Counted from the first letter of the stretch, positions 1 to 64,000 are shown. The stretch is DNA of 64,000 nucleotides from Candidatus Aenigmatarchaeota archaeon (GCA_023137195.1 JAGLPV010000001.1:42242-106241); one strand, 5' to 3'. The notes: generated by a model not told the origin, from the letters alone. Numbers and translations: made by a program.

Positions 1-48
1 CTGATATCCTCTTCAAGTGCGTATTCAATTAATTGATCTACATCCATA

Positions 49-972
49 TTATTTGCTGATTTCAAGCATTTTGTCCAGTGCTTTTTTTGCATTTTTCATT
101 ATTGTCTCATCAATAGAAATACTGTATTTTTCATTTTCCAGCGCGTCAAGGACTTTGGCAAGAGTAATTTTTTGCATGCCTTCGCAGACTCCGCCTGCAT
201 TGATATAAGTGTTGCCCGGGCATTCTAAAATCAGTCGATTCAGCATGTTTTGTTCTGTTGCGATTATGAATTCCTGGTCTTGGAATGTTTTGCAATAGTC
301 CAGCATGCCTTTTGTGCTTGCAACTTCGTCGCATATGTCCAGTACATCCGGGGTGCATTCCGGGTGAGCGACAACCTTTGCGTTAGGGTGCTGTTTTTTT
401 AAGTCATCAATACTTTTTTTAGAAATATGAGTATGGACTGAACAGAAATTATCCGCCAGTATGATTTTTTTGTCGGAATGTTTTTGCACGTATTTGCCGA
501 GATTCTGGTCCGGCGCAAATATTATTTTTTCACATTCAATGGAATTTACGATGCCGATTGCATTTGCTGAGGTACAGCAGGCAGCCGAGATTGCTTTTAG
601 TTCTGCGCTTGAATTGACATAAGTTACCAATGCTGCATCAGGATGCTTTTCTTTTAATTTACGAACCTCGTCAACATCTCCATTTTTAACAAGGGTGCAT
701 CCTGCACTAATATCCGGCAGAAGAACAGTCTTTTGCGGGCTGAGTATTTTGGCGGTTTCTGCCATGAACTTTACCCCGCAAAAAACAATCAGGTTTTTAT
801 CTGTTTTGGATGCAATTTTACTTAACTCGAAAGAATCTCCGATAGAATCAGCGATGCGGTAAATACCGTATTCTTGGTAATTGTGCGCCAGGATCAGGGC
901 ATCTTTTTCTTTCTTTAGGCGCAGTATTTTGGCAATTATTTTCTCGTCTTCCTTTGATATTTTTGGCAACAT
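49..972 (-). CDS. nadA: Quinolinate synthase (NadA)
   Basis: 307-aa ORF. It has the NadA-typical N-terminal LILAHNYQ motif, FCGVKFMAETAKIL, and conserved Cys residues spread over three repeated sub-domains. Confidence 0.9.
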   Translation of the reverse strand: MLPKISKEDEKIIAKILRLKKEKDALILAHNYQEYGIYRIADSIGDSFELSKIASKTDKNLIVFCGVKFMAETAKILSPQKTVLLPDISAGCTLVKNGDVDEVRKLKEKHPDAALVTYVNSSAELKAISAACCTSANAIGIVNSIECEKIIFAPDQNLGKYVQKHSDKKIILADNFCSVHTHISKKSIDDLKKQHPNAKVVAHPECTPDVLDICDEVASTKGMLDYCKTFQDQEFIIATEQNMLNRLILECPGNTYINAGGVCEGMQKITLAKVLDALENEKYSISIDETIMKNAKKALDKMLEISK

Positions 973-985
973 ACTAAATCGGGGT

Positions 986-1930
986 TTAAAAGTTAATAAA
1001 TCTAACTATATATTCCCTGAAAAGGAGGAAAAATAGTATTGTAAAAAAGAATACCGGGGCATATCTCACCCCGTCTTTGACATAGACATATTTTTGCTTT
1101 TTTTGTATTTTCTTGATATCTTCGTTTGTTATGCCTTCATAGCGCGTCCCTTCAATATTTAGGATTTTTTTAATAAATTCAATAATTTTTTGAAACAATG
1201 ATTTGGGTTTGCCTGTTTCTTCTTTTGGTTTTGTTTCTTTAATGACCTCTGCAATCACATCTCCTTCAAGCAGGTCAGATGTTTTTATCTTTTTTTTATA
1301 GACTGATGAATCCGCGAATTTTGCGAATTTCAAAAGAACATAAAACATAGGTATGAGAACCATAAATTCAAGAATCGCGTTTTTTAGCAAATACAATTTT
1401 ATGTAATTAGTATAGCAGCACAGGATAACTCCTATAATAAGAACATAGCTTATTACACGAACCTGTGATTTTTCCTTTAGGAGATATTTACCAAATGCTT
1501 TTGTTTTTTTATTCTTCACCATGATGATTATGCTGAATGCGATGGAATATACGCCGCCTATCGCAAATGAAGCAATAAGAAATATGCCTGCAAAAAGAAG
1601 AGCCTCGTTAAATGTGTTTGGAACAGAGAACAGATAAGGCAGTAAAACTCCAAGGGATGCAAGGATAAGTACATCTGCTTCTCCCCATTGGGAAAGCCAA
1701 AATAGGAGATAACCGATTACTAGAAAAAGACCACATGTTGTAAGAATCGACACAAATGGAAACGCATTTTTATTGAATAAAAAGTCAAAGGCATACAAAA
1801 TAATGCCTGCAATAGAAATCAGGATAGGAACTTCATCAGGGATTTCACTTGTTTTCAAGTCGAAGTATCCTCCTGCCGCGCTCCCAATTAATGCAACAGT
1901 GGCAAAAAGGAATAATAGGGAAAAAGACAT
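986..1930 (-). CDS. A24-family prepilin/preflagellin aspartyl peptidase (FlaK/PibD/EppA-like) with a Lys-rich cytoplasmic insert
   Basis: 314-aa polytopic membrane protein. The first Asp context is YFDLKTSEIPDEV and the second is WGEADVLILASLG (GxGD-like), as in archaeal type IV prepilin peptidases. Confidence 0.7.
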   Translation of the reverse strand: MSFSLLFLFATVALIGSAAGGYFDLKTSEIPDEVPILISIAGIILYAFDFLFNKNAFPFVSILTTCGLFLVIGYLLFWLSQWGEADVLILASLGVLLPYLFSVPNTFNEALLFAGIFLIASFAIGGVYSIAFSIIIMVKNKKTKAFGKYLLKEKSQVRVISYVLIIGVILCCYTNYIKLYLLKNAILEFMVLIPMFYVLLKFAKFADSSVYKKKIKTSDLLEGDVIAEVIKETKPKEETGKPKSLFQKIIEFIKKILNIEGTRYEGITNEDIKKIQKKQKYVYVKDGVRYAPVFFFTILFFLLFREYIVRFINF

Positions 1931-1955
1931 ATTTTATCAACAAAGCAAAAATATG

Positions 1956-3026
1956 TTATTCCTCGCTATTTTCGTCTGCGTACACATTTTCCTTTGGTTC
2001 TTCCTCTACAGACATATTTTGATTTAGCTGACTTGATTTGAATTTTGAAATTATTTTCTTTCTTCTTCTCTTTTTTGGAAAGCCGGGGATTTCTTCTTCA
2101 TTTGCATCTTCTTCAGTTGATATTTTTTCTATCTGGTCCTCGATTCCAAGGGATTTTATGAGGTCTTTATACCTGTTTCTTATTGTGACTTCTGTGACTC
2201 CTACAATATCGGCGATATCTCTTTGAGTTTGTTTCCTGCCTTCCAGAACTGCTGCAATATATATTGCTGCTGCGGCAACGCCAGTTGGACCTTTTCCTGA
2301 AATTATTTTTGAATCTTTTGTTTTTTCAACAATGTCCTTTGCTCTTGCTTCTACTTTCCCGTCAAGACCCAATAGTGATACAAACCTGGGGATGTATTGT
2401 TTTGATGTAGCAGGAAGAATTTTCAGGCTAAGTTGTCTTGAAATATACCTATATGCCCTTCCGATCTCTCTTTTTTCAATACCGGATGCTGCCGAGAGTT
2501 CTGAAATTGTTCTTGGAACACCGTAGCTTCTTGCGACGGCATATATTAAAGCAGTAATTATGGATTCTATTGATCTTCCTCTTACAACGCCTTTTTTTAC
2601 TGCTTTTTCATATAGACGTGCAACTTCTTCATGTATTGCCTTTGGGAGCATTAGGTAAGAGACCTGTCTTTCCAGTTCAGCGAGAGAATAGTTAAGGTTT
2701 CTTTCCTTTGAATTCATTATTCTCTTGTTCCATTTTCTTAACCTGTAGTACTGGTTTCTTTTTTTGGATGTTAATTTATACATCTCTGCATTTCCTTTAC
2801 CGATTTCAGTTGAGATTCCCTTGTTGTGCTTTGTAAATGTTATTGGAGCCCCAGTTCTTGTTCTGGAGGTTTGTTGTTCAGAACTGAAAGAGCGCCATTC
2901 TGCCTGGGTGTCAATTTCATTTTCTTCTATTATAGCACCGCATTTGGTGCAATATATTATTCCGCGTGAGCCGTCTGTCTTTAATTCATCATTTCCGCAA
3001 TATTTGCATTTTTTTTTCTCAATCAT
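1956..3026 (-). CDS. tfb: Transcription initiation factor IIB (TFB) with a charged C-terminal extension
   Basis: N-terminal zinc ribbon CKYCG...CTKCG, followed by two cyclin-like repeats (GRSIESIITALIYAVAR..., GPTGVAAAAIYIAAV...). A ~60-aa K/E-rich tail follows the core. Confidence 0.92.
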   Translation of the reverse strand: MIEKKKCKYCGNDELKTDGSRGIIYCTKCGAIIEENEIDTQAEWRSFSSEQQTSRTRTGAPITFTKHNKGISTEIGKGNAEMYKLTSKKRNQYYRLRKWNKRIMNSKERNLNYSLAELERQVSYLMLPKAIHEEVARLYEKAVKKGVVRGRSIESIITALIYAVARSYGVPRTISELSAASGIEKREIGRAYRYISRQLSLKILPATSKQYIPRFVSLLGLDGKVEARAKDIVEKTKDSKIISGKGPTGVAAAAIYIAAVLEGRKQTQRDIADIVGVTEVTIRNRYKDLIKSLGIEDQIEKISTEEDANEEEIPGFPKKRRRKKIISKFKSSQLNQNMSVEEEPKENVYADENSEE

Positions 3027-3136
3027 AATTTTACCTGCTAAAAACCATAGTTTTTTAAATATTTACTAATAATGATGGTAAAGCTTATAAAGATTTTGTT
3101 TTTTCGAACTCCTTTTATTAAATGAGTTAGGTAGCA

Positions 3137-5296
3137 TTATGTGGTTGAAAGACCGCCAACAATACCTTCTATCAATGGATTAAACATGGCACCCAGTATG
3201 ATGTAGACCAATACATACATTCCTAATCCTATAAGCAAAAAATGCCAGCATAATACATTTTCTTTTATCTCATCTTCGCCGGTATCTATTCTTACAGTAA
3301 ATTTTGCCATTAAAATCAATGTTTCAATAATATAGATGCCGACAATCAATTGCAGGAGTTCCGGGGGCACTGCATTTGGTGAGATGATGTTCATCATTCC
3401 AAAATTTCCACCGACTCCCATTTCAGAAACAGCTGTTGCTTCTCCTATTTTTTCAAGTTGTTTTGTCAGGATAAATACAATTGTCATCATCAGTTTTGAG
3501 ACAGCGACAACTACTCCAGAGATTAAGGGAATAAGGATGTAGCTTTGGAATTTTAGGGAAGATATTGTCGGTGCCATTAATTCATCAATTGTTGATTGCG
3601 TATTTTTTAGGGAGTGCAAATAGCTGGCTATAGTAAGGGTCGTAAGAGAGGCGGATTTTGTTCCTTTTTTTATTGCAGAAGAGATTGCCTGCATAATGGT
3701 TTTTATCAATTTTGATGGATAATACCGCAATGCGCCTCTTTCCTTGTCAAAAAGAGCTTTGCTAAATGGCATAGACATTTGATTTATATTCTGCAGTATT
3801 TTTAAGAAAAGGCTCGTTATGCTTAATTGCTGTGTGTCTCTTTGGGCTTCGGCAATTGCTGATTCGATAGGCGTTCCGCCACTCATCCGGTTTCCAAGAG
3901 CAAAAAGGGCATCTTCAAATTCATTTTCAATGAAATCTATTTCTTCGGTTAAATGGATTTTCTGGAAACTTGACAGATAAAAGTACAGTATTGTTGAAAA
4001 ACCCACAGCAATGATTATTGAAAGGGACATTATTGTTGAAAAAAAATTAGTTTCCAGTTGTTCACCAGTTATAGGATTAGTATAGAAAAAATTACTTTGC
4101 AGCATAAATAAAACGCCTGGAAGTGCTAATACAACCAAGACAAAAAGTGCAATGGGTAATACGGGAAGTTCCATTTTTTTATTTCCCAAACCAACAACAA
4201 TGTTTTTTTCAGAGGTGTAATCAGGGTGTTCTGTTATGTCTACTTTTGAATGAGTGACGGGTCTTCCTTCCATGATATTTTTCATAAAAATAAAGACAAA
4301 GAAGGGGAGAATTATATCATAACCTATGAACATATAAAAAACCAGATTACCGATAGCATCTCCCATAAAAATAGCCATGAGTGGAAACATTAGCATTGCA
4401 AGAACGGGGAGTAAAATACCCAGCCCGTGCAGAACTGCGATAGGCATGCTTAGGTTTCTTACATATTTTTTCATTTTTTCCTGCGACCCTTCAAGTATGA
4501 TAGATACGGATTTATCCAGTAGTGTTTCTCTCCTGTATGGATTAGACTCCAGCATAGATTCACGGATAAGATGTATTGATTCAATGAAATCCCTGTTGTA
4601 GTTGTGCCATTGATTGAGATAATCATCCAGTGCATCATACATGTTGCTGAATTTTCCGATTTCAACTTTCCACATCAATAATTTAAAATCTTTTGATATT
4701 TTTCCGCTCATGTTCTTGGCAGTGAACCGGATGGCACCTTCAAGATTAGGCGTTGTTTTCATATAGATTATCAGGTATAGTATTGCCATTACGAGGTCTC
4801 CTCCAACCTTCATACGCAGCATGTTTGCTTTTTTTTGTATGTATGTAGAAAAAGAATAGTATATGACAAGGGGCAGAAAAATAAATGCAATCATAAGGAT
4901 TTTTGGTATTGGCAATCCTGCTGTGGCAAGAGAGAAAGGGAGTATTGCAAGAGGCAGTGAAAGAAGAGCCGCAAGATAGGTCATACTAAATGTTTCTTCT
5001 ATTGTCACTTTATAGTCCAGAAAATTTATTGCCTGTCTTAGGTCATTGTATTCGTCTTCTTTTGGAGGTGCTATATTAAATACTTTTTGCGCGAATTTTG
5101 CTCCCTGTTCATACCAATTTAATTTTTTTTGCGCTTCATCTTCACTACGGTATTGTTCAAATTCTTTTGAAACACCTATTTCTTCATCATATTTAGTATC
5201 TGGTGTTTCGTCAGCATAACCGTATTTTTTGAGTATCTTATTCAATGCCTTTTTATCTATTTTTCCCTTTTTCCCTTTTTCGTTTGTTTGGCTCAT
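3137..5296 (-). CDS. Large polytopic membrane protein, function unknown; possibly a distant FlaJ/TadC/T2SF-like platform protein
   Basis: The track ORF 3137..5581 is trimmed to the internal ATG at 5296 (MSQTNEKGKK...), which removes its overlap with the divergent EndoQ gene. It has many TM segments and two soluble helical segments loosely resembling T2SF repeats (e.g. FEDALFALGNRMSGGTPIESAI...). The family call is weak. Confidence 0.6.
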   Translation of the reverse strand: MSQTNEKGKKGKIDKKALNKILKKYGYADETPDTKYDEEIGVSKEFEQYRSEDEAQKKLNWYEQGAKFAQKVFNIAPPKEDEYNDLRQAINFLDYKVTIEETFSMTYLAALLSLPLAILPFSLATAGLPIPKILMIAFIFLPLVIYYSFSTYIQKKANMLRMKVGGDLVMAILYLIIYMKTTPNLEGAIRFTAKNMSGKISKDFKLLMWKVEIGKFSNMYDALDDYLNQWHNYNRDFIESIHLIRESMLESNPYRRETLLDKSVSIILEGSQEKMKKYVRNLSMPIAVLHGLGILLPVLAMLMFPLMAIFMGDAIGNLVFYMFIGYDIILPFFVFIFMKNIMEGRPVTHSKVDITEHPDYTSEKNIVVGLGNKKMELPVLPIALFVLVVLALPGVLFMLQSNFFYTNPITGEQLETNFFSTIMSLSIIIAVGFSTILYFYLSSFQKIHLTEEIDFIENEFEDALFALGNRMSGGTPIESAIAEAQRDTQQLSITSLFLKILQNINQMSMPFSKALFDKERGALRYYPSKLIKTIMQAISSAIKKGTKSASLTTLTIASYLHSLKNTQSTIDELMAPTISSLKFQSYILIPLISGVVVAVSKLMMTIVFILTKQLEKIGEATAVSEMGVGGNFGMMNIISPNAVPPELLQLIVGIYIIETLILMAKFTVRIDTGEDEIKENVLCWHFLLIGLGMYVLVYIILGAMFNPLIEGIVGGLSTT

Positions 5297-5347
5297 TAAT
5301 ACTATTTTATTGACAAAATATATAAAGAATACTGTGTTTATCATTAA

Positions 5348-6619
5348 ATGAAATATTTTTGTGACCTCCATATACATTCGAGATATTCGCGCGGTACAAG
5401 CAAAAACATTACGATTGAAAACCTTGCTAAATATGCCAAAATAAAGGGATTGAATATTATTGGGACTGGTGATTTTACGCATCATGAGTGGTTTGCTGAA
5501 TTGAAAGAGAAACTTCAGGAAAAGAACAATAAGGGAATATATTATTTTAAGAAAGATACATCCCAGAGTAGTCTTCTTCAATATTCTGATTTGTCGGGTG
5601 GGCAGGAAGAGGAGAAGGAAGTTGGGTTTGTTTTCCAGACAGAGATTTCTTTAATGTATTCTGATGAGGAAAAATCGAGAAAAGTTCACATAGTATTGTT
5701 GTCGCCGAATATTGAAGTGACAGAGCAGATAAACAAATACCTTGCATCAAAGGGAAGGATGGATTATGATGGCAGACCGATATTCGGGCATCTTCCATGC
5801 CATCAGCTGACTGCTGATTTAAAAAAAATATCCGATGATATCGAGATTATTCCTGCGCATGTGTGGACCCCGTGGTTTGGCTTGTTTGGTTCCAAGTCTG
5901 GTTTTGACAGGATAGAGGATGCTTTTTTGGATCAGACAAAACATATTTACGGGCTTGAGACAGGACTTTCAAGCGACCCAAAAATGAATTACCATCTGAG
6001 TTGTCTTGATAGGTTTGTTATGATAAGCAGCAGTGATGCGCATTCTTATTATCCGTGGCGATTGGGCAGGGAGGCGACGATATTTGATTTTGAGAAAGAA
6101 ATATCTTATGATGATTTGATTGGTGCAATAAGGCAAAAAAATAAAGGGTATTCTGGTACCATTGAAGTTGATCCGCGTTATGGAAAATATTACTTTGACG
6201 GGCACAGGGACTGTAACATTAGTATATCTCCTACAGAGGCAATAGAAAAGTATCACAACATCTGTCCTGTCTGTAAAAAGCCGTTGACAATAGGTGTTTT
6301 TCATCGTGTAATGGAACTTGCAGACAGGAAGGAAGAATATGTCGCCGCGGACAAGCCATCTTATTATACTTTGCTTCCTCTTTTTGAAATAATTTCTGCT
6401 GTGAAGAATATCTCGACACTACAGTCTAAGACGATATGGGGTATTTATAACAGGATGATAAAACAGTTCGGGAATGAATATAATATTTTGATTAATGTTC
6501 CGGAAGAGGAGTTGTCTAAGATTGTGGATGAAAAAATAGCAAAAGAGATAGTAAATATAAGAAATAAGCAATACCTCATTGAAGAAGGAAGCGATGGGGT
6601 TTACGGTAAATTAAAATAG
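5348..6619 (+). CDS. Endonuclease Q (PHP-domain endonuclease acting 5' of deaminated bases)
   Basis: 423 aa. N-terminal PHP motif DLHIHSRYSRG..GTGDFTHHEW, mid SSSDAHS..RLGRE, zinc finger CPVCKKPLTIGVFHRVMELADR, and C-terminal GSDGVYGKLK. Length and order are collinear with my recollection of Pyrococcus EndoQ. Confidence 0.85.
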   Translation: MKYFCDLHIHSRYSRGTSKNITIENLAKYAKIKGLNIIGTGDFTHHEWFAELKEKLQEKNNKGIYYFKKDTSQSSLLQYSDLSGGQEEEKEVGFVFQTEISLMYSDEEKSRKVHIVLLSPNIEVTEQINKYLASKGRMDYDGRPIFGHLPCHQLTADLKKISDDIEIIPAHVWTPWFGLFGSKSGFDRIEDAFLDQTKHIYGLETGLSSDPKMNYHLSCLDRFVMISSSDAHSYYPWRLGREATIFDFEKEISYDDLIGAIRQKNKGYSGTIEVDPRYGKYYFDGHRDCNISISPTEAIEKYHNICPVCKKPLTIGVFHRVMELADRKEEYVAADKPSYYTLLPLFEIISAVKNISTLQSKTIWGIYNRMIKQFGNEYNILINVPEEELSKIVDEKIAKEIVNIRNKQYLIEEGSDGVYGKLK

Positions 6620-6626
6620 GTTTAAG

Positions 6627-6700
6627 GGCGAGAGCCGGGACTCGAACCCGGGACAGAGGAGCCACAATCCTCTAGGCTAACCAACTACCCTACTCCCGTC
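6627..6700 (-). tRNA. tRNA-His (anticodon GTG), G-1 encoded, no encoded CCA
   Basis: Hand-folded cloverleaf. The T arm is CCGGG/TTCGAGT/CCCGG. The anticodon arm is GAGGA/TTGTGGC/TCCTC, with GTG at 6663-6665 (minus strand). The acceptor has 6 of 7 pairs plus G(-1, 6700) opposite C73 (6627), the tRNA-His signature. Confidence 0.85.
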
Positions 6701-6749
6701 ATTTTTTGGATTAAAGATATATATTTAAATATTAAAATTTAAAAAGGGT

Positions 6750-7880
6750 ATGGACTTGTTGAACATATTGCTGCATTTTAACCGGGAGACTATTCTTGAA
6801 TGGTTGCCCGCGGTGATTTGGACACTATCAACAATAATAATATACAAGATATATTCTTTCTACGGCAAAGAGATTAGGGACCATATAATAAAATTCGCAG
6901 TCTACAAGTTGAAGATAAAGCGCGCAAAAAAGACCATATGCGAATTGCACAGGTATACTGCTATCCTAGTATTGCTTCTGGGAGGGTTGTATGTTATTGA
7001 TATAGCTCCATTTACTGTTGAAAAGGCAACAGCGTTATCTAATGTATTCAAGACCCTTCTTATACTTGTCCTGGCAAACCACACAATAATTCTTCTAAAG
7101 CAATTTTTGACCCCACTGTTATTGAATCTAGAACAGGACAGGGAAATAGAAGAGATGTCCAAGGATTATGCAGAAATTATAAAAAAAACAATATTTGTTT
7201 TTGTTTTTTTCTCTGCTCTTCTTGCAATAATGCAGTTGTGGAGTATTGATATAACCTGGCTTGTTACCTCTACCGCAGTCATAGGTCTTGTCCTGGGTCT
7301 TGCTGCGCAGAGTACCCTGTCTAATTTAATCGGGGGGTTTGCGATATGCGCGGATAAGGCATACCAGGAAGGGGATTTATTGAAATTGGAAGACAATACA
7401 ATAGCGACAGTAAAAAAAATAGGAATAAAATCAACATGGCTTGAGACATATTCTGCTTCAACCATTATCATCCCTAATTCAGTGATGTCCAATACAAGAA
7501 TTGAAAATTTAAGTCTTCCATACAACAAAAATCTTGCAAGGATAAAAGTGAATGTATCTTATGACAGTGATGTAGCACAGGTAAAGCGCGTTTTAATAGA
7601 TATTGCAAAGAATACAAAAAAAGTGCTGAAACATCCAAGACCATTTGTTTACCTGCTTGAACTTGGAGATTATGCTCTTAATTTTATATTGGTTTGTCCT
7701 ATACCAAATATGAAACACAGGCTGGAAATAATTGAAAAGATACATTGCACCATAATAAAAAGGTTCCGCGAGGAGAATATAAAAATTCCATTCCCTACTC
7801 AAATCAGCCATGTTGAGTTTACACAGGGCAAGTACAGTGAATTGAAAGAGGAAGTGTGCAGAAATGAGATAAAAAGATAA
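6750..7880 (+). CDS. Small-conductance mechanosensitive channel (MscS family)
   Basis: N-terminal TM helices are followed by the MscS core LSNLIGGFAICADKAYQEGDLLKLEDNTIATVKKIGIKSTWLETYSASTIIIPNS and a C-terminal alpha/beta domain. Confidence 0.85.
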   Translation: MDLLNILLHFNRETILEWLPAVIWTLSTIIIYKIYSFYGKEIRDHIIKFAVYKLKIKRAKKTICELHRYTAILVLLLGGLYVIDIAPFTVEKATALSNVFKTLLILVLANHTIILLKQFLTPLLLNLEQDREIEEMSKDYAEIIKKTIFVFVFFSALLAIMQLWSIDITWLVTSTAVIGLVLGLAAQSTLSNLIGGFAICADKAYQEGDLLKLEDNTIATVKKIGIKSTWLETYSASTIIIPNSVMSNTRIENLSLPYNKNLARIKVNVSYDSDVAQVKRVLIDIAKNTKKVLKHPRPFVYLLELGDYALNFILVCPIPNMKHRLEIIEKIHCTIIKRFREENIKIPFPTQISHVEFTQGKYSELKEEVCRNEIKR

Positions 7881-7917
7881 GAAATATAGTTTTTAAGCTT
7901 TTGTTGAGTTTAGGATT

Positions 7918-9279
7918 ATGTACATTAATAACATAAAAAAGACAGGAAAAATGAGAGTTCCTGCTGTTGCTTATGCTTCAGATAAGCTATTTTCTTTAAT
8001 GGAGCAGGATAAAACACTCGAACAGCTCAAAAATATAGCCACCATGCCCGGAATAGTGAAGCATGCTCTTGCAATGCCTGATGCTCATCAAGGATATGGT
8101 TTTCCTATTGGTGGTGTTGCGGCATTTGATTTGGAGGAAGGGGTTGTAAGTCCCGGCGGTGTTGGATTCGATATTAGTTGCGGTGTGGAATACATAAAGA
8201 CAGATATTCCAATAAATGAGTTGGAAAAAAACAGGCAGCAGTTGTTGGATTCTCTTGCGAAGCATGTTCCTGCTGGTTTGGGCAGTTCGTGCGATGTTTT
8301 GGAAAAAGATGCGTTGGAAGAAGTATTGTTCCAAGGCGCAAAATACAGCGTTAGACAGGGTTTTTTGAAGAAGAAGGAATTAAAATATTTTGATGATGAT
8401 GGATGTATTGATATAGATGAAGACCATGTAAGCGACAGGGCAAAAAAGAGAGGTAAGAACCAGCTTGGTTCTCTGGGTTCGGGAAATCATTTTTGTGAGG
8501 TGCAGTATGTTGATAAGATATTCGACCAAAAGACTGCTGATTTGTCCGGGTTGTCTGAAGGGAAGGTTGGTATAATGATTCATTGCGGATCCCGTGGTCT
8601 TGGTCACCAAGTTGCAACAGATTATATCAAAAAAATGGAAAATGAGATAAAATACGATGATTTGGTTGATAGGGAATTGGTCTGGGCGCCACTAGAAAGC
8701 CAGACAGGACAGGAATATTTATGCGCGATGCACCAGGCAGTCAATTATGCTTATGCAAACCGGAGTTTTATGTATCATCATATTAAAGAAGCATTTGAAG
8801 AGGTTTTTGATAATTCTGCAGATGCTCTTGGAATAGGGCTTGTAAGGGATATATCTCATAATATTGCAAGAATTGAAAAGCACAAGATAGATGACAGAGT
8901 AGAAAAAGTATGTGTTCACAGGAAAGGGGCTACTTTTTTAAGGGATACTCTTCCTGCCATAATTCCGGGGTCCATGGGGACGGCAAGTTACCTGCTTTCA
9001 AAAGGAAAAAACGCGGAAGAACTGTCTTTTTCTTCTACCGCCCATGGAGCAGGAAGGGTTATGAGCAGGACAAAGGCAAAGAAAACATTAAACCAGGAGA
9101 AAATAACAGAGGAATTGAACAAAAAAAACATTTCTGTGCATTGTGAGTCGAGATTTGGGTTTGTCGAGGAAGCCCCGGAGGTTTACAAGGATATTGAAGA
9201 GGTAATTAAAGTGTCATGCGGGCTTGGGCTTACAGGGAAAGTTGCAAGACTAAAGCCTGTTTTGTGTTTGAAAGGGTAA
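7918..9279 (+). CDS. rtcB: RNA-splicing ligase RtcB
   Basis: Motifs MPDAHQGYGFPIGGV, GFDISCG, GSGNHFCEVQ, HCGSRGLGHQ and STAHGAGR. No intein-sized insert. Confidence 0.93.
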   Translation: MYINNIKKTGKMRVPAVAYASDKLFSLMEQDKTLEQLKNIATMPGIVKHALAMPDAHQGYGFPIGGVAAFDLEEGVVSPGGVGFDISCGVEYIKTDIPINELEKNRQQLLDSLAKHVPAGLGSSCDVLEKDALEEVLFQGAKYSVRQGFLKKKELKYFDDDGCIDIDEDHVSDRAKKRGKNQLGSLGSGNHFCEVQYVDKIFDQKTADLSGLSEGKVGIMIHCGSRGLGHQVATDYIKKMENEIKYDDLVDRELVWAPLESQTGQEYLCAMHQAVNYAYANRSFMYHHIKEAFEEVFDNSADALGIGLVRDISHNIARIEKHKIDDRVEKVCVHRKGATFLRDTLPAIIPGSMGTASYLLSKGKNAEELSFSSTAHGAGRVMSRTKAKKTLNQEKITEELNKKNISVHCESRFGFVEEAPEVYKDIEEVIKVSCGLGLTGKVARLKPVLCLKG

Positions 9280-9280
9280 A

Positions 9281-9919
9281 TTAATTTTTTTCCAGTACAG
9301 AATAAAATTCATCCCAGTCCAGAACAGTGTTTACGCATCCGTCTTTTAGTAAGAGAACTCCGTATGTAGGGATGTTGTGTTTTGCGCACAATTCAAGTCC
9401 TTCTTTTATTTCATATATGCACCCTACTCCAATTATTGCCTTTGGCTTGTACTTTTTGATAAGGCGTTTTATGACCGATCCACCAGTCGCTATAAAAAAA
9501 TTACATCCTGCTTTTTCTGATTTTTTCTTTGCTTCGCCCACAGGACATTGACCACAGTTGATACAGGATACAAGCCCACCAAATGATTTTGCAGGGCATT
9601 TTTCTGAACGCAGGCACTGGGGCATAAATATGCATATGTCCTTGTACGGAGTTTTCTTTACTTTCTCTTTGTTCATTTCGTTTTGGACATGGATGTATGT
9701 CTGGTCGACAATTTTATCATCAATCCTGAAAAAACGAAATACTGCTTTTAACATGCCGTAAAACAATACTATGAGCGAAGAAAACAACCTAGGAAACAAT
9801 ATTTTTTTTGTTGCGATGTTGAATGCTATGATTGAAGATAAGAATGCAATAATAATAATCGTAAGAAAGAAGACCAACACAGATAGCTTTCCCAGTATTA
9901 AAAAAATAGTTTCATACAT
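9281..9919 (-). CDS. DUF116-like Cys-rich membrane-anchored protein
   Basis: Two N-terminal TM helices, then CIFMPQCLRSEKCPAK...CINCGQCPVG...IIGVGCIYEI...GVLLLKDGCVNT. This pattern matches what I recall of DUF116/COG1852. Confidence 0.6.
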   Translation of the reverse strand: MYETIFLILGKLSVLVFFLTIIIIAFLSSIIAFNIATKKILFPRLFSSLIVLFYGMLKAVFRFFRIDDKIVDQTYIHVQNEMNKEKVKKTPYKDICIFMPQCLRSEKCPAKSFGGLVSCINCGQCPVGEAKKKSEKAGCNFFIATGGSVIKRLIKKYKPKAIIGVGCIYEIKEGLELCAKHNIPTYGVLLLKDGCVNTVLDWDEFYSVLEKN

Positions 9920-9921
9920 AT

Positions 9922-11121
9922 TTATTTATGTAAATTAATACTGATGGCTCCTATTTTATATGCCCCGCTGGTTTCAATAGAGATTTGATTCATTCCCATC
10001 ACAAATGCAGAAACATTCAGGGGGATAGAATAAGTGTCCGGGTTTGGGTTGTTCAATTGTGTTTTAAATTTATTTAAGATTAATTTAACGGGACGCTTCA
10101 TTGTTGTTTCATCTATTGTAACATTCATTTCCACTTTGTTTTTTCTCATTAATTTTATGTCGCTTTCATGCAGGTAAAAAGAATATTTCTTGTTTGAAAC
10201 AGTGTCTGTATCATAGTATTTTACTGATAGATGGACATTATTTAGAATATAGCCGGAATCTTTGTTGGTGGAAAAAATAACAATATTTTCTTTCGGCATC
10301 ATCTGCGCTTCCAGGTTGGAGAAGGTTTCTTCATATTTTTCCAGGGGGAGCGGCTTTTGGCTATATATTATGTTGTTGTTGATTATTACCTGCAGAGGGC
10401 TGTTTCTCACTGCATCTTCAACAACAAAATCAAGTACACCTACATTCCAACCGTCTATTTCATAATTTTCCAAAGGGATAGGGAATGTTTTTTCTATGGT
10501 GTCTTTTTGGGCAGATATCCTGAAATTCTCAATAACATACTCTGTTTTGCCTATGATATTTTCTGATTTACCGGCACTTATTTCTATTTCATGCGTATTT
10601 GTTAAATTCATGTATTCTATTGGTATTGAAAAACTGACCGGTCCGCCTTTTTTGGAGGAATATGCTGTATTGTTGTTGACACTAATTGTTAAGTCACCCA
10701 TAGAATGATATTTTGCATTTAAATCAAATTCAATGAAAATATCCTTGTATTTGGCGGGCGTTACGAAAGATATCTTTCTTGTTTGTTCTGAAAGTAAGTT
10801 GTTTTTGATTGTAATTTCTTCTTTTATCTCTTTTATTGTTTTTCTTTCCTGGATGTCTTCTGAAGTAAGTTTTATTCCTTCTTCGCCGCCGAGGTTAAAT
10901 ATCCTTCTTGCCGGCTTTACAGAGCCCAGAGTACCTACATCCCTGGAGAAAAAGACGGTTTTTTTTGATCCGAATAAGAAACTAAAAAATCCGCCATTGC
11001 TACTACTATAAGAAGCAGAAGTATCTGATGAAATTCCGCCCCCTCCATTGGACGAGGCTATGAGTACAAAGGCACAATAAGCCAATACCATGCCCATTAT
11101 TGCTTTTGAAAACAAATCCAT
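9922..11121 (-). CDS. Membrane-anchored/secreted protein, unknown function
   Basis: 399-aa ORF with an N-terminal hydrophobic anchor, a Gly/Ser-rich linker, then a beta-rich-looking Asn/Ile/Lys-rich body. It lies 2 nt upstream of the DUF116-like gene. No recognisable motif. Confidence 0.6.
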   Translation of the reverse strand: MDLFSKAIMGMVLAYCAFVLIASSNGGGGISSDTSASYSSSNGGFFSFLFGSKKTVFFSRDVGTLGSVKPARRIFNLGGEEGIKLTSEDIQERKTIKEIKEEITIKNNLLSEQTRKISFVTPAKYKDIFIEFDLNAKYHSMGDLTISVNNNTAYSSKKGGPVSFSIPIEYMNLTNTHEIEISAGKSENIIGKTEYVIENFRISAQKDTIEKTFPIPLENYEIDGWNVGVLDFVVEDAVRNSPLQVIINNNIIYSQKPLPLEKYEETFSNLEAQMMPKENIVIFSTNKDSGYILNNVHLSVKYYDTDTVSNKKYSFYLHESDIKLMRKNKVEMNVTIDETTMKRPVKLILNKFKTQLNNPNPDTYSIPLNVSAFVMGMNQISIETSGAYKIGAISINLHK

Positions 11122-11223
11122 ATTTAAGAATAGAGCGTTTAATTATTTAAATGTTGTTTAATTTTCTTCTAATTTCTTTTTATTTTAGAATTTCAGGAGG
11201 ATAATTATCCGAGTTTGCAGTTT

Positions 11224-11805
11224 TTAGGATTTCTTTTCTTCTGGTTGCTCTTCTTTTTTGGTTTCTTTTGGCTTTTCTTCCTTCTTGGTTTCCGGTGTTT
11301 TTTTTGCTTTAGAATTTTTTGTTTTTTCAACAGGAGTAGTTGTTTCTTTTATCTCTTCTTTTTTGCCGGTTTTTTCATCTTTTGGTTCTGCTGCCGGTGC
11401 TTCTTTGGTTTCCTCTTTTTTCTGTTCTTCTTCCTGTTTTTGGGCTTCTTTTTTCTGTTCTTCCTTCTTTAATTTTGTTTTATCTTCCCTTTGTTTTACC
11501 TGCCCTTCAATATCTATGTTTGTGAGATTTGCAATTACAACTTTTTCTTTTTTATACATCTGAATTTTAATGGTTCTTGGTGGGTTTTTTATCCCGTGTT
11601 TCCATATAAATTCATTTAGTTCTACGCCGATTTTTATGTTCTTTACATCTGCTTTTGCATGTCTTGAGGCGTATTTTCTTATAAGTGCGATGCTTTTTTT
11701 TGCCCTTATTGTGTATTTTCCTTTGTTGTAGGCATCTTTGAGTGGAACGATTGCTGTTTTAATCTGCTGTTTGCTTGTTGCTTTTTCCTGTTTCATGTTA
11801 ATCAT
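11224..11805 (-). CDS. rpl31e: Ribosomal protein L31e with a ~100-aa Lys/Glu-rich C-terminal tail
   Basis: The N-terminal ~90 aa match the L31e pattern (AIVPLKDAY...RAKKSIALIRKYASRHAKADVKNIKIGVELNEFIWKHGIKNPPRTIKIQM). The remainder is low-complexity K/E/T/P sequence. Confidence 0.85.
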   Translation of the reverse strand: MINMKQEKATSKQQIKTAIVPLKDAYNKGKYTIRAKKSIALIRKYASRHAKADVKNIKIGVELNEFIWKHGIKNPPRTIKIQMYKKEKVVIANLTNIDIEGQVKQREDKTKLKKEEQKKEAQKQEEEQKKEETKEAPAAEPKDEKTGKKEEIKETTTPVEKTKNSKAKKTPETKKEEKPKETKKEEQPEEKKS

Positions 11806-11975
11806 ATTTTTAATTTAGAACTACGTCTCCAGTGTCTGCTCCTGAATCGTTTAAGACTTCTGAACCTTGCTTTTTGCAGACCATAAACTTTTATGTCAAT
11901 CCATCGTGGTGACGGATCTGCTTTTCTGTGAGCCACTGCCAATTTTATTTTCCTTCCAAGTGTTTTTTTACCCAT
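11802..11975 (-). CDS. rpl39e: Ribosomal protein L39e (below the ORF-track length cutoff)
   Basis: Hand translation gives MGKKTLGRKIKLAVAHRKADPSPRWIDIKVYGLQKARFRSLKRFRSRHWRRSSKLKI. It has the L39e-like basic composition and an RHWRR.KLK C-terminus. Its TGA overlaps the L31e ATG (ATGA). Confidence 0.8.
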   Translation of the reverse strand: MGKKTLGRKIKLAVAHRKADPSPRWIDIKVYGLQKARFRSLKRFRSRHWRRSSKLKI

Positions 11976-12052
11976 ATTGCGTTAAGTTTACTGTTTTCTT
12001 TACTTTATATACAATAGAATAAAATAAAAGCTTTAAATAGTTAAAACAAGTT

Positions 12053-14401
12053 TTATCCATAATTTGTTAAATTTTCTGCCTGTAGGTTTTTTGTTTTGTT
12101 CACTGTTTTTTCAAATGATTTTATCTCTTCAGGACTGATTGAAGGCTTGAATGTTTCCAGGGTTTTCAAGAAATCATCGTGAGTGACTATTTTTGCCTTC
12201 TCATCCTTTCTCAATACACCAAGGGACGTTTCCCTGCATAAGTTTTCAATATCTGCTCCGACAAAGTTTTTTGTTTTTTCAACTAACTCGTCAAGATTTA
12301 CGTTATTGTCCAATGGCATTTTTTTGGTGTTTAGTTCAAATATTTTTTTTCTTGATTTATCGTCAGGTAGAGGGACATAGATGTGCCTGTCGAATCTCCC
12401 GTTTCTTATGAATGCAGTATCTACTAAGTCAGGACGGTTTGTTGCTGCAATCAATACAACTCCTTTCAGACCTTCAATACCATCTATTTCTGTCAAAAAT
12501 TGTGTTATTATGCTTTCTGTTGGTTCAGAGCCCATTCCTCTTTTCTTGAAGATGGCGTCAATTTCATCTATAAATATTATGCATGGAGATACCTGTCTTG
12601 CTTTCTTGAATATGTCCTTTATGTATTTTTCGCTCTCTCCCAGCCATTTGCTCAATATATCGCTTGCTTTGATTGAGATAAAATTGCTTTGGGCCTCGTG
12701 CGCAATTGCCTTTACAAGAAGCGTTTTTCCAACTCCCGGAACGCCATACAACAATATGCCCTGTGGTGGACGGATGCCCATTTTCTTAAACAGGTGAGGG
12801 CGTTTAATCGGCCATTCAATAACTTCCTTTAATTTTTGTTTTATGTCATCGAGTCCGCCAATGTCGTCCCAAGTAGTTTTCGGTATGTCAATCATGACTT
12901 CTCTCATAGCAGATGGTTCAATGACATGTATTGCTTTCTTAAAATCTGATTTAGAAATAGACATTTTTTCCAGTTCGTCTTTAGTCAATTCATCTTCCTT
13001 TAAATCAAGTTCAGGAAGTGTTCTTTTAAGACATACCAGGGCCGCTTCTTTACATAATCCTTCTAAATCAGCGCCGGAATATCCGCATGTTTCATTTGCT
13101 ATTATTTTCGGGTCAACATCCTTTTCAATAGGCATGAACCTTGTGTGTATCTGGAGTATTTCTTCTCTTGCTTTTGTGTTAGGCGGGCTTATTTCTATTT
13201 CCCTGTCAAACCTTCCCGGGCGCCTTAAAGCATTGTCTATTGCATTAGGACGGTTTGTGGCTGCAAGTACTATTACCTGTTTCCTGGCAGTAAGTCCATC
13301 CATGCATGCTAAAATCTGTGCAACTACCTTTCTGTCAACCACCTCGGAATAAATGTCATCTCTTTTTGGAGCAATGGCATCAATCTCATCTATAAATATA
13401 ATACAAGGCGCATTATCCTGGGCTTCTTTAAATAGTTGTCTTATCTTTTTTTCACTGTCTCCCACCCATTTGCTCATTATTTCAGAGCCATTAACTGCTT
13501 TAAAACTCGCCCTGCTCTCATTTGCGATAGCTTTTGCAATCAAGGTCTTTCCACAGCCGGGAGGACCATAGAGTAGAATTCCTTTTGGGGGAGAGATTCC
13601 CAGTTTGGAAAAGATTTCCGGGTGGTTCAAAGGGATATCTATGATTTCCCTTATTTTTTTTAATTCTTCTTTCAGACCACCTACATCCTCGTAACTGTAA
13701 ACTTCCAGTCCATATTTTTTTAGTCCCTTGTTGCTTATCTCAACAATCGTGTTTTTTGTAATCTTTAAAAATTCTGATTCCGGTTTTGTTTCTGTTACTT
13801 GGAAAACCATATTCTGAAAACTTACGGACAATGCTTCGGCAACATCGAGCCCGGCAGTTTCTTCTACAGCATCAACTAATTCCTGTTGTTTTGGGCTTAT
13901 TGGAGAAATCAAATCTTTCTTTGTGACTATCCTTCCGAAAAAAAGAGAATATGCATCTTTTTTTGAAACATCCAAAACTACACTTTTATTGAGTGGCTTT
14001 AATTTAATAACTTTTGCTTCAGGAACTTCTTTAAGCGGTTTTAAAACCACTTTATCTCCCACAGTAATTCCCAGGTTTTTCCTGGTAATCCCGTCAATCC
14101 GGATAATATCTAAGTTCAGATCAGAAGGATATGCCCTTACAGCAAGAACTGCACTTTTTTTTCGTCCATTTAGTTCTATTGCGTCTCCTTCACGTATACC
14201 TAAGGTAGACATATATTTATAATCAATTCTTCCGATGCCGATACCAATCTCGCTTTGTGCAAAAGAAGGAATCTCACCAACGGTGAGTACGCATTCACTC
14301 AATCTTTTTGCGACTTTTTTTTCTGTATCTGTAGAATGATTAGCAGTAGTGGGCGTGATAGCATTATTTTGACCAGATGTATTTTCGACAGGATTGTCCA
14401 T
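12053..14401 (-). CDS. cdc48: Cdc48/VCP-like AAA+ ATPase (two AAA domains)
   Basis: N-terminal double-psi-barrel-like domain. D1 has Walker A GPPGCGKT and Walker [10 protein letters not shown]; D2 has GVPGVGKT and IIFIDEIDA. The start is trimmed to the ATG at 14401 (MDNPVENTS) to avoid overlap with the upstream RNase J stop. Confidence 0.92.
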
Positions 14402-14450
14402 ATTATAAGAATATACAGCAGAGATTTTATAAATTTTTAGGAAATCTGGT

Positions 14451-15764
14451 TTATTTAATCTCAATCATCCCGCCATTTGCCATTATATGAAACGTTTTGC
14501 CCAAAACATAGCCTTCTTCGCTTGCAAGGGAGGCAAAACTTGCCAGTTTCTCCATGTTGCCGTGACTAGGTATTATGTTTTTTGGTTTAAGCAGTCTTAT
14601 CATATCTCTATGGTCTTCTCTTTTTGCATGTCCTGAAACATGGACATTGTTTATTACACGGGCTCCTTTTTTCCTGAGCAATATTTCCATATTATGCTTG
14701 TTTGCCTTATTTATCGGGCTGGGAATAGTGAAAGAAGAAAAGATTACTTCATCTTCTTTTTGGAATTTGTAGTCCAAATCATCTTTTGCCATGGAAGCCA
14801 GCACAGAGTTTGGTTCTCCCTGGTTTCCTGTAACAACCATAAGATATTTTTCCGGGTTCTGCGCAACTTTTTGCAGGACAGATCCGCTTTGATTTTTACT
14901 GGAACAAATTATAACTTCGCTCAAATCAATTAAATTCAACTTTGCCGCGGCTTTCATGTAAGTGGACATAGATCTTCCTATGCATATTATCTTTCGCCTG
15001 CCTTCATTTGCTTTAATGATGTTTCTCATCCGGGCAATGTGCGATGCGAATGTTGTTATTACAACAGCTTTTCCAGACTGGTATGCGCGGTTTAGGGCAT
15101 CATGCACCATAATCTGTGCGATGTATTCTGATGCTGTTCTTTCAGACTCTTCAATTCTTACACTTTCTTCGATATGCACTTTTATGCCCATCTTGGCAAG
15201 CTGTTCCATCCTTGCGTAGTCTGGTTTCTTGCCCATTGTCGGGGTGTTGTCGAGTTTATAATCATTCAGGTAAGTTACGATTCCCTCTTTTGTGTGGATA
15301 GCAATAAGTGTTGCCTGTGGGATACTGTGGGTTATGTGCACAAGTTCGATTTTTATATCCTGTGTTGCCTTAAGAATAGACCCGGTATTTAGGGGCATCA
15401 AATTGCCGAGCAATGATCTTTTTTTCTTGTCCTTTACTATGTGCTTGATTATTTCGATAGTGTAGGGAGTCCCTATTATAGGACACTTGTATCTTTCTGC
15501 CAATACGGGGATTGCTCCTATGTGGTCCAGATGTGCGTGAGATGCTACTATGGCCACAACTTTTTTGTTGTGGAGAATAGAATCATCCGGGACTGCGCCT
15601 TCCTTGATTAAAACATCATCGGGCACGTCATTCGTCTCTTCCTGTAGAGGAATTATTTTTTCCATGAAAAAGCCCATATCGCATATTACGACTTCTCCAT
15701 TCACTTCAATAGCGGTCATGTTTTTGCCTACTTCATTATATCCGCCTATAGAATAAATTTTCAT
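14451..15764 (-). CDS. rnj: Archaeal beta-CASP ribonuclease (RNase J-like)
   Basis: Metallo-beta-lactamase motif SHAHLDHIGA, the beta-CASP region and C-terminal HVSGHA. 437 aa and no KH domains, so it is RNase J-like rather than aCPSF1. Confidence 0.85.
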   Translation of the reverse strand: MKIYSIGGYNEVGKNMTAIEVNGEVVICDMGFFMEKIIPLQEETNDVPDDVLIKEGAVPDDSILHNKKVVAIVASHAHLDHIGAIPVLAERYKCPIIGTPYTIEIIKHIVKDKKKRSLLGNLMPLNTGSILKATQDIKIELVHITHSIPQATLIAIHTKEGIVTYLNDYKLDNTPTMGKKPDYARMEQLAKMGIKVHIEESVRIEESERTASEYIAQIMVHDALNRAYQSGKAVVITTFASHIARMRNIIKANEGRRKIICIGRSMSTYMKAAAKLNLIDLSEVIICSSKNQSGSVLQKVAQNPEKYLMVVTGNQGEPNSVLASMAKDDLDYKFQKEDEVIFSSFTIPSPINKANKHNMEILLRKKGARVINNVHVSGHAKREDHRDMIRLLKPKNIIPSHGNMEKLASFASLASEEGYVLGKTFHIMANGGMIEIK

Positions 15765-15868
15765 ATTATCACAATTATATTATTTTATATTATTTAAAAG
15801 AATATTAGAAAAATTAATTATTAAACTAATATTTTTTTTCTTTATTTCGTCTATTTTCATTTTATATT

Positions 15869-15918
15869 AAAAAAACAATATTTATTGCGCATCTATTAAA
15901 AATAAAATACGCAATAAA
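15869..15918 (-). terminator. Putative terminator downstream of the P1 gene
   Basis: Perfect 9-bp stem (15881-15889 tttattgcg / 15910-15918 cgcaataaa). On the minus strand it is followed by TATTG and a T7 run (15869-15875). It lies just 3' of the P1 stop. Confidence 0.35.
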
Positions 15919-15924
15919 AAAGAT

Positions 15925-16239
15925 TTATCCAAACAATGCTCCCAGTCCTGCAGCTGCTTCTTCCTCTTTCTTTGCTTCTTCTGCTGCAGATGGTTTTTCT
16001 TCCTTTTTTTCTGATCCTGCCTTTTCTGCCGGTGCTGCCGCTGCTACGGGTGCCGCTGCTACTGCAACGCTTTTGTTCATTGCTTCTTCTATATCAACAT
16101 CTTTTAATGCTGCTGTAAGTGCTTTTATTCGTGCTTCATCTGGTTTTACACCAACACTTGTCAATATCTTTTTTATATTTTCTTCATTTATATCTTTTCC
16201 TACTTTGTGCAAAATCATTGCGCTGTAAATATATTCCAT
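15925..16239 (-). CDS. rpl12: Ribosomal stalk protein P1 (archaeal L12)
   Basis: [26 protein letters not shown]..., an Ala-rich hinge, and the conserved stalk tail [13 protein letters not shown]. The start is trimmed to the ATG at 16239. Confidence 0.9.
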
Positions 16240-16256
16240 TTTTTTCACCTATTTAT

Positions 16257-16802
16257 TTATAGTTTATTATCCTTTATTTTTTTTGCTAGATTCTCTGTTG
16301 CTCTTTCTATTTCACTTTCGCTTCTGGCGCCTGTACATACGATTCTGCCTGAATTGAAGAGAAGAAAGACCACGTGAGGATCATTTAATCTTAATATTAG
16401 CCCTGGGAATGATTCCGGTTCGTATTCGCATCCGTCTAATGCAAATGCGATTTTGTCCAGTACTAATGTCCGGTTTAATGTGCCTGATGCAACCATGTTT
16501 ACGATTTCTTCGTCCGGTTCCTGATCAATTGTTATACCTTGATTTCTTAATATGTCCATCAGGAATCTTGTCGCTTCCTGCGCTAGTTTAAATGATTTTG
16601 TTCCTGAGCATATTATCTTTCCTGTTGAAAAGATTAGATAATTTGCTTTTGGGTCCTTTGTCCTGTAAACAAGTCCGGGAAATACTTCCGGCTCATATTC
16701 TGCATCGTCCAGATTGTTTGCGAGTTTCTCTAAAGGAACTTCGCAGTGCAAATCTGTCGACACGACAACATTATGTACTTTTAAATCATATTCTCCTGCC
16801 AT
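16257..16802 (-). CDS. tbp: TATA-box binding protein
   Basis: Two direct TBP repeats (NVVVSTDL...EYEPEVFPGLVYR...FSTGKIICSG and NMVASGTL...EYEPESFPGLILR...FNSGRIVCTG). Confidence 0.93.
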   Translation of the reverse strand: MAGEYDLKVHNVVVSTDLHCEVPLEKLANNLDDAEYEPEVFPGLVYRTKDPKANYLIFSTGKIICSGTKSFKLAQEATRFLMDILRNQGITIDQEPDEEIVNMVASGTLNRTLVLDKIAFALDGCEYEPESFPGLILRLNDPHVVFLLFNSGRIVCTGARSESEIERATENLAKKIKDNKL

Positions 16803-16899
16803 AATATTAGTTAGTTTAAAAGGAAGGTTTAAAAAGGTTTAGTCATTTTTCTCCGTTTTAGGGTTACGTAGCTCTAAACGGCATTTTATTTTCTATAGA

Positions 16900-17595
16900 T
16901 TATTTGCTAAGATAATGTTTTCGTTTCGTTTCGTCGAATTTTTCTATTGAATACCTTAGCATTGTCCTCGGCATTGTTTTGTGATGTTTTTCAAGGAAGT
17001 TCTCTTCTTCGTTTTGGTTTCTTTTGCCGATTTCCCTGAGCATCCAGCCGACTGCTTTGTGTATTAGGTCGTGGTCGTCATTTAGAAGTAGTTTGGATAT
17101 TTTTAACGCATCATTGAATTTGTTGTTTTTTATGAAATGAAATGTCGACATTATTGATATTCTTCTTTCCCACAGGTTTTCTGATTTTGCCATTTGGTAT
17201 AAAATAGACTTGTCTTTTTCGAGCAGATAAGTTCCCAAAATATGCTCTGCAGATGAGTCGACCAGATCCCAGTTGTTTATGTTTTTTGTATTGGTTAAGT
17301 AAAAATCAAATATTTCTTTTTTTTCCTGTTCATCTGCTTTTCTGTATTTTAGGATCAGTATGAATAAGGCGGTTAATCTCTCTTCATGTATCTTGCTCCA
17401 AAGTAGTTTTTGTATGTTTTCTATTGATAAATTAGGATATTTTTTTGCTATTTTTCTCTGGTCCGGGACTGAGACGCCCAAAAATATATCGCCCTCTCCA
17501 TATTGTCCTTTTCCTGTCTTAAAAAAACCCCGCATGATTTCTGCTTTTTGCGGGTTTTTTAGGTTTAGTAGATTCTTTTTTAGTTGGGTTAGCAT
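16900..17595 (-). CDS. DNA alkylation repair protein (AlkD-like HEAT-repeat family)
   Basis: 231 aa. The N-terminus NPQKAEIMRGFFKTGKGQYGEGDIFLGVSVPDQRKIAKKY and WERRISIMSTF...HDLIHKAVGWMLRE are typical of the DNA alkylation repair enzyme family. Confidence 0.8.
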   Translation of the reverse strand: MLTQLKKNLLNLKNPQKAEIMRGFFKTGKGQYGEGDIFLGVSVPDQRKIAKKYPNLSIENIQKLLWSKIHEERLTALFILILKYRKADEQEKKEIFDFYLTNTKNINNWDLVDSSAEHILGTYLLEKDKSILYQMAKSENLWERRISIMSTFHFIKNNKFNDALKISKLLLNDDHDLIHKAVGWMLREIGKRNQNEEENFLEKHHKTMPRTMLRYSIEKFDETKRKHYLSK

Positions 17596-17639
17596 GAAGG
17601 TATATGAGTTTTAGAAAATATAAGTGTGATGTTTTTACT

Positions 17640-18686
17640 TTAATAGCCTTCTTTGAACTCTACGTCAAATTCTTCTAAAATGATTCCGTTTTCATTGACT
17701 GCTTCTCCTATAATAGAAGCTTTGATTCCCTGTTTTTTTAGCACATCAATAATTTTATCGGCTTCTTTTGCGATAATCACGAAGCCAACGCCCATGTTGA
17801 AAGTTCTGAACATTTCTTTGTTGTCGACATTGCCTTTTTCCTGCATTGTTTTAAATATGGGTGGTATCTCTACCCACTTGTCTATTTTGTATCCGATTTT
17901 GTCATTTAACCGGGCAATGTTTAATATTCCGCCGCCTGTGATGTTTGCCAGCCCGGTAATGTCATTAAAGCATTTGTCCAACACATCCAGGACGGGCTTT
18001 ACATATATTGTTGTGGGGGTTAATATTTGCGGGGCGTATTTTTCAATATCTTCTTTGTTGCCGAGCAATACTTTTCTTGCCAGGGTTATGCCGTTTGTGT
18101 GGATGCCTGAACTTGCCAGTCCGATTATTTTATCTCCTGCCTTTATTTTATCTCCAAGAACGACTTTGTCTTTATCTACAGTTCCCAGGACTGCACCGGC
18201 TAAATCAAAACCTTTGTCGTCAATCCCGTTTATCACTTCTTTTAATGTTGCGGTCTCCCCGCCGACAATTGCAATTTCTGCCTGCCTTGCTCCTTCGCAT
18301 AATCCTTTGCCGAGTTCTAATGCCTGTTTTTGTGAATTTTTCCCGTCTGTTTTTGTCATTGCGAGGTAATCTACTAAGCTTATGGGTTCTGCGCCGAGGC
18401 ATATTACGTCATTTACGCACATTGCAATCATGTCTATGCCGACTGTGTCGTATTTGTCAATGAGTTGTGCTACAAGCACTTTTGAGCCCACTCCGTCTGT
18501 TGAAAGGACGAGGTACTTGTCGCCGAATTCTATTAAATTTGCAAAGTGTCCTATTTTTGACTTTACTGCTCCTACTTTGTTGTTTCGGAATTCCAGGGTT
18601 TTGCTGACTGCTGATACAAGGGATTTAATTGTGTCGGCTTCTTCATTAAAATTGACTCCTGCTTTTGCGTATGTCATTTGTTCCAT
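17640..18686 (-). CDS. purM: Phosphoribosylformylglycinamidine cyclo-ligase (AIR synthetase, PurM)
   Basis: YAKAGVN..., DGVGSKV, DMIAMCVNDV and GGETA motifs. 348 aa. Confidence 0.93.
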   Translation of the reverse strand: MEQMTYAKAGVNFNEEADTIKSLVSAVSKTLEFRNNKVGAVKSKIGHFANLIEFGDKYLVLSTDGVGSKVLVAQLIDKYDTVGIDMIAMCVNDVICLGAEPISLVDYLAMTKTDGKNSQKQALELGKGLCEGARQAEIAIVGGETATLKEVINGIDDKGFDLAGAVLGTVDKDKVVLGDKIKAGDKIIGLASSGIHTNGITLARKVLLGNKEDIEKYAPQILTPTTIYVKPVLDVLDKCFNDITGLANITGGGILNIARLNDKIGYKIDKWVEIPPIFKTMQEKGNVDNKEMFRTFNMGVGFVIIAKEADKIIDVLKKQGIKASIIGEAVNENGIILEEFDVEFKEGY

Positions 18687-18739
18687 AACATTAATCTATT
18701 TAGATGGTTTTTTATTTTTATCTAATAATTGATTATAAT

Positions 18740-18885
18740 TCAATTAGTCCGACAGTATCTCACTAATTGGTTTTTTTGTCCTTCAAATCCTTCGGGAATT
18801 TCAACTAAAAAGGAGGGTGGCATTTTGCCCCCATCCTTCTGCAAAGCTCTTATCTCTTTACCGGTGGTTTTTTAAATATCTTTCG
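18740..18885 (-). pseudogene. Decayed Bro-N/DinD-like gene fragment (repeat copy 1)
   Basis: The minus-strand reading is ...YLKNHR*RDKSFAEGWGQNATLLFS*, which parallels YLKDMRRRDESFAEGWGQIATPLSVE of the Bro-N ORF at 21.3 kb. It contains an in-frame stop and a 1-nt indel. Confidence 0.55.
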
Positions 18886-19274
18886 GCTACCAACGCCTCG
18901 GAAAATTTGCCGCTGGCAACTGCTTTGATGAAATTAAGCTCCATGTTAACAAAATCCATCTCTGTCTTGTCTTCGGCTTCTACATGCTTTCTTAATTCTT
19001 CCTTGCTGGATGTCCCCTCATCTGCAGATAATTTGAAATATTCCGGCACGCTGGTCTCCAGACGCCACAATACTATCTTTTTGATTTCCTCGTCAAGTTT
19101 TTTATCATTTGTCATATTATCCCCGTTCTCCAGCATTTTTATGATTTTTTCGCCAAGTTCAGAATTGTTTTTTACTTCAATCATTGCCGCATTCCATGCG
19201 TATGGTTCATCATCAATCACCACAATCACATCCTCTTTGCGGATTTTTTCAAGAAGGTTAGCATATATTCTCAT
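18858..19274 (-). CDS. Hypothetical protein (138 aa), possibly the 5' part of a disrupted chimeric gene
   Basis: Intact ORF with an acidic helical composition. Only its last codons (YLKNHR) and the 3' flank are homologous to the Bro-N gene. No other motif was recognised. Confidence 0.45.
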   Translation of the reverse strand: MRIYANLLEKIRKEDVIVVIDDEPYAWNAAMIEVKNNSELGEKIIKMLENGDNMTNDKKLDEEIKKIVLWRLETSVPEYFKLSADEGTSSKEELRKHVEAEDKTEMDFVNMELNFIKAVASGKFSEALVAERYLKNHR

Positions 19275-19359
19275 GAACTTTGCTTTTTTTGTCTTCCATG
19301 TATGATTTATACGTGCAGAATATTTAACTGTTTAACGCGCGCGCTATTTGAAAAATCAT

Positions 19360-19435
19360 TTATTTTCTTTCTCTAATTTTTTTCGTATTTTCCTTTAAAT
19401 CCAGATAATTATCCGGTGAAACTATATTTTTCCTA
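19360..19435 (-). pseudogene. Relic of a DinD/Bro-N-like gene C-terminus
   Basis: The minus-strand reading is ...NIVSPDNYLDLKENTKKIRERK*, which parallels IVSQDNYLDLKENRKKLEEKS* at 20574-20640. The ~60-nt stretch 19369-19430 is a near repeat of 20586-20645. The open frame (19360-19578) has no ATG. Confidence 0.5.
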
Positions 19436-19675
19436 TTTTGTGTCTTCAGTTTCAACCGTCGACAAATTGTCGATAACTCAATTTCGCTTGGTTCTGATTC
19501 TCTTTTTTCACAATATGCCAACGATTTTAGTTGTACGATTTTATCGTACGGTTCAAATCCTTCTTCTTTGAGTTTTATTTATTGTGGGGTTTAATGCCCT
19601 GTTGCTTGTGGTGGAATGTTATATTTTGTCTGAATTGATACTCTGAAGCTCTGTTTAGGGTTATTTATTGAGAAT

Positions 19676-19870
19676 TTATGAACTTTTAGATGCATTTTGT
19701 AAATTATTCAAATCAACATATTCAGATTCTGGAGTTTGTCTTGTTTCTTTTAATTCTTTTTTGGCATGGTCGCTTAATTCGTAATCCTCTTTAAGCGTGT
19801 TTTTGATAAATTCTATATCTATCTTCATTTCAAGCAGTTCCTGATGGAGTGTTTCAATTGAGATTGCCAT
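19676..19870 (-). CDS. Small hypothetical protein (64 aa, helical/charged)
   Basis: The track ORF is trimmed to the ATG at 19870 (MAISIETLHQELLEMKIDIEF...). Repeat copy 2 lies immediately upstream. Possibly antitoxin-like, but no motif supports that. Confidence 0.4.
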   Translation of the reverse strand: MAISIETLHQELLEMKIDIEFIKNTLKEDYELSDHAKKELKETRQTPESEYVDLNNLQNASKSS

Positions 19871-19911
19871 ATGGAGTATAATGGACGATAAAATTATATG
19901 GTTATGTTGCA

Positions 19912-19952
19912 GTTCAACTAAAAAGGAGGGCGGCAATTTGCCTCCACCCTTC
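19912..19952 (-). repeat. Bro-N core repeat, copy 2 (gene relic)
   Basis: gttcaactaaaaaggagggcggcaatttgcctccacccttc. The minus strand reads SEGWRQIAALLFS*. Homologous to 18799-18845 and 21268-21313. Confidence 0.6.
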
Positions 19953-19992
19953 GCTAAAATTATTGTAGATTTTCATGACATAAAAATAGAAA

Positions 19993-20199
19993 CTAAACGC
20001 TTAAAACCTCGATAGGGGTGCTTTTGTTTGCGTGTTTTAAAACATTGAGTTTTTCAAATCCAATTATGTTATTATTTTTGTCTTTTTTTAGTATTACTTC
20101 CTCTCCTGTTTCTTCGCAAATAAACTCTTTTTTTGCGTCATCAAACCATACATCTAAAGTATTTGTTTGGGTGTTTAATATGACTTTTATTTTTTCCAT
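19993..20199 (-). CDS. DUF2283-like small protein (putative antitoxin-type partner)
   Basis: 68 aa. MEKIKVILNTQTNTLDVWFDD...EETGEEVILKKDKNNNIIGFEKLNV matches the DUF2283 (YuzE-like) pattern. It overlaps the upstream gene by 13 nt. Confidence 0.65.
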   Translation of the reverse strand: MEKIKVILNTQTNTLDVWFDDAKKEFICEETGEEVILKKDKNNNIIGFEKLNVLKHANKSTPIEVLSV

Positions 20200-20522
20200 A
20201 TTTCTTCTCCTTCTTTTATTTTGTCTGTAATATATGTGGTTATGAGTATTTTTTTGATTTTATTTACAACCACGCATATATAACGCGGCTTATTATTATA
20301 AACTATTCTCCTGTAAATTAAATATACATTCTCGTCTGTTTTGCTTTGCCTTATTATTTCAGGGTCTTCTAATGTTTTTATGATGTCTTTTTCTTTGTTT
20401 TTCATCATAGGGTGTTTAATTGTGATAATATAATCCCAATAGCTTTCTGAAAGAGAGATGCTGGTATTCAAACGAGTCATTATCTCAAATTTTATTGTTT
20501 TTTTAACTGGCTTATTTTCCAT
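20187..20522 (-). CDS. Putative toxin-like protein (DUF4258/RelE-barnase-like layout)
   Basis: 111 aa. ...HPMMKNKEKDIIKTLEDPEIIRQSKTDENVYLIYRR...YICVVVNKIKKILITTYITDKIKEGEEIW resembles small toxins found paired with DUF2283. Assigned by pattern and pairing only. Confidence 0.5.
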   Translation of the reverse strand: MENKPVKKTIKFEIMTRLNTSISLSESYWDYIITIKHPMMKNKEKDIIKTLEDPEIIRQSKTDENVYLIYRRIVYNNKPRYICVVVNKIKKILITTYITDKIKEGEEIWKK

Positions 20523-20573
20523 ATTATGATTTTATTGTTTTCTTTTTACTGATTATTATAAATCCAATATTTT

Positions 20574-21474
20574 TCAACTTTTTTCCTCTAATTTCTTCCT
20601 ATTTTCCTTTAAATCCAGATAATTATCCTGGGAGACTATTTTTATTCCAAAACTCTTTTCTGCATCAATTCTTGCCCTTCCTGCGACTTTTCCGCCTTCT
20701 ATTGCTGTATCTTTGTTTTGGATAAAGCCCTGCGCATCTTTCTTTCGTGTTGCTTCTGTTGTTAATTTCTCGCCCAGCATTGAAAAGATAAGCTCTAAAT
20801 CAGCCATCCTAAAAAACCCGAAGGGGTTTTTGGGACACCAAAAATCTATGATTTTTGCGTGTGTGATCCCTTAAATTCTGGTTTTTGAATTTTGGGTCGA
20901 GTCCTTTAATTTGTTTGTGCGCTTTAATAGGGACTCCGAAAGTGGCTTTGGAGATTTCATTTGTCAGGATTGCGTAATCTCTTTTTTCTTCTATTCCTCT
21001 GTTTTTCCACTCTTCTGTTAATTCCTGTCTTATGGCGATTCCTCTTAAGCGTTTGTCAATCCAGTCTTTTGGGTATCCTTTTAATTCGTAGTATTCTTTT
21101 GCCCTGTCCTGTGCGAGTTCAGGGTTTTGAATTTCCTGTATTCTTTCGTATCCGACTTTTGCGAGCCATTGCTTGAATGGTTCTGCTTTGAGGGAAGGGA
21201 TTGATTGGATAAGACGAAAAGCTCCTTTCGTGGAGACGCAATTGAGCTTCTGAAGACCTCCGGCAGTTTCAACTGAAAGGGGGGTGGCAATTTGCCCCCA
21301 TCCTTCTGCAAAACTTTCGTCTCTTCGTCTCATGTCCTTTAAATATCCTTTTGGGTCTTTGCTGTCAGTGAGGATGGCAATGATGTCTGCGGCAACAAAC
21401 CACCATTCGTCATTAAACCATGTTCTTCTGATTTTTTGTCCCTCGAATATTGCAAGTGAGTTGGTTTGGTTCAT
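20574..21474 (-). pseudogene. Bro-N / DinD-like (DNA-damage-inducible protein D family) gene split by a 55-nt insert
   Basis: The 5' ORF (20809-21474) has the Bro-N core FAEGWGQIATPLSVETAGGLQKLNCVSTKGAFRLIQSIPSLKAEPFKQWLAKVGYERI. It reads ...NLRDH, then runs into 17 junk codons and a stop. The 3' ORF (20574-20807) starts MADLELIFSMLGEK..., which is the expected continuation. The insert at 20808-20862 forms two hairpins. Confidence 0.7.
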
Positions 21475-21477
21475 ATT

Positions 21478-22794
21478 TTACCTAAATTTAGTCCAATTAA
21501 AGCCTTTATCATGGCTTTTTTCAAGATATATTCCTTTATATCCGAGTATTTCTAACATAAATCTTTCAAAAATATTTAATGCTAAATAATATGCTTTTGT
21601 AGTTTTTTTAAAAGTTATTTTTTTAATTGGATTTTTTGATTTTCCTTCATGAATAACTAAATTTCTAATATCTATTAGAAGTTTCAAATTTTTTTCAGAG
21701 TATCTAAATTTTTCTAGATTAAAAATTTCTTCTAAAATTTCTTTAAAACTTTTTTTAATTCGCTTTCCTTTTTTATTTTTTATATAATTTCCTTTATTAT
21801 CTCTTTTATGTTCGTCAATCAAACAACTTTTAATATATCTTTCTTTCAATGCTTCAAACAAGATTGCAATTAGTGCAAATTTTGCCTCTAATGTAACGCA
21901 ACGAAAAGATTCTATGTAAAATTCAATTAAATCGTGAAAGTCATTGATTTTATTTAAAATCGCTTCAAAATTTGGATATGTTTTTTCAATAACATCAGAA
22001 ATAGGATTTGAATAACTAAATCGAAGAATGCCATCATTTTCCGAATAAGGATATTTTTTATCATCAAAATAAATTCTCTTTAAGGCATTATCTTGTACAA
22101 TTTCAATTTTTTCTAAAGAAACATAGTTTGCAGTATAGAATGACAATAAATACAACAACTGATGTATAGTTTTTGTTTTATTAGAAATATAAATAGAATT
22201 AGTTTCGAATCGAATAATAGCAGTAGTCTGACATATTCCATAATACTCTAAAAGATCTTTAGAATTTTTATCATAATAGTATGGACATACCCTATATTTT
22301 TGTTTGTCAATAAAAAAATCCCTTTTGTAAACACTTATTTTTCCAAGATTCATATTATTCAAATAATATCTTACTTCTTTTTTGCCTCTAATAAATTTGC
22401 CTTCTTTTATTTCTAAATCACATGGAAGAAATTTCCATATTTGACGCCCTTCTGACCCACATAGAATATTTTTTTTAATTACAATTTTCTCTTCATTTTC
22501 ACTTATGCCTTCAAATCGGAATATTTTTTTTGATATTTTTTCGTCTATATCTAGAAAAATATTATTATCCGAATATAAAAAAAACTCTTTAACTCCATTA
22601 GAATAAATAATTAATCGAAAATTACCAGATATTACCAAACCCTTTTTATTAATTGTTTTGCCTTTGCCAGAATATTCTTCAGATTTTTTAATTTGCTTTT
22701 TTTGTTCCGCACATGTTTTTTTTAGTTCTTCGTTTTCTTTTCTTAATTTTTCATTTTCTTCCACAAGATTATTATTTTCTTCTATTTTACTCAT
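21478..22794 (-). CDS. Coiled-coil protein with a C-terminal HEPN-like Rx4H motif (candidate ApeA-like abortive-infection RNase)
   Basis: 438-439 aa. N-terminal heptad-like EENEKLRKENEELKK. The C-terminal helical region contains LEAKFALIAILFEALKERY and IDIRNLVIHEG (RNLVIH at 21649-21666). Its ATG at 22794 overlaps the TGA of the upstream 34-codon ORF. Coding status is solid; the function is hypothesis. Confidence 0.75.
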   Translation of the reverse strand: MSKIEENNNLVEENEKLRKENEELKKTCAEQKKQIKKSEEYSGKGKTINKKGLVISGNFRLIIYSNGVKEFFLYSDNNIFLDIDEKISKKIFRFEGISENEEKIVIKKNILCGSEGRQIWKFLPCDLEIKEGKFIRGKKEVRYYLNNMNLGKISVYKRDFFIDKQKYRVCPYYYDKNSKDLLEYYGICQTTAIIRFETNSIYISNKTKTIHQLLYLLSFYTANYVSLEKIEIVQDNALKRIYFDDKKYPYSENDGILRFSYSNPISDVIEKTYPNFEAILNKINDFHDLIEFYIESFRCVTLEAKFALIAILFEALKERYIKSCLIDEHKRDNKGNYIKNKKGKRIKKSFKEILEEIFNLEKFRYSEKNLKLLIDIRNLVIHEGKSKNPIKKITFKKTTKAYYLALNIFERFMLEILGYKGIYLEKSHDKGFNWTKFR

Positions 22795-22898
22795 CACAAC
22801 CCTCCTTCAACAACTTTAATCTCATCATCATTTAGCTCATACAACAGATAAACCATTCTGTCAATTTCCTTGTCGGTTTCATCTATTTTTTCTTCCAT
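22794..22898 (-). pseudogene. 34-codon relic/mini-ORF duplicating the C-terminal tail of a type IIG methyltransferase
   Basis: MEEKIDETDKEIDRMVYLLYELNDDEIKVVEGGL* compares with the RM C-terminus LKEKIDETDREIDKMVYKLYGLSNEEIGIVEGL* (23551-23655). A ~45-nt nucleotide core is nearly identical. Confidence 0.55.
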
Positions 22899-22933
22899 CT
22901 CATCACAATAATTTTTTTGTTATTTTCATACTT

Positions 22934-23554
22934 TTAATATATGTTGAATCGTTCTCTCAATATGCATCTTGTTTGCTCTAAACTATAAAGCAATCCTTTT
23001 TTATCAGAATTGTCATTTATTATATCCATTATTTTTAAATGATAATAATTGTAAATTTTATCTTTTAAAATAAAATCATATCTTTTGTTTTTGGAGTTTA
23101 TGAAAACATTAAAAGAATCTTGTATTTTTATCATCATGAAATTGATAATGCGGGATTTATCTTCTATTCGATTTATGTATTTTTTTAAATCATTTGTTGA
23201 TCTTTTATCAATTTCATAATCGAGAATACGATAATACAACGATTCATTAGGTAATGGTAATAAATAAAAGGGAATGGATTGTTTTTTATAAGATTCTATC
23301 ATTTTTTCAATTTCATCAATCTTATATTTTAGTGTCCTTAATTGAGCTTTTTGATTTTTATCATGTTCTGATTTTTTAATCCATTCAGCTCCAATAAAAA
23401 TCATGATTGCAAACACTATAGAAATTATTGTAACCGACCCTGCGTGTTTGTCAAAAACTTCAATTAAATAATGAAAGTTACTATATATTAGAGTTAATAA
23501 TATTCCTAAAAAGAGTCCAAATAGGAAATAAATATAATTCTTTTTTTCCATCAT
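22934..23554 (-). CDS. Two-TM membrane protein with a helical cytoplasmic domain, unknown function, coupled to the RM gene
   Basis: 206 aa with hydrophobic segments YIYFLFGLFLGILLTLIY and VTIISIVFAIMIFIGAEW. Its ATG overlaps the RM stop (ATGA at 23551-23554). Confidence 0.7.
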   Translation of the reverse strand: MMEKKNYIYFLFGLFLGILLTLIYSNFHYLIEVFDKHAGSVTIISIVFAIMIFIGAEWIKKSEHDKNQKAQLRTLKYKIDEIEKMIESYKKQSIPFYLLPLPNESLYYRILDYEIDKRSTNDLKKYINRIEDKSRIINFMMIKIQDSFNVFINSKNKRYDFILKDKIYNYYHLKIMDIINDNSDKKGLLYSLEQTRCILRERFNIY

Positions 23555-26500
23555 AATCCCTCAACAATCCCAATTTCTTCATTACTCAATCCATACAATT
23601 TATAAACCATTTTGTCAATTTCCCTATCCGTTTCATCTATTTTTTCTTTCAGTTCTATTAATTCCTTTTTTCGCTCTTCAAAATACCCATCCCATTCATC
23701 CTGCTGTTTTAGAGACAGATTTATTTTTTGCTTTTTCAATTCGCCCAAAAAATCGGCAAAATTCAGATTAAAGAATTTATCTAATTTTTTTGTAATTTTT
23801 TCTAAATTTAAATTCTGCTTTAGTCGGCTTAAAAATTTGTTTTTCTTATTGTAAAAGTCCTTATTTAAATCAAGCATTATATCTGCTTTTTCTATGAATA
23901 GAGTTTGTTTTTCAATATCTATTTTTTTAATCGGAAATTTCCTCAAATCATTTAAAATTATTTTTGGAAACATTTTTCTAACAGATTTAGCCGTACTCTT
24001 TAAGAAATAATAAGACATTAAACTACTATTGAGTATAACCAATATATATTTCAAAGAAATATTTGTTCCTTCTTTTTCTATGATGGCAATATTGCTCCGA
24101 TTGAATAAATATAATTCATCACTAAATGTTGATATAATAGATTTCGGGAATGTTCCTGTAATTTCTCGTATAATTAGTTTAGATCCAGAAAATATATTAA
24201 ATGTTCTGGGGGCGGCAAGATGCTCGCCATATTTTAAATATAAATCACGCCAATTCAAATAATATCTTCCTACATCTTTTCCGTCCAAATATTTATGCGT
24301 GTCTTTATCATATTTGTAATTGAAATCATATGGTCTCTTTTTCACATCTTCTGCTGTTTGTTTGGGATTTCCTTTTCCATCTTCGTATGCTTGTAAACCT
24401 GCTTTTATGGTTGTTAAATCATTCAAGATACTTGAATTTGCTTTTAGTTTATTTAATAGTTTTTTGCTGTTATCATCAAAAAATACTTTAAATTCAAAAT
24501 CATCATCATTCTTAAAATCTTCTTGATTTTTTGAATGCGAGAATTCAAATAGTTTTCCTCTGCTCATTAAAATATTTATTTTATTAGTTTTTGTGTTTTG
24601 TTTTTTTGCATTAAAAATTATGGTTTCTACATTTACTCCTTCAAATGAATAACCAGATAAATTTATTATCTCTTTGATTTCGGAGGTTTTTAATATATAT
24701 TCTCTTAATTTCTTTGCAGAATTTACCATTAGCCAAGCATTTGGGACAATTAATCCATAATTCCCAGAATTCTTTAATAGAGCTATAGATTTCTCGATAA
24801 ATAATACATAAGTATTTACTTGATATTGGGCAGAATCATAATTGGACGAGTAATAATTTTTCTCTTCTTCGGATATTTTTTCTCTGGCAAAAATGTAAGG
24901 CGGATTCCCCACAACAACATCAAACCCGCCTTTCTCAAAAATCTCTTTAAACTCATCTCCCCACTTAAACGCCTTTTTCCCGGCAACTGCCTCATCATCA
25001 ATCAATGAATTTCCGCATTTGATATTTTCAGACAAACTGATTAATTTCTTGTTTTTTCTGGCAATTTTCAAAAACAGGGACAATTTTGTAATTTCAACAG
25101 ATTCTTCATTCAAATCCACGCCGAAAATATTATTCTGGATTATTTCCTTTGCCTCTTCCTCTTCGCTCCATTTTTTAAGCATTAATTGATTTTTTCCTTT
25201 GCTAAATGATGTGTATTGTCCGCTGTCCTGCTTGAACAGCCCGATTTCCCTGTGGATTTCCAGAAGAACATCAACTGCTTTTATCAAAAAAGCACCACTG
25301 CCGCAGGCAGGGTCAAGTATTTTTATATTGGCAAATTTTTCCTCAAGTTCTCTCATATTGCCGGAATATTCCAGAACCAGCTCTTTTGGAGTTTTGGCGG
25401 ATTTCTTTGACAAATAAGGGATGATGGTATTCCTGCAAATATAGTCTGTGATATATTCAGGAGTGTAAAATATGCCTTCCTTTTTTCTTTTTGAAATTTT
25501 GGATTCTTTCAGCGCATCTATATCGCTGAGGGACTGCTCGAAAATATGCCCGAGTATATTGACGCTGACCTCTGTCTTAAAGTCAAAAGAAGCCATCAAT
25601 AAAATGTTTTTCACTATCGGGTTTATTTTCCCGCTGTATTTGTCAATTGACTTTTGGGTGATTTCATCCAGATTTGCATCCTTTGCAAGACTGGAATTCT
25701 GGTAAATTTCAGAAAAAAAGCCCTTGTCCCGCATATCCTTAAAATAGATTTTCCGGGGTATCGGCATCCTGAAAAATTCCCCATTGAATCCGAATATTTT
25801 TATAGGGGTCGAAGCCCCTTTGTCAAGAGATAAAAACAAATCCGTTATTGAATCGCAGATGTAATGAGAATGCTCTGATATTGGCGTTGATTCCACTATA
25901 TTTACGACCCTGTCTTCAAAAATCCTTTTAGGAAGTTTGTCTGTGTCTTCTGCAAAAAAGATAAACATCAGGCGATTCAAAAATATCTGCGCAAAATGAA
26001 TGGGAGTATTTACTTTGTCGTGAAGCTCCTCGTTTTCTGCAAATTCCTTTATCAGCATCAGGCGGGTTTCATGAAACAATTTGTAAAATTCCTTTGTAAA
26101 GTTCTTTTCCTCTTTGATTGATTCATTTTCTGCTTTTTGGACAAAACCGCTTTCAATGCTTTTTTTGCCAAAAACAGCAATAAATTCCTTTAGTTTGCTG
26201 TCGCTGTTTTTGATGTCGAGAAAATCAAATATATGGTATTTGTCGTAGCTTTTGCCTCTATCGAACAAAACAAAATGCCTGTAATTTGTAAGAATGCCGT
26301 AAGGTATTTCGTATTTGCTCAAATAATCCCATATCTGGTTTACAGGCGTTGCTCTTGTTTTTGTATCTCTGCCCTGATATGCCCATAAATCTTTTGTTTT
26401 TGCGCCTTTTGCCTCAAAGCAAACCAATTTTTTTGAGTTTGAATCATTGAAAAGAAATTCAATATTGTGCCTTTCAAAATCAAAGTTTTTTGTGTTGTAG

Positions 26501-26679
26501 TCCAGTAAATTGTTTAATATTGTATCTGCAAACCTGAAATAATTTTTCTTCTCATCCTCTAATTTGTTATTTTCCAGCAATTCAATCCATTTTTTAGCAG
26601 CTTTTTTTTGCGATGCAGACGGCAAAGTATCAGAGCAAAGTTTTTCAAGAGTTTTTGGCTTGAACAAATTAGTTTCCAT
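23551..26679 (-). CDS. Type IIG (single-chain, Eco57I/MmeI-like) restriction endonuclease / N6-adenine DNA methyltransferase
   Basis: The N-terminus has a PD-(D/E)xK-like VCFEAKGAKT plus GILTNYRHFVLFD. The AdoMet motif ILDPACGSGAFL is at 25288-25317. The catalytic GNPPY has its NPPY at 24895-24906. A long C-terminal target-recognition region ends in the MVYKLYGLSNEEI tail. The start is probably METNLFK at 26679; the track start is 26697. Confidence 0.85.
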   Translation of the reverse strand: METNLFKPKTLEKLCSDTLPSASQKKAAKKWIELLENNKLEDEKKNYFRFADTILNNLLDYNTKNFDFERHNIEFLFNDSNSKKLVCFEAKGAKTKDLWAYQGRDTKTRATPVNQIWDYLSKYEIPYGILTNYRHFVLFDRGKSYDKYHIFDFLDIKNSDSKLKEFIAVFGKKSIESGFVQKAENESIKEEKNFTKEFYKLFHETRLMLIKEFAENEELHDKVNTPIHFAQIFLNRLMFIFFAEDTDKLPKRIFEDRVVNIVESTPISEHSHYICDSITDLFLSLDKGASTPIKIFGFNGEFFRMPIPRKIYFKDMRDKGFFSEIYQNSSLAKDANLDEITQKSIDKYSGKINPIVKNILLMASFDFKTEVSVNILGHIFEQSLSDIDALKESKISKRKKEGIFYTPEYITDYICRNTIIPYLSKKSAKTPKELVLEYSGNMRELEEKFANIKILDPACGSGAFLIKAVDVLLEIHREIGLFKQDSGQYTSFSKGKNQLMLKKWSEEEEAKEIIQNNIFGVDLNEESVEITKLSLFLKIARKNKKLISLSENIKCGNSLIDDEAVAGKKAFKWGDEFKEIFEKGGFDVVVGNPPYIFAREKISEEEKNYYSSNYDSAQYQVNTYVLFIEKSIALLKNSGNYGLIVPNAWLMVNSAKKLREYILKTSEIKEIINLSGYSFEGVNVETIIFNAKKQNTKTNKINILMSRGKLFEFSHSKNQEDFKNDDDFEFKVFFDDNSKKLLNKLKANSSILNDLTTIKAGLQAYEDGKGNPKQTAEDVKKRPYDFNYKYDKDTHKYLDGKDVGRYYLNWRDLYLKYGEHLAAPRTFNIFSGSKLIIREITGTFPKSIISTFSDELYLFNRSNIAIIEKEGTNISLKYILVILNSSLMSYYFLKSTAKSVRKMFPKIILNDLRKFPIKKIDIEKQTLFIEKADIMLDLNKDFYNKKNKFLSRLKQNLNLEKITKKLDKFFNLNFADFLGELKKQKINLSLKQQDEWDGYFEERKKELIELKEKIDETDREIDKMVYKLYGLSNEEIGIVEGL

Positions 26680-26729
26680 TAGTATAAATACTCTCAAATC
26701 TTATAAATTTATTCAATATGCAAACGATT

Positions 26730-28082
26730 TTAAAACACCTCTAATTGCTCCCTATACAACTCAACATAATAATAAACTGCCTGCTTTATATCCCCGTATT
26801 TTGTTCCCCTTATATGCGAGTAGTATTTCTCCTTCATGTCATTATAAAATATTATTGGAAAATACCCATGCTTGATTAATATAAAGTTAAACAGCAATCG
26901 TGCAACTCTTCCGTTGCCATCGTCGAAAGGGTGAATATAAACAAATTGATTATGAACCACCAAAGCAAGCACTAATGGATGAAGTGTGTTGTTGTTTTTA
27001 TTATACCAATCGACCAATAACCTGACTCTTTCATCGACAAACTCAGGGGGAGTGGTATTATCAACAAGAATTCCTGAATCATTAATAACGCAATTATCCT
27101 CTATTTTATAATTGCCCGCAGATTCCCCGATACCCTGTTGAGTAGCTAAGTTTAGCTTTTTTATGAATTCAACAGTAAGCTCATTTGACGTATCAAAGAT
27201 ATTATCCAATGCAGTTCTTGAATTTGTAGTTTCCAATATTGCTTTTTTATCTTTTTTTACAAGCTCATTTCCTATGGTAAGAATAGTTCTTACATCCTGC
27301 ATAGTAAGAATGTTTCCTTCTATTTTATCAGTATTGTAAATATATTTTATTTTCCAATCTGTTATTCGTCTTTCTATCTCAAAAATATTTGAATAAAATT
27401 CTTTTCTCTTTTTCTCTGTTAGTACATCTATTACAGTAATAAGGGGAAAATCAGTTTCCCTTAATTTACTTAAGATAAAATCTTTCCCGTCTAAATAATG
27501 TTTTATGTTGAGTTCTGCTAATTCTTTAGATTGATCATCAGGGAGATGTTCTTTTTTTGCAGTAGTTGCTGAAAAAAATTTTATTACATCATGTCTATAC
27601 TCTTCCTCATCAAATTTTAAATCGATATCAAAAAAGTCTAATAACATTTTTGTTGGTTCTTCCCATGACCTAATAAGATAAATGACACTATTTCCTTTAT
27701 GAATAGAGTATATTATTCTTGTCTTTCTTGCGATGTCTTTAACTACTCTTAAATTATGATATGGAAGTTCATGTGATTTTAATGTTGGTTCAACACTAAA
27801 CCTTTGTAATATATTTTTTACATGAGTCGTGAATAATGATTCCGCATCCTGTTTGAAAATAGCAGTAATTGCTTCTATGATTTTTACTTTTGCGTTCATT
27901 TTATTTAGCGAATAAACACCTTTGCCCTCTTTTGTAATGTAATTCAAATTTTGTAATTTTCTTAAATACGGATGAATCCCGGAGTGATATTTTAGATTCA
28001 TTAAAATCGCTAATTCTTCCGAAGTATAACTTTCTTTATTGCCTAAACACATTTTTATTAATATTTTTATTTCTTTATTCAT
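26730..28082 (-). CDS. Fic-domain protein (putative AMPylase) with an N-terminal winged-helix domain
   Basis: The Fic motif HPFDDGNGRVAR is at 26898-26933. An intramolecular inhibitory-helix-type motif TDKIEG ([S/T]xxxE[G/N]) is at 27315-27332. The N-terminus is MarR-like wHTH (ELAILMNLKYHSGIHPYLRKLQNLNYITKEGKGVYSL). Confidence 0.88.
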   Translation of the reverse strand: MNKEIKILIKMCLGNKESYTSEELAILMNLKYHSGIHPYLRKLQNLNYITKEGKGVYSLNKMNAKVKIIEAITAIFKQDAESLFTTHVKNILQRFSVEPTLKSHELPYHNLRVVKDIARKTRIIYSIHKGNSVIYLIRSWEEPTKMLLDFFDIDLKFDEEEYRHDVIKFFSATTAKKEHLPDDQSKELAELNIKHYLDGKDFILSKLRETDFPLITVIDVLTEKKRKEFYSNIFEIERRITDWKIKYIYNTDKIEGNILTMQDVRTILTIGNELVKKDKKAILETTNSRTALDNIFDTSNELTVEFIKKLNLATQQGIGESAGNYKIEDNCVINDSGILVDNTTPPEFVDERVRLLVDWYNKNNNTLHPLVLALVVHNQFVYIHPFDDGNGRVARLLFNFILIKHGYFPIIFYNDMKEKYYSHIRGTKYGDIKQAVYYYVELYREQLEVF

Positions 28083-28221
28083 AATACCGTTATATATGAC
28101 CTTAAATTTATAAATGTGTGTGTATTTTTTAATAAATTAATAAATTTAATAATAATAAGAGTTAACATGTGTTAACAAATTAATAAAAATAATTATTCCC
28201 GTTCGGGTTTAATACATCAAT

Positions 28222-28998
28222 TCAAAACTCCTCTTCAACATACTTCACAGCATTCTCAAATATCGCCAGCCCTGAAGTCGAACCCACAGACTCATCCGAA
28301 GCCCGCTCTGGGTGAGGCATCATCCCAAGAATCGTCCCTGTCGAGTTGCATATCCCTGCAATATCATACACCGAACCATTAGGATTAAACGGATATTTCC
28401 CGTTTGCAGGTCTTGCTTTATCATCCCCGTAAATAAAGACAATCTGGTCATTTTCAATCAATTTCATCAGCAGTTCCTGAGATATCTTGAAATTTCCTTC
28501 CCCGTGAGCGATAGGCATCTTTAAAGTGCGGTCATAAGGAATTCCTTTTGCAAATATGCATTTCCCCCTGCTGGCATTAATCAAATTAACGCTCCTGCTC
28601 TCGAACGTCAGTTTTTCATTTGTTGCAAGAGCCGCCTGCTGTGTTTTGCTTATGCCGTCAATTCCCGGCAAAAGTCCTGCTTCGACCAATATCTGGAACC
28701 CATTGCAGATTCCGATTATCGGCTTTTTTGCATTTACAAATTCTTCAACATCGGCAGAAAGTTCCTTCATCAGTTTCTTTGCAAATACTACTCCTGAGCG
28801 GATATGGTCTGAATTTGAAAACCCGCCGGGAAATACCAAAATATGAAAGTCATTTAGTTTTTCTTCTTTTGACAGGAATTTGTTTAAGTGAATTACTCTT
28901 GAGTTTGCCCCGAGTTTATTGAAAATGTAGTTTGTCTCCCTGTCGCAGTTTGTGCCGGGTTCGCGCAGGACGCAGACTTTTATTTTATTTTTTTCCAT
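28222..28998 (-). CDS. purQ: Phosphoribosylformylglycinamidine synthase, glutaminase subunit (PurQ)
   Basis: Class I glutamine amidotransferase with nucleophile context GICNGFQIL and MPHPER near the C-terminus. Confidence 0.92.
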   Translation of the reverse strand: MEKNKIKVCVLREPGTNCDRETNYIFNKLGANSRVIHLNKFLSKEEKLNDFHILVFPGGFSNSDHIRSGVVFAKKLMKELSADVEEFVNAKKPIIGICNGFQILVEAGLLPGIDGISKTQQAALATNEKLTFESRSVNLINASRGKCIFAKGIPYDRTLKMPIAHGEGNFKISQELLMKLIENDQIVFIYGDDKARPANGKYPFNPNGSVYDIAGICNSTGTILGMMPHPERASDESVGSTSGLAIFENAVKYVEEEF

Positions 28999-29000
28999 AT

Positions 29001-31391
29001 TTATTTTAGACCTCCAAGCCAGCTTTGCTTTAATGTACCAATATCTTCATCTATTATGGTTTTTTCTTTTTCGCCTGTTTTAATTATCACTTTTTCTTCT
29101 TCAATTGTTTTTCCGACTAGAGATGCAAAGTCTCCCAGTTCCTGCTCAAACTTTTTTGCATTTCCTTTTTCAACTTCAACCAAAAACCTGCTGTTTGATT
29201 CTGAAAAGAGAATCTGGTAATCTTTGAGCGGTCTGTTGCATATTGCTTTTGACAAATCAATTTCTGCTCCGATGCCGTCAAAGCACATTTCCGAAAGGGC
29301 AACTGCAAGACCCCCTTCAGACAGGTCATGGCAGGTCAAGACAAGATTGCCATCCATTGCATTAATGAGCAGGTCGTATATTTTTTTTGCATGTTTTGTC
29401 CTGACTTTCGGGACATTTGCACCCAAAAATCCTTTAATTTTGTAAAAATGAGAACCGCCAAGTTCATTGCATGTTGTTCCAATTAGGTAAATATTGTTGC
29501 CGGGTTTTTTGAAATTCATAGATACTTTATTTTGAGCATCAGGGATTAACCCTATTGCAGTAATCACAAGTGTCGGAGTAACGGGACCTTCTTCAGACTG
29601 GTTGTACAGGCTGTCCTTTCCGCTGATGAAAGGAGTCTTGTATTCCATTGCTGTGTCGTAGCATGCCTGCGAGGCACGGACAAGACCGCCAAGATTTTGC
29701 GGTATCTGGGGATTGCCCCAAGAGTAATTATCCAATAGTGCAATTCTTCTTCCGCCGACAGCAGTGTTGTTCCTTACAGCTTCATCTATTGCTGAAGTTG
29801 CCATGTGATAAGGGTCGATTTTTCCGTATTCCGGGTTAAATCCGCATGATATTACAACGCCTTTTTTGCTCTTCAATAATGGTTTTACAACGCTTGCGTC
29901 TCCCGGGGAGTCTTCTTTTTTCCCGTGCAGAGGACCGAGGGCTGTTCCTGCCCTCACGGTTGAATCATAACTGTGGATTACTTTTTCCTTGCTTGCAACA
30001 TTCGGGGAAGACAATATTTTAGCTAACTCCTTATTGTAATTGTCGGATTCAACAATTTTTGGTTCTGATAAATCAGGTTTTTTCCATTCTGCTTTTTTGT
30101 AAGTATTTGGAACGGCGTTAAATAAAAAGTCAATATCTATGCTTGCGACTTCATCCCCCGCGTATTTCAGGACAAGATTTTTTTCTTCTGTGAATTCGCC
30201 TATTTTGACGACTTCAACATCTTCTGCTTCAAATATTTTGGCTACTTTTTCGTAATTTTCTTTTGGAACTAAAATAAGCATCCTTTCCTGTGATTCGCTT
30301 ATCCATATTTCCCATGGCTTTAATCCCTTGTATTTTAGAGGGACTTTGTCTAAATCCACAATTGTTCCCAGATCATAAGTATGGCACATTTCACCTACTG
30401 CTGAAGAAAGTCCGCCTCCGCCGAGGTCTGTTATGCCGGAGCCAAGGTTTTTTGCGCTAACTTCCATTATTCCTCTCATCACTTTTTCCTCTTCTATGGG
30501 GTCGCCTATCTGGACAGCAGAGCCGTTTATCTCTTCTGATTCTGTGCTTAAATTAGCAGATGCAAAAGATACGCCGTGTATGCCGTCTTTTCCGGTTCTT
30601 CCACCGACAAGAACCAGATAATCTCCGTTTTTTGCTTCTCTTACATATTTGCTTTTTTCCAACAGTCCGAAGCATCCGCAGAAGACAAGAGGGTTAGTAG
30701 TATAAGATTTGTCAAAATAAATTGCGCCGTTTACTGTGGGGATTCCCATCTTGTTGCCGTAATCTCCGATTCCCCGGACAACGCCTTTGAATAAATATTT
30801 TGGGTGTTTTGTGCCTTTTGGCAGGTTCTCATAACTCATGTCAGTATCTCCGAAGCAAAGTACATTTGTATTTGCAAATGGCTCTGCCCATACTCCTAAG
30901 ACATCACGGATGCATCCGCCAACGCCTGTTGCCGCTCCGCCAAATGGTTCTAAGGCAGAAGGATGGTTGTGCGTTTCAACTTTTACTGCAATGACATAAT
31001 CATCAACAAAATCCACCATGCCTGCATTGTCGTCAAACACGCTGAAGCACCAGGATCTGTCTAATTCTTTTGTTGCGCGCATGATTGTCTGCTTTAGCAT
31101 ATTTTTTAGTTTGCCTTCTTTGTCTAAAGTAATACTGTCTGTTTCCAAAACGTTTTTATCCATGTAAATGTCATGTCGGAATGTTTTGTGTATGCAGTGT
31201 TCTGACCAGGACTGGTTGAAAATTTCTATCTCAACATCTGTCGGGTTTCTCTGCTCTTTTGAAAAGTATTTCTGTATTTCAAGGAGTTCATCCTTGTTTA
31301 ATGCAAGGTTTCTTTGGGTGTTTATTTTGTTGAGTTCTTCTTCTGTCTTGCCTTGCATTTCTATTTCTCTGATGTCTTTGTTGTATTTCAT
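29001..31391 (-). CDS. purL: Phosphoribosylformylglycinamidine synthase II (PurL)
   Basis: 796 aa. ETHNHPSALEPFGGAATGVGG, duplicated PurM-like domains, and GGLSSAVGEM. Confidence 0.95.
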   Translation of the reverse strand: MKYNKDIREIEMQGKTEEELNKINTQRNLALNKDELLEIQKYFSKEQRNPTDVEIEIFNQSWSEHCIHKTFRHDIYMDKNVLETDSITLDKEGKLKNMLKQTIMRATKELDRSWCFSVFDDNAGMVDFVDDYVIAVKVETHNHPSALEPFGGAATGVGGCIRDVLGVWAEPFANTNVLCFGDTDMSYENLPKGTKHPKYLFKGVVRGIGDYGNKMGIPTVNGAIYFDKSYTTNPLVFCGCFGLLEKSKYVREAKNGDYLVLVGGRTGKDGIHGVSFASANLSTESEEINGSAVQIGDPIEEEKVMRGIMEVSAKNLGSGITDLGGGGLSSAVGEMCHTYDLGTIVDLDKVPLKYKGLKPWEIWISESQERMLILVPKENYEKVAKIFEAEDVEVVKIGEFTEEKNLVLKYAGDEVASIDIDFLFNAVPNTYKKAEWKKPDLSEPKIVESDNYNKELAKILSSPNVASKEKVIHSYDSTVRAGTALGPLHGKKEDSPGDASVVKPLLKSKKGVVISCGFNPEYGKIDPYHMATSAIDEAVRNNTAVGGRRIALLDNYSWGNPQIPQNLGGLVRASQACYDTAMEYKTPFISGKDSLYNQSEEGPVTPTLVITAIGLIPDAQNKVSMNFKKPGNNIYLIGTTCNELGGSHFYKIKGFLGANVPKVRTKHAKKIYDLLINAMDGNLVLTCHDLSEGGLAVALSEMCFDGIGAEIDLSKAICNRPLKDYQILFSESNSRFLVEVEKGNAKKFEQELGDFASLVGKTIEEEKVIIKTGEKEKTIIDEDIGTLKQSWLGGLK

Positions 31392-31846
31392 AGTATGGAG
31401 TATTCTTCTGTAATTGGATTGGAGAGCAATTCTTTTGCTATTTTTTCAAGCAATTCTTTATCCAGAGACTCTCCTTTCAATAAATATATTTTTGATGTTT
31501 TGATGCTCTTTGTTTTATATCCTAAATCAGCGAAAGTGGAGGATGTTGAATTTCCCAACGGGTCGCTTAGCTTTCCTTTTATTTCAATTGTGCTGTAATC
31601 TCCAAAGTCCTGTTTTTCCCCGGTTTTCTGGATTTGGTATTCATTTATTACTGGGTTTACTATTGTTTTTTTTGCGATAGTTTCTATCTGGTTTTTGTCG
31701 GATATGTCGATGTCAATAATATAAGAAGTTGCTGTTTTTACAGTGGTTATTTGAGTATAGCCTAGTTTTTTTAGGGTTTTGAGAACCGTGTTTGCCTGGC
31801 TGTCAAGAACGCCCGGGAGAAAACCGACTGTTATTTTGTATTGCAT
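31388..31846 (-). CDS. purS: Tandem PurS-PurS fusion (FGAM synthase PurS component)
   Basis: 152 aa made of two ~75-aa PurS-like halves (KITVGFLPGVLDSQANTVLKTLKKLGY...NPVINEYQI and IEIKGKLSDPLGNSTSSTFADLGY...NPITEEYSI). It overlaps purL by 4 nt. Confidence 0.75.
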   Translation of the reverse strand: MQYKITVGFLPGVLDSQANTVLKTLKKLGYTQITTVKTATSYIIDIDISDKNQIETIAKKTIVNPVINEYQIQKTGEKQDFGDYSTIEIKGKLSDPLGNSTSSTFADLGYKTKSIKTSKIYLLKGESLDKELLEKIAKELLSNPITEEYSIL

Positions 31847-31896
31847 AAAAAAATATATGACAGGAATTTTAAAAGTATATGGCTGGTGTCTTATTT

Positions 31897-33369
31897 TTAA
31901 ATAAAGGAAAATGCTGTTAGCGGGATATAAATTATATTTTCATCCATTGTTATTTTTTGTGTGTCTGATATTACAATTCCGTATTCAGATTTGTATTTCA
32001 TAATGGCTCTTTTTATTTGCCTTTTGTTCTTTTTCCCGATGCCTACTTCTATTGGAATTATTTTTCCTTCTATGTCCTCGAGCAGAAAATCAACGCCTTC
32101 TTTATCTGCATCGTAAAATATCCCTATTGGAACTTTTAGCGTTTCTTTTATCCTGAAAAAATATGAAGCAACCAGAGTTTCTGCCAATATTCCGAGCATT
32201 TCTCTGTCTGTATTGTTGTATAAGCCAAGTTTGTATCTTAAGGATGCATTTATCGAGGGAGATAAAAAATAATATTTCCATGGCTTTCTTACAATTTTTC
32301 CTGCTCCACCGTATGGCTTTACACTGAAAATCAAGTGTGTTTTTTCAAGGACATCAAGTATGCTCCTTACTAGGGTTGGAGACACAGAGAGTCTCTCTGA
32401 AAGTTTTGCATCAGAAGTGCCCCCTGGGTTTTGCATGGCAAGGAAATATATGATTCTTGTAATGTGATTTCTTGTGTCTGTGCTAAAGGACTGAAGAGAG
32501 AATACATCCATTTCTATTACTCGGTCAGTCATCTTGGCTAATTTCTCGTGCACCTCAAACTCCTTTAATGAAAGACTAAACGGAAAACCACCGTAACACA
32601 AAAAATTCTCCAATTCTCTCTTCAAATCAACCCCTGCACCAATCGCCTTCATTATAATTTTATGCTCTATTTCAGCAGCATTTTCCACAGCTTTTTTATT
32701 CCCGGTGAAAATGATTTTTATTATCTCTGATGAAAAATTTTCTGAAAGGTCAATTCCGTATTTTAAATGCAGATGCTCCTCAAAACTCAATGGAAAAATT
32801 CGTATTTCTGATGCCCTTCTGGCAGCATCGACATTTAATTCCAAATCCAATGCTGAGGATCCGGTAAATACAATAAAGATTTTTCTGCTTTGGTCAAAGA
32901 AGATTTTTCCTGTCATAGACCAGTCCTTGTCGTAGTGTGCTTCATCAACAAAGATTATTAATGGCTCGTCAAGCTCTACTGCTGTAGTTCTGTGGACTTT
33001 CTGGATAAATGCATCAATTACATGCAATATATTTTCTCCAATATAACCCTTCATTTCGTCTGTAGAAAAATACAGCACGCGGTTTTTGTCTATTTTTTTT
33101 TTATCTATCAGGTAATCGTAAATTTGGAATAATATTGTTGTTTTTCCCATACTCCTTAATCCGGGCATGATTATAAACCTGTTTTCTAAATTCTTTCCCG
33201 AGAGAAAGTCATCGATATATTTTTTTATTTCCCAATAAGCACGCCTGTATTTAAGTCGAATGTGGTTTTTATGAGTATATTTTTGTGCCAGCAATGGCGT
33301 ACTTGTTAATTTTGCAAATACATAGTTTGGTATTGTATCTTTGTCATCAATTGCTGTTTTTCCTGCCAT
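31897..33369 (-). CDS. AAA-family ATPase with a DUF4143-like C-terminal domain (COG1373-type)
   Basis: Walker A GLRSMGKTT and Walker B IIFVDEAHY. The C-terminal segment (ETLVASYF...GVDFLLED...IPIEVGIGKK) is typical of AAA_14 + DUF4143 proteins. Confidence 0.8.
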   Translation of the reverse strand: MAGKTAIDDKDTIPNYVFAKLTSTPLLAQKYTHKNHIRLKYRRAYWEIKKYIDDFLSGKNLENRFIIMPGLRSMGKTTILFQIYDYLIDKKKIDKNRVLYFSTDEMKGYIGENILHVIDAFIQKVHRTTAVELDEPLIIFVDEAHYDKDWSMTGKIFFDQSRKIFIVFTGSSALDLELNVDAARRASEIRIFPLSFEEHLHLKYGIDLSENFSSEIIKIIFTGNKKAVENAAEIEHKIIMKAIGAGVDLKRELENFLCYGGFPFSLSLKEFEVHEKLAKMTDRVIEMDVFSLQSFSTDTRNHITRIIYFLAMQNPGGTSDAKLSERLSVSPTLVRSILDVLEKTHLIFSVKPYGGAGKIVRKPWKYYFLSPSINASLRYKLGLYNNTDREMLGILAETLVASYFFRIKETLKVPIGIFYDADKEGVDFLLEDIEGKIIPIEVGIGKKNKRQIKRAIMKYKSEYGIVISDTQKITMDENIIYIPLTAFSFI

Positions 33370-33837
33370 ATTTCTTATACATATATATGTATAAAGCTTT
33401 ATAAAGGCTTATACATTTGAGTGTATAAAGAGTTTAGAGAAACTATGTTTGAATATGCGAAGTTAAATCTTTGATTTAATTTGAGTGAAGCGTAGCGAAA
33501 CCGTATATTCTGTGTTCCGGGAAGTTTTTTCTGAAAGAAAAAATTTGGGCGCAACCATAGGACTCGTTTTTATCGTCTAATTTCACAATCAAGTTATCTG
33601 ATTTCCTAGATATTCTATCACATGCACAATACGCTATTTTCCTGTTGTGGTTGGTGCATATAGCAATAATATATTGGTTATAGAATTTATAAATACTTTG
33701 TTTTTAGAAAATAAACTATCTTGTTTTTATCGTAAAACGATTCAAATTTTTGTTGTTGTTTTTTATCGTCAAGCCCTTTATAATGCCATATTTCGGCATT
33801 TAAGGTATATAAAGATCCAATCGTACTAATAGATAAT

Positions 33838-34665
33838 ATGGAAATAAATTATTCGGAGCAGGTCTCCGGGACATTAAACCCAGGAATAAAAAAGACGCAT
33901 GGAGTGATTAAAATGGTTGTAAAACAATTGTATAATGGCTTAGTTAAACAAAAAAGTATTTTGGCTATGCTTGTTTTTGCAGGACTTTTTTTATTTTGCA
34001 TTCAAGTTAATGTTGGCTATGCAGAAGAAGAACAATTTAGGATTTCTTTAGATTGTTATAACTCTTGTGATGGCAAGGAGGATGTTAATTATTCTGAAGA
34101 GATTATGTTTGTGTTAACAATCCAGAATAAGTTAGAGTATTGGATTTCTGTTGGAGGAGAAACGGGCGTAGATTTGTATATAACTGTAGAAAACGCTAAG
34201 TTATATGATGGAAAAAACGAAGAGACGTACAAGAATGTTTTAGGAAAGAATTTTTTCTTAGAGCCCGATTCAATACGTAAAATATATATTCCTTTTAATA
34301 TTTATAATCGCATTGAAGAAGAAAATAGTAGATTGGGTGACTGGAAAATAACTCCAGAATTGAAAATCAAGGAAGTCTTATATTATAAAAATCCATTTGA
34401 AACAAAAAATATCCAAACATACAATAATAAGCAATTAGCAATTCCTCGTTTAGTTAAGGGTAATGTTTTGAAATTTGAGGTAATAAAACCTGGTATTGAG
34501 CGTTTAGAAGATAAAGTCAGACTTTCAGACAATTTTTTGGAAAAACCACTTAATAAAGAGTTTATTATTCCTGTTGGCGTAGAGGTTTTTGCAAAATTAA
34601 TATGGGCATTACCACTATTAATATATGGAGTATATAGATATTTTAAAAAAAAGAAACGGAGATAA
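33838..34665 (+). CDS. Membrane-anchored extracellular protein, unknown function
   Basis: It has a signal/anchor (ILAMLVFAGLFLFCIQVNVGYA), a beta-rich body, a C-terminal TM and a KKKKRR tail. The alternative start MVVKQ is at 33913. Confidence 0.6.
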   Translation: MEINYSEQVSGTLNPGIKKTHGVIKMVVKQLYNGLVKQKSILAMLVFAGLFLFCIQVNVGYAEEEQFRISLDCYNSCDGKEDVNYSEEIMFVLTIQNKLEYWISVGGETGVDLYITVENAKLYDGKNEETYKNVLGKNFFLEPDSIRKIYIPFNIYNRIEEENSRLGDWKITPELKIKEVLYYKNPFETKNIQTYNNKQLAIPRLVKGNVLKFEVIKPGIERLEDKVRLSDNFLEKPLNKEFIIPVGVEVFAKLIWALPLLIYGVYRYFKKKKRR

Positions 34666-34830
34666 ATTATTGAGTTAAAAATCATTAGGAAAAACAACAA
34701 CTCAAAAAAAGTCATCTCAAAAAAATTAATTAAAAAGAGGCTTTTGCACTCCTCTACTCAAAAATAATAATTTATTGGTACGGGTTAAACTAAGACCACA
34801 TTACCAAATAGTACTCTAAAAGAATCAAGA

Positions 34831-35133
34831 TTATTCTTTACTGTCTTTTTCTTCTTTGCTGACATCTTCTTCACTAGCTTCGTCTTTGCTGTCTTCTTCA
34901 CTAGCTTCTTCCTCGTTAGCTTCTTCTTTGTTGTCTTCGTCTTTGCCGATACTAACATTAACTGCTTTTGGTCCTCTGTCTCCTTCTTCAACATCAAAAG
35001 CAACTGAATCTCCTTCTTTTATTGTTACATTTTCTTTTAATCCTGTTGAATGGACAAAATATTCTTTTCCATCTTCACCAGCTATAAATCCAAAGTTTTT
35101 CATGTCGTTAAAAAATTTTACACTTCCTTTCAT
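34831..35133 (-). CDS. Cold-shock domain protein (CspA-like) with a ~35-aa acidic tail
   Basis: MKGSVKFFNDMKNFGFI (RNP1-like) and EYFVHS (RNP2-like), followed by the EE/SEED-rich tail EEANEEEASEEDSKDEASEEDVSKEE. Confidence 0.9.
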   Translation of the reverse strand: MKGSVKFFNDMKNFGFIAGEDGKEYFVHSTGLKENVTIKEGDSVAFDVEEGDRGPKAVNVSIGKDEDNKEEANEEEASEEDSKDEASEEDVSKEEKDSKE

Positions 35134-35314
35134 TTTATTCCCCTCCCAATTTTCATTGTATTATATTACCTATTGCTTATTTACTTGTTTTTTGCAATAA
35201 TACGCTAAAAACAACACATTCTTTTTAAATGTTCTTATTTTTCATTGCGAATTACCAGTTTTAAATCCTCAAAATAATAATAAATATAAAAAAATAACTT
35301 TCCTCTAAACAACT

Positions 35315-36625
35315 ATGTTAGACATAAACCTAATCCGGAACAACAAAGAAGTAATTCTTAATGACCTGAAAAAAAGAGGAGACAAAGATCTTGTAAAGAC
35401 ACTGGATGAAATCATAGAACTGGACAAACGCCACAATGCGTTAAAAAAGCAGTTAGATGGATTAAAACATAAAAGAAACACCTCCTCCAGGGAAATATCA
35501 GAATTAATAAAACAAAAAAAAACAGCAGAAGCCCAAAACCTGAAAAAAGAAGTCAAAACATTGAGCGAGGAAATTAAGGAGAAAGACAAAGAGGAGCTTG
35601 AGCAGAGCCAGGAATTAAGGCAGTTGATGCTTCTGCTTCCAAATGTTTTACATAAAAGTGTCCCGACAGGCAAAGACGACAGTGAGAACTTAGAGATAAG
35701 AAAATGGGGCAAAATCAAAAAATATGACTTTCCTCTTTTGAGCCATATTGAATTAGGAGAACATCTTGATTTATTCGACCTTGAACGTGCAGCAAAGGTT
35801 GCAGGCGCGAGGTTTTATTACCTCAAAAACGATGCAGTGAAACTTGAATTTGCGCTTATTTCTTTTGCAATTGATTTTTTGAAAAAAAAAGGATTTACCC
35901 TGATGACGACTCCGATGCTTATCAAGAAAGAAGTGCTGGAAGGTGCAGGTTTTCTTCCTTCAGGGGCAGAAGAAGTATACAAAGTAGAAGGAGAAGACAA
36001 ATACCTTGTGGGTACAAGTGAGCAGGCATTGTGCGGTTATTATTCAGATGAAACCCTGCTTGAAAAGGATTTGCCTGTTAAGATATGCGGGTATTCAAGT
36101 TGTTTCAGGACCGAGGCAGGAAGCCATGGTAAGGATACAAAAGGTATATTCCGGGTGCACCAGTTTGAAAAGATAGAGATGTTTATATTCTGCCATCCGG
36201 ACAAGTCATGGGAAGAGCATGAAAAGCTGATAAACACAGCAGAGGAAATTACACAGTTACTGGAGATTCCATATCATGTAGTAAACATATGCACCGGAGA
36301 TATCGGTGTGGTCGCCGCTAAAAAGTATGATATAGAAGCATGGTTTCCTTCACAGAATGCGTACAGGGAAATTGTCTCGTGTAGCAACTGTACAGATTAC
36401 CAGGCGAGGAGGACGAACATAAAGTACAGGAAAGAAGAGGGAACTGCTCCTCTTGGGGTTGTGCATACATTGAATAGTACTTCTATTGCAGTTAGTAGGA
36501 TAATCGTTGCAATATTGGAAAACTATCAGCAGAAAGACAAGTCAATCAAGATTCCAAAGGTTCTCCAGAAATATTTTGGAGCAGATAAAATTGAGAAAGA
36601 GACATATAAGAGAGTATGCCGATAA
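35315..36625 (+). CDS. serS: Seryl-tRNA synthetase
   Basis: N-terminal coiled-coil arm plus class II motifs (FYYLKNDAVKLEFALI, CFRTEAGSHGKDTKGIFRVHQFEKIE, GARFYYL, TLNSTSIAVSR). Confidence 0.95.
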   Translation: MLDINLIRNNKEVILNDLKKRGDKDLVKTLDEIIELDKRHNALKKQLDGLKHKRNTSSREISELIKQKKTAEAQNLKKEVKTLSEEIKEKDKEELEQSQELRQLMLLLPNVLHKSVPTGKDDSENLEIRKWGKIKKYDFPLLSHIELGEHLDLFDLERAAKVAGARFYYLKNDAVKLEFALISFAIDFLKKKGFTLMTTPMLIKKEVLEGAGFLPSGAEEVYKVEGEDKYLVGTSEQALCGYYSDETLLEKDLPVKICGYSSCFRTEAGSHGKDTKGIFRVHQFEKIEMFIFCHPDKSWEEHEKLINTAEEITQLLEIPYHVVNICTGDIGVVAAKKYDIEAWFPSQNAYREIVSCSNCTDYQARRTNIKYRKEEGTAPLGVVHTLNSTSIAVSRIIVAILENYQQKDKSIKIPKVLQKYFGADKIEKETYKRVCR

Positions 36626-37824
36626 TATTGCTTCTTGATATTCTTATTTGTTGTTTTTTGGGCATTGTTGGGGGTATTTTTACCGGGCTTTTGCCGGCTG
36701 TACATATTAATCTTGTTGCGATAATCATCTTGTCTGCTTTTAGTGCTTCAAATTTTAACCCGGTTCTTTTGGCTGTTTTTATTTGTTCTATGGCGATTGC
36801 CCATTCTTTCCTGGATTTTATCCCGTCTCTTGTTTTCGGGATGCCGTCCGGCGATACTGCTCTTGCTATGCTTCCGGGGCATAGGCTGCTCAAAAAGGGA
36901 AGAGGGAAAGAAGCAATTTTTTTGAGCGCATGCGGCGGTCTGATTGCGTACATAATGTTTGTTTTGTTTTTTGTGTTTTCATTGTATAAACTCATTCCAT
37001 TGGTTTATTCGGTTATTGCAGAGCATATTGCATGGATTCTTATTTTGTGCGTCGGGGCGATTATTTTTTTGTCCAAAAACAGGGTTGCATCATCGTTTTG
37101 TTTTATTCTGGCCGGTATTTATGGGATTGCGTGTTTTGATTCTCCTGTAAGCAGCAGTCACATAATGCTTCCAATGCTGTCGGGATTGTTTGGGTTCAGT
37201 AATCTTATACTAAGTATATCACAAAAAGCAAAGATTCCAAAGCAAAAGACAACCATTCCATTGCTGGATAAAATGAAATTGATAAAATCAAGTTTTACCG
37301 GGCTGGTTGCGGGCATTGTTGCCGGATTTCTGCCGGGTTTCGGGAGCAGTCAGTCTGGGTTTCTTGTTGAAAAATTCGCTTCAAAAAATAACTCAAAATA
37401 TTTTATCTCGACATTGGGGGCAATAAATACTATTGATTTGATTATGTCGATTATGTGTATTTATCTGATTTCAAGGGCAAGGAGCGGCAGTGCTATTGCA
37501 ATTGAAAAACTCGTCGGGATGATTGAATATAGCCACGTTGTTTTATTTATTGGAGTCGGTGCAATAAGTGCGACTGTTTCGTTTTTTCTTGTGATGAAGG
37601 CAGGCGATTTGGCATTGAAATATGTTAGTAGGATAAATTATACTTTGTTTAATGTATCAATGCTTGTGTTTGCAGGTTCTGTGGTTTTGTATTTTACAGG
37701 GGGTTATGGATTGTTTATTTGTTTTACAGGTACTGCTCTTGGGATATACACGAGAATTTCTAATGTGAGATTGAGTATTTTGATGGGGTGTTTGATTATT
37801 CCTGTGATTTTGGCAGGGCTGTGA
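36616..37824 (+). CDS. Polytopic membrane protein, TctA/DUF112-like
   Basis: 402 aa with about 10 or more TM segments. GMPSGDTALAMLPGHRLLKKG resembles the DUF112 signature. It overlaps the serS stop by 10 nt. Confidence 0.55.
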   Translation: MPIILLLDILICCFLGIVGGIFTGLLPAVHINLVAIIILSAFSASNFNPVLLAVFICSMAIAHSFLDFIPSLVFGMPSGDTALAMLPGHRLLKKGRGKEAIFLSACGGLIAYIMFVLFFVFSLYKLIPLVYSVIAEHIAWILILCVGAIIFLSKNRVASSFCFILAGIYGIACFDSPVSSSHIMLPMLSGLFGFSNLILSISQKAKIPKQKTTIPLLDKMKLIKSSFTGLVAGIVAGFLPGFGSSQSGFLVEKFASKNNSKYFISTLGAINTIDLIMSIMCIYLISRARSGSAIAIEKLVGMIEYSHVVLFIGVGAISATVSFFLVMKAGDLALKYVSRINYTLFNVSMLVFAGSVVLYFTGGYGLFICFTGTALGIYTRISNVRLSILMGCLIIPVILAGL

Positions 37825-39003
37825 TTATTTTACTTTTATTAGCCATACGACATCGTAGTAGGGAGGTAATGATGAAGCACTACTAGTTCTCATATGAGGT
37901 CTGTTGGAATTACTACCCCAATTAAAGGCTATGGATCCTGCTGCGGATGAACCTCCACCATACCCCCATGTGGCCTTTAAGTGATGACCATCACCACCAA
38001 ATACTACAGGAGATAGATGACTATGTGATGCTGAACCACCCGTTCCACCAGAAGTATCTGCCCCTCGAAGGAACTGGTTCTGTCCATTTAAATTAGGCGT
38101 TGTTGTTATTACAGCGCCGATTAGTCCCTGTGCTGCCGGCGTTGTCCCGTCACAAAAAGCCCATCCGTCTGCCTGCAATTCTGCAAGTGCTGCTGCACCA
38201 GCATAATCTTTCAGGAAAGAGATAACAGTTCCTATGGGAACTCCACCCCCACTACCTAAAGAATCAACATAATTTTTTGTTACTGCATCTGAGTCAGCTG
38301 TTGGCGTTGCCAGGTTTTCTATCTTATTGTTGTTCATGTCTATATTTCCACTTATACTTGCACTATTCATTTCACAAACAGCATCTGCACTGCAGGATTC
38401 GGCATTGCTTGCAGAACCTCCTTCAGAAGACGAAACAGCCCAACTGAACTGGACTTTAGATGCAGTTACTGCATCATCTCGTATATCTGTCGTATCAATG
38501 CATGTGGTGCAACTTAAATCATTTACTGAGTCAATATCTCTGCTACTCATATCTAAATTCCCGTTTTCTATTTTTACACCGAGATTTCCTATGGGACCAG
38601 AAAAATGACCAGAATATCCATTTTGTGCCCATCCTTTTACTCCGTAAGAATCTGCTCCTCCTGTAGCTCTTCCGCTTATGGCGGCAGAACCCACAGCAGC
38701 ACTGGTTTCTCCATAAACACCTGAAGCAGAATCGCTTGTTGTGACACCCATCACTCCATCTCCGGCAGAACTTGTTCCCTGTATGGCACTTCCTGAAGTT
38801 ACAGTAGAATCAAAAGTTTTGAATGAATAAATCATGGTCTTTGTGACATTAAAGTAATCCCATGTGTCTTCCCATGCACCTGCTGTCAGGCTTATTTCAT
38901 CCCATCCGAAGAATTGCAGGGGCGCAATCCTACCTGCATTAGCATTGAAAGAAAAAAGAACAAGGCATATTAGAGATATCAAAATAATGTTTTTCGTTTT
39001 CAT
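37825..39003 (-). CDS. Secreted Gly/Ser/Ala-rich protein with a C-terminal phage tail-collar-like domain
   Basis: Signal peptide (LISLICLVLFSFNANA). Repeats of the GV.GV/GVYGETS type. The C-terminus is PIGTVISFLKDYAG...GWAFCDGT...TPNLNGQNQFLRGADTSGGTGGSASHSH, matching the tail-collar (MdpB-like) pattern G.I..F......GW..CDG......PNL.G.F.RG. Confidence 0.7.
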   Translation of the reverse strand: MKTKNIILISLICLVLFSFNANAGRIAPLQFFGWDEISLTAGAWEDTWDYFNVTKTMIYSFKTFDSTVTSGSAIQGTSSAGDGVMGVTTSDSASGVYGETSAAVGSAAISGRATGGADSYGVKGWAQNGYSGHFSGPIGNLGVKIENGNLDMSSRDIDSVNDLSCTTCIDTTDIRDDAVTASKVQFSWAVSSSEGGSASNAESCSADAVCEMNSASISGNIDMNNNKIENLATPTADSDAVTKNYVDSLGSGGGVPIGTVISFLKDYAGAAALAELQADGWAFCDGTTPAAQGLIGAVITTTPNLNGQNQFLRGADTSGGTGGSASHSHLSPVVFGGDGHHLKATWGYGGGSSAAGSIAFNWGSNSNRPHMRTSSASSLPPYYDVVWLIKVK

Positions 39004-39101
39004 ATCGTATTGTATACGCCATACATTTATATATATTTTATTTTAATCAATTAAAAGTAAAGAAATATAAGGTTTATGTATCCATTTTTGATAAGAGGAT
39101 A

Positions 39102-40919
39102 ATGATGAAAATTAATGAATGGTTTGAAAAAAACAGATTCAAAGCCACCAGTTTCTCTAACATAAAGCGTCTTTTGGGTTTAAAGAAGGAGAAGGGCGTG
39201 ACCATTAGTCTTTGTATACCAACAATGAATGAAGCGGAGACGATAGGGAAGGTTATAGATGTTATTAAGCCAAAGCTCATGGATAAATACGGGCTTCTGG
39301 ACGAAATCATCGTGTTGGATGGTGGCTCAACAGATGCAACAAAAGAAATTGTGGAAAAAAAAGGAGTCAAATTTTTTTATGATTATGAGATACTAAAAAG
39401 ATACAGGACTGTGGGTGGTAAAGGAGATGCTCTTTGGAAAGCTTTGTATGTTTCAAAAGGAGATATTATTGTTTATGTTGATGCAGATATAAAAAATATC
39501 CATACTAGATTTGTATATGGTCTTGTCGGGCCGCTTCTTTCAAACGATAAGATTGGGTTTGTCAAGGCATTTTACAGGAGACCAATAAAGGTAGGAGGAC
39601 AGATAATGCCATTGGGTGGCGGTAGGGTGACGGAACTTTTGATTAGACCTCTTTTCAATATGTATTTTCCACGCCTTAGTGCATTCATACAGCCGCTTTC
39701 AGGAGAGTATGCGGGCAGAAGAGAAATTCTTGAGAAAGTCTCTTTCTTTACAGGATATGGGGTTGAGACAGGGCTTTTAATTGATATAAATAAGAAGTTC
39801 GGGCTGAAGAGCATGGCACAGGCAAACCTTAAAAAAAGGGTTCACAGGAACCAGAGTCTTGCTTCTTTGAGCAACATGTCTTTTGGTATATTACAGGTAT
39901 TTGCCAAGAGAGCAAATACACTGGGAAAATTGATTCAGGTAAAAAATATAAGGCGTAGTTACAAGGTCATAGAAAGATACAGCGATGAAAACAATAAGAT
40001 GGATTACCAAATAAAACCCAAGATAATAAAAGAAAAGCAGAGGCCACCCATGATAACAATCAGCGAGTATAGAAAGAAGTTTAAAAAAGAGGCGGATCCC
40101 GTGTGGGAAACTTACAATATGCAAAAAATAGTTTATACTGATCTTGACGGGACGTTGATTAATCATCATACTTATTCTTATGAGGATTCTCTTGAGGCAA
40201 TAAATCTCTTAAAAAAGAACAAGGTGCCTATTGTGATATGCACAAGCAAGACACGCGTAGAAATTGAAAGATTCCGGGAGGAATTAAATATAACAGATCC
40301 TTTTATTTCTGAAAATGGAGGAGCTATTTTCATTCCAAAGGACTATTTTAACTTTGATTTCAATTACGATAAAGAGACTCCAGAGTATAAAATAATTGAG
40401 CTCGGGACATCGATAAATTTCCTTTTAAAGTCCTTGGACAAAATCAAAAAGAAAGGATATAAGATAGTTAATTTTTCGGGTATGTCTGCAGAAGAACTTT
40501 CAAAAGATTCAGGATTGGATTTGGAAGCTGCGAAAGGAGCTAAGATGAGAGAGTATGATGAGGCTTTTAAGATAGAGGATGAGAGTCAAAAAGATGAAAT
40601 TCTTGAGTTGATTGAAAAAGAAGGGTATAACTATACTGCAGGAGGAAGATATTATCATCTCTTAAGAGGAAATGACAAGGGAAAAGCGGTTTTGTTATTA
40701 AAAGATTTGTTCAGGAAAAAATACGCGGAAGAGGAGAAAAATATAAAGACCATAGGATTGGGAGATGGCTTAAATGACATACCTATGCTGGGTGCGGTAG
40801 ACATACCTATTCTCGTAAAAAATCCAGCTCACCCTAAAATAGCCATCAATTTTAATGTAAAGAGAACAAGACTTGTCGGACCAAAAGGGTGGAACAAGGC
40901 AATAAAAGAATTATTCTAG
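39102..40919 (+). CDS. Fusion of a glucosyl-3-phosphoglycerate synthase-like glycosyltransferase with a HAD-IIB (mannosyl/glucosyl-3-phosphoglycerate phosphatase-like) domain
   Basis: The N-terminal ~330 aa contain SLCIPTMNEAETIGKVI, GGKGDALWKAL, VDADI and GEYAGRREIL (GpgS-like). The C-terminus has HAD motif I YTDLDGT (DLD at 40140-40148), CTSKT, and motif IV GDGLND. Confidence 0.8.
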   Translation: MMKINEWFEKNRFKATSFSNIKRLLGLKKEKGVTISLCIPTMNEAETIGKVIDVIKPKLMDKYGLLDEIIVLDGGSTDATKEIVEKKGVKFFYDYEILKRYRTVGGKGDALWKALYVSKGDIIVYVDADIKNIHTRFVYGLVGPLLSNDKIGFVKAFYRRPIKVGGQIMPLGGGRVTELLIRPLFNMYFPRLSAFIQPLSGEYAGRREILEKVSFFTGYGVETGLLIDINKKFGLKSMAQANLKKRVHRNQSLASLSNMSFGILQVFAKRANTLGKLIQVKNIRRSYKVIERYSDENNKMDYQIKPKIIKEKQRPPMITISEYRKKFKKEADPVWETYNMQKIVYTDLDGTLINHHTYSYEDSLEAINLLKKNKVPIVICTSKTRVEIERFREELNITDPFISENGGAIFIPKDYFNFDFNYDKETPEYKIIELGTSINFLLKSLDKIKKKGYKIVNFSGMSAEELSKDSGLDLEAAKGAKMREYDEAFKIEDESQKDEILELIEKEGYNYTAGGRYYHLLRGNDKGKAVLLLKDLFRKKYAEEEKNIKTIGLGDGLNDIPMLGAVDIPILVKNPAHPKIAINFNVKRTRLVGPKGWNKAIKELF

Positions 40920-42103
40920 ACAAGTTTTTTTTCTTTCAGCTTAAGATATGCAAGCATGTATTCGGTGTGAGCCCATGTAAGGGGTATAACCCAATAAGCC
41001 ACATCGTTTTTTTTGAAATCTACAGAACGCATAACTTTTTCGGCTTCTTTTCTTCGTCCGCTTTTATAATACCTGCCGACTTCTTTTGCTTCATTTTGCC
41101 ATATTAAAAAGTCTTCTTTTGTGGAGACATGTTCTGGTATAAGCCCGCCTTTGTTGTATTTCATGAACCAGTCAAAATACTTTTTTGCGTTTTTTAGGTC
41201 TCCTTCATCCAGGTAATACTGCGCCATCCATCCGGTGTACATGCCATATGGACCGTATCCCCCATTATTCCTGCCGGGTTTTCCGTGTTTTCTCATGTGT
41301 CTGCGTATGCCGCCCAGTTTTTTGTCATAAAGTTCTTTTTCGATATACTCTGCGGTATTTTTTATAATCCTGTTGTTTGGAGGCAGCAACTCAAGAATAT
41401 ACATGCCTAACTCAGATATATCAGCATCATATATATTTTTGTTGTTTGTCAACTTGATGAAATGCCCGTCCTTTACTAATTTCTTCATGATGGCGTCTTT
41501 GAGTTCTTCTTCGATTTCCATCCATTTGCGTTTATCTTCGTGCTCTCCAAGTAGTTCTGCAATCTCCCGGCTTGCCTTGAAGCCGGCGCAAGCGCATGAA
41601 TTTGCCCATATCTCAAATCCTGCTTCCATGGGAGGCCATTCATGTATAGAATTCATTGAATATACAAGTCGCTCTTCCTTTATGAAATGCTCTTCTAAAA
41701 AACGCGTTCCCAGATAAATGGCGTTCCAATGTTTTTTTAGGAAATCTATGTCTTTGGTGTGGTCGTAATATTTTTTTATCATGTAAAGGACCAGCCCATT
41801 ACAGTCGACCTGGGATGGTCTGTAGCTTGCAGGTTTACCGTCAGGAGTATATCTTTGGTGCCATTCGCCTGTTTCTCCTACAAGACCTAAAACAAATTTA
41901 AGCGTTTTTTTTACCTTTCTGTATTGACCTGCTTCAAGCATGGTTCGAAGTATCAGCATGCAATCCCGAGGATAAAGATACGGGTATCTTCTGTCTTTTG
42001 GACTTGCAAGAATCGCACCATTTTTCATGGTCACCGAATCTATAACTTCCAGACTCTTCAAATATATATTTTCAAGTTCTTTCTTTTCATTTTCATCAAA
42101 CAT
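40916..42103 (-). CDS. Glycoside hydrolase, GH15 (glucoamylase/glucodextranase-like) catalytic domain
   Basis: GAILASPKDRRYPYLYPRDCMLILRTMLEAGQY is typical of the GH15 (alpha/alpha)6 barrel. Convergent with the previous gene, with stop codons overlapping in TCTAGA. Confidence 0.7.
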   Translation of the reverse strand: MFDENEKKELENIYLKSLEVIDSVTMKNGAILASPKDRRYPYLYPRDCMLILRTMLEAGQYRKVKKTLKFVLGLVGETGEWHQRYTPDGKPASYRPSQVDCNGLVLYMIKKYYDHTKDIDFLKKHWNAIYLGTRFLEEHFIKEERLVYSMNSIHEWPPMEAGFEIWANSCACAGFKASREIAELLGEHEDKRKWMEIEEELKDAIMKKLVKDGHFIKLTNNKNIYDADISELGMYILELLPPNNRIIKNTAEYIEKELYDKKLGGIRRHMRKHGKPGRNNGGYGPYGMYTGWMAQYYLDEGDLKNAKKYFDWFMKYNKGGLIPEHVSTKEDFLIWQNEAKEVGRYYKSGRRKEAEKVMRSVDFKKNDVAYWVIPLTWAHTEYMLAYLKLKEKKLV

Positions 42104-42325
42104 ATCAGCACCCTATAAATCGTTAAATAAGCATAATCTCTCAGTTTTTCCTTTTTCCATAAGAACACATTTTCATATAATATTTTTTTATATGTATTTA
42201 TTAATATATAAGCTTTTCGCTTATTTTAACTTGATGTAATATCCTAATATTATTGCATGGTGAATTTAATTTAAATCAAAAAGTCTAATAAATTAGATTT
42301 TTAATATGATTCTTTTTATAATTTT

Positions 42326-43009
42326 ATGAGAATAGGAGCATTGCTTTCAGGGGGGAAGGACTCTTTGTTTGCACTTTATTTAATGAAGCAAAAAAAGCAT
42401 GACATTTCATGTGTCATGACAATGAAGCCCGTGTCGGATGAGAGTTATATGTTTCATTATCCAAATATCGATCTTGTAAAGACACAGGCAAAGCTCATGG
42501 ACATTCCTTATATTGAAAATACAACAAAGGGCGAAAAAGAGAAAGAATTATCTGACTTAGAAGCACTCATAAAAGAAGCAAAAGAAAAATACAACTTTGA
42601 TGGCATCTGTACTGGAGCGATAAATAGCAATTACCAGAAATCAAGAATTGATGCAATTGCAGGAAAACTTGAATTAAAGTCATTTGCTCCTTTGTGGGAA
42701 AGAGACCCGGAATCTTTGCTTAAAGAGATGTTTGACAGCAATTTTGAAATCATCATCACCAATGTTGCGGCAGAGGGGCTGGATGAGAGTTATCTGGGCA
42801 AGAATTTAAAGGATGTTTTTGAGCATTTGAAAGAATTAAATCAAAAATATGCCCTTCATATGGCAGGAGAGGGTGGAGAGTATGAGACTCTGGTATTGTA
42901 CTGCCCTCTTTTCAGCAAGAAAATCTCTGTATTGGAGAGTAAAAAAATCACTGATAAAAAAACAGGCAGCGCTATGCTGTTGATTGAGAAAATAGCTCAA
43001 AATGAATAA
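42326..43009 (+). CDS. N-type ATP pyrophosphatase, DUF71 / diphthine-ammonia ligase (Dph6)-like
   Basis: MRIGALLSGGKDSLFAL PP-loop and GEGGEYETLVL near the C-terminus. Confidence 0.8.
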   Translation: MRIGALLSGGKDSLFALYLMKQKKHDISCVMTMKPVSDESYMFHYPNIDLVKTQAKLMDIPYIENTTKGEKEKELSDLEALIKEAKEKYNFDGICTGAINSNYQKSRIDAIAGKLELKSFAPLWERDPESLLKEMFDSNFEIIITNVAAEGLDESYLGKNLKDVFEHLKELNQKYALHMAGEGGEYETLVLYCPLFSKKISVLESKKITDKKTGSAMLLIEKIAQNE

Positions 43010-43132
43010 AAAACATCTAAAATCACTTCTGGATGCTTAAATAAGGGGTTATAATAGTAAAGCGATAAAAAACCAGCTTTTTAAGCACCAAAACATTTAT
43101 AAATATCAGATTGCTAAAATTATAAACTAAAA

Positions 43133-43621
43133 GTGATAAATATGAATTTCAATACAATGATATCAAATATGCAAAACCTTGGCTTTTACGACTTTGTACT
43201 GCCTTGGTTGTTGTTTTTGTGCATAATATATGTAATAATGCTAAAAGCACCGTTCTTACAGGACAGAGAAGTAGATAAAAAGAGAGTGTCCATTTTAATA
43301 GCCGCAATAATTTCCTTCTTTATAATAAACTATCCGGTTGCAGGGTCTTCTTTTGGAGTGTACTTGACCGTATTGTTTGGAAATACAGGTATGTATATTG
43401 CAGCAGGTCTGGTATTGATAATACTACTGGGAATGTTTGGAATAAATATAGGTGATTTAGGAGAAAAAAAATACATTGGTTGGACTATATTGCTTGCAGT
43501 AATAATACTATTCCTTTATGGTGGATCTACTATAGGTACAATGGCAATATCATCATCTATGTTATCTGTAGTATTTGTGGTATTACTAATGCTGGCAGCA
43601 ATGTATTTCATTAGTGGATAA
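43133..43621 (+). CDS. Small polytopic membrane protein, unknown function
   Basis: 162 aa with four or five hydrophobic segments. It overlaps the next gene by 8 nt. Confidence 0.55.
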   Translation: MINMNFNTMISNMQNLGFYDFVLPWLLFLCIIYVIMLKAPFLQDREVDKKRVSILIAAIISFFIINYPVAGSSFGVYLTVLFGNTGMYIAAGLVLIILLGMFGINIGDLGEKKYIGWTILLAVIILFLYGGSTIGTMAISSSMLSVVFVVLLMLAAMYFISG

Positions 43622-44756
43622 ATCTAACAAGACATTTTCTTTTTTTATGTCTTTTTTTTCTTATTTTAAAAATATTTTTTGTTTTGAAAATAAAAGGTCT
43701 TTTTCTGTTGAAGAGCAGGTACAGGAGTATTTGAATAAAGAGCAAAGGCAGGTCGTAGAAGAAATAAAGGAGATTTTTAGCGAAAAGGATAATTTTGTTT
43801 TGTTCGTACATAAAAATGCTGACCCGGACTCTTTATGCAGTGCAATTGTTCTTGCATCTGTATTAAAGGGATTAGGCAAGAAGGCAAGAGTTGTTGCATT
43901 GGAAAGAATAAACAGCCAGTCCAAAAAGATCATATCACATTACCCATATCCTGTTTCATATGACTATGATTTTAACAATGAAGAAAGTGACGATGTGTAT
44001 TTGATTTTGGATGCCCCTGATTTTTCTTCCATACGTCCCGACATTAAAATCCCGGAACATAAAAAAATAATAATTATAGATCATCACAATCCCTCCAAAA
44101 AAAAGTACAAGAGTGAAGTAAAATTTATAGATTCAAATGCATCATCGACAGCAGTTCTTGTTTATATGCTGGTAAAATTCATCGATTATAGGATTACAAG
44201 AGAGATTGCGGTATTTTTGCTTCTGGGGATTGTTGCAGACACGGGATTTTTAAAGCGGACAAATAACATAGATTTTATTGCTCTTTTTGAACTAACACAG
44301 TATGAGTGCATAAATAATATTTCTACTTTGTTAAAGAAAGAAAAAGACATGAACGAACGTCTGGAGAACTTAAAAGCATTATCGAGATTGAAAATATATC
44401 AATTTGGTGATGATCTGTTGGTAGGATATACTTATGCTGGTTCTTATGGAGCATCCATTGCATTGTCGCACATGTATGCAGGTTGCGATGTCATATTTGT
44501 TGAAACAAGAGGTAAGAATAATATGTCATTGAGTGCCAGATCAAGAAGGCATCTTGAAAATAGACTTAATCTTGCGACATTAATACATAATATTGCCAGA
44601 AAATACAGAGATTATAAGGGTACTGGTGGAGGTCATAGGACAGCTGCTTCCATGCAACTGATGGTGTCTAACAAAATTTCTATAAATTTAGAGGGGCAAA
44701 TAATACACTCTCTTGAGAAATCACTGGATAAAAAGTCCAAAGTCATAAAAATATAG
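43614..44756 (+). CDS. DHH/DHHA1 phosphoesterase (NrnA/RecJ-like)
   Basis: DHH motifs HKNADPDSLCSA, LDAPD, IIIDHHN and GIVADTGF, plus the DHHA1 motif GGGHRTAAS. The true start may be an internal Met. Confidence 0.85.
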   Translation: MDKSNKTFSFFMSFFSYFKNIFCFENKRSFSVEEQVQEYLNKEQRQVVEEIKEIFSEKDNFVLFVHKNADPDSLCSAIVLASVLKGLGKKARVVALERINSQSKKIISHYPYPVSYDYDFNNEESDDVYLILDAPDFSSIRPDIKIPEHKKIIIIDHHNPSKKKYKSEVKFIDSNASSTAVLVYMLVKFIDYRITREIAVFLLLGIVADTGFLKRTNNIDFIALFELTQYECINNISTLLKKEKDMNERLENLKALSRLKIYQFGDDLLVGYTYAGSYGASIALSHMYAGCDVIFVETRGKNNMSLSARSRRHLENRLNLATLIHNIARKYRDYKGTGGGHRTAASMQLMVSNKISINLEGQIIHSLEKSLDKKSKVIKI

Positions 44757-44879
44757 AATAGATTGAAAAACAGTAAAAACAGTCGCACAAAATGAATTTT
44801 TGTGTCGTAAATGTAGTTCTATGCTGGTTTATATTGCAGCTAAAACATTTTTATATAATTAATATACACTTAATTTATA

Positions 44880-45740
44880 ATGGAAAAAAAAACTGGTTTT
44901 TTAAAAGATAAGAATAAGCGGAATTTTGTTTATGTTTTAATGGCGAGTTTATTTTCAGCGGTGATTTTGCAGATAATAAAATTTTATTTTATTGATATTT
45001 TAACCAAAACTGTTTCCTCCCTGTTTGATGTTTTTTCTGTTTTTGTTCTTGTCGTTCCAATTTCAGTCCTGATTTATAATGCCAGAAAAAGAGAAAAAGA
45101 AAGAGAAAGGATATTTCCTATATTTTTAAAGGACATAGTCGAGGGGATACGAGGGGGCATGAGCCTTCCTCTTGCCATAGACAATACATCCCTCAATAAT
45201 TATGGTGTTTTGACAGAAGATGTAAAAAAACTGGCGTCGAAAATATCCTGGGGAATTCCATTTGAGCGGGCGTTTCTTGATTTTTCAAGAAATACAAAAA
45301 GCAAAGTTATAAGACGTTCTATTGCCACAATAATTGAAGTTTACAGGAGTGGTGGAAAAATAGCAGATGTGTTGGACTCTGTGGGAAATTCTGCTTTTGA
45401 AATAGAGTTCCTGAGAAAGGAGCGGGAGTCAACAATCTCTTCGCAGGTAATAAGAGGTTATCTGATTTTTTTTATTTTTGTCCTTGTGCTGGTCGGGATG
45501 TTGAAATTTCTTGTGCCTGTTTTATCGGTTCCGATGTCGACAGGCATAGAGGTATCCACCGACACTCCCCCCATAGATACTTCAAAGTATAATGTTATTT
45601 TTCTGCATATTGCAATAATAGAAGGTATTTTTACAGGGTTGTCTGTTGGAAAACTCGCAGGGGGGTCTATGAATGATGGTGTTTATCATGCTGTAATTTT
45701 AGGTCTGTCCGGGTATATAATGTTAATATTTTTTATATGA
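44880..45740 (+). CDS. T2SF-domain membrane protein (TadC/FlaJ-like pilus assembly platform)
   Basis: LKDIVEGIRGGMSLPLAIDN...WGIPFERAFLDFSRNTKSKVIRRSIATIIEVYRSGGKIADVLDSV, flanked by TM helices. Confidence 0.7.
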   Translation: MEKKTGFLKDKNKRNFVYVLMASLFSAVILQIIKFYFIDILTKTVSSLFDVFSVFVLVVPISVLIYNARKREKERERIFPIFLKDIVEGIRGGMSLPLAIDNTSLNNYGVLTEDVKKLASKISWGIPFERAFLDFSRNTKSKVIRRSIATIIEVYRSGGKIADVLDSVGNSAFEIEFLRKERESTISSQVIRGYLIFFIFVLVLVGMLKFLVPVLSVPMSTGIEVSTDTPPIDTSKYNVIFLHIAIIEGIFTGLSVGKLAGGSMNDGVYHAVILGLSGYIMLIFFI

Positions 45741-45826
45741 ATTTATATTTTTTGCATATGGGCGTAAATAAGGATAAATATTTTCGCATCTTGTGAATTA
45801 AATAAGTTCTAAATAAATTTTTCAAC

Positions 45827-45850
45827 TATATCGCGGCACAAAAGTAATGC
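45827..45850. repeat. 24-nt element shared in inverted orientation with 58325-58348
   Basis: tatatcgcggcacaaaagtaatgc. Its reverse complement matches gcattacttttgtgccgtgatata at 23/24 positions. It is part of an imperfect palindrome. Confidence 0.7.
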
Positions 45851-46001
45851 GGCGTTATATAATCTCAAACACAATATTGAGAGTATACCAATTGCGTCTT
45901 TGAATATATTTGCCTGCTTAACTTTCGAATTTTATTCGTAGTCAAATATACCAGAAGAACACATAAATGCTATCAACTATCAATTGTATTTTTTTGCATT
46001 A

Positions 46002-46033
46002 TTTTCTGCTGTGTATAAATGGTAAGCAGAAAA
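46002..46033. repeat. Perfect 9-bp-stem hairpin in a noncoding gap
   Basis: ttttctgct (46002-46010) pairs with agcagaaaa (46025-46033). The 14-nt loop contains tgtataaat. Confidence 0.6.
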
Positions 46034-46063
46034 TAAGCTTAAAATTAGTATTTTACGCAAGGA

Positions 46064-46105
46064 TTTTGTTATTGTTGTATAAATTTCAAGGATACAATAA
46101 CAAAA
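46064..46105. repeat. Perfect 12-bp-stem hairpin in a noncoding gap
   Basis: ttttgttattgt (46064-46075) pairs with acaataacaaaa (46094-46105). The 18-nt loop also contains tgtataaat. Confidence 0.6.
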
Positions 46106-46178
46106 CATTGGAAGTAGTAAATGGTGTAAGGAAACATCCATTGAACTTTTATGATTATTTGTGTGTTCTGCTATAAAA

Positions 46179-46787
<609 letters not shown>

Positions 46788-46791
46788 TTAA

Positions 46792-47214
46792 TTATTTTTT
46801 CTTTATTTTTCCTTTCAATAAGGCATCCAAGGATTGTCCGTTGATTTTGATGACTCTCCATTTTACTGATGCCAAAGACCCTACTGGTCCGTTGTTTGAA
46901 CCACCCTGTCCTGCGATGGTTACTTCATCCTGTTCTTTTATGAATCCCATCGCGCCTGTTCCAGGACAGAATACAGTTATCTGTTTGCCATTCTTTATTA
47001 ACTGTACTCTAACGCATTTAATTAAACCTGAATGTGGCTGTTTTTGTTCTATCTGCCTTTTTTCAAGAACTATTCCTTTTGCCTGCGGACATCCTTCAAG
47101 AGGATCTGATTTAGCTCTCAGGCGGAGAGTTCTGGTGACATATGTTTTGCTCTTCCATTTTTTGGCTTTTATGTGCTTTTTTATGTCTCTTCCAGCGTAT
47201 AATCCTTTTGCCAT
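46792..47214 (-). CDS. rps12: Ribosomal protein S12 (uS12)
   Basis: DPLEGCPQAKGIVLEK..IEQKQPHSGLIKCVRVQLIKNGKQITVFCPG. Confidence 0.95.
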   Translation of the reverse strand: MAKGLYAGRDIKKHIKAKKWKSKTYVTRTLRLRAKSDPLEGCPQAKGIVLEKRQIEQKQPHSGLIKCVRVQLIKNGKQITVFCPGTGAMGFIKEQDEVTIAGQGGSNNGPVGSLASVKWRVIKINGQSLDALLKGKIKKK

Positions 47215-47302
47215 AATCTATATTAAGAATACAGTAATATTAAAAATGTTTATATGTTGAGGTTGCATAAGGTTTTTAAAGATTTTTTAGTTTGCATATG
47301 TT

Positions 47303-47794
47303 ATGACAGCAGCAAACGGTCGCAAAAAGTGCGAAAAGCAAAGGGCATCAAGAACTCACGGATGGGGTTCTCCAAAAAAGCACAGAGGTGCAGGAAGTAG
47401 AGGAGGACGTGGAAATGCCGGAAGAGGTAAGAAAGGACAGCAGAAAATGAGTTTGTTGAATTCGCTTCATGTTAGGAATATTGGAAAACACGGTTTTGTC
47501 AACAAGACAAAGAAGAACGTTGTTTCAATAAATCTTGGCGTTTTATGCTCTAAAATAGAATTATTAAAGGAACTGGAACTGGTAGAGAAAAAAGATAGCA
47601 GTTATGTGATTGACATGGATGCAATTGGTTATGATAAATTGCTTGGTGGAGGTCAGATTCCGGACTTTAAAGAAAAAATCATTATCAAAACATCTTCATG
47701 CACTCCTATTGCAAAGGAAAAGATAGAAAAGCATCCAAATTTGAGTTTGGTGGATGCTGTAGTAGGAGAGAAGGAAGTTGAGCAGAGTGCTTAA
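47303..47794 (+). CDS. rpl15: Ribosomal protein L15 (uL15)
   Basis: SRTHGWGSPKKHRGAGSRGGRGNAGRGKKGQQ glycine/arginine-rich N-terminus and KLLGGGQI. Confidence 0.9.
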   Translation: MTAANGRKKCEKQRASRTHGWGSPKKHRGAGSRGGRGNAGRGKKGQQKMSLLNSLHVRNIGKHGFVNKTKKNVVSINLGVLCSKIELLKELELVEKKDSSYVIDMDAIGYDKLLGGGQIPDFKEKIIIKTSSCTPIAKEKIEKHPNLSLVDAVVGEKEVEQSA

Positions 47795-47796
47795 TT

Positions 47797-50385
47797 TTAA
47801 AGAATATTTTTCAGCCAACCGACAAGACTATCGATTAACCCTTTCTTTTTTACGTGAATTGTTCTTCCGGTTATTGTGTTTTCGTTTTGCTTTGTAGATA
47901 GATTGTTTGTAAAAGAGTTTTCATCTGCGTTAAAAATACTTGTTTCAATTGTTTTATTGGTCAGAACAGAACATGCAGTGTACTTTTTTACATTGTCAAA
48001 GTTATATTCTGCAATAAAAAACACTTCCGAATCTGAATTTATAGAGTTAAAATAAAGTGTTTTCTGTCTTTTAATAGAATATGTTTTTTCTTTTTCTGTT
48101 AAGCCAAAACTATGCAATGTGAAATTGATTTCTTCTTTGTGTTTGTTTTTTATCACTACTTTTATTTTTTCATCTGCATTTGAGCAGGATAATTCTGCTC
48201 CTGTATTGGAGCTTTTTTGCTCTTTTGCGTTGTCGCTAGAGGTTCCATTCCATTCTAAGATTCCTTTGATTTCAATACCAGAAGTACTATCTGTTTTTTT
48301 GCCGGTTGTCCAATCAGTAACCCTTATCCTGTAATTGTAAAACCCTTCTTCAATATCTTCCTTTATTGTATTTTCCAGAATGATTTTTTTGGACCCGTAT
48401 GCGCCAAGATGGATTTCTTTTTCATTTGGGATCCATCCACCTGTGTTTGCAATTTTTTGTGACGAATAAATATATGATTTTACCTTGCAGATTTTTGTTT
48501 TGGATTCGGTGTTTTTTAGGGTAAATGATATATTGATTTTTTCATTGCGTTTTGCGATTTTTTGGAGATTAACATTTTCAATGTCATAGGAGCCATATGT
48601 TGGAGTGGCTGAATTGCCTGTGCCGTATGTTTTGGTAATCGTTTTGATAGGGCATTCATTTTGCCCGCTTATTTCTATCTGGGTTTCTTCCCTGAAATCA
48701 GAATAATCCTCCCATTTACATTCTGCCTTATTGTATCTGCATATGCGGCAGGACAGGGCGTATTCGCCGGTATCATAGTACTGGTCGCAGTTAGGATACG
48801 CAAATATAGGAATAAAGACATCGTAATTTTCCCCTCTTTCTGTACTTATCTGGATTGCTGTATTTTGTGAGCAGTAGTTGCTGGTTATTTTGCTGCCAAC
48901 AAAATCAGCCAAAATGCCTTTCCTGTTGTAGCCGTTGCAGACAAATTTCAGGTCCTGACCGCAATTGCCTGAAAAATATTCTGTATGCACAACTGCAAAA
49001 GAGTTGAACAGAAGTGACAGTTGTGTTGTTTTTATAGCAAAGGTCGGCTCTCCTAAATCTTCCAGACCGGAGATGTTTATCTTTTCTTCTTCTCCTGATT
49101 TTTCAATGAGTTCTTCTCCGATGCTGAAAATTATTTTCGGATATATTTTTGAGGTTTGGGTTATTGAATCATGTGGGACTGTCCAGTTGCAGTTTATAAT
49201 ATTGCTTGAGTTGTTTAGTATTTCTGCCATATTGCAATATAGTATTTCATCAGAGTCTCCACCGGTTGCTGTTTTTAATTTTTCAATGATTAAATATGCG
49301 CTTACATTGTATTGTTTTGATTCATTGTTTGTTATACTCATACTTATATTTAATGTATCATTTATCTTCAGATTTAATCCAGAACTATTCCACGAATCTA
49401 TAAAGATATTTCCTATGCCGGCATAATTAAAAAAAGCAGTAGATGTAATGTATGATTTGCCTGTCTTGTTTTTAGAAGACTTGTCGAGGTTAAATCTTGC
49501 ATAGCATTTGTATTCTCCCGCAAGAGCATTTTCCGGGATGTTCCATGTTAAGTTGTTGGTAAGGTTGCTTAGGTTTGTTACATCAATAGGGATATTAATA
49601 TTTTGTTCGATGATAATCCAGTCTTGTGGGTATTCTTCCATGTCAATGCGTTTGAATTTTATGGATAAAGTTCCGTTTATGGTTGAATTGAATGAGTTGG
49701 TTATGTTTCCTGTGAGAATTACTTCTTCCCCGATATCAAAATTATTTTTATTTATTCCTATATTTAGGTTCAATTCATTATTTGTTTTTGGTTCATTTTC
49801 ATCGGGAGAGGAGCAATTGTTTTTCGTTCCCGGCGTTGGGATTGCAGAGCACCAGTTGTTCATGTCTGAAGAATTTCCTGTTGAATTGATTTTTTGCAGT
49901 GAATTTCCGTTTTTTGCTTCCGGCCATCCTGTAGATTTGTTATAATTAACAAAATCTGCACAAGTGCTTTTATTGTTTAAGATAATTATCTCTCCTGAAT
50001 CAGACAGTCCTCCACATAAGCTGCTTACATCAACATGCAGTGCCAAAGAAGTATCAGAAATATTAAAATAGCTGTAAACTAATGTTCCACTTCCTCCGTC
50101 AGTGATAATTGCATATTGTTTTGGCAGAAGGACCATTGTATTGTTGGCATAAATGTTTTTGTCTGTCTCGTTTACATATCCTGCCAGCAAATTCTTTTGG
50201 CAAAGTTGCCATTGAGTTAAATCAACAGATTCGTTTGAAGGATTATGGAGTTCTATCCATTCACAATGAGATGCCGAACATTGATCTGGACTATACATCA
50301 CTTCATTAATCACAACCTGCCCAAAACACGGAAGAGCTAAGAATAGAACAAAAAACAAAAACATGTATTTTGTTGAATTATACAT
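47797..50385 (-). CDS. Large secreted surface protein with an N-terminal lamin-tail domain (LTD) and Asn-rich beta repeats
   Basis: Signal peptide, then VINEVMYSPDQCSASHCEWIELHNPSNESVDLTQWQL (LTD signature). It has many NxS/T sequons and Cys pairs. 862 aa. Confidence 0.8.
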   Translation of the reverse strand: MYNSTKYMFLFFVLFLALPCFGQVVINEVMYSPDQCSASHCEWIELHNPSNESVDLTQWQLCQKNLLAGYVNETDKNIYANNTMVLLPKQYAIITDGGSGTLVYSYFNISDTSLALHVDVSSLCGGLSDSGEIIILNNKSTCADFVNYNKSTGWPEAKNGNSLQKINSTGNSSDMNNWCSAIPTPGTKNNCSSPDENEPKTNNELNLNIGINKNNFDIGEEVILTGNITNSFNSTINGTLSIKFKRIDMEEYPQDWIIIEQNINIPIDVTNLSNLTNNLTWNIPENALAGEYKCYARFNLDKSSKNKTGKSYITSTAFFNYAGIGNIFIDSWNSSGLNLKINDTLNISMSITNNESKQYNVSAYLIIEKLKTATGGDSDEILYCNMAEILNNSSNIINCNWTVPHDSITQTSKIYPKIIFSIGEELIEKSGEEEKINISGLEDLGEPTFAIKTTQLSLLFNSFAVVHTEYFSGNCGQDLKFVCNGYNRKGILADFVGSKITSNYCSQNTAIQISTERGENYDVFIPIFAYPNCDQYYDTGEYALSCRICRYNKAECKWEDYSDFREETQIEISGQNECPIKTITKTYGTGNSATPTYGSYDIENVNLQKIAKRNEKINISFTLKNTESKTKICKVKSYIYSSQKIANTGGWIPNEKEIHLGAYGSKKIILENTIKEDIEEGFYNYRIRVTDWTTGKKTDSTSGIEIKGILEWNGTSSDNAKEQKSSNTGAELSCSNADEKIKVVIKNKHKEEINFTLHSFGLTEKEKTYSIKRQKTLYFNSINSDSEVFFIAEYNFDNVKKYTACSVLTNKTIETSIFNADENSFTNNLSTKQNENTITGRTIHVKKKGLIDSLVGWLKNIL

Positions 50386-50537
50386 ACCTGATTTTGAATA
50401 AGAATTTTAAATAGATTTATATTTTGTCTATATACTCCCTTGTTGTTGGTCTTTGGATGAGGTAGGATTATTTAAAAAAAATAAGATGCAATAAAAGAAA
50501 ACTTTAAATATATTAATTGATTAATTGATAATGTACT

Positions 50538-50921
50538 ATGGAAAAAATAAAGATAATGGCGGTAGATGATAATAGAGATGTTTTATTTAGCATAAAAGAA
50601 GGGCTAAGTTCCATATCCAGTTACGAGGTGCAGACAGTAAGTTCTGGAGAAAAGTGCATAAGCGCGTTAGAGAGCGGCGATGTTCCTAATTTGATTTTAA
50701 TGGATATTATGATGCCTGAAATGGATGGATGGGAGCTTACAACTAAAATAAAACGGAACGGGGACTGGAAAGATATACCTATTATATTTCTTACGGCAAA
50801 AACAGATGATTTGAGTAAAGGACTTGGGTCGCTGACAAGCGAGGATTATATTGAGAAACCTTTTGAAATACTTGATTTAAAGGAAAGAATAGATGTAGTA
50901 TTAAAAAAATTGATTAAATAA
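50538..50921 (+). CDS. Stand-alone response-regulator receiver domain (CheY-like)
   Basis: KIMAVDDN, phospho-acceptor context LILMDIMMPEMDG, IIFLTAK, and KPF. Confidence 0.9.
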   Translation: MEKIKIMAVDDNRDVLFSIKEGLSSISSYEVQTVSSGEKCISALESGDVPNLILMDIMMPEMDGWELTTKIKRNGDWKDIPIIFLTAKTDDLSKGLGSLTSEDYIEKPFEILDLKERIDVVLKKLIK

Positions 50922-51065
50922 ATATTTGTTATCTGGGTCTTAGAGAAGCAATAATATTCTTTAAAAATTATTAAATTATTTATTGATACGATATTCGTTT
51001 TTGAAGCAGTTGCTTGTTTGAGAAAATCCAGTTAAAATAGAACTGATTACAAGAACATTGAGATT

Positions 51066-52073
51066 TTATCCAAACAAAGCACCTAAACCCGCAGCAGCTT
51101 CTTCATCTTTCTTTTCAGCTTCTTCTGCAGATGGTTTTTCTTCCTTTTTTGCTTCTTCTGCTGGTTTTGCATCTTCTTTTTTCTCTTCTATTTTTATATC
51201 TCCTGTTGCTTCTTTTGGAAGAGCGGAACATAAACCGAGTGCTTTTGAATTCAAATTGGACATTATGGCTCCAACGGTATCTTTAGTTACGATATTTGCT
51301 TCTATTGCAATATTTTTTGCCTGCTGTGTTGCTTCGCCTATCTTGAATTCAACAACTTCTGAAGTTGGATAATCTATATTGTATGCTAAATTAAATGCAT
51401 TATTGTGAACATTGCATATATTGTTTTTATATTCGTCTAAATCTATTGTGAGTATTGATTTATCATAAATAATGCCGTTCTCGTAGCATTTTTTTAACTC
51501 AAGAGTTATTTTCATTGGTTTTACTTCCAGCTTCATCAACATTTCTGCTGTTTTACTGTCAATTTCTTTTCCTGCATCTACAAGGGTTTTATCTTCCATT
51601 ATTACAATTTTTGGTCCCTGTATAGATGCTTTTATTTTCAGGTTTTTCAAATCAGATATTGCCGGTCCCGGTGGAAGTTTTGTATCTCCTTTTGGAACTA
51701 CAATGTCGTCTGTTGCAATATCTCCTGATTTTGCAAAAATGCTTGATTTTTCGTTGTTTATCTTTTTCTGGAGTTCAAAAGGGTCTATATCAGAATAAAT
51801 AAGAGCAGGGATTTTAGCGTCTTTTGCTTTATCCTCTTCGCTTTGAAGCAATAGTTTCTCTATTCCTTTTTTTTCATTCTTTACCTTTTCCAGTGATTTA
51901 ATTATGATTTTCTTGCCGTACATCTTTATTTTTGCGATATTCCTTAATCCTTGTCTGATTGACTGGGTCTGCGCTCCCGGCAATTTGTAAAAGTCAACTA
52001 TGCCGACTAATTTTGCATCTCTTATTTCCTGGCACAATTGCTCCTGTTTTTTTATCTTTAGTTCTGAAACCAT
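51066..52073 (-). CDS. rplP0: Ribosomal stalk protein P0 (uL10)
   Basis: The track ORF is trimmed to the ATG at 52073 (MVSELKIKKQEQL...). Beyond the uL10 core it has the archaeal P0 extension and the stalk tail [12 protein letters not shown]. Confidence 0.9.
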   Translation of the reverse strand: MVSELKIKKQEQLCQEIRDAKLVGIVDFYKLPGAQTQSIRQGLRNIAKIKMYGKKIIIKSLEKVKNEKKGIEKLLLQSEEDKAKDAKIPALIYSDIDPFELQKKINNEKSSIFAKSGDIATDDIVVPKGDTKLPPGPAISDLKNLKIKASIQGPKIVIMEDKTLVDAGKEIDSKTAEMLMKLEVKPMKITLELKKCYENGIIYDKSILTIDLDEYKNNICNVHNNAFNLAYNIDYPTSEVVEFKIGEATQQAKNIAIEANIVTKDTVGAIMSNLNSKALGLCSALPKEATGDIKIEEKKEDAKPAEEAKKEEKPSAEEAEKKDEEAAAGLGALFG

Positions 52074-52126
52074 ACTTACGACTTTTATTAAAATAAGCAA
52101 AAAGTTTTTAAGGGTATTGCCAAAAT

Positions 52127-54499
52127 TCAATCTTTTTCTTCTAAATACAAGTCCAGAATTGAAATTGCTGCCATTGCTTCTGCTATTGGTGGAACTCTTA
52201 TTGCAATGCATGGGTCGTGCCTTCCACCCACAGTGATTTTTGTATTTTGGTAGGTCGATAGATTTACTGTTCGCTGTTCTTTAGAAATAGATGCTGTGGG
52301 CTTTATTGCGACTCTGAACACTACAGGCATTGAATTTGTGATTCCACCCAGTATGCCTCCTGCGTTGTTTGTGTATGTATGTATCGTGTTGTCCTTGTCA
52401 AAATAAAATTCATCGTTGTGTTTGCTACCCTGCAGGGTTGCTGCATTGAAGCCGGAGCCGAATTCTATTGCCTTTACTGCGGGAATAGAGAATATTGCAT
52501 GAGATATTATGCTTTCAACGGAGTCAAATAATGGTTCGCCCAAGCCAACGGGCAGTCCTGATATTATGCACTCTACTATGCCGCCTACAGAGTCGTTGTT
52601 GTTTTTGGTTTCCTCTATTTTTTCAGTCATTTTTTTTGCAATGGTCTGGTCCGGGCATCTTACGAGATTAGAATAGGTGTTTTTTTGAATTTCCTCAAAG
52701 TTAGGTTGTTCGTCTAGTATTACGTCTCCAATCTGCTTGGTATAGGCGCATATTTGGATTCCTTTGTTGTTTAGAATCTTTTTTGCAACTGCGCCTGCCG
52801 CAACCAGGCATGCTGTTAGTCTTCCGGATGCAAAACCTCCGCCATTGTAGTCAAATATGCTTGCGTATTTTTCCCTTGCAGTAAAATCTGCGTGTCCCGG
52901 GCGAGGAGTGTGTTTTATGCTTTCGTATGAGCCGGAATGAACATTCTTGTTGAAAATCTCTATTTTTATTGCATCACCGGTTGTGGATTCATCTTTAATT
53001 CCTGAAATTACGTGGATTTTGTCTTCTTCTGTCCTTGCAGTAGAGAGGTGGCTTATGCTTCTGCGTTTGTCCACTTCTTTTTGTATGTCTTCATCTGCGA
53101 TTTTGATGTTTTTTGGTATGCCCTCGAGCAGGAATCCTATTTTTCTGCCGTGGGAGTCACCGTAAATTGAAAGCTTTATTTTTTTGCCAAGTGGAGCGCA
53201 AAGAGGCATTATGTTTGCGCCCAGCTTTCTCATGTCGTCGTAAAATACAGGATATGATTTTTTTATGCAGATGGGGTTCTGGATGATTGTATCTCCTTCT
53301 GCAATAAATCCTGCGATACTGCATGCCATGGCAATCCTGTGGTCGTTATGCGAGTCTATTTCTGCTCCCCTGAGTGTGGTTGGTCCGGTTATTTCAAGAC
53401 TGTTTTTATTTTCAACAATGTCTGCGCCCATTTTTTTTAACTGGGATGTTATTGCTGCTGCGCGGTCGGATTCCTTTATCCTGAGCCGCTCTATGTTTTC
53501 TATTATTGTCTTTCCATGTGCCTGTGATGCTATGACAGCAAGAGTCGGTACCATGTCGGGAATATCTTTTGCATCTATTTTTATTGCTTTTAGCTTGCTT
53601 TTTTTTACACTGAATTCATTTTGAGAAAAAGAGAGGTCTGCGCCCATTTGCTTTAGGATATCTGTGATTCTTCCATCTCCCTGGAGGGATGGGTAGTTGA
53701 TTCCTTTTATGGTCAGTCCTTTTGGGCTTGCAAGGACTCCTGAGGCAAATAAAAATGCGCTTGAAGAGCAATCTCCCTCGACGATATACTTGTCTGTTGG
53801 TGTGTATTTTTGATTACCTTCTATAATATATTCTCTTAAATCTTCAGATGCCTTTATTTTGATTCCGAATTTCCTTAAAATATCGAGGGTTATCAATATG
53901 TAATTTTTTGACTCCATTTCTGTTGTAATGATAATTTTGCTTTGTTTTTCCAGGAGAGGCAGAATGAATAATAATCCTGTTATGTACTGGGAACTTACAT
54001 TGCCTGCAATTTCTATGACTGATGGTTTTAGTGTGCTTTTTTTAATTTCGACAGGTGGTAGTTTGCCATTAGAGGTGATATTGGCATTCATTTGCTTCAA
54101 TACATCGACCACATGGAAGACCGGGCGCTTTAGGAGTCCTTCGTCGCCGGTAATTTTGGCAGAGTCGCATAAAAGAGAGGCTATTGGAATTATGAATCGC
54201 ATTGTGGAGCCGGACTGCCTGCAATTTAGTGTGCATGAGGATGGTTTTTTTGTGTTTATGTTGTTGCCAACGCCTTTGACTTCAATAAATCCATCCCTGA
54301 ATTCTATTTTCGCGCCTAAGATTTTAAATGCTTCGATGGTGGCTATTGTGTCTTCGCATATTAATGGGTTGTATATCTTTGATGTTCCCTGGGCAAGAGC
54401 AGCGCAGATTATTGCCCTGTGGGTGAAACTCTTCGAGGGAGGGACTTCTACTGTACCTTCAATATCGCTTTTGTTTAGTATTAAGTTAATTTGTGACAT
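52127..54499 (-). CDS. Bifunctional EPSP synthase (AroA) - chorismate synthase (AroC) fusion
   Basis: aa 1-~430 are AroA (PPSKSFTHRAI, LNCRQSGSTMRF, IKESDRAAA, DHRIAMA). aa ~440-790 are AroC (YGDSHG, RPGHADF, GRHDPC). The junction is near 53190-53210. Confidence 0.88.
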   Translation of the reverse strand: MSQINLILNKSDIEGTVEVPPSKSFTHRAIICAALAQGTSKIYNPLICEDTIATIEAFKILGAKIEFRDGFIEVKGVGNNINTKKPSSCTLNCRQSGSTMRFIIPIASLLCDSAKITGDEGLLKRPVFHVVDVLKQMNANITSNGKLPPVEIKKSTLKPSVIEIAGNVSSQYITGLLFILPLLEKQSKIIITTEMESKNYILITLDILRKFGIKIKASEDLREYIIEGNQKYTPTDKYIVEGDCSSSAFLFASGVLASPKGLTIKGINYPSLQGDGRITDILKQMGADLSFSQNEFSVKKSKLKAIKIDAKDIPDMVPTLAVIASQAHGKTIIENIERLRIKESDRAAAITSQLKKMGADIVENKNSLEITGPTTLRGAEIDSHNDHRIAMACSIAGFIAEGDTIIQNPICIKKSYPVFYDDMRKLGANIMPLCAPLGKKIKLSIYGDSHGRKIGFLLEGIPKNIKIADEDIQKEVDKRRSISHLSTARTEEDKIHVISGIKDESTTGDAIKIEIFNKNVHSGSYESIKHTPRPGHADFTAREKYASIFDYNGGGFASGRLTACLVAAGAVAKKILNNKGIQICAYTKQIGDVILDEQPNFEEIQKNTYSNLVRCPDQTIAKKMTEKIEETKNNNDSVGGIVECIISGLPVGLGEPLFDSVESIISHAIFSIPAVKAIEFGSGFNAATLQGSKHNDEFYFDKDNTIHTYTNNAGGILGGITNSMPVVFRVAIKPTASISKEQRTVNLSTYQNTKITVGGRHDPCIAIRVPPIAEAMAAISILDLYLEEKD

Positions 54500-56393
54500 A
54501 ATCGTTATTTATTGATTCAATTATTTTTCTAGCTATTTCTTTCGGAATACAATTATCTGTATTAATTGAATAATCAGCAACATCATTATAAAAATATTGC
54601 CTTTCATCCAAAATCTGTTTTATTTTGTTAATTTTTTCTTCATTATTCAGTTTCAACAGCGGTCGGTCATTATCTTCTTTCAATCTCTCTGCAATTGTTT
54701 CCGGCTTTGCCTTCAGCAAGACAACGAGGTAGGATTTTAATAAATTCCTGTTTTTTTCGTCCAAAACAATACCGCCACCACAGGAGATAACCTGCCTGTT
54801 TTTACTCAATGTTTTTTTAAGCATGTTCTTTTCCAGTTTCCTGAAATGTGCTTCTCCATATTTTTCGAAAATTTCAGTTATGGATAATTTAGCTTCTCTT
54901 TCAATCTCTTTGTCCAGATCAATGAAAGTCCTGTTCATATTTTCCGCCAGTCTCTTTCCAACGCTTGTTTTTCCGGTTCCCATGAATCCCACTAAGGCGA
55001 TGTTGGGTAGAATCTTAGCCAGCACGGCATCCGTCATTGTCGGAATATTTGCATCCAGTCCAGTCCATATCTTAAATGACTGTGCTCCCTGGTATGCAAG
55101 CATTTTGTATCCCAAAATAACAGGACATCCTATAGATTCGGCATCTTTTGCCAGCCTGGTCTTAATTGGAGTGTAGACGATATCAAAAACAACCATTTCT
55201 TTTTTTAGGTATTCTTTCGGGACAATGGATTCGTTTGAATTCATTCCCACCGGAGTGCAGTTAATTAAGACATCTGCATTTTCCAGTTGAGTTTTTAAAT
55301 TCCTGTCATCGAGTTTAATGCATTTTCCTATTTTGCTTCCCTTTTCTTCGTTTCGTGCAAGAATAAGGACATCTGCCTTGTGTTTTTTGAGCGTAAAATA
55401 TATGCCTCTTGCCGCTCCGCCCGAGCCGAGAATAATGATTTTTTTTCCTTCTGTGTTTTTCATTTTTTCTTTTATTGCCAGCATGGCTCCGTAGCCGTCC
55501 GTATTGTATCCGATAAGTTTTCCGTCTTTGTTTAGAATGGTATTTACTGCGCCAATCTCTTCTGCCAAAGGGTCTATTTCATCCAGATATTTCATCACTT
55601 CTACTTTGTGAGGGATTGTGACATTGATGCCGGAAAGTCCTCTTGAAATAACTGTATTCATGTATCTTTCCAGATTAGTTACCTGAACGCCAACATATCC
55701 TGCGTTAATATTTAACGATTTAAAATTTGCATTATGCATAACAGGGCTTAAAGAATGCGCAATTGGGTTTCCGATTACGCAATATAATTTTTTCTTTTTT
55801 GCCTGCTCTAAACTGATTTGCCCGGGAGCAGTCTTGTTTTTGTCCACGCTGCAATAAGTCCATAATGCACCGTGAGCAAGACAGTCTAGTCTTGTTTGCA
55901 TTCCTGTTTTTCCCATGCCGAATGCGATTAAAGGAAAATCTGTTTTGCTGTAAAGAGATAAAAGGACTGTATTGTCGTATTGTGATTGTGGGGTTGCGAT
56001 TATTTTTGCGATGTCTGCTCCTTTTTGCTGAATGGTTTTTGAAATGTTTAATAATTCTTTTTCCGGAGGAGTATCTTCATAATTATGGTAAGATAATATG
56101 ACTTTAATTTCTTTTTTTTTGGCGAAAGCCAGCACTTGTGTGTTGATTTCGTTAATATCCATGTCTATATACTTCACACCGTGGTTTATCGCATCAATTA
56201 GAATTTTTTGGTCTCCTTTCCTGTTCGTTGCAATGATGGGCAAAGGACATGAAGAAATTATTTTCTTCAATCCCTCTTTTTTGATAAGATAATCAATTCT
56301 TAATTCGATTAGATTAGCACCGTCTGCTTGTGCTTTTTTTATTGTGCTTATGCACTTTTGAATAGTCTTTCCTGCAATACATCCACAAAACAT
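54486..56393 (-). CDS. Trifunctional type I 3-dehydroquinate dehydratase (AroD) - shikimate dehydrogenase (AroE) - P-loop shikimate kinase (AroK) fusion
   Basis: aa 1-~200 are AroD-like (IELRIDYL, SYHNYEDTP, AKIIATP). aa ~203-460 are AroE (GNPIAHSLSPVMHN, NVTIPHK, GYNTDG, GSGGAARG). aa ~465-635 are AroK (Walker A GFMGTGKT, with GTGKT at 54966-54980, then DLD). It overlaps the AroA-AroC gene by 14 nt. Confidence 0.88.
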   Translation of the reverse strand: MFCGCIAGKTIQKCISTIKKAQADGANLIELRIDYLIKKEGLKKIISSCPLPIIATNRKGDQKILIDAINHGVKYIDMDINEINTQVLAFAKKKEIKVILSYHNYEDTPPEKELLNISKTIQQKGADIAKIIATPQSQYDNTVLLSLYSKTDFPLIAFGMGKTGMQTRLDCLAHGALWTYCSVDKNKTAPGQISLEQAKKKKLYCVIGNPIAHSLSPVMHNANFKSLNINAGYVGVQVTNLERYMNTVISRGLSGINVTIPHKVEVMKYLDEIDPLAEEIGAVNTILNKDGKLIGYNTDGYGAMLAIKEKMKNTEGKKIIILGSGGAARGIYFTLKKHKADVLILARNEEKGSKIGKCIKLDDRNLKTQLENADVLINCTPVGMNSNESIVPKEYLKKEMVVFDIVYTPIKTRLAKDAESIGCPVILGYKMLAYQGAQSFKIWTGLDANIPTMTDAVLAKILPNIALVGFMGTGKTSVGKRLAENMNRTFIDLDKEIEREAKLSITEIFEKYGEAHFRKLEKNMLKKTLSKNRQVISCGGGIVLDEKNRNLLKSYLVVLLKAKPETIAERLKEDNDRPLLKLNNEEKINKIKQILDERQYFYNDVADYSINTDNCIPKEIARKIIESINNDYVTN

Positions 56394-56404
56394 ATTTGAT
56401 TATT

Positions 56405-56965
56405 TTATTTGATGTTAATAGAGCCAATAATATTATTTAAATCCTGGGTAAAATTCGCATTAGGAGTATTGATGTAATAATATAGAAGAATTAATATAAG
56501 GATTATAATGAAAAACGAAATTCCTCCTCTATTATTCTTGTTTTTTGGTTCTTGTTTAGGAATATTGTTATTTATCGAAGAATCATTACTTTCTGTTTTT
56601 GGATTGATGGATTCTGTGTTTTTTAATAAAACCGTTTCGTTGGATGAAATAGGGTTGGAGTTTAATTGGACTAGGATTTCATCAATTGTTGTTCCCGGAG
56701 AGAAAGTGATATTTTTCCCGTATGTCAAATTATCGGCAAAACGCAAAGCAATTCCAGTCACCAAATAGTTTAAATCAGGCAGGTTTTTATTTATGTATCT
56801 TACTAGTCCTACTCCTGGATTGGATTGTACGGGAGAATAAGGGATTTTTGTTATTTTACCTCCTTTTTCTACTTTTATTAAAAACTGCACATCTGCTATG
56901 TGCTCGGGCAATATGTCTTTTTCATTTCCTTTTTTTGCTACAATAATAGTATATTTTTCTGTCAT
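56405..56965 (-). CDS. Hypothetical protein with a C-terminal TM anchor
   Basis: 186 aa with a soluble N-terminal domain, an Asn/Ser-rich linker and a TM segment (ISFFIIILILILLYYYI). No motif recognised. Confidence 0.5.
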   Translation of the reverse strand: MTEKYTIIVAKKGNEKDILPEHIADVQFLIKVEKGGKITKIPYSPVQSNPGVGLVRYINKNLPDLNYLVTGIALRFADNLTYGKNITFSPGTTIDEILVQLNSNPISSNETVLLKNTESINPKTESNDSSINNNIPKQEPKNKNNRGGISFFIIILILILLYYYINTPNANFTQDLNNIIGSINIK

Positions 56966-57043
56966 AATTATCTCTATCTGAAAACTATTTATACATTCCT
57001 TTTAATCAATAAGTATAAATAATTATTTCGCTCTTTTTATACT

Positions 57044-57787
57044 ATGTCGTTTGGAGAACTTTTTAGAGATGGACTGGGAGAAGACTTTAAATACAACACA
57101 TATAATTTTATATTCAGAGATATTCTGCGGTTTGATACAAACAATGTGGATTTGGGCGGAACATTATCCAGTGGGGAAATTAATGATTTTACTGGTAGTT
57201 TTGGAGGAAATGCAATTCACGGGACTACGGGAAATATGGATTCGTGGCTTTATGGACTGTTTTTTAGGAATGATGTTCCTATATTGACCGGTTCTTTACA
57301 GCATGATTTTGTGTTTGGTCTTTTTGTTCCAACCGTTTTCATGTTATTGTTTATCTCGTTTATGGTAACGGATATTTTCAAAACCGGTCCAAAATTAACT
57401 AAGTTGACTTACATGACGTGTTTTGTTGCGGCGATTGTTGGTGGATTCTATCCAATAATTGCAGGTATTGCTTTTTCATTTTTTGGTAAACTTGTTGGTG
57501 GTTTTTTTATATTCCTGTGGATAAAGAATATATACGCCCGGGTCATGGCACCGTACTGGGGGGCTATGAAGACAAGAGAAGAAGTTGGGCTTACTAAGGC
57601 AAATAAATGGAATACATGGATGTCTGTTCTTTATGGAAAGGAAAGTCTTCTTGGAGGTCCGGCAGAGACTCTAAAAGATGTTGCTATTGCGGCTGAAGTA
57701 ATTGATGCTTCCAAGGATAAAATAGATGAAAGAGGCGAAAAAAAGCAGAAGAGAAAAGGAGTGTACATTTATGATTCTAATGAGTAA
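57044..57787 (+). CDS. Polytopic membrane protein, unknown function
   Basis: 247 aa with a soluble N-terminal ~85 aa, three or four TM segments and a charged tail. Confidence 0.55.
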   Translation: MSFGELFRDGLGEDFKYNTYNFIFRDILRFDTNNVDLGGTLSSGEINDFTGSFGGNAIHGTTGNMDSWLYGLFFRNDVPILTGSLQHDFVFGLFVPTVFMLLFISFMVTDIFKTGPKLTKLTYMTCFVAAIVGGFYPIIAGIAFSFFGKLVGGFFIFLWIKNIYARVMAPYWGAMKTREEVGLTKANKWNTWMSVLYGKESLLGGPAETLKDVAIAAEVIDASKDKIDERGEKKQKRKGVYIYDSNE

Positions 57788-57789
57788 AT

Positions 57790-58194
57790 ATGGCGCATGA
57801 AAAAAAAGAAAATGAAATCACGAATGAGATTATAAAACGGCAGAACGATAATATACGCAGAATTCGTGTGCTTGAAGAGACGCTTAGGAACATTGATGTA
57901 AGGATAAACAGCATTGAGCAGAGATACTTAACTGAGACGAAAAAAATATATGGAAAACTCCAGGAAATGGAAGGTCAGTTAAAGGATAATAGTATAGCGC
58001 AAAAGACCCTTGAATTCCAGCAGGATTCATTTAAGAAGAGCGCAAAAAAATATGCGACACAGAATGATTTAAGCCAGATAAAAAATTATATTGAACTGAT
58101 AAATCCAATGATTTCAAAATATGTAACAAAAAAAGAACTGCAATATTACCTAAAAAAAGAAAAGACCGAAGAACAAGAAGATTTTGAGGAATAA
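57790..58194 (+). CDS. Coiled-coil protein, unknown function
   Basis: 134 aa, heptad-rich (IRRIRVLEETLRNIDVRINSIEQRY...). It starts 2 nt after the previous stop. Confidence 0.5.
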   Translation: MAHEKKENEITNEIIKRQNDNIRRIRVLEETLRNIDVRINSIEQRYLTETKKIYGKLQEMEGQLKDNSIAQKTLEFQQDSFKKSAKKYATQNDLSQIKNYIELINPMISKYVTKKELQYYLKKEKTEEQEDFEE

Positions 58195-58305
58195 CTGCGA
58201 CAAAAATATAAAATTAATTTACCATTAAAAAGTAATATAGCAAAACACATAAATAATACAAAGATATAATATCTGTATTTAGATAGCATTTATGTATTTT
58301 GCTAG

Positions 58306-58348
58306 TATATCGCGCCACATACTTGCATTACTTTTGTGCCGTGATATA
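58306..58348. repeat. Imperfect palindrome upstream of the RPA gene, related to 45827-45850
   Basis: The left arm tatatcgcgccaca (58306-58319) and the right arm tgtgccgtgatata (58335-58348) are inverted repeats. The right part, 58325-58348, is 23/24 identical to the reverse complement of 45827-45850. Confidence 0.7.
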
Positions 58349-58365
58349 ATTAATTTAAAGAGGGG

Positions 58366-59352
58366 ATGAATATGACTGGTGAAAAAGATAAAATTTTAGA
58401 AGAGATTGGGAAGAAAAGTTCCCTGAGCAGGGAAGAGTTGGAAAAAAAGATTATAGCGAAGCAGGAGGAATTAGACAATATAGTTTCTTTTGAGGGTGCG
58501 GCTTATTTAATCGCGGATGAGTTGAATGTTTCTGTTGTGAAAAAACAAGATAATTTCGTGAAAATAAAGGATATAAAAAAAATAATGCCTGATTTTAATA
58601 TCTGGGGGAAAATTATACAAATGTTTGATGTCAATGAGTTTGAAAACGAGAGAGGTTCCGGCAAGGTTCAGAATGTTATTGTTGCAGATGAGTCCGGGTC
58701 TATTGGATTATCTTTGTGGAATGAAGTTGTAGATTTAAATTCCGGTCTGAAAATCGGAGATGTTGTTAAAGTAGAGAATTCCCGCGTCAGGGAGAATAAT
58801 TTTGGAAATCTGGAACTGAGATGCTTTAACAAGGAGAATGTATGTGTGGATAATGAAAAAAAGATAGATGTTGCTGTTTCTGGTACTATGCAAGCCAGTC
58901 AGCCAGTGCAGTCAAACAGTATTGAAGGAGATTATTATCTGATTTCACTGAGGAAAAAACCGATTGTCTATTATTTGTGCCCACAGTGTAGGAAAAAGAT
59001 TACTGATGGCGTCTGCCAGACGCATGGAAAAGTAGAAGGTAATTTGTTTATGGTTATGAGCGGGATAATCGACAACGGAGTGGACCGGGTTGATGCTGTT
59101 TTTTTCAATACAATCGTATCTGATCTTTTAGGTATAGAGGATGTAGAAAAAATCAGGCAAATAGAAAAACTTCCTAATTATCTTAACTTGTCCTGTATGG
59201 GTAATTTTTATCATATAAGCGGGACGGTTAAGGAAAATAGTTTTACGAAAGAGGATGAGATAACAGTGCGGAAAATCGAACTGGTTGATATTGCAGGGAA
59301 AACAAAAGAACTGGAAGAGAAATTTAGTGAAATTAAAAGTGCCGGAGAGTGA
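58366..59352 (+). CDS. rpa: Replication protein A-like ssDNA-binding protein (OB folds plus zinc finger)
   Basis: OB-fold segment IWGKIIQMFDVNEFENERGSGKVQNVIVADESGSIGLSLWNE...VKVENSRV and zinc ribbon CPQCRKKITDGVCQTHG. An SD-like GAGGGGA fits the alternative ATG at 58372 better. Confidence 0.85.
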   Translation: MNMTGEKDKILEEIGKKSSLSREELEKKIIAKQEELDNIVSFEGAAYLIADELNVSVVKKQDNFVKIKDIKKIMPDFNIWGKIIQMFDVNEFENERGSGKVQNVIVADESGSIGLSLWNEVVDLNSGLKIGDVVKVENSRVRENNFGNLELRCFNKENVCVDNEKKIDVAVSGTMQASQPVQSNSIEGDYYLISLRKKPIVYYLCPQCRKKITDGVCQTHGKVEGNLFMVMSGIIDNGVDRVDAVFFNTIVSDLLGIEDVEKIRQIEKLPNYLNLSCMGNFYHISGTVKENSFTKEDEITVRKIELVDIAGKTKELEEKFSEIKSAGE

Positions 59353-59397
59353 GTGTCAACCAGGTGCAAGAGCATAAAAACAAACAAATTCAAAAAT

Positions 59398-60366
59398 ATG
59401 GTTAATCAAGAAGAAGAAAATAATCAAATCATTATTTATAATACTGTGGATGGACGGACAAAAATTGAGGTCAAAGTAGAGAAGGATACGGTTTGGCTTT
59501 CTCAAAAACAAATGGCGGAGCTTTTTGATAAAGATGTTAGGACTGTTAATGAACATATAAAAAATGTGTTCTTTGAGGGAGAATTAGCGGAAAATTCAGT
59601 TATCCGGAAATTCCGGACAACTGCTTCTGATGGTAAAATGTATGATACTAATTTCTATAATCTGGATGTTATTATCTCTGTTGGTTATAGGGTGAAATCG
59701 CTTCGCGGTACGCAATTTAGAATATGGGCGACGCAAAAATTAAGGGATTATATTATCAAGGGTTTTGCTATGGATGACGAACGATTGGCGGAAGGTCGGG
59801 TTGCAAAGACATATTTTGAAGAATGGGAGGGACGAATCCGGACAATCAGAACCTCTGAAGCAAATTTTTATCAAAAGGTCAGGGATGTTTTTGCGACCAG
59901 TGCAGATTATAATCCTCAAACCAATTACGCCAAGCAATTTTTTGCAATAGTGCAGAATAAATTCCATTTTGCTATTACTGGCTTGACTGCGGCTGAAATC
60001 GTCAACAATAGAGTGGATGGCCGGAAAGAAAATTTAGGACTCACAAATTGGAAGGGAGATATTATCACTCGTAAACAAGTTCAAATCGCCAAAAATTATT
60101 TGGAAGAGCTGGAACTAAAAAGATTAAATTTATTGGTGGAGCAGTTTTTATCTTTTGCTGAATTACAGAGTGTGGAGCAGAGAGTAATGCATATGAAAGA
60201 TTGGATTAGAAAATTGGATGGCTTTTTGATTTTAAATGACAAAGAAATTCTCCAAAACACAGGAAATGTTTCTCATTCAAAAATGGAAAAGAAAGTTAGA
60301 GAGCAATTGAAAAAATACAATGAACAAAAACTTTTATCAGAAAGAATTAAAAAAAGTAAAGATTAG
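59398..60366 (+). CDS. RhuM-family protein
   Basis: IIIYNTVDGRTKIEVKVEKDTVWLSQKQMAELFDKDVRTVNEHIKNVF.EGEL......IRKFRTTASDGKMYDTNFYNLDVIISVGYRVKSLRGTQFRIWAT matches the RhuM pattern. The start is trimmed from the GTG at 59353 to the ATG at 59398. Confidence 0.85.
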   Translation: MVNQEEENNQIIIYNTVDGRTKIEVKVEKDTVWLSQKQMAELFDKDVRTVNEHIKNVFFEGELAENSVIRKFRTTASDGKMYDTNFYNLDVIISVGYRVKSLRGTQFRIWATQKLRDYIIKGFAMDDERLAEGRVAKTYFEEWEGRIRTIRTSEANFYQKVRDVFATSADYNPQTNYAKQFFAIVQNKFHFAITGLTAAEIVNNRVDGRKENLGLTNWKGDIITRKQVQIAKNYLEELELKRLNLLVEQFLSFAELQSVEQRVMHMKDWIRKLDGFLILNDKEILQNTGNVSHSKMEKKVREQLKKYNEQKLLSERIKKSKD

Positions 60367-60374
60367 ATATAAAT

Positions 60375-61382
60375 ATGAAATCAATAAAAATCGCAACATT
60401 CGGCAGTCATACAGCACTCCAAATTTTAAAAGGGGCAAAAGATGAAGGATTCAAGACAATAGCGATTTGTGAAAAGGGGAGGACAGCGCCTTACAAAATG
60501 TTTAATGTTGCGGATGAGATTATTGAAATTCCTTCTTTTGGAGATTATGAAAAATACGAACATCTGTTAATAGAAAAAAATGCAGTCTTTATTCCTCATG
60601 GGAGTTTTGTAAGCTATTATAGTCTGGATAAAATAAAGAAAAGCAAGGTTATGTATTATGGATGTAAGAACATATTGAAATGGGAATCTGACAGAAATCT
60701 CGAGAGGCAATGGCTCCAAAAAGCAGGACTGAAACTGCCAATGGTTTTTGAATCATCTGAGGATATAGACAGACCGGTAATTGTAAAAGAACACGGTGCT
60801 AAAGGCGGAAGTGGTTATTTTCTCGCGCAAGACAAAAAAGATTTTGAAGAAAAAATAAAAACAAAAAAAATAGGGAAATACCAGATTCAGGAATTTGTTG
60901 TAGGAGCACCTGTTTACATCCATTATTTTTATTCTCCTTTGGACGGCAAGCTGGAGATTATGAGCATGGATAAAAGATATGAGTCAAATGCAGATTCTCT
61001 TGGAAGAATAAATACAAATGATCAGGTGGCTCTTAATATAAATACAAGTTATACTGTTGTCGGGAATTTTCCGATTGTTGTTCGGGAATCTCTGCTTCAT
61101 GAACTTATCGAGATGGGTGAAAATGTTGTCAAGGCTTCAAGGAAAATAGAAGAACCTAAGGGGACATGGGGTCCATTTTGTCTCGAGACGATTTTGACAG
61201 ACAAACTGGAATTTTATGTATTTGAGATATCTGCGAGGATTGTTGCGGGGACAAACCCGTTCATTGATGGCTCTCCTTATAGTTATTTGAATTATGATGT
61301 GCCTATGAGTACAGGCAGGAGAATCGCACGGGAGATAAAAAATGCAGTTAATTCAAACAGGCTAAATGAGATTGTTGAATAA
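60375..61382 (+). CDS. purP: 5-formaminoimidazole-4-carboxamide ribonucleotide (FAICAR) synthetase PurP
   Basis: IATFGSHTALQILKGAKDEGFKTIAIC, an ATP-grasp core, and the C-terminus MSTGRRIAREIK. This is the archaeal PurP layout. Confidence 0.9.
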   Translation: MKSIKIATFGSHTALQILKGAKDEGFKTIAICEKGRTAPYKMFNVADEIIEIPSFGDYEKYEHLLIEKNAVFIPHGSFVSYYSLDKIKKSKVMYYGCKNILKWESDRNLERQWLQKAGLKLPMVFESSEDIDRPVIVKEHGAKGGSGYFLAQDKKDFEEKIKTKKIGKYQIQEFVVGAPVYIHYFYSPLDGKLEIMSMDKRYESNADSLGRINTNDQVALNINTSYTVVGNFPIVVRESLLHELIEMGENVVKASRKIEEPKGTWGPFCLETILTDKLEFYVFEISARIVAGTNPFIDGSPYSYLNYDVPMSTGRRIAREIKNAVNSNRLNEIVE

Positions 61383-61433
61383 CCCCATTCCTTGTTTGCA
61401 AACACATATAAATTCTTTTATTGGTTTTATCTC

Positions 61434-62285
61434 ATGGGTTATCTTGAAGACATAATAAAAAAAGCATATTCTTCAATAAAAGAAAATCCTTATATTGTGC
61501 TTCCGGCAACGCTGATCTGGATTCCTTCTTCGTTACTGGGCATAATATTCTTTTTGGGAATAAAAAAAATAAGTGAAAATTATAATCTTTTGTCTATTAT
61601 TGAATCTTTTGAATCCGATCCAAAAATACTTTTTTACTCGTTAGAGAATATTGCGCATAATCATATTGTTTATTTTTTTGCTGTGATTATTGTAATTGTT
61701 CTTTTGCATTATTATATTATGGCGACATATACTCTTATTGCAAAAGCCCTGTATCGGGATGAACGGGTCTCTATTTCCAAAGCGCTTTGTGAATCCAAAA
61801 ATAGAATATTTGCGCTTGTAATGACAGATATATTGATGTTATTCCTGATTTTGGTGACGATAGCTGTAATGGGCATTGTGCTCTATATATCTATGCCATT
61901 AGGATTAATTGGAGTTGGATTAATGTTGATTATTGATATTGTTTTGTTTTTTATGGGTGTAATTTATCTGGGTCCTGTTTATGTTGTATTGGGCAGTATA
62001 GTTGTATTAAACAAAAAAAGCGGTTTTGGTGCAATAAAAGAAGCATACATGCTAATTAAAGGTAATATATTGGATTCGTGGCTTTTAGTCCTTGTTGTCA
62101 TTGTGATAAGTTCAATATATCTTTTTGTTGTCTCTTTAGTTGTGGGACTATTGTCTTTGTTGATTGGATCTTACTCATCTCTTCTCCAGGCAGTTCTTTC
62201 TATTTTCCTTCTTGTGTTCGGATGCATCTGCAACACATTGTTTTATTTTTACCTGAAAGAGAAGATTGACGAATCTGTATTTTAG
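61434..62285 (+). CDS. Polytopic membrane protein, unknown function
   Basis: About 6 TM segments. The start is trimmed from the TTG at 61392 to the ATG at 61434 (MGYLEDIIKK). Confidence 0.55.
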   Translation: MGYLEDIIKKAYSSIKENPYIVLPATLIWIPSSLLGIIFFLGIKKISENYNLLSIIESFESDPKILFYSLENIAHNHIVYFFAVIIVIVLLHYYIMATYTLIAKALYRDERVSISKALCESKNRIFALVMTDILMLFLILVTIAVMGIVLYISMPLGLIGVGLMLIIDIVLFFMGVIYLGPVYVVLGSIVVLNKKSGFGAIKEAYMLIKGNILDSWLLVLVVIVISSIYLFVVSLVVGLLSLLIGSYSSLLQAVLSIFLLVFGCICNTLFYFYLKEKIDESVF

Positions 62286-62698
62286 AGTTTATCGCATACT
62301 ATTTTTAGTTCCTCATTTGAGACAGAAGATTCTTTTGTTTTTGAATAGTCCAAAGATAACATGTAATCAGAGCAGTCATTTATTCTCTTAATGTAAAATT
62401 CTGACATCAAAAGACATATATCTTTGTCTTCTTCATTGTTCAATTCATTGCATGTATTTATGAGGTCTTTTTCATCAAAATCGCTTTCATCCTCTACTAT
62501 CATTTTTTCGCAAAAAGAGACACTTGTTGGCTGGGAAAGAAAATATGTTGAGTTTTCTTCTATGCACGCAACAGGTAGGATGAAGTTCATGTAAAGCGTG
62601 TCGGTTGTGCTTTTGGTGATAAAAACAGAATATGCATTTATCATCAAGCCAATTGCTGCCAATAATAGCAATATTTTTATGGTTTTTTTCTCGTCCAT
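62282..62698 (-). CDS. Small secreted/anchored Cys-containing protein, unknown function
   Basis: 138 aa with an N-terminal hydrophobic segment (ILLLLAAIGLMINAYSVFI) and six Cys in the acidic body. Confidence 0.5.
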   Translation of the reverse strand: MDEKKTIKILLLLAAIGLMINAYSVFITKSTTDTLYMNFILPVACIEENSTYFLSQPTSVSFCEKMIVEDESDFDEKDLINTCNELNNEEDKDICLLMSEFYIKRINDCSDYMLSLDYSKTKESSVSNEELKIVCDKL

Positions 62699-62786
62699 AG
62701 CATTAATATATAATTTATTATTAACAATTATATAAATCTGTTAATTTTTACAAACTATAAAAAAGTAATTGTTCCTATAATAAATT

Positions 62787-63932
62787 ATGATACAAAAAAA
62801 GGATATTGAAAAGATTTTAGATGGTTATGATACCAACAATATAACAATCGGCGTTCTTGGAAGCCACAGTGCCCTTGATGTGTGCCGAGGGGCAAAAGAT
62901 TTAGGGTTTAAGACACTTGTTATTTGTCAGAAGGGAAGAGATAAGACTTATTCGAAATACTACAAGACCTCGCAGAATTTTGGGAAGACAACAGGTGTTG
63001 TGGATGAGGTAATGATTCTGGACAAATTCAGTGATATTTTAAGCAAGGAAGTTACAAAGGAGATGAGAAAGAAGAATGTGATTTTTATCCCTCACCGCTC
63101 ATTTGAAGTCTATGTGAATTTTGACTATGAAAAAATAGAAAACGACTTTTTGATTCCATTGCTGGGGACAAGGAATATTTTGAAGGCAGAGGAAAGGACG
63201 GAGCCGAAAAATCAGTATTATCTGATGGAGAAGGCAGGTATCCGGTTTCCAAGGCAGTTTAAAAGTCATAAGGAGATTGACAGGCTGGTCATTGTGAAAG
63301 CAAATGAGCTGGAGAGAAGCTATGAGAGGGAGTTTTTCCTTGTTGAAAGCCCGGCTGAATTTGAGAGTAAGACAAAAGAAATGATTGAAAAAGGAATAGT
63401 TTCCAAAGAGTCTGTTGAAAATGCGGTTATTGAGGAATATATTGTCGGAGCACAGGTTAATTTCAATTATTTTTATTCACCACTTCGCGGCGAGGTTGAA
63501 CTGCTTGGGACAGATACAAGAAGGCAGACAAATCTGGATGGTATGTTGAGGATTACGGCAGATGAGCAGTTGAAGGTGCTAAAGTATGTAAAGCCGACAC
63601 TGAAGGAAATCGGGCATATTGCGTGCACAACAAAAGAATCTGTTTTGGAGATGATTTTTGATCTCGGGGAAAAGTTTGTGGCTGCTGCAAAGAAAGAATA
63701 TTCTCCTGGTATAATTGGTCCATTTGCGCTCCAGGGGGCGATTGTTCCGGGTCCTCCGAAGGAAGAGGCAGTTATCTTTGATGTTAGTTTAAGGGTTCAG
63801 GGGTCTCCAGGGACTAGGTTTACGCCTTATCCTGGTTATTTTTACAATGAAGAGATGAGTACAGGAAAACGCATTGCACTGGAGATAAAAGAGGCGGTAG
63901 AGAAGAAAAAGCTGATTGATATTGTTACTTAA
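62787..63932 (+). CDS. PurP paralog (ATP-grasp FAICAR synthetase family)
   Basis: ITIGVLGSHSALDVCRGAKDLGFKTLVICQKGR, VNFNYFYSPL, and MSTGKRIALEIKEAV. Collinear with the 60375 gene but 46 aa longer. Confidence 0.88.
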   Translation: MIQKKDIEKILDGYDTNNITIGVLGSHSALDVCRGAKDLGFKTLVICQKGRDKTYSKYYKTSQNFGKTTGVVDEVMILDKFSDILSKEVTKEMRKKNVIFIPHRSFEVYVNFDYEKIENDFLIPLLGTRNILKAEERTEPKNQYYLMEKAGIRFPRQFKSHKEIDRLVIVKANELERSYEREFFLVESPAEFESKTKEMIEKGIVSKESVENAVIEEYIVGAQVNFNYFYSPLRGEVELLGTDTRRQTNLDGMLRITADEQLKVLKYVKPTLKEIGHIACTTKESVLEMIFDLGEKFVAAAKKEYSPGIIGPFALQGAIVPGPPKEEAVIFDVSLRVQGSPGTRFTPYPGYFYNEEMSTGKRIALEIKEAVEKKKLIDIVT

Positions 63933-64000
63933 GATGGGGTGTTTACAATCAGATTGCTCTTACAAGATTCCAATTAACTTATGGTTGGATTATTCCATTT

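Follow-up and report, generated by a model that had tools for sequence, protein, structure and literature searches.

How does an archaeon carry out steps 3 to 7 of the shikimate pathway with only two genes, and where did these genes come from? The question is raised by a locus in a window of 64,000 nt, which is the whole stretch of DNA analysed here. The host is a tiny uncultured DPANN archaeon of the Aenigmarchaeota. The first-pass annotation had described an AroD-AroE-AroK fusion of 635 aa overlapping an AroA-AroC fusion of 790 aa by 14 nt, both together covering steps 3-7. The ORFs and the Pfam and NCBIfam searches bore out the fusions and all five domains, and the domain boundaries matched the junctions placed near 53.2, 55.0 and 55.8 kb. 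The following features were assigned:

54486..56393, minus strand: aroDEK, ORF of 635 aa; type I dehydroquinate dehydratase, shikimate dehydrogenase and P-loop shikimate kinase, steps 3, 4 and 5
55794..56393, minus strand: AroD domain, aa 1-200; shortened type I dehydroquinase, PF01487
55011..55793, minus strand: AroE domain, aa 201-461; TIGR00507 at residues 202-461
54489..55010, minus strand: AroK domain, aa 462-635; P-loop shikimate kinase, PF01202 at residues 471-628
54486..54499, minus strand: end of aroDEK and start of aroAC, overlapping by 14 nt, read from the sequence
52127..54499, minus strand: aroAC, ORF of 790 aa; EPSP synthase and chorismate synthase, steps 6 and 7
53204..54499, minus strand: AroA domain, aa 1-432; TIGR01356 at residues 15-428
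52130..53191, minus strand: AroC domain, aa 437-790; TIGR00033 at residues 442-789

The domains were joined at about 55.79 kb (D/E), about 55.01 kb (E/K) and 53.2 kb (A/C). The ATG of aroAC lies within the 3' end of aroDEK (...GAT TAT GTC ACA AAT TAA), and the 14-nt overlap suggests that the two genes are translationally coupled.

All five domains scored above the Pfam cut-offs in the domain-wise HMM check. In the 635-aa protein, DHquinase_I (PF01487) was matched at residues 3-200 with 143.6 bits (cut-off 22.2), Shikimate_dh_N at 206-286 (99.3 bits), Shikimate_DH at 308-405 (29.0 bits), SDH_C at 428-458 (39.7 bits) and SKI (PF01202) at 471-628 with 169 bits (cut-off 22.1). The 790-aa protein matched EPSP_synthase at 10-423 (363 bits) and Chorismate_synt at 442-786 (416 bits). 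The E-values of the domain matches, 1e-42 to 1e-125, exclude chance. The equivalog cut-offs were exceeded for aroE (TIGR00507, 270 bits vs 200.2; NF001319, 287 vs 252), aroA (TIGR01356, 416 vs 287.25) and aroC (TIGR00033, 405 vs 212.2; NF003793, 409.8 vs 321). Scores slightly below the cut-off were obtained for the shikimate kinase (NF010553, 178.5 bits vs 204) and for aroD (TIGR01093, 122 bits vs 139.3), the latter owing to the lack of about 30 residues in this domain. The best single-domain PDB match of AroE was shikimate dehydrogenase 1nvt (222 bits).

To judge from the aligned sequences, the residues at known catalytic positions are conserved in all five domains. In AroD, E30, R32, R58, H103, K130, M160, R168 and Q192 were invariant among 15 DEK proteins; these include the Schiff-base lysine K130 and the general-base histidine H103, which we take to correspond to Lys170 and His143 of the Salmonella enzyme. 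The invariant AroE residues of the DEK family were S216, K263, N284, D299, G323/G325/G326 and Q435, so that the catalytic Lys/Asp pair (K263, D299) and the glycine-rich NADP loop are present. In AroK, with the Walker A motif GFMGTGKTS, the Walker A residues G472/G474/K475 as well as D494, R518, G539-G541, R577 and R598 were invariant in the same family; the SKI match is accompanied by the shikimate-binding Asp, the GGG and the Arg residues. Among 32 fused homologues, K23, S24, R28, D315, K342, E343, R346 and R388 of AroA were invariant or conserved to at least 90%. In AroC, G447-S449-H450 and R760-H761-D762-P763 were conserved in the same homologues, and in R533-P534-G535-H536 the residues R533 and G535 reached at least 90% and P534 and H536 were invariant; the signatures G-x-S-H-G, R-P-G-H-A-D and R-H-D-P-C are all kept. 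The two-gene cassette is genuine and probably active.

The kinase had been predicted to be a P-loop AroK, and the Walker A motif GFMGTGKTS and the 169-bit match to PF01202 agree with this. The GHMP-type archaeal shikimate kinase (Daugherty et al. 2001, as cited in PMC3018139) is represented by TIGR01920, with a cut-off of 126.85; TACK operon genes, used as a positive control, scored 225-266 bits. The best match in the genome reached 36.5 bits (C57), and none of the 42 genomes of the phylum had a GHMP shikimate kinase above the cut-off. Aenigmarchaeota with the pathway all use stand-alone AroK, and archaeal AroE-AroK fusions have been published, in 42 of 55 Methanomicrobiales (PMC11237513). The P-loop kinase is therefore not the unusual feature it had been taken for, and the GHMP type can no longer be regarded as the sole shikimate kinase of archaea. 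The suspected horizontal origin found support, for the cassette as a whole rather than for the kinase alone.

AROM is a single chain of AroB-AroA-AroK-AroD-AroE, in which DHQ synthase is included and chorismate synthase is absent. The aroDEK/aroAC pair resembles AROM/Aro1 (PDB 6hqv, 7u5s) in carrying consecutive shikimate steps on one polypeptide and in its AroD, AroE, AroK and AroA domains (128-146 bits per region). However, it consists of two chains, D-E-K and A-C; AroC is included, AroB is missing, and the host archaeon uses DHQS-II. The parallel drawn earlier is only a conceptual one: order, split and domain content differ. Membership of the AROM family was rejected because of the two chains, the other order and the missing AroB domain (a profile search with PF01761 gave no match in the genome). 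[DEK][AC] is an independent prokaryotic fusion.

The D-E order and join are shared with the bifunctional DHQ dehydratase-shikimate dehydrogenases of plants (PDB 2gpt/6bmb) and of the Chlamydia type (PRK09310), which have no kinase domain; 2gpt was the best PDB match of aroDEK (residues 2-448, 245 bits). Although aroDEK shares their architecture, it is not the PRK09310-type equivalog (NF006802, 194 bits vs a cut-off of 598). Archaeal aroD-aroE fusions are also known (PMC11237513). In AroE-AroK fusions, found in Methanomicrobiales (PMC11237513) and here in Clostridia, Collinsella, Thermoplasmata and Woesearchaeota, the P-loop AroK likewise directly follows AroE, but in the present protein AroD is additionally fused in front. 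In the AroK tree, built without Methanomicrobiales sequences, EK proteins adjoining a fused AC fell in the cassette's AroK clade (95, starred), and the clostridial EK fusions formed a separate clade (99, starred). Other prokaryotic fusions (the K-D-E proteins P0023/25/28/59, AroK-AroC, AroA-AroK) recombine the same domain pool repeatedly, in orders different from [DEK][AC].

The fused genes retain the order of the canonical archaeal operon, aroD-aroE-SK(GHMP)-aroA-aroC; here, in contrast, a non-homologous P-loop AroK occupies the kinase slot and five genes are merged to two. Among TACK archaea, the canonical order was found in Thermoprotei, Bathyarchaeia, Nitrosotalea and archaeon RBG_16_50_20, with the GHMP kinase confirmed by TIGR01920 at 225-266 bits in all four. 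Nitrososphaeraceae L056 and Methanosuratincola L086 have the corresponding D-E-gap-A-C layout, the gap being the presumed kinase slot, and locus L045 is an unfused D-E-AroK-A-C. Fused forms were found in Micrarchaeota ([DEK] of 649 aa and [AC] of 791 aa, L033), in L122 (AK-Asd-ADHS-DHQSII-[DEK]-[AC]-CM-PDT-AT-PDH) and in L119 (DAHPS-AroB-D-[EK]-[AC]-PheA-PDH). Since a close relative (L121) has a stand-alone K, fusion and fission both occur; at several loci the aroA stop is followed by aroC in the same frame. The cassette was probably derived from the conserved operon aroD-aroE-(shikimate kinase)-aroA-aroC, in which a P-loop AroK would have taken the slot of the GHMP kinase; the stops between coupled genes would then have been lost, between E and K, then D, and between A and C. 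By the AU test, the AC fusions do not all go back to one origin (p = 2e-59); [DEK][AC] is one particular pairing that recurs.

The relatives, including the congener G021, carry ADHS-DHQSII-aroA-D-E-K-C as separate genes, 31-45% identical to the fused genes. The contig of G021 is syntenic with that of the genome studied here (G000), with flanking genes 57-83% identical and ADHS and DHQS-II 78% identical; its separate A-D-E-K-C genes are 48-72% identical to those of the sister family. Congener and sister family still have the native five-gene set. In another congener, G019, a fused AC was found at a non-syntenic site, 64% identical to the present one, and no DEK was detectable in this 71% complete genome. 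The fused genes fall into a clade of their own, whose members are spread among Micrarchaeota, Thermoplasmata and archaea without a label. We consider it quite likely that steps 3-7 are carried out by coupled AroD-E-K and AroA-C proteins of archaeal operon descent, and that this cassette, foreign to the lineage, displaced the five native genes aroA-D-E-K-C downstream of DHQS-II.

A recent acquisition of the entire cassette directly from bacteria is unlikely. The nearest stand-alone AroKs are indeed bacterial (Omnitrophota, Endomicrobiales, Clostridia; 45-50% identity vs 36-39% for same-phylum AroK), clostridial AroA lies inside the 41-row starred clade containing the fused AroA, and a few homologues are labelled Deltaproteobacteria, Patescibacteria or Pirellula. 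But the fused-clade AroC branches beside archaeal L045 and Methanosuratincola, almost every labelled sequence in the main fused clade is from an archaeon, and in L122 the cassette adjoins the archaeal ADHS/DHQS-II route. Among the loci examined, the D-E-kinase-A-C order occurred only in archaea, the bacterial loci being ordered otherwise. An old bacterial ancestry of the AroK domain alone is plausible from the tree (support 83, weak). The AroK of L045 groups weakly with clostridial AroKs, apart from the cassette AroK, which may mean that the operon acquired its kinase on more than one occasion.

That the fusions formed in situ, from genes inherited vertically within the lineage and without any foreign cassette, appears slightly less probable still. 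D, E and K are adjacent in the native cluster, the AC identity to G019 (64%) is not exceptional among the genes shared with it (43-72% for the others), and the AroE tree did not clearly separate the fused and native sets. Against this, the native A-D-E-K-C directly follows DHQS-II, whereas [DEK][AC] is on another contig and chorismate mutase (CM) comes after DHQS-II; the identity to the native genes is 31-45%, compared with 78% for the neighbouring ADHS and DHQS-II. In the AroC, AroA and AroK trees, obtained by quick IQ-TREE searches, the cassette and the native genes of the phylum fell in different starred clades, and a single AroC clade for the Aenigmarchaeota was rejected by the AU test (p = 1.3e-5). 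Support for the main clade of fused AroC was 92, not starred, and the AroA and AroC trees gave the fused clade different sisters.

Many relatives have aroA and aroC side by side, overlapping or one in-frame stop apart, so a single error could imitate a fusion. That faults of assembly or sequencing joined separate genes through frameshifts or missing stops is nevertheless highly improbable, and already contradicted by the available evidence. NCBI, Logan and ENA all contain the identical protein. In two more ENA assemblies, both the 635-aa and the 790-aa protein recur at full length, as variants that differ by 1-8 substitutions and zero indels (8 substitutions in one 790-aa variant), and there are fragments that cross the E/K and A/C joins. 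Colinear homologues from unrelated samples amounted to about 60 cluster representatives for AC and about a dozen for DEK, the DEK ones being colinear across the junctions at 43-64% identity. AF2 models of aroDEK (pLDDT 91.5, pTM 0.84) and aroAC (pLDDT 91.3, pTM 0.89) gave junction pLDDT values of about 89-93 in both; the joins are modelled as short, ordered segments and not as flexible tethers. These full-length copies, homologues and ordered junctions together exclude a frameshift artefact.

As had been noted, no enzyme of steps 1 or 2 lies in the window. The proposed search of the rest of the genome yielded the archaeal pair, DHQS-II (437 bits) and ADH synthase (351 bits), on contig C55 as the only matches; DAHP synthase and AroB, used as tblastn queries, had no match. 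The ADH synthase is fused to an aspartate-kinase-like domain (AA_kinase-DeoC); CM and a PDH-PDT(-ACT) fusion adjoin it and DHQS-II, and a trp operon (trpE-G-D-C) is on contig C7. Dehydroquinate would accordingly be made by the DAHP-independent route of the aspartate-kinase-like/ADH synthase fusion and DHQS-II, converted into chorismate by AroD-E-K and AroA-C, and consumed by CM, the PDH-PDT-ACT fusion and the trp operon. AroD/AroE-like enzymes act in quinate catabolism too, and YdiB-type models were among the secondary matches, but service in another pathway, such as quinate/shikimate catabolism or a secondary metabolite, is hardly credible, as the top matches were biosynthetic aroE, aroA and aroC equivalogs, the genome has a fitting entry route with CM, PDH-PDT and trp genes, and the cassette of relatives sits inside complete aromatic amino-acid operons.

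The domains run in pathway order, D-E-K/A-C. The gain would be a fixed 1:1 stoichiometry and co-expression from fewer genes, possibly with some proximity effect; substrate channelling would be speculation, and to our knowledge none has been found in AROM. Whether fusion serves channelling or co-regulation is classically debated with AROM and the plant DHQ-SDH as examples. To these the locus adds a prokaryotic solution, with steps 3-7 in two polypeptides, in strict pathway order and with confidently modelled, ordered junctions. It would also be a clean within-genus example of five native genes replaced by a compact foreign two-gene cassette in a genome under reduction. Together with the aspartate-kinase-like/ADH synthase and PDH/PDT fusions, it indicates that compaction, and not loss, is the way in which some DPANN archaea remain fully autonomous for aromatic amino acids. 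In the literature searched no description of an aroDEK or aroAC fusion was found, and the EPSP synthase-chorismate synthase enzyme is, as far as this search reached, undescribed and uncharacterised. More tentatively, [DEK][AC] might be a self-contained module, mobile among the small genomes of Aenigmarchaeota and Micrarchaeota and in Thermoplasmata, which fits either ADHS/DHQS-II or DAHPS/AroB entry, displaces native five-gene sets and, by its rigid joins, forms a split-AROM-like enzyme architecture. If so, this assembly, particularly its EPSP synthase-chorismate synthase, would be genuinely new.

The surroundings of the cassette contained three further features:

56405..56965, minus strand: ORF of 186 aa with a hydrophobic C-terminal stretch, upstream of and co-directional with aroDEK
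56986..56993, minus strand: TATA-like box TATAAATA, preceding the ATG of the 186-aa ORF by about 25 nt, read from the sequence
51066..52076, minus strand: archaeal ribosomal protein L10/P0 gene, directly downstream of aroAC

The 186-aa ORF, which had no NCBIfam match, is separated from the aroDEK ATG by 11 nt, and co-transcription of the two is probable; TATAAATA is a candidate archaeal promoter of the unit. The L10/P0 gene adjoining the cassette marks the contig as archaeal. It matched NF003098 from residue 46 with 270.7 bits, slightly below the 331-bit cut-off, and has the acidic tail; translation probably begins at Met46 of the 381-aa ORF as listed.

The AroD-AroE-AroK fusion (aroDEK) and the AroA-AroC fusion (aroAC) were recovered as open reading frames exactly where the first-pass annotation had placed them. 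These genes and the flanking features are as follows:

54486..56393, minus strand: aroDEK, ORF of 635 aa
52127..54499, minus strand: aroAC, ORF of 790 aa
56405-56965, minus strand: 186-aa ORF without a family match, with a hydrophobic C-terminal stretch
51066-52211, minus strand: ribosomal L10/P0 ORF, 381 aa as listed, with the start about 45 codons too early and an apparent overlap with aroAC
47797-50385, minus strand: 862-aa secreted protein, rich in Asn-x-Ser/Thr sites, the N-terminal segment of which resembles a lamin-tail domain

The fused genes overlap by 14 nt, the ATG of aroAC lying within the final aroDEK codons GAT TAT GTC ACA AAT TAA. The domain-wise HMM check supported all five proposed domains. 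The Pfam matches, all far over the gathering scores, were DHquinase_I (residues 3-200), the shikimate dehydrogenase domains (206-458) and SKI (471-628) in the 635-aa protein, and EPSP_synthase (10-423) and Chorismate_synt (442-786) in the 790-aa protein. With the NCBIfam equivalogs, aroE, aroA and aroC scored above the cut-offs, and aroD and shikimate kinase slightly below. The catalytic-position residues of all five enzymes were invariant or nearly so in the alignments of the fused homologues.

Both fusions are genuine and not artefacts. The exact 635-aa and 790-aa proteins were present in NCBI, Logan and ENA, and two more ENA assemblies carried full-length variants with 1-4 and 8 substitutions and zero indels. 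Fragments crossing the E|K and A|C joins and the boundary between the two genes came from shorter contigs. The D-E-K architecture was common to about 12 cluster representatives at 43-64% identity and the A-C architecture to about 60, and the joins were short and colinear in the alignments (...GQISLEQAK-KKKLYCVIGNP... and ...LAKILPNIALVGFMGTGKTS...). The AlphaFold2 models resulted in pLDDT 91.5 and pTM 0.84 for DEK and pLDDT 91.3 and pTM 0.89 for AC. The pLDDT of the junction segments, ~89-93, suggests that the joins would be ordered and not floppy linkers.

The contig that contains the window measures 172 kb, and the genome (G000) 1.42 Mb at 85% completeness. AroB was absent from this genome in the profile search and DAHP synthase had zero matches. 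Steps 1 and 2, reported by the first-pass annotation as absent from the window, were both found on contig C55 as the archaeal route, ADH synthase (351 bits) and DHQS-II (437 bits). The gene order of C55 is PDH-PDT-ACT (563 aa), an AA_kinase-like domain fused to ADH synthase (516 aa), DHQS-II and chorismate mutase; contig C7 carries trpE-G-D-C. The pathway leading from aspartate semialdehyde to Phe, Tyr and Trp therefore looks complete, and four of its proteins are fusions.

The ADH synthase (C55:20480-22036; 3481-5037 in the C55 locus L125) has an N-terminal aspartate-kinase-like domain without ACT domains (PF00696, 73.9 bits, residues 13-226; DeoC, 208.9 bits). Aspartate semialdehyde is the substrate of ADH synthase, and in the relative L122 Asd and a complete aspartate kinase are encoded separately ahead of it. 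The ADH synthase ORF of the congener G021 has only 277 aa and no kinase-like domain. The fourth fusion protein of the pathway is the single 563-aa ORF (C55:18519-20210; L125:1520-3208), in which PDH_N and PDH_C are joined to prephenate dehydratase and ACT, without chorismate mutase.

Within the phylum, fused AC was detected only in G000 and its congener G019. AroA and AroC are encoded separately in seven sister-family genomes and in the congener G021; G018 has AroC only. In the four clusters examined (G021, G002, G004, G006) the unfused genes follow the order aroA-aroD-aroE-aroK-aroC, and on contigs that extend far enough they come immediately after ADH synthase and DHQS-II. That the G021 contig with the unfused set had been mis-binned was rejected on the grounds of its flanking genes, which show synteny with those of G000 and 57-83% identity to them; the ADH synthase and DHQS-II of the two genomes are 78% identical. 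The five unfused G021 genes had only 31-45% identity to the fused genes of G000, versus 48-72% to the sister family (AroA and AroC 70-72%). The G019 AC had zero synteny with the window, and protein P0124, labelled 'Aenigmarchaeota archaeon ex4484_52' in NCBI, was identical to it across the AroA and AroC domains; the label of this congener puts the genome in the DPANN Aenigmarchaeota.

The per-domain phylogenies separated the origins in part. The trees of AroC, AroA and AroK assigned the fused cassette and the phylum's own genes to different well-supported clades, and monophyly of the Aenigmarchaeota AroCs was rejected by the AU test (p = 1.3e-5). The AroE tree, which lacked resolution along its backbone, did not discriminate between the origins. 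The AroD of the cassette was only 24-36% identical to the unfused AroDs sampled.

The main fused-AC clade comprised 30 rows (support 92), including members from Micrarchaeota and Thermoplasmata and numerous metagenomic proteins without a label. The AU test rejected a common clade of all fused AC rows (p = 2e-59), and at least two further small AC fusions are of independent origin. The fused form is a minority, found in 4 of the 151 sampled Micrarchaeota genomes. The initial contig profiles pictured AC fusions as common in Clostridia, Collinsella and thaumarchaea, which the ORF check rejected: 79 of the 80 loci from named species representatives had mostly adjacent separate aroA and aroC, the remainder an AroC match alone. 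The one truly fused locus, L033 from Micrarchaeota, had the same pair (DEK 649 aa, AC 791 aa). Bacterial NCBI labels (Deltaproteobacteria, Patescibacteria, Parcubacteria) occurred within otherwise archaeal fused clades for P0166/P0167, P0004 and P0013; either mis-binning of DPANN contigs or true transfer between domains of life could explain them.

The source of the architecture may have been an archaeal D-E-kinase-A-C operon. TACK archaea have aroD-aroE-aroA-aroC with a GHMP shikimate kinase (225-266 bits) between aroE and aroA. In an uncultured archaeon (L045), five separate overlapping genes follow this order but have a P-loop AroK in the kinase position; the AroC and AroA of L045 branch beside the fused clade. 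Intermediate states were represented by L119, with D, EK and AC behind DAHPS-AroB, and L121, with K-CM-AC; L122 had the full operon AK-Asd-ADHS-DHQSII-DEK-AC-CM-PDT-AT-PDH. In several loci aroC follows directly in frame after the aroA stop, so that removal of this one stop would be enough for the A-C fusion. Apart from these, P0023, P0025, P0028 and P0059 form a separate family of ~660-720 aa with the permuted order AroK-AroD-AroE, P0186 (1047 aa) combines AroC, D, E and K, and P0176 (907 aa) AroA, AroC and CM. These proteins indicate that the shikimate domains have been shuffled repeatedly in uncultured prokaryotes.

The P-loop kinase had initially been regarded as unusual, a view that did not hold. 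According to a 2024 survey (PMC11237513), aroE is fused to aroK in 42 of 55 Methanomicrobiales, and other archaea have aroD fused to aroE, so an archaeal P-loop kinase alone is no novelty. No GHMP-type shikimate kinase reached the cut-off in G000 (best 36.5 vs 126.85 bits) or in the 42 genomes of the phylum. P-loop AroK was stand-alone in every relative with AroA/AroC and a detectable shikimate kinase, adjoining aroC wherever the contigs allow a view; G018 (78% complete) and G019 (71% complete) had AroA/AroC matches and no SKI match. The AroK clade of the cassette (support 95) grouped with AroKs that are for the most part bacterial, from Omnitrophota among others. Since this grouping is weak (support 83) and the L045 AroK groups apart, descent of the kinase domain from an ancient bacterial source can only be called plausible. 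A second, divergent stand-alone SKI-family gene of G000 (C45:30526-30987, 113 bits), also present in the congeners G021 (C7) and G020 (C10), formed a long branch in the AroK tree and may not necessarily be a shikimate kinase.

The closest known systems are AROM, the plant-type DHQ-SDH, the E-K and D-E fusions already published for archaea, and the archaeal operon with a GHMP-type kinase. The cassette lies outside those multi-domain families, as the order and content of AROM do not match and PRK09310 was below the cut-off. The plant-type DHQ-SDH 2gpt was the best PDB match to DEK, and the PDB search gave no solved structure joining E-K or A-C. No description of a DEK or AC fusion was found in the literature, including DPANN papers and the PMC11237513 supplements, although such absence is no proof.

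The evidence directly supports the domain content, the conservation of the catalytic residues, a complete pathway context, the gene overlap and the compactness of the predicted structures. Translation of aroDEK and aroAC would be coupled, and the selective benefit would lie in fixed stoichiometry and gene economy. After the model of stand-alone chorismate synthases, AC would be expected to form an AroC-based tetramer with four AroA domains. The 186-aa ORF, whose end is 11 nt from the start of aroDEK, is apparently the first gene of the transcription unit; its co-transcription with aroDEK-aroAC would start from a TATA-like box at ~56990. The archaeal ribosomal L10/P0 gene is immediately downstream of aroAC; its HMM match begins from residue 46 (MVSELKIKK), which puts the gap to aroAC at ~50 nt. 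The 862-aa product of 47797-50385 probably functions at the cell surface or in adhesion.
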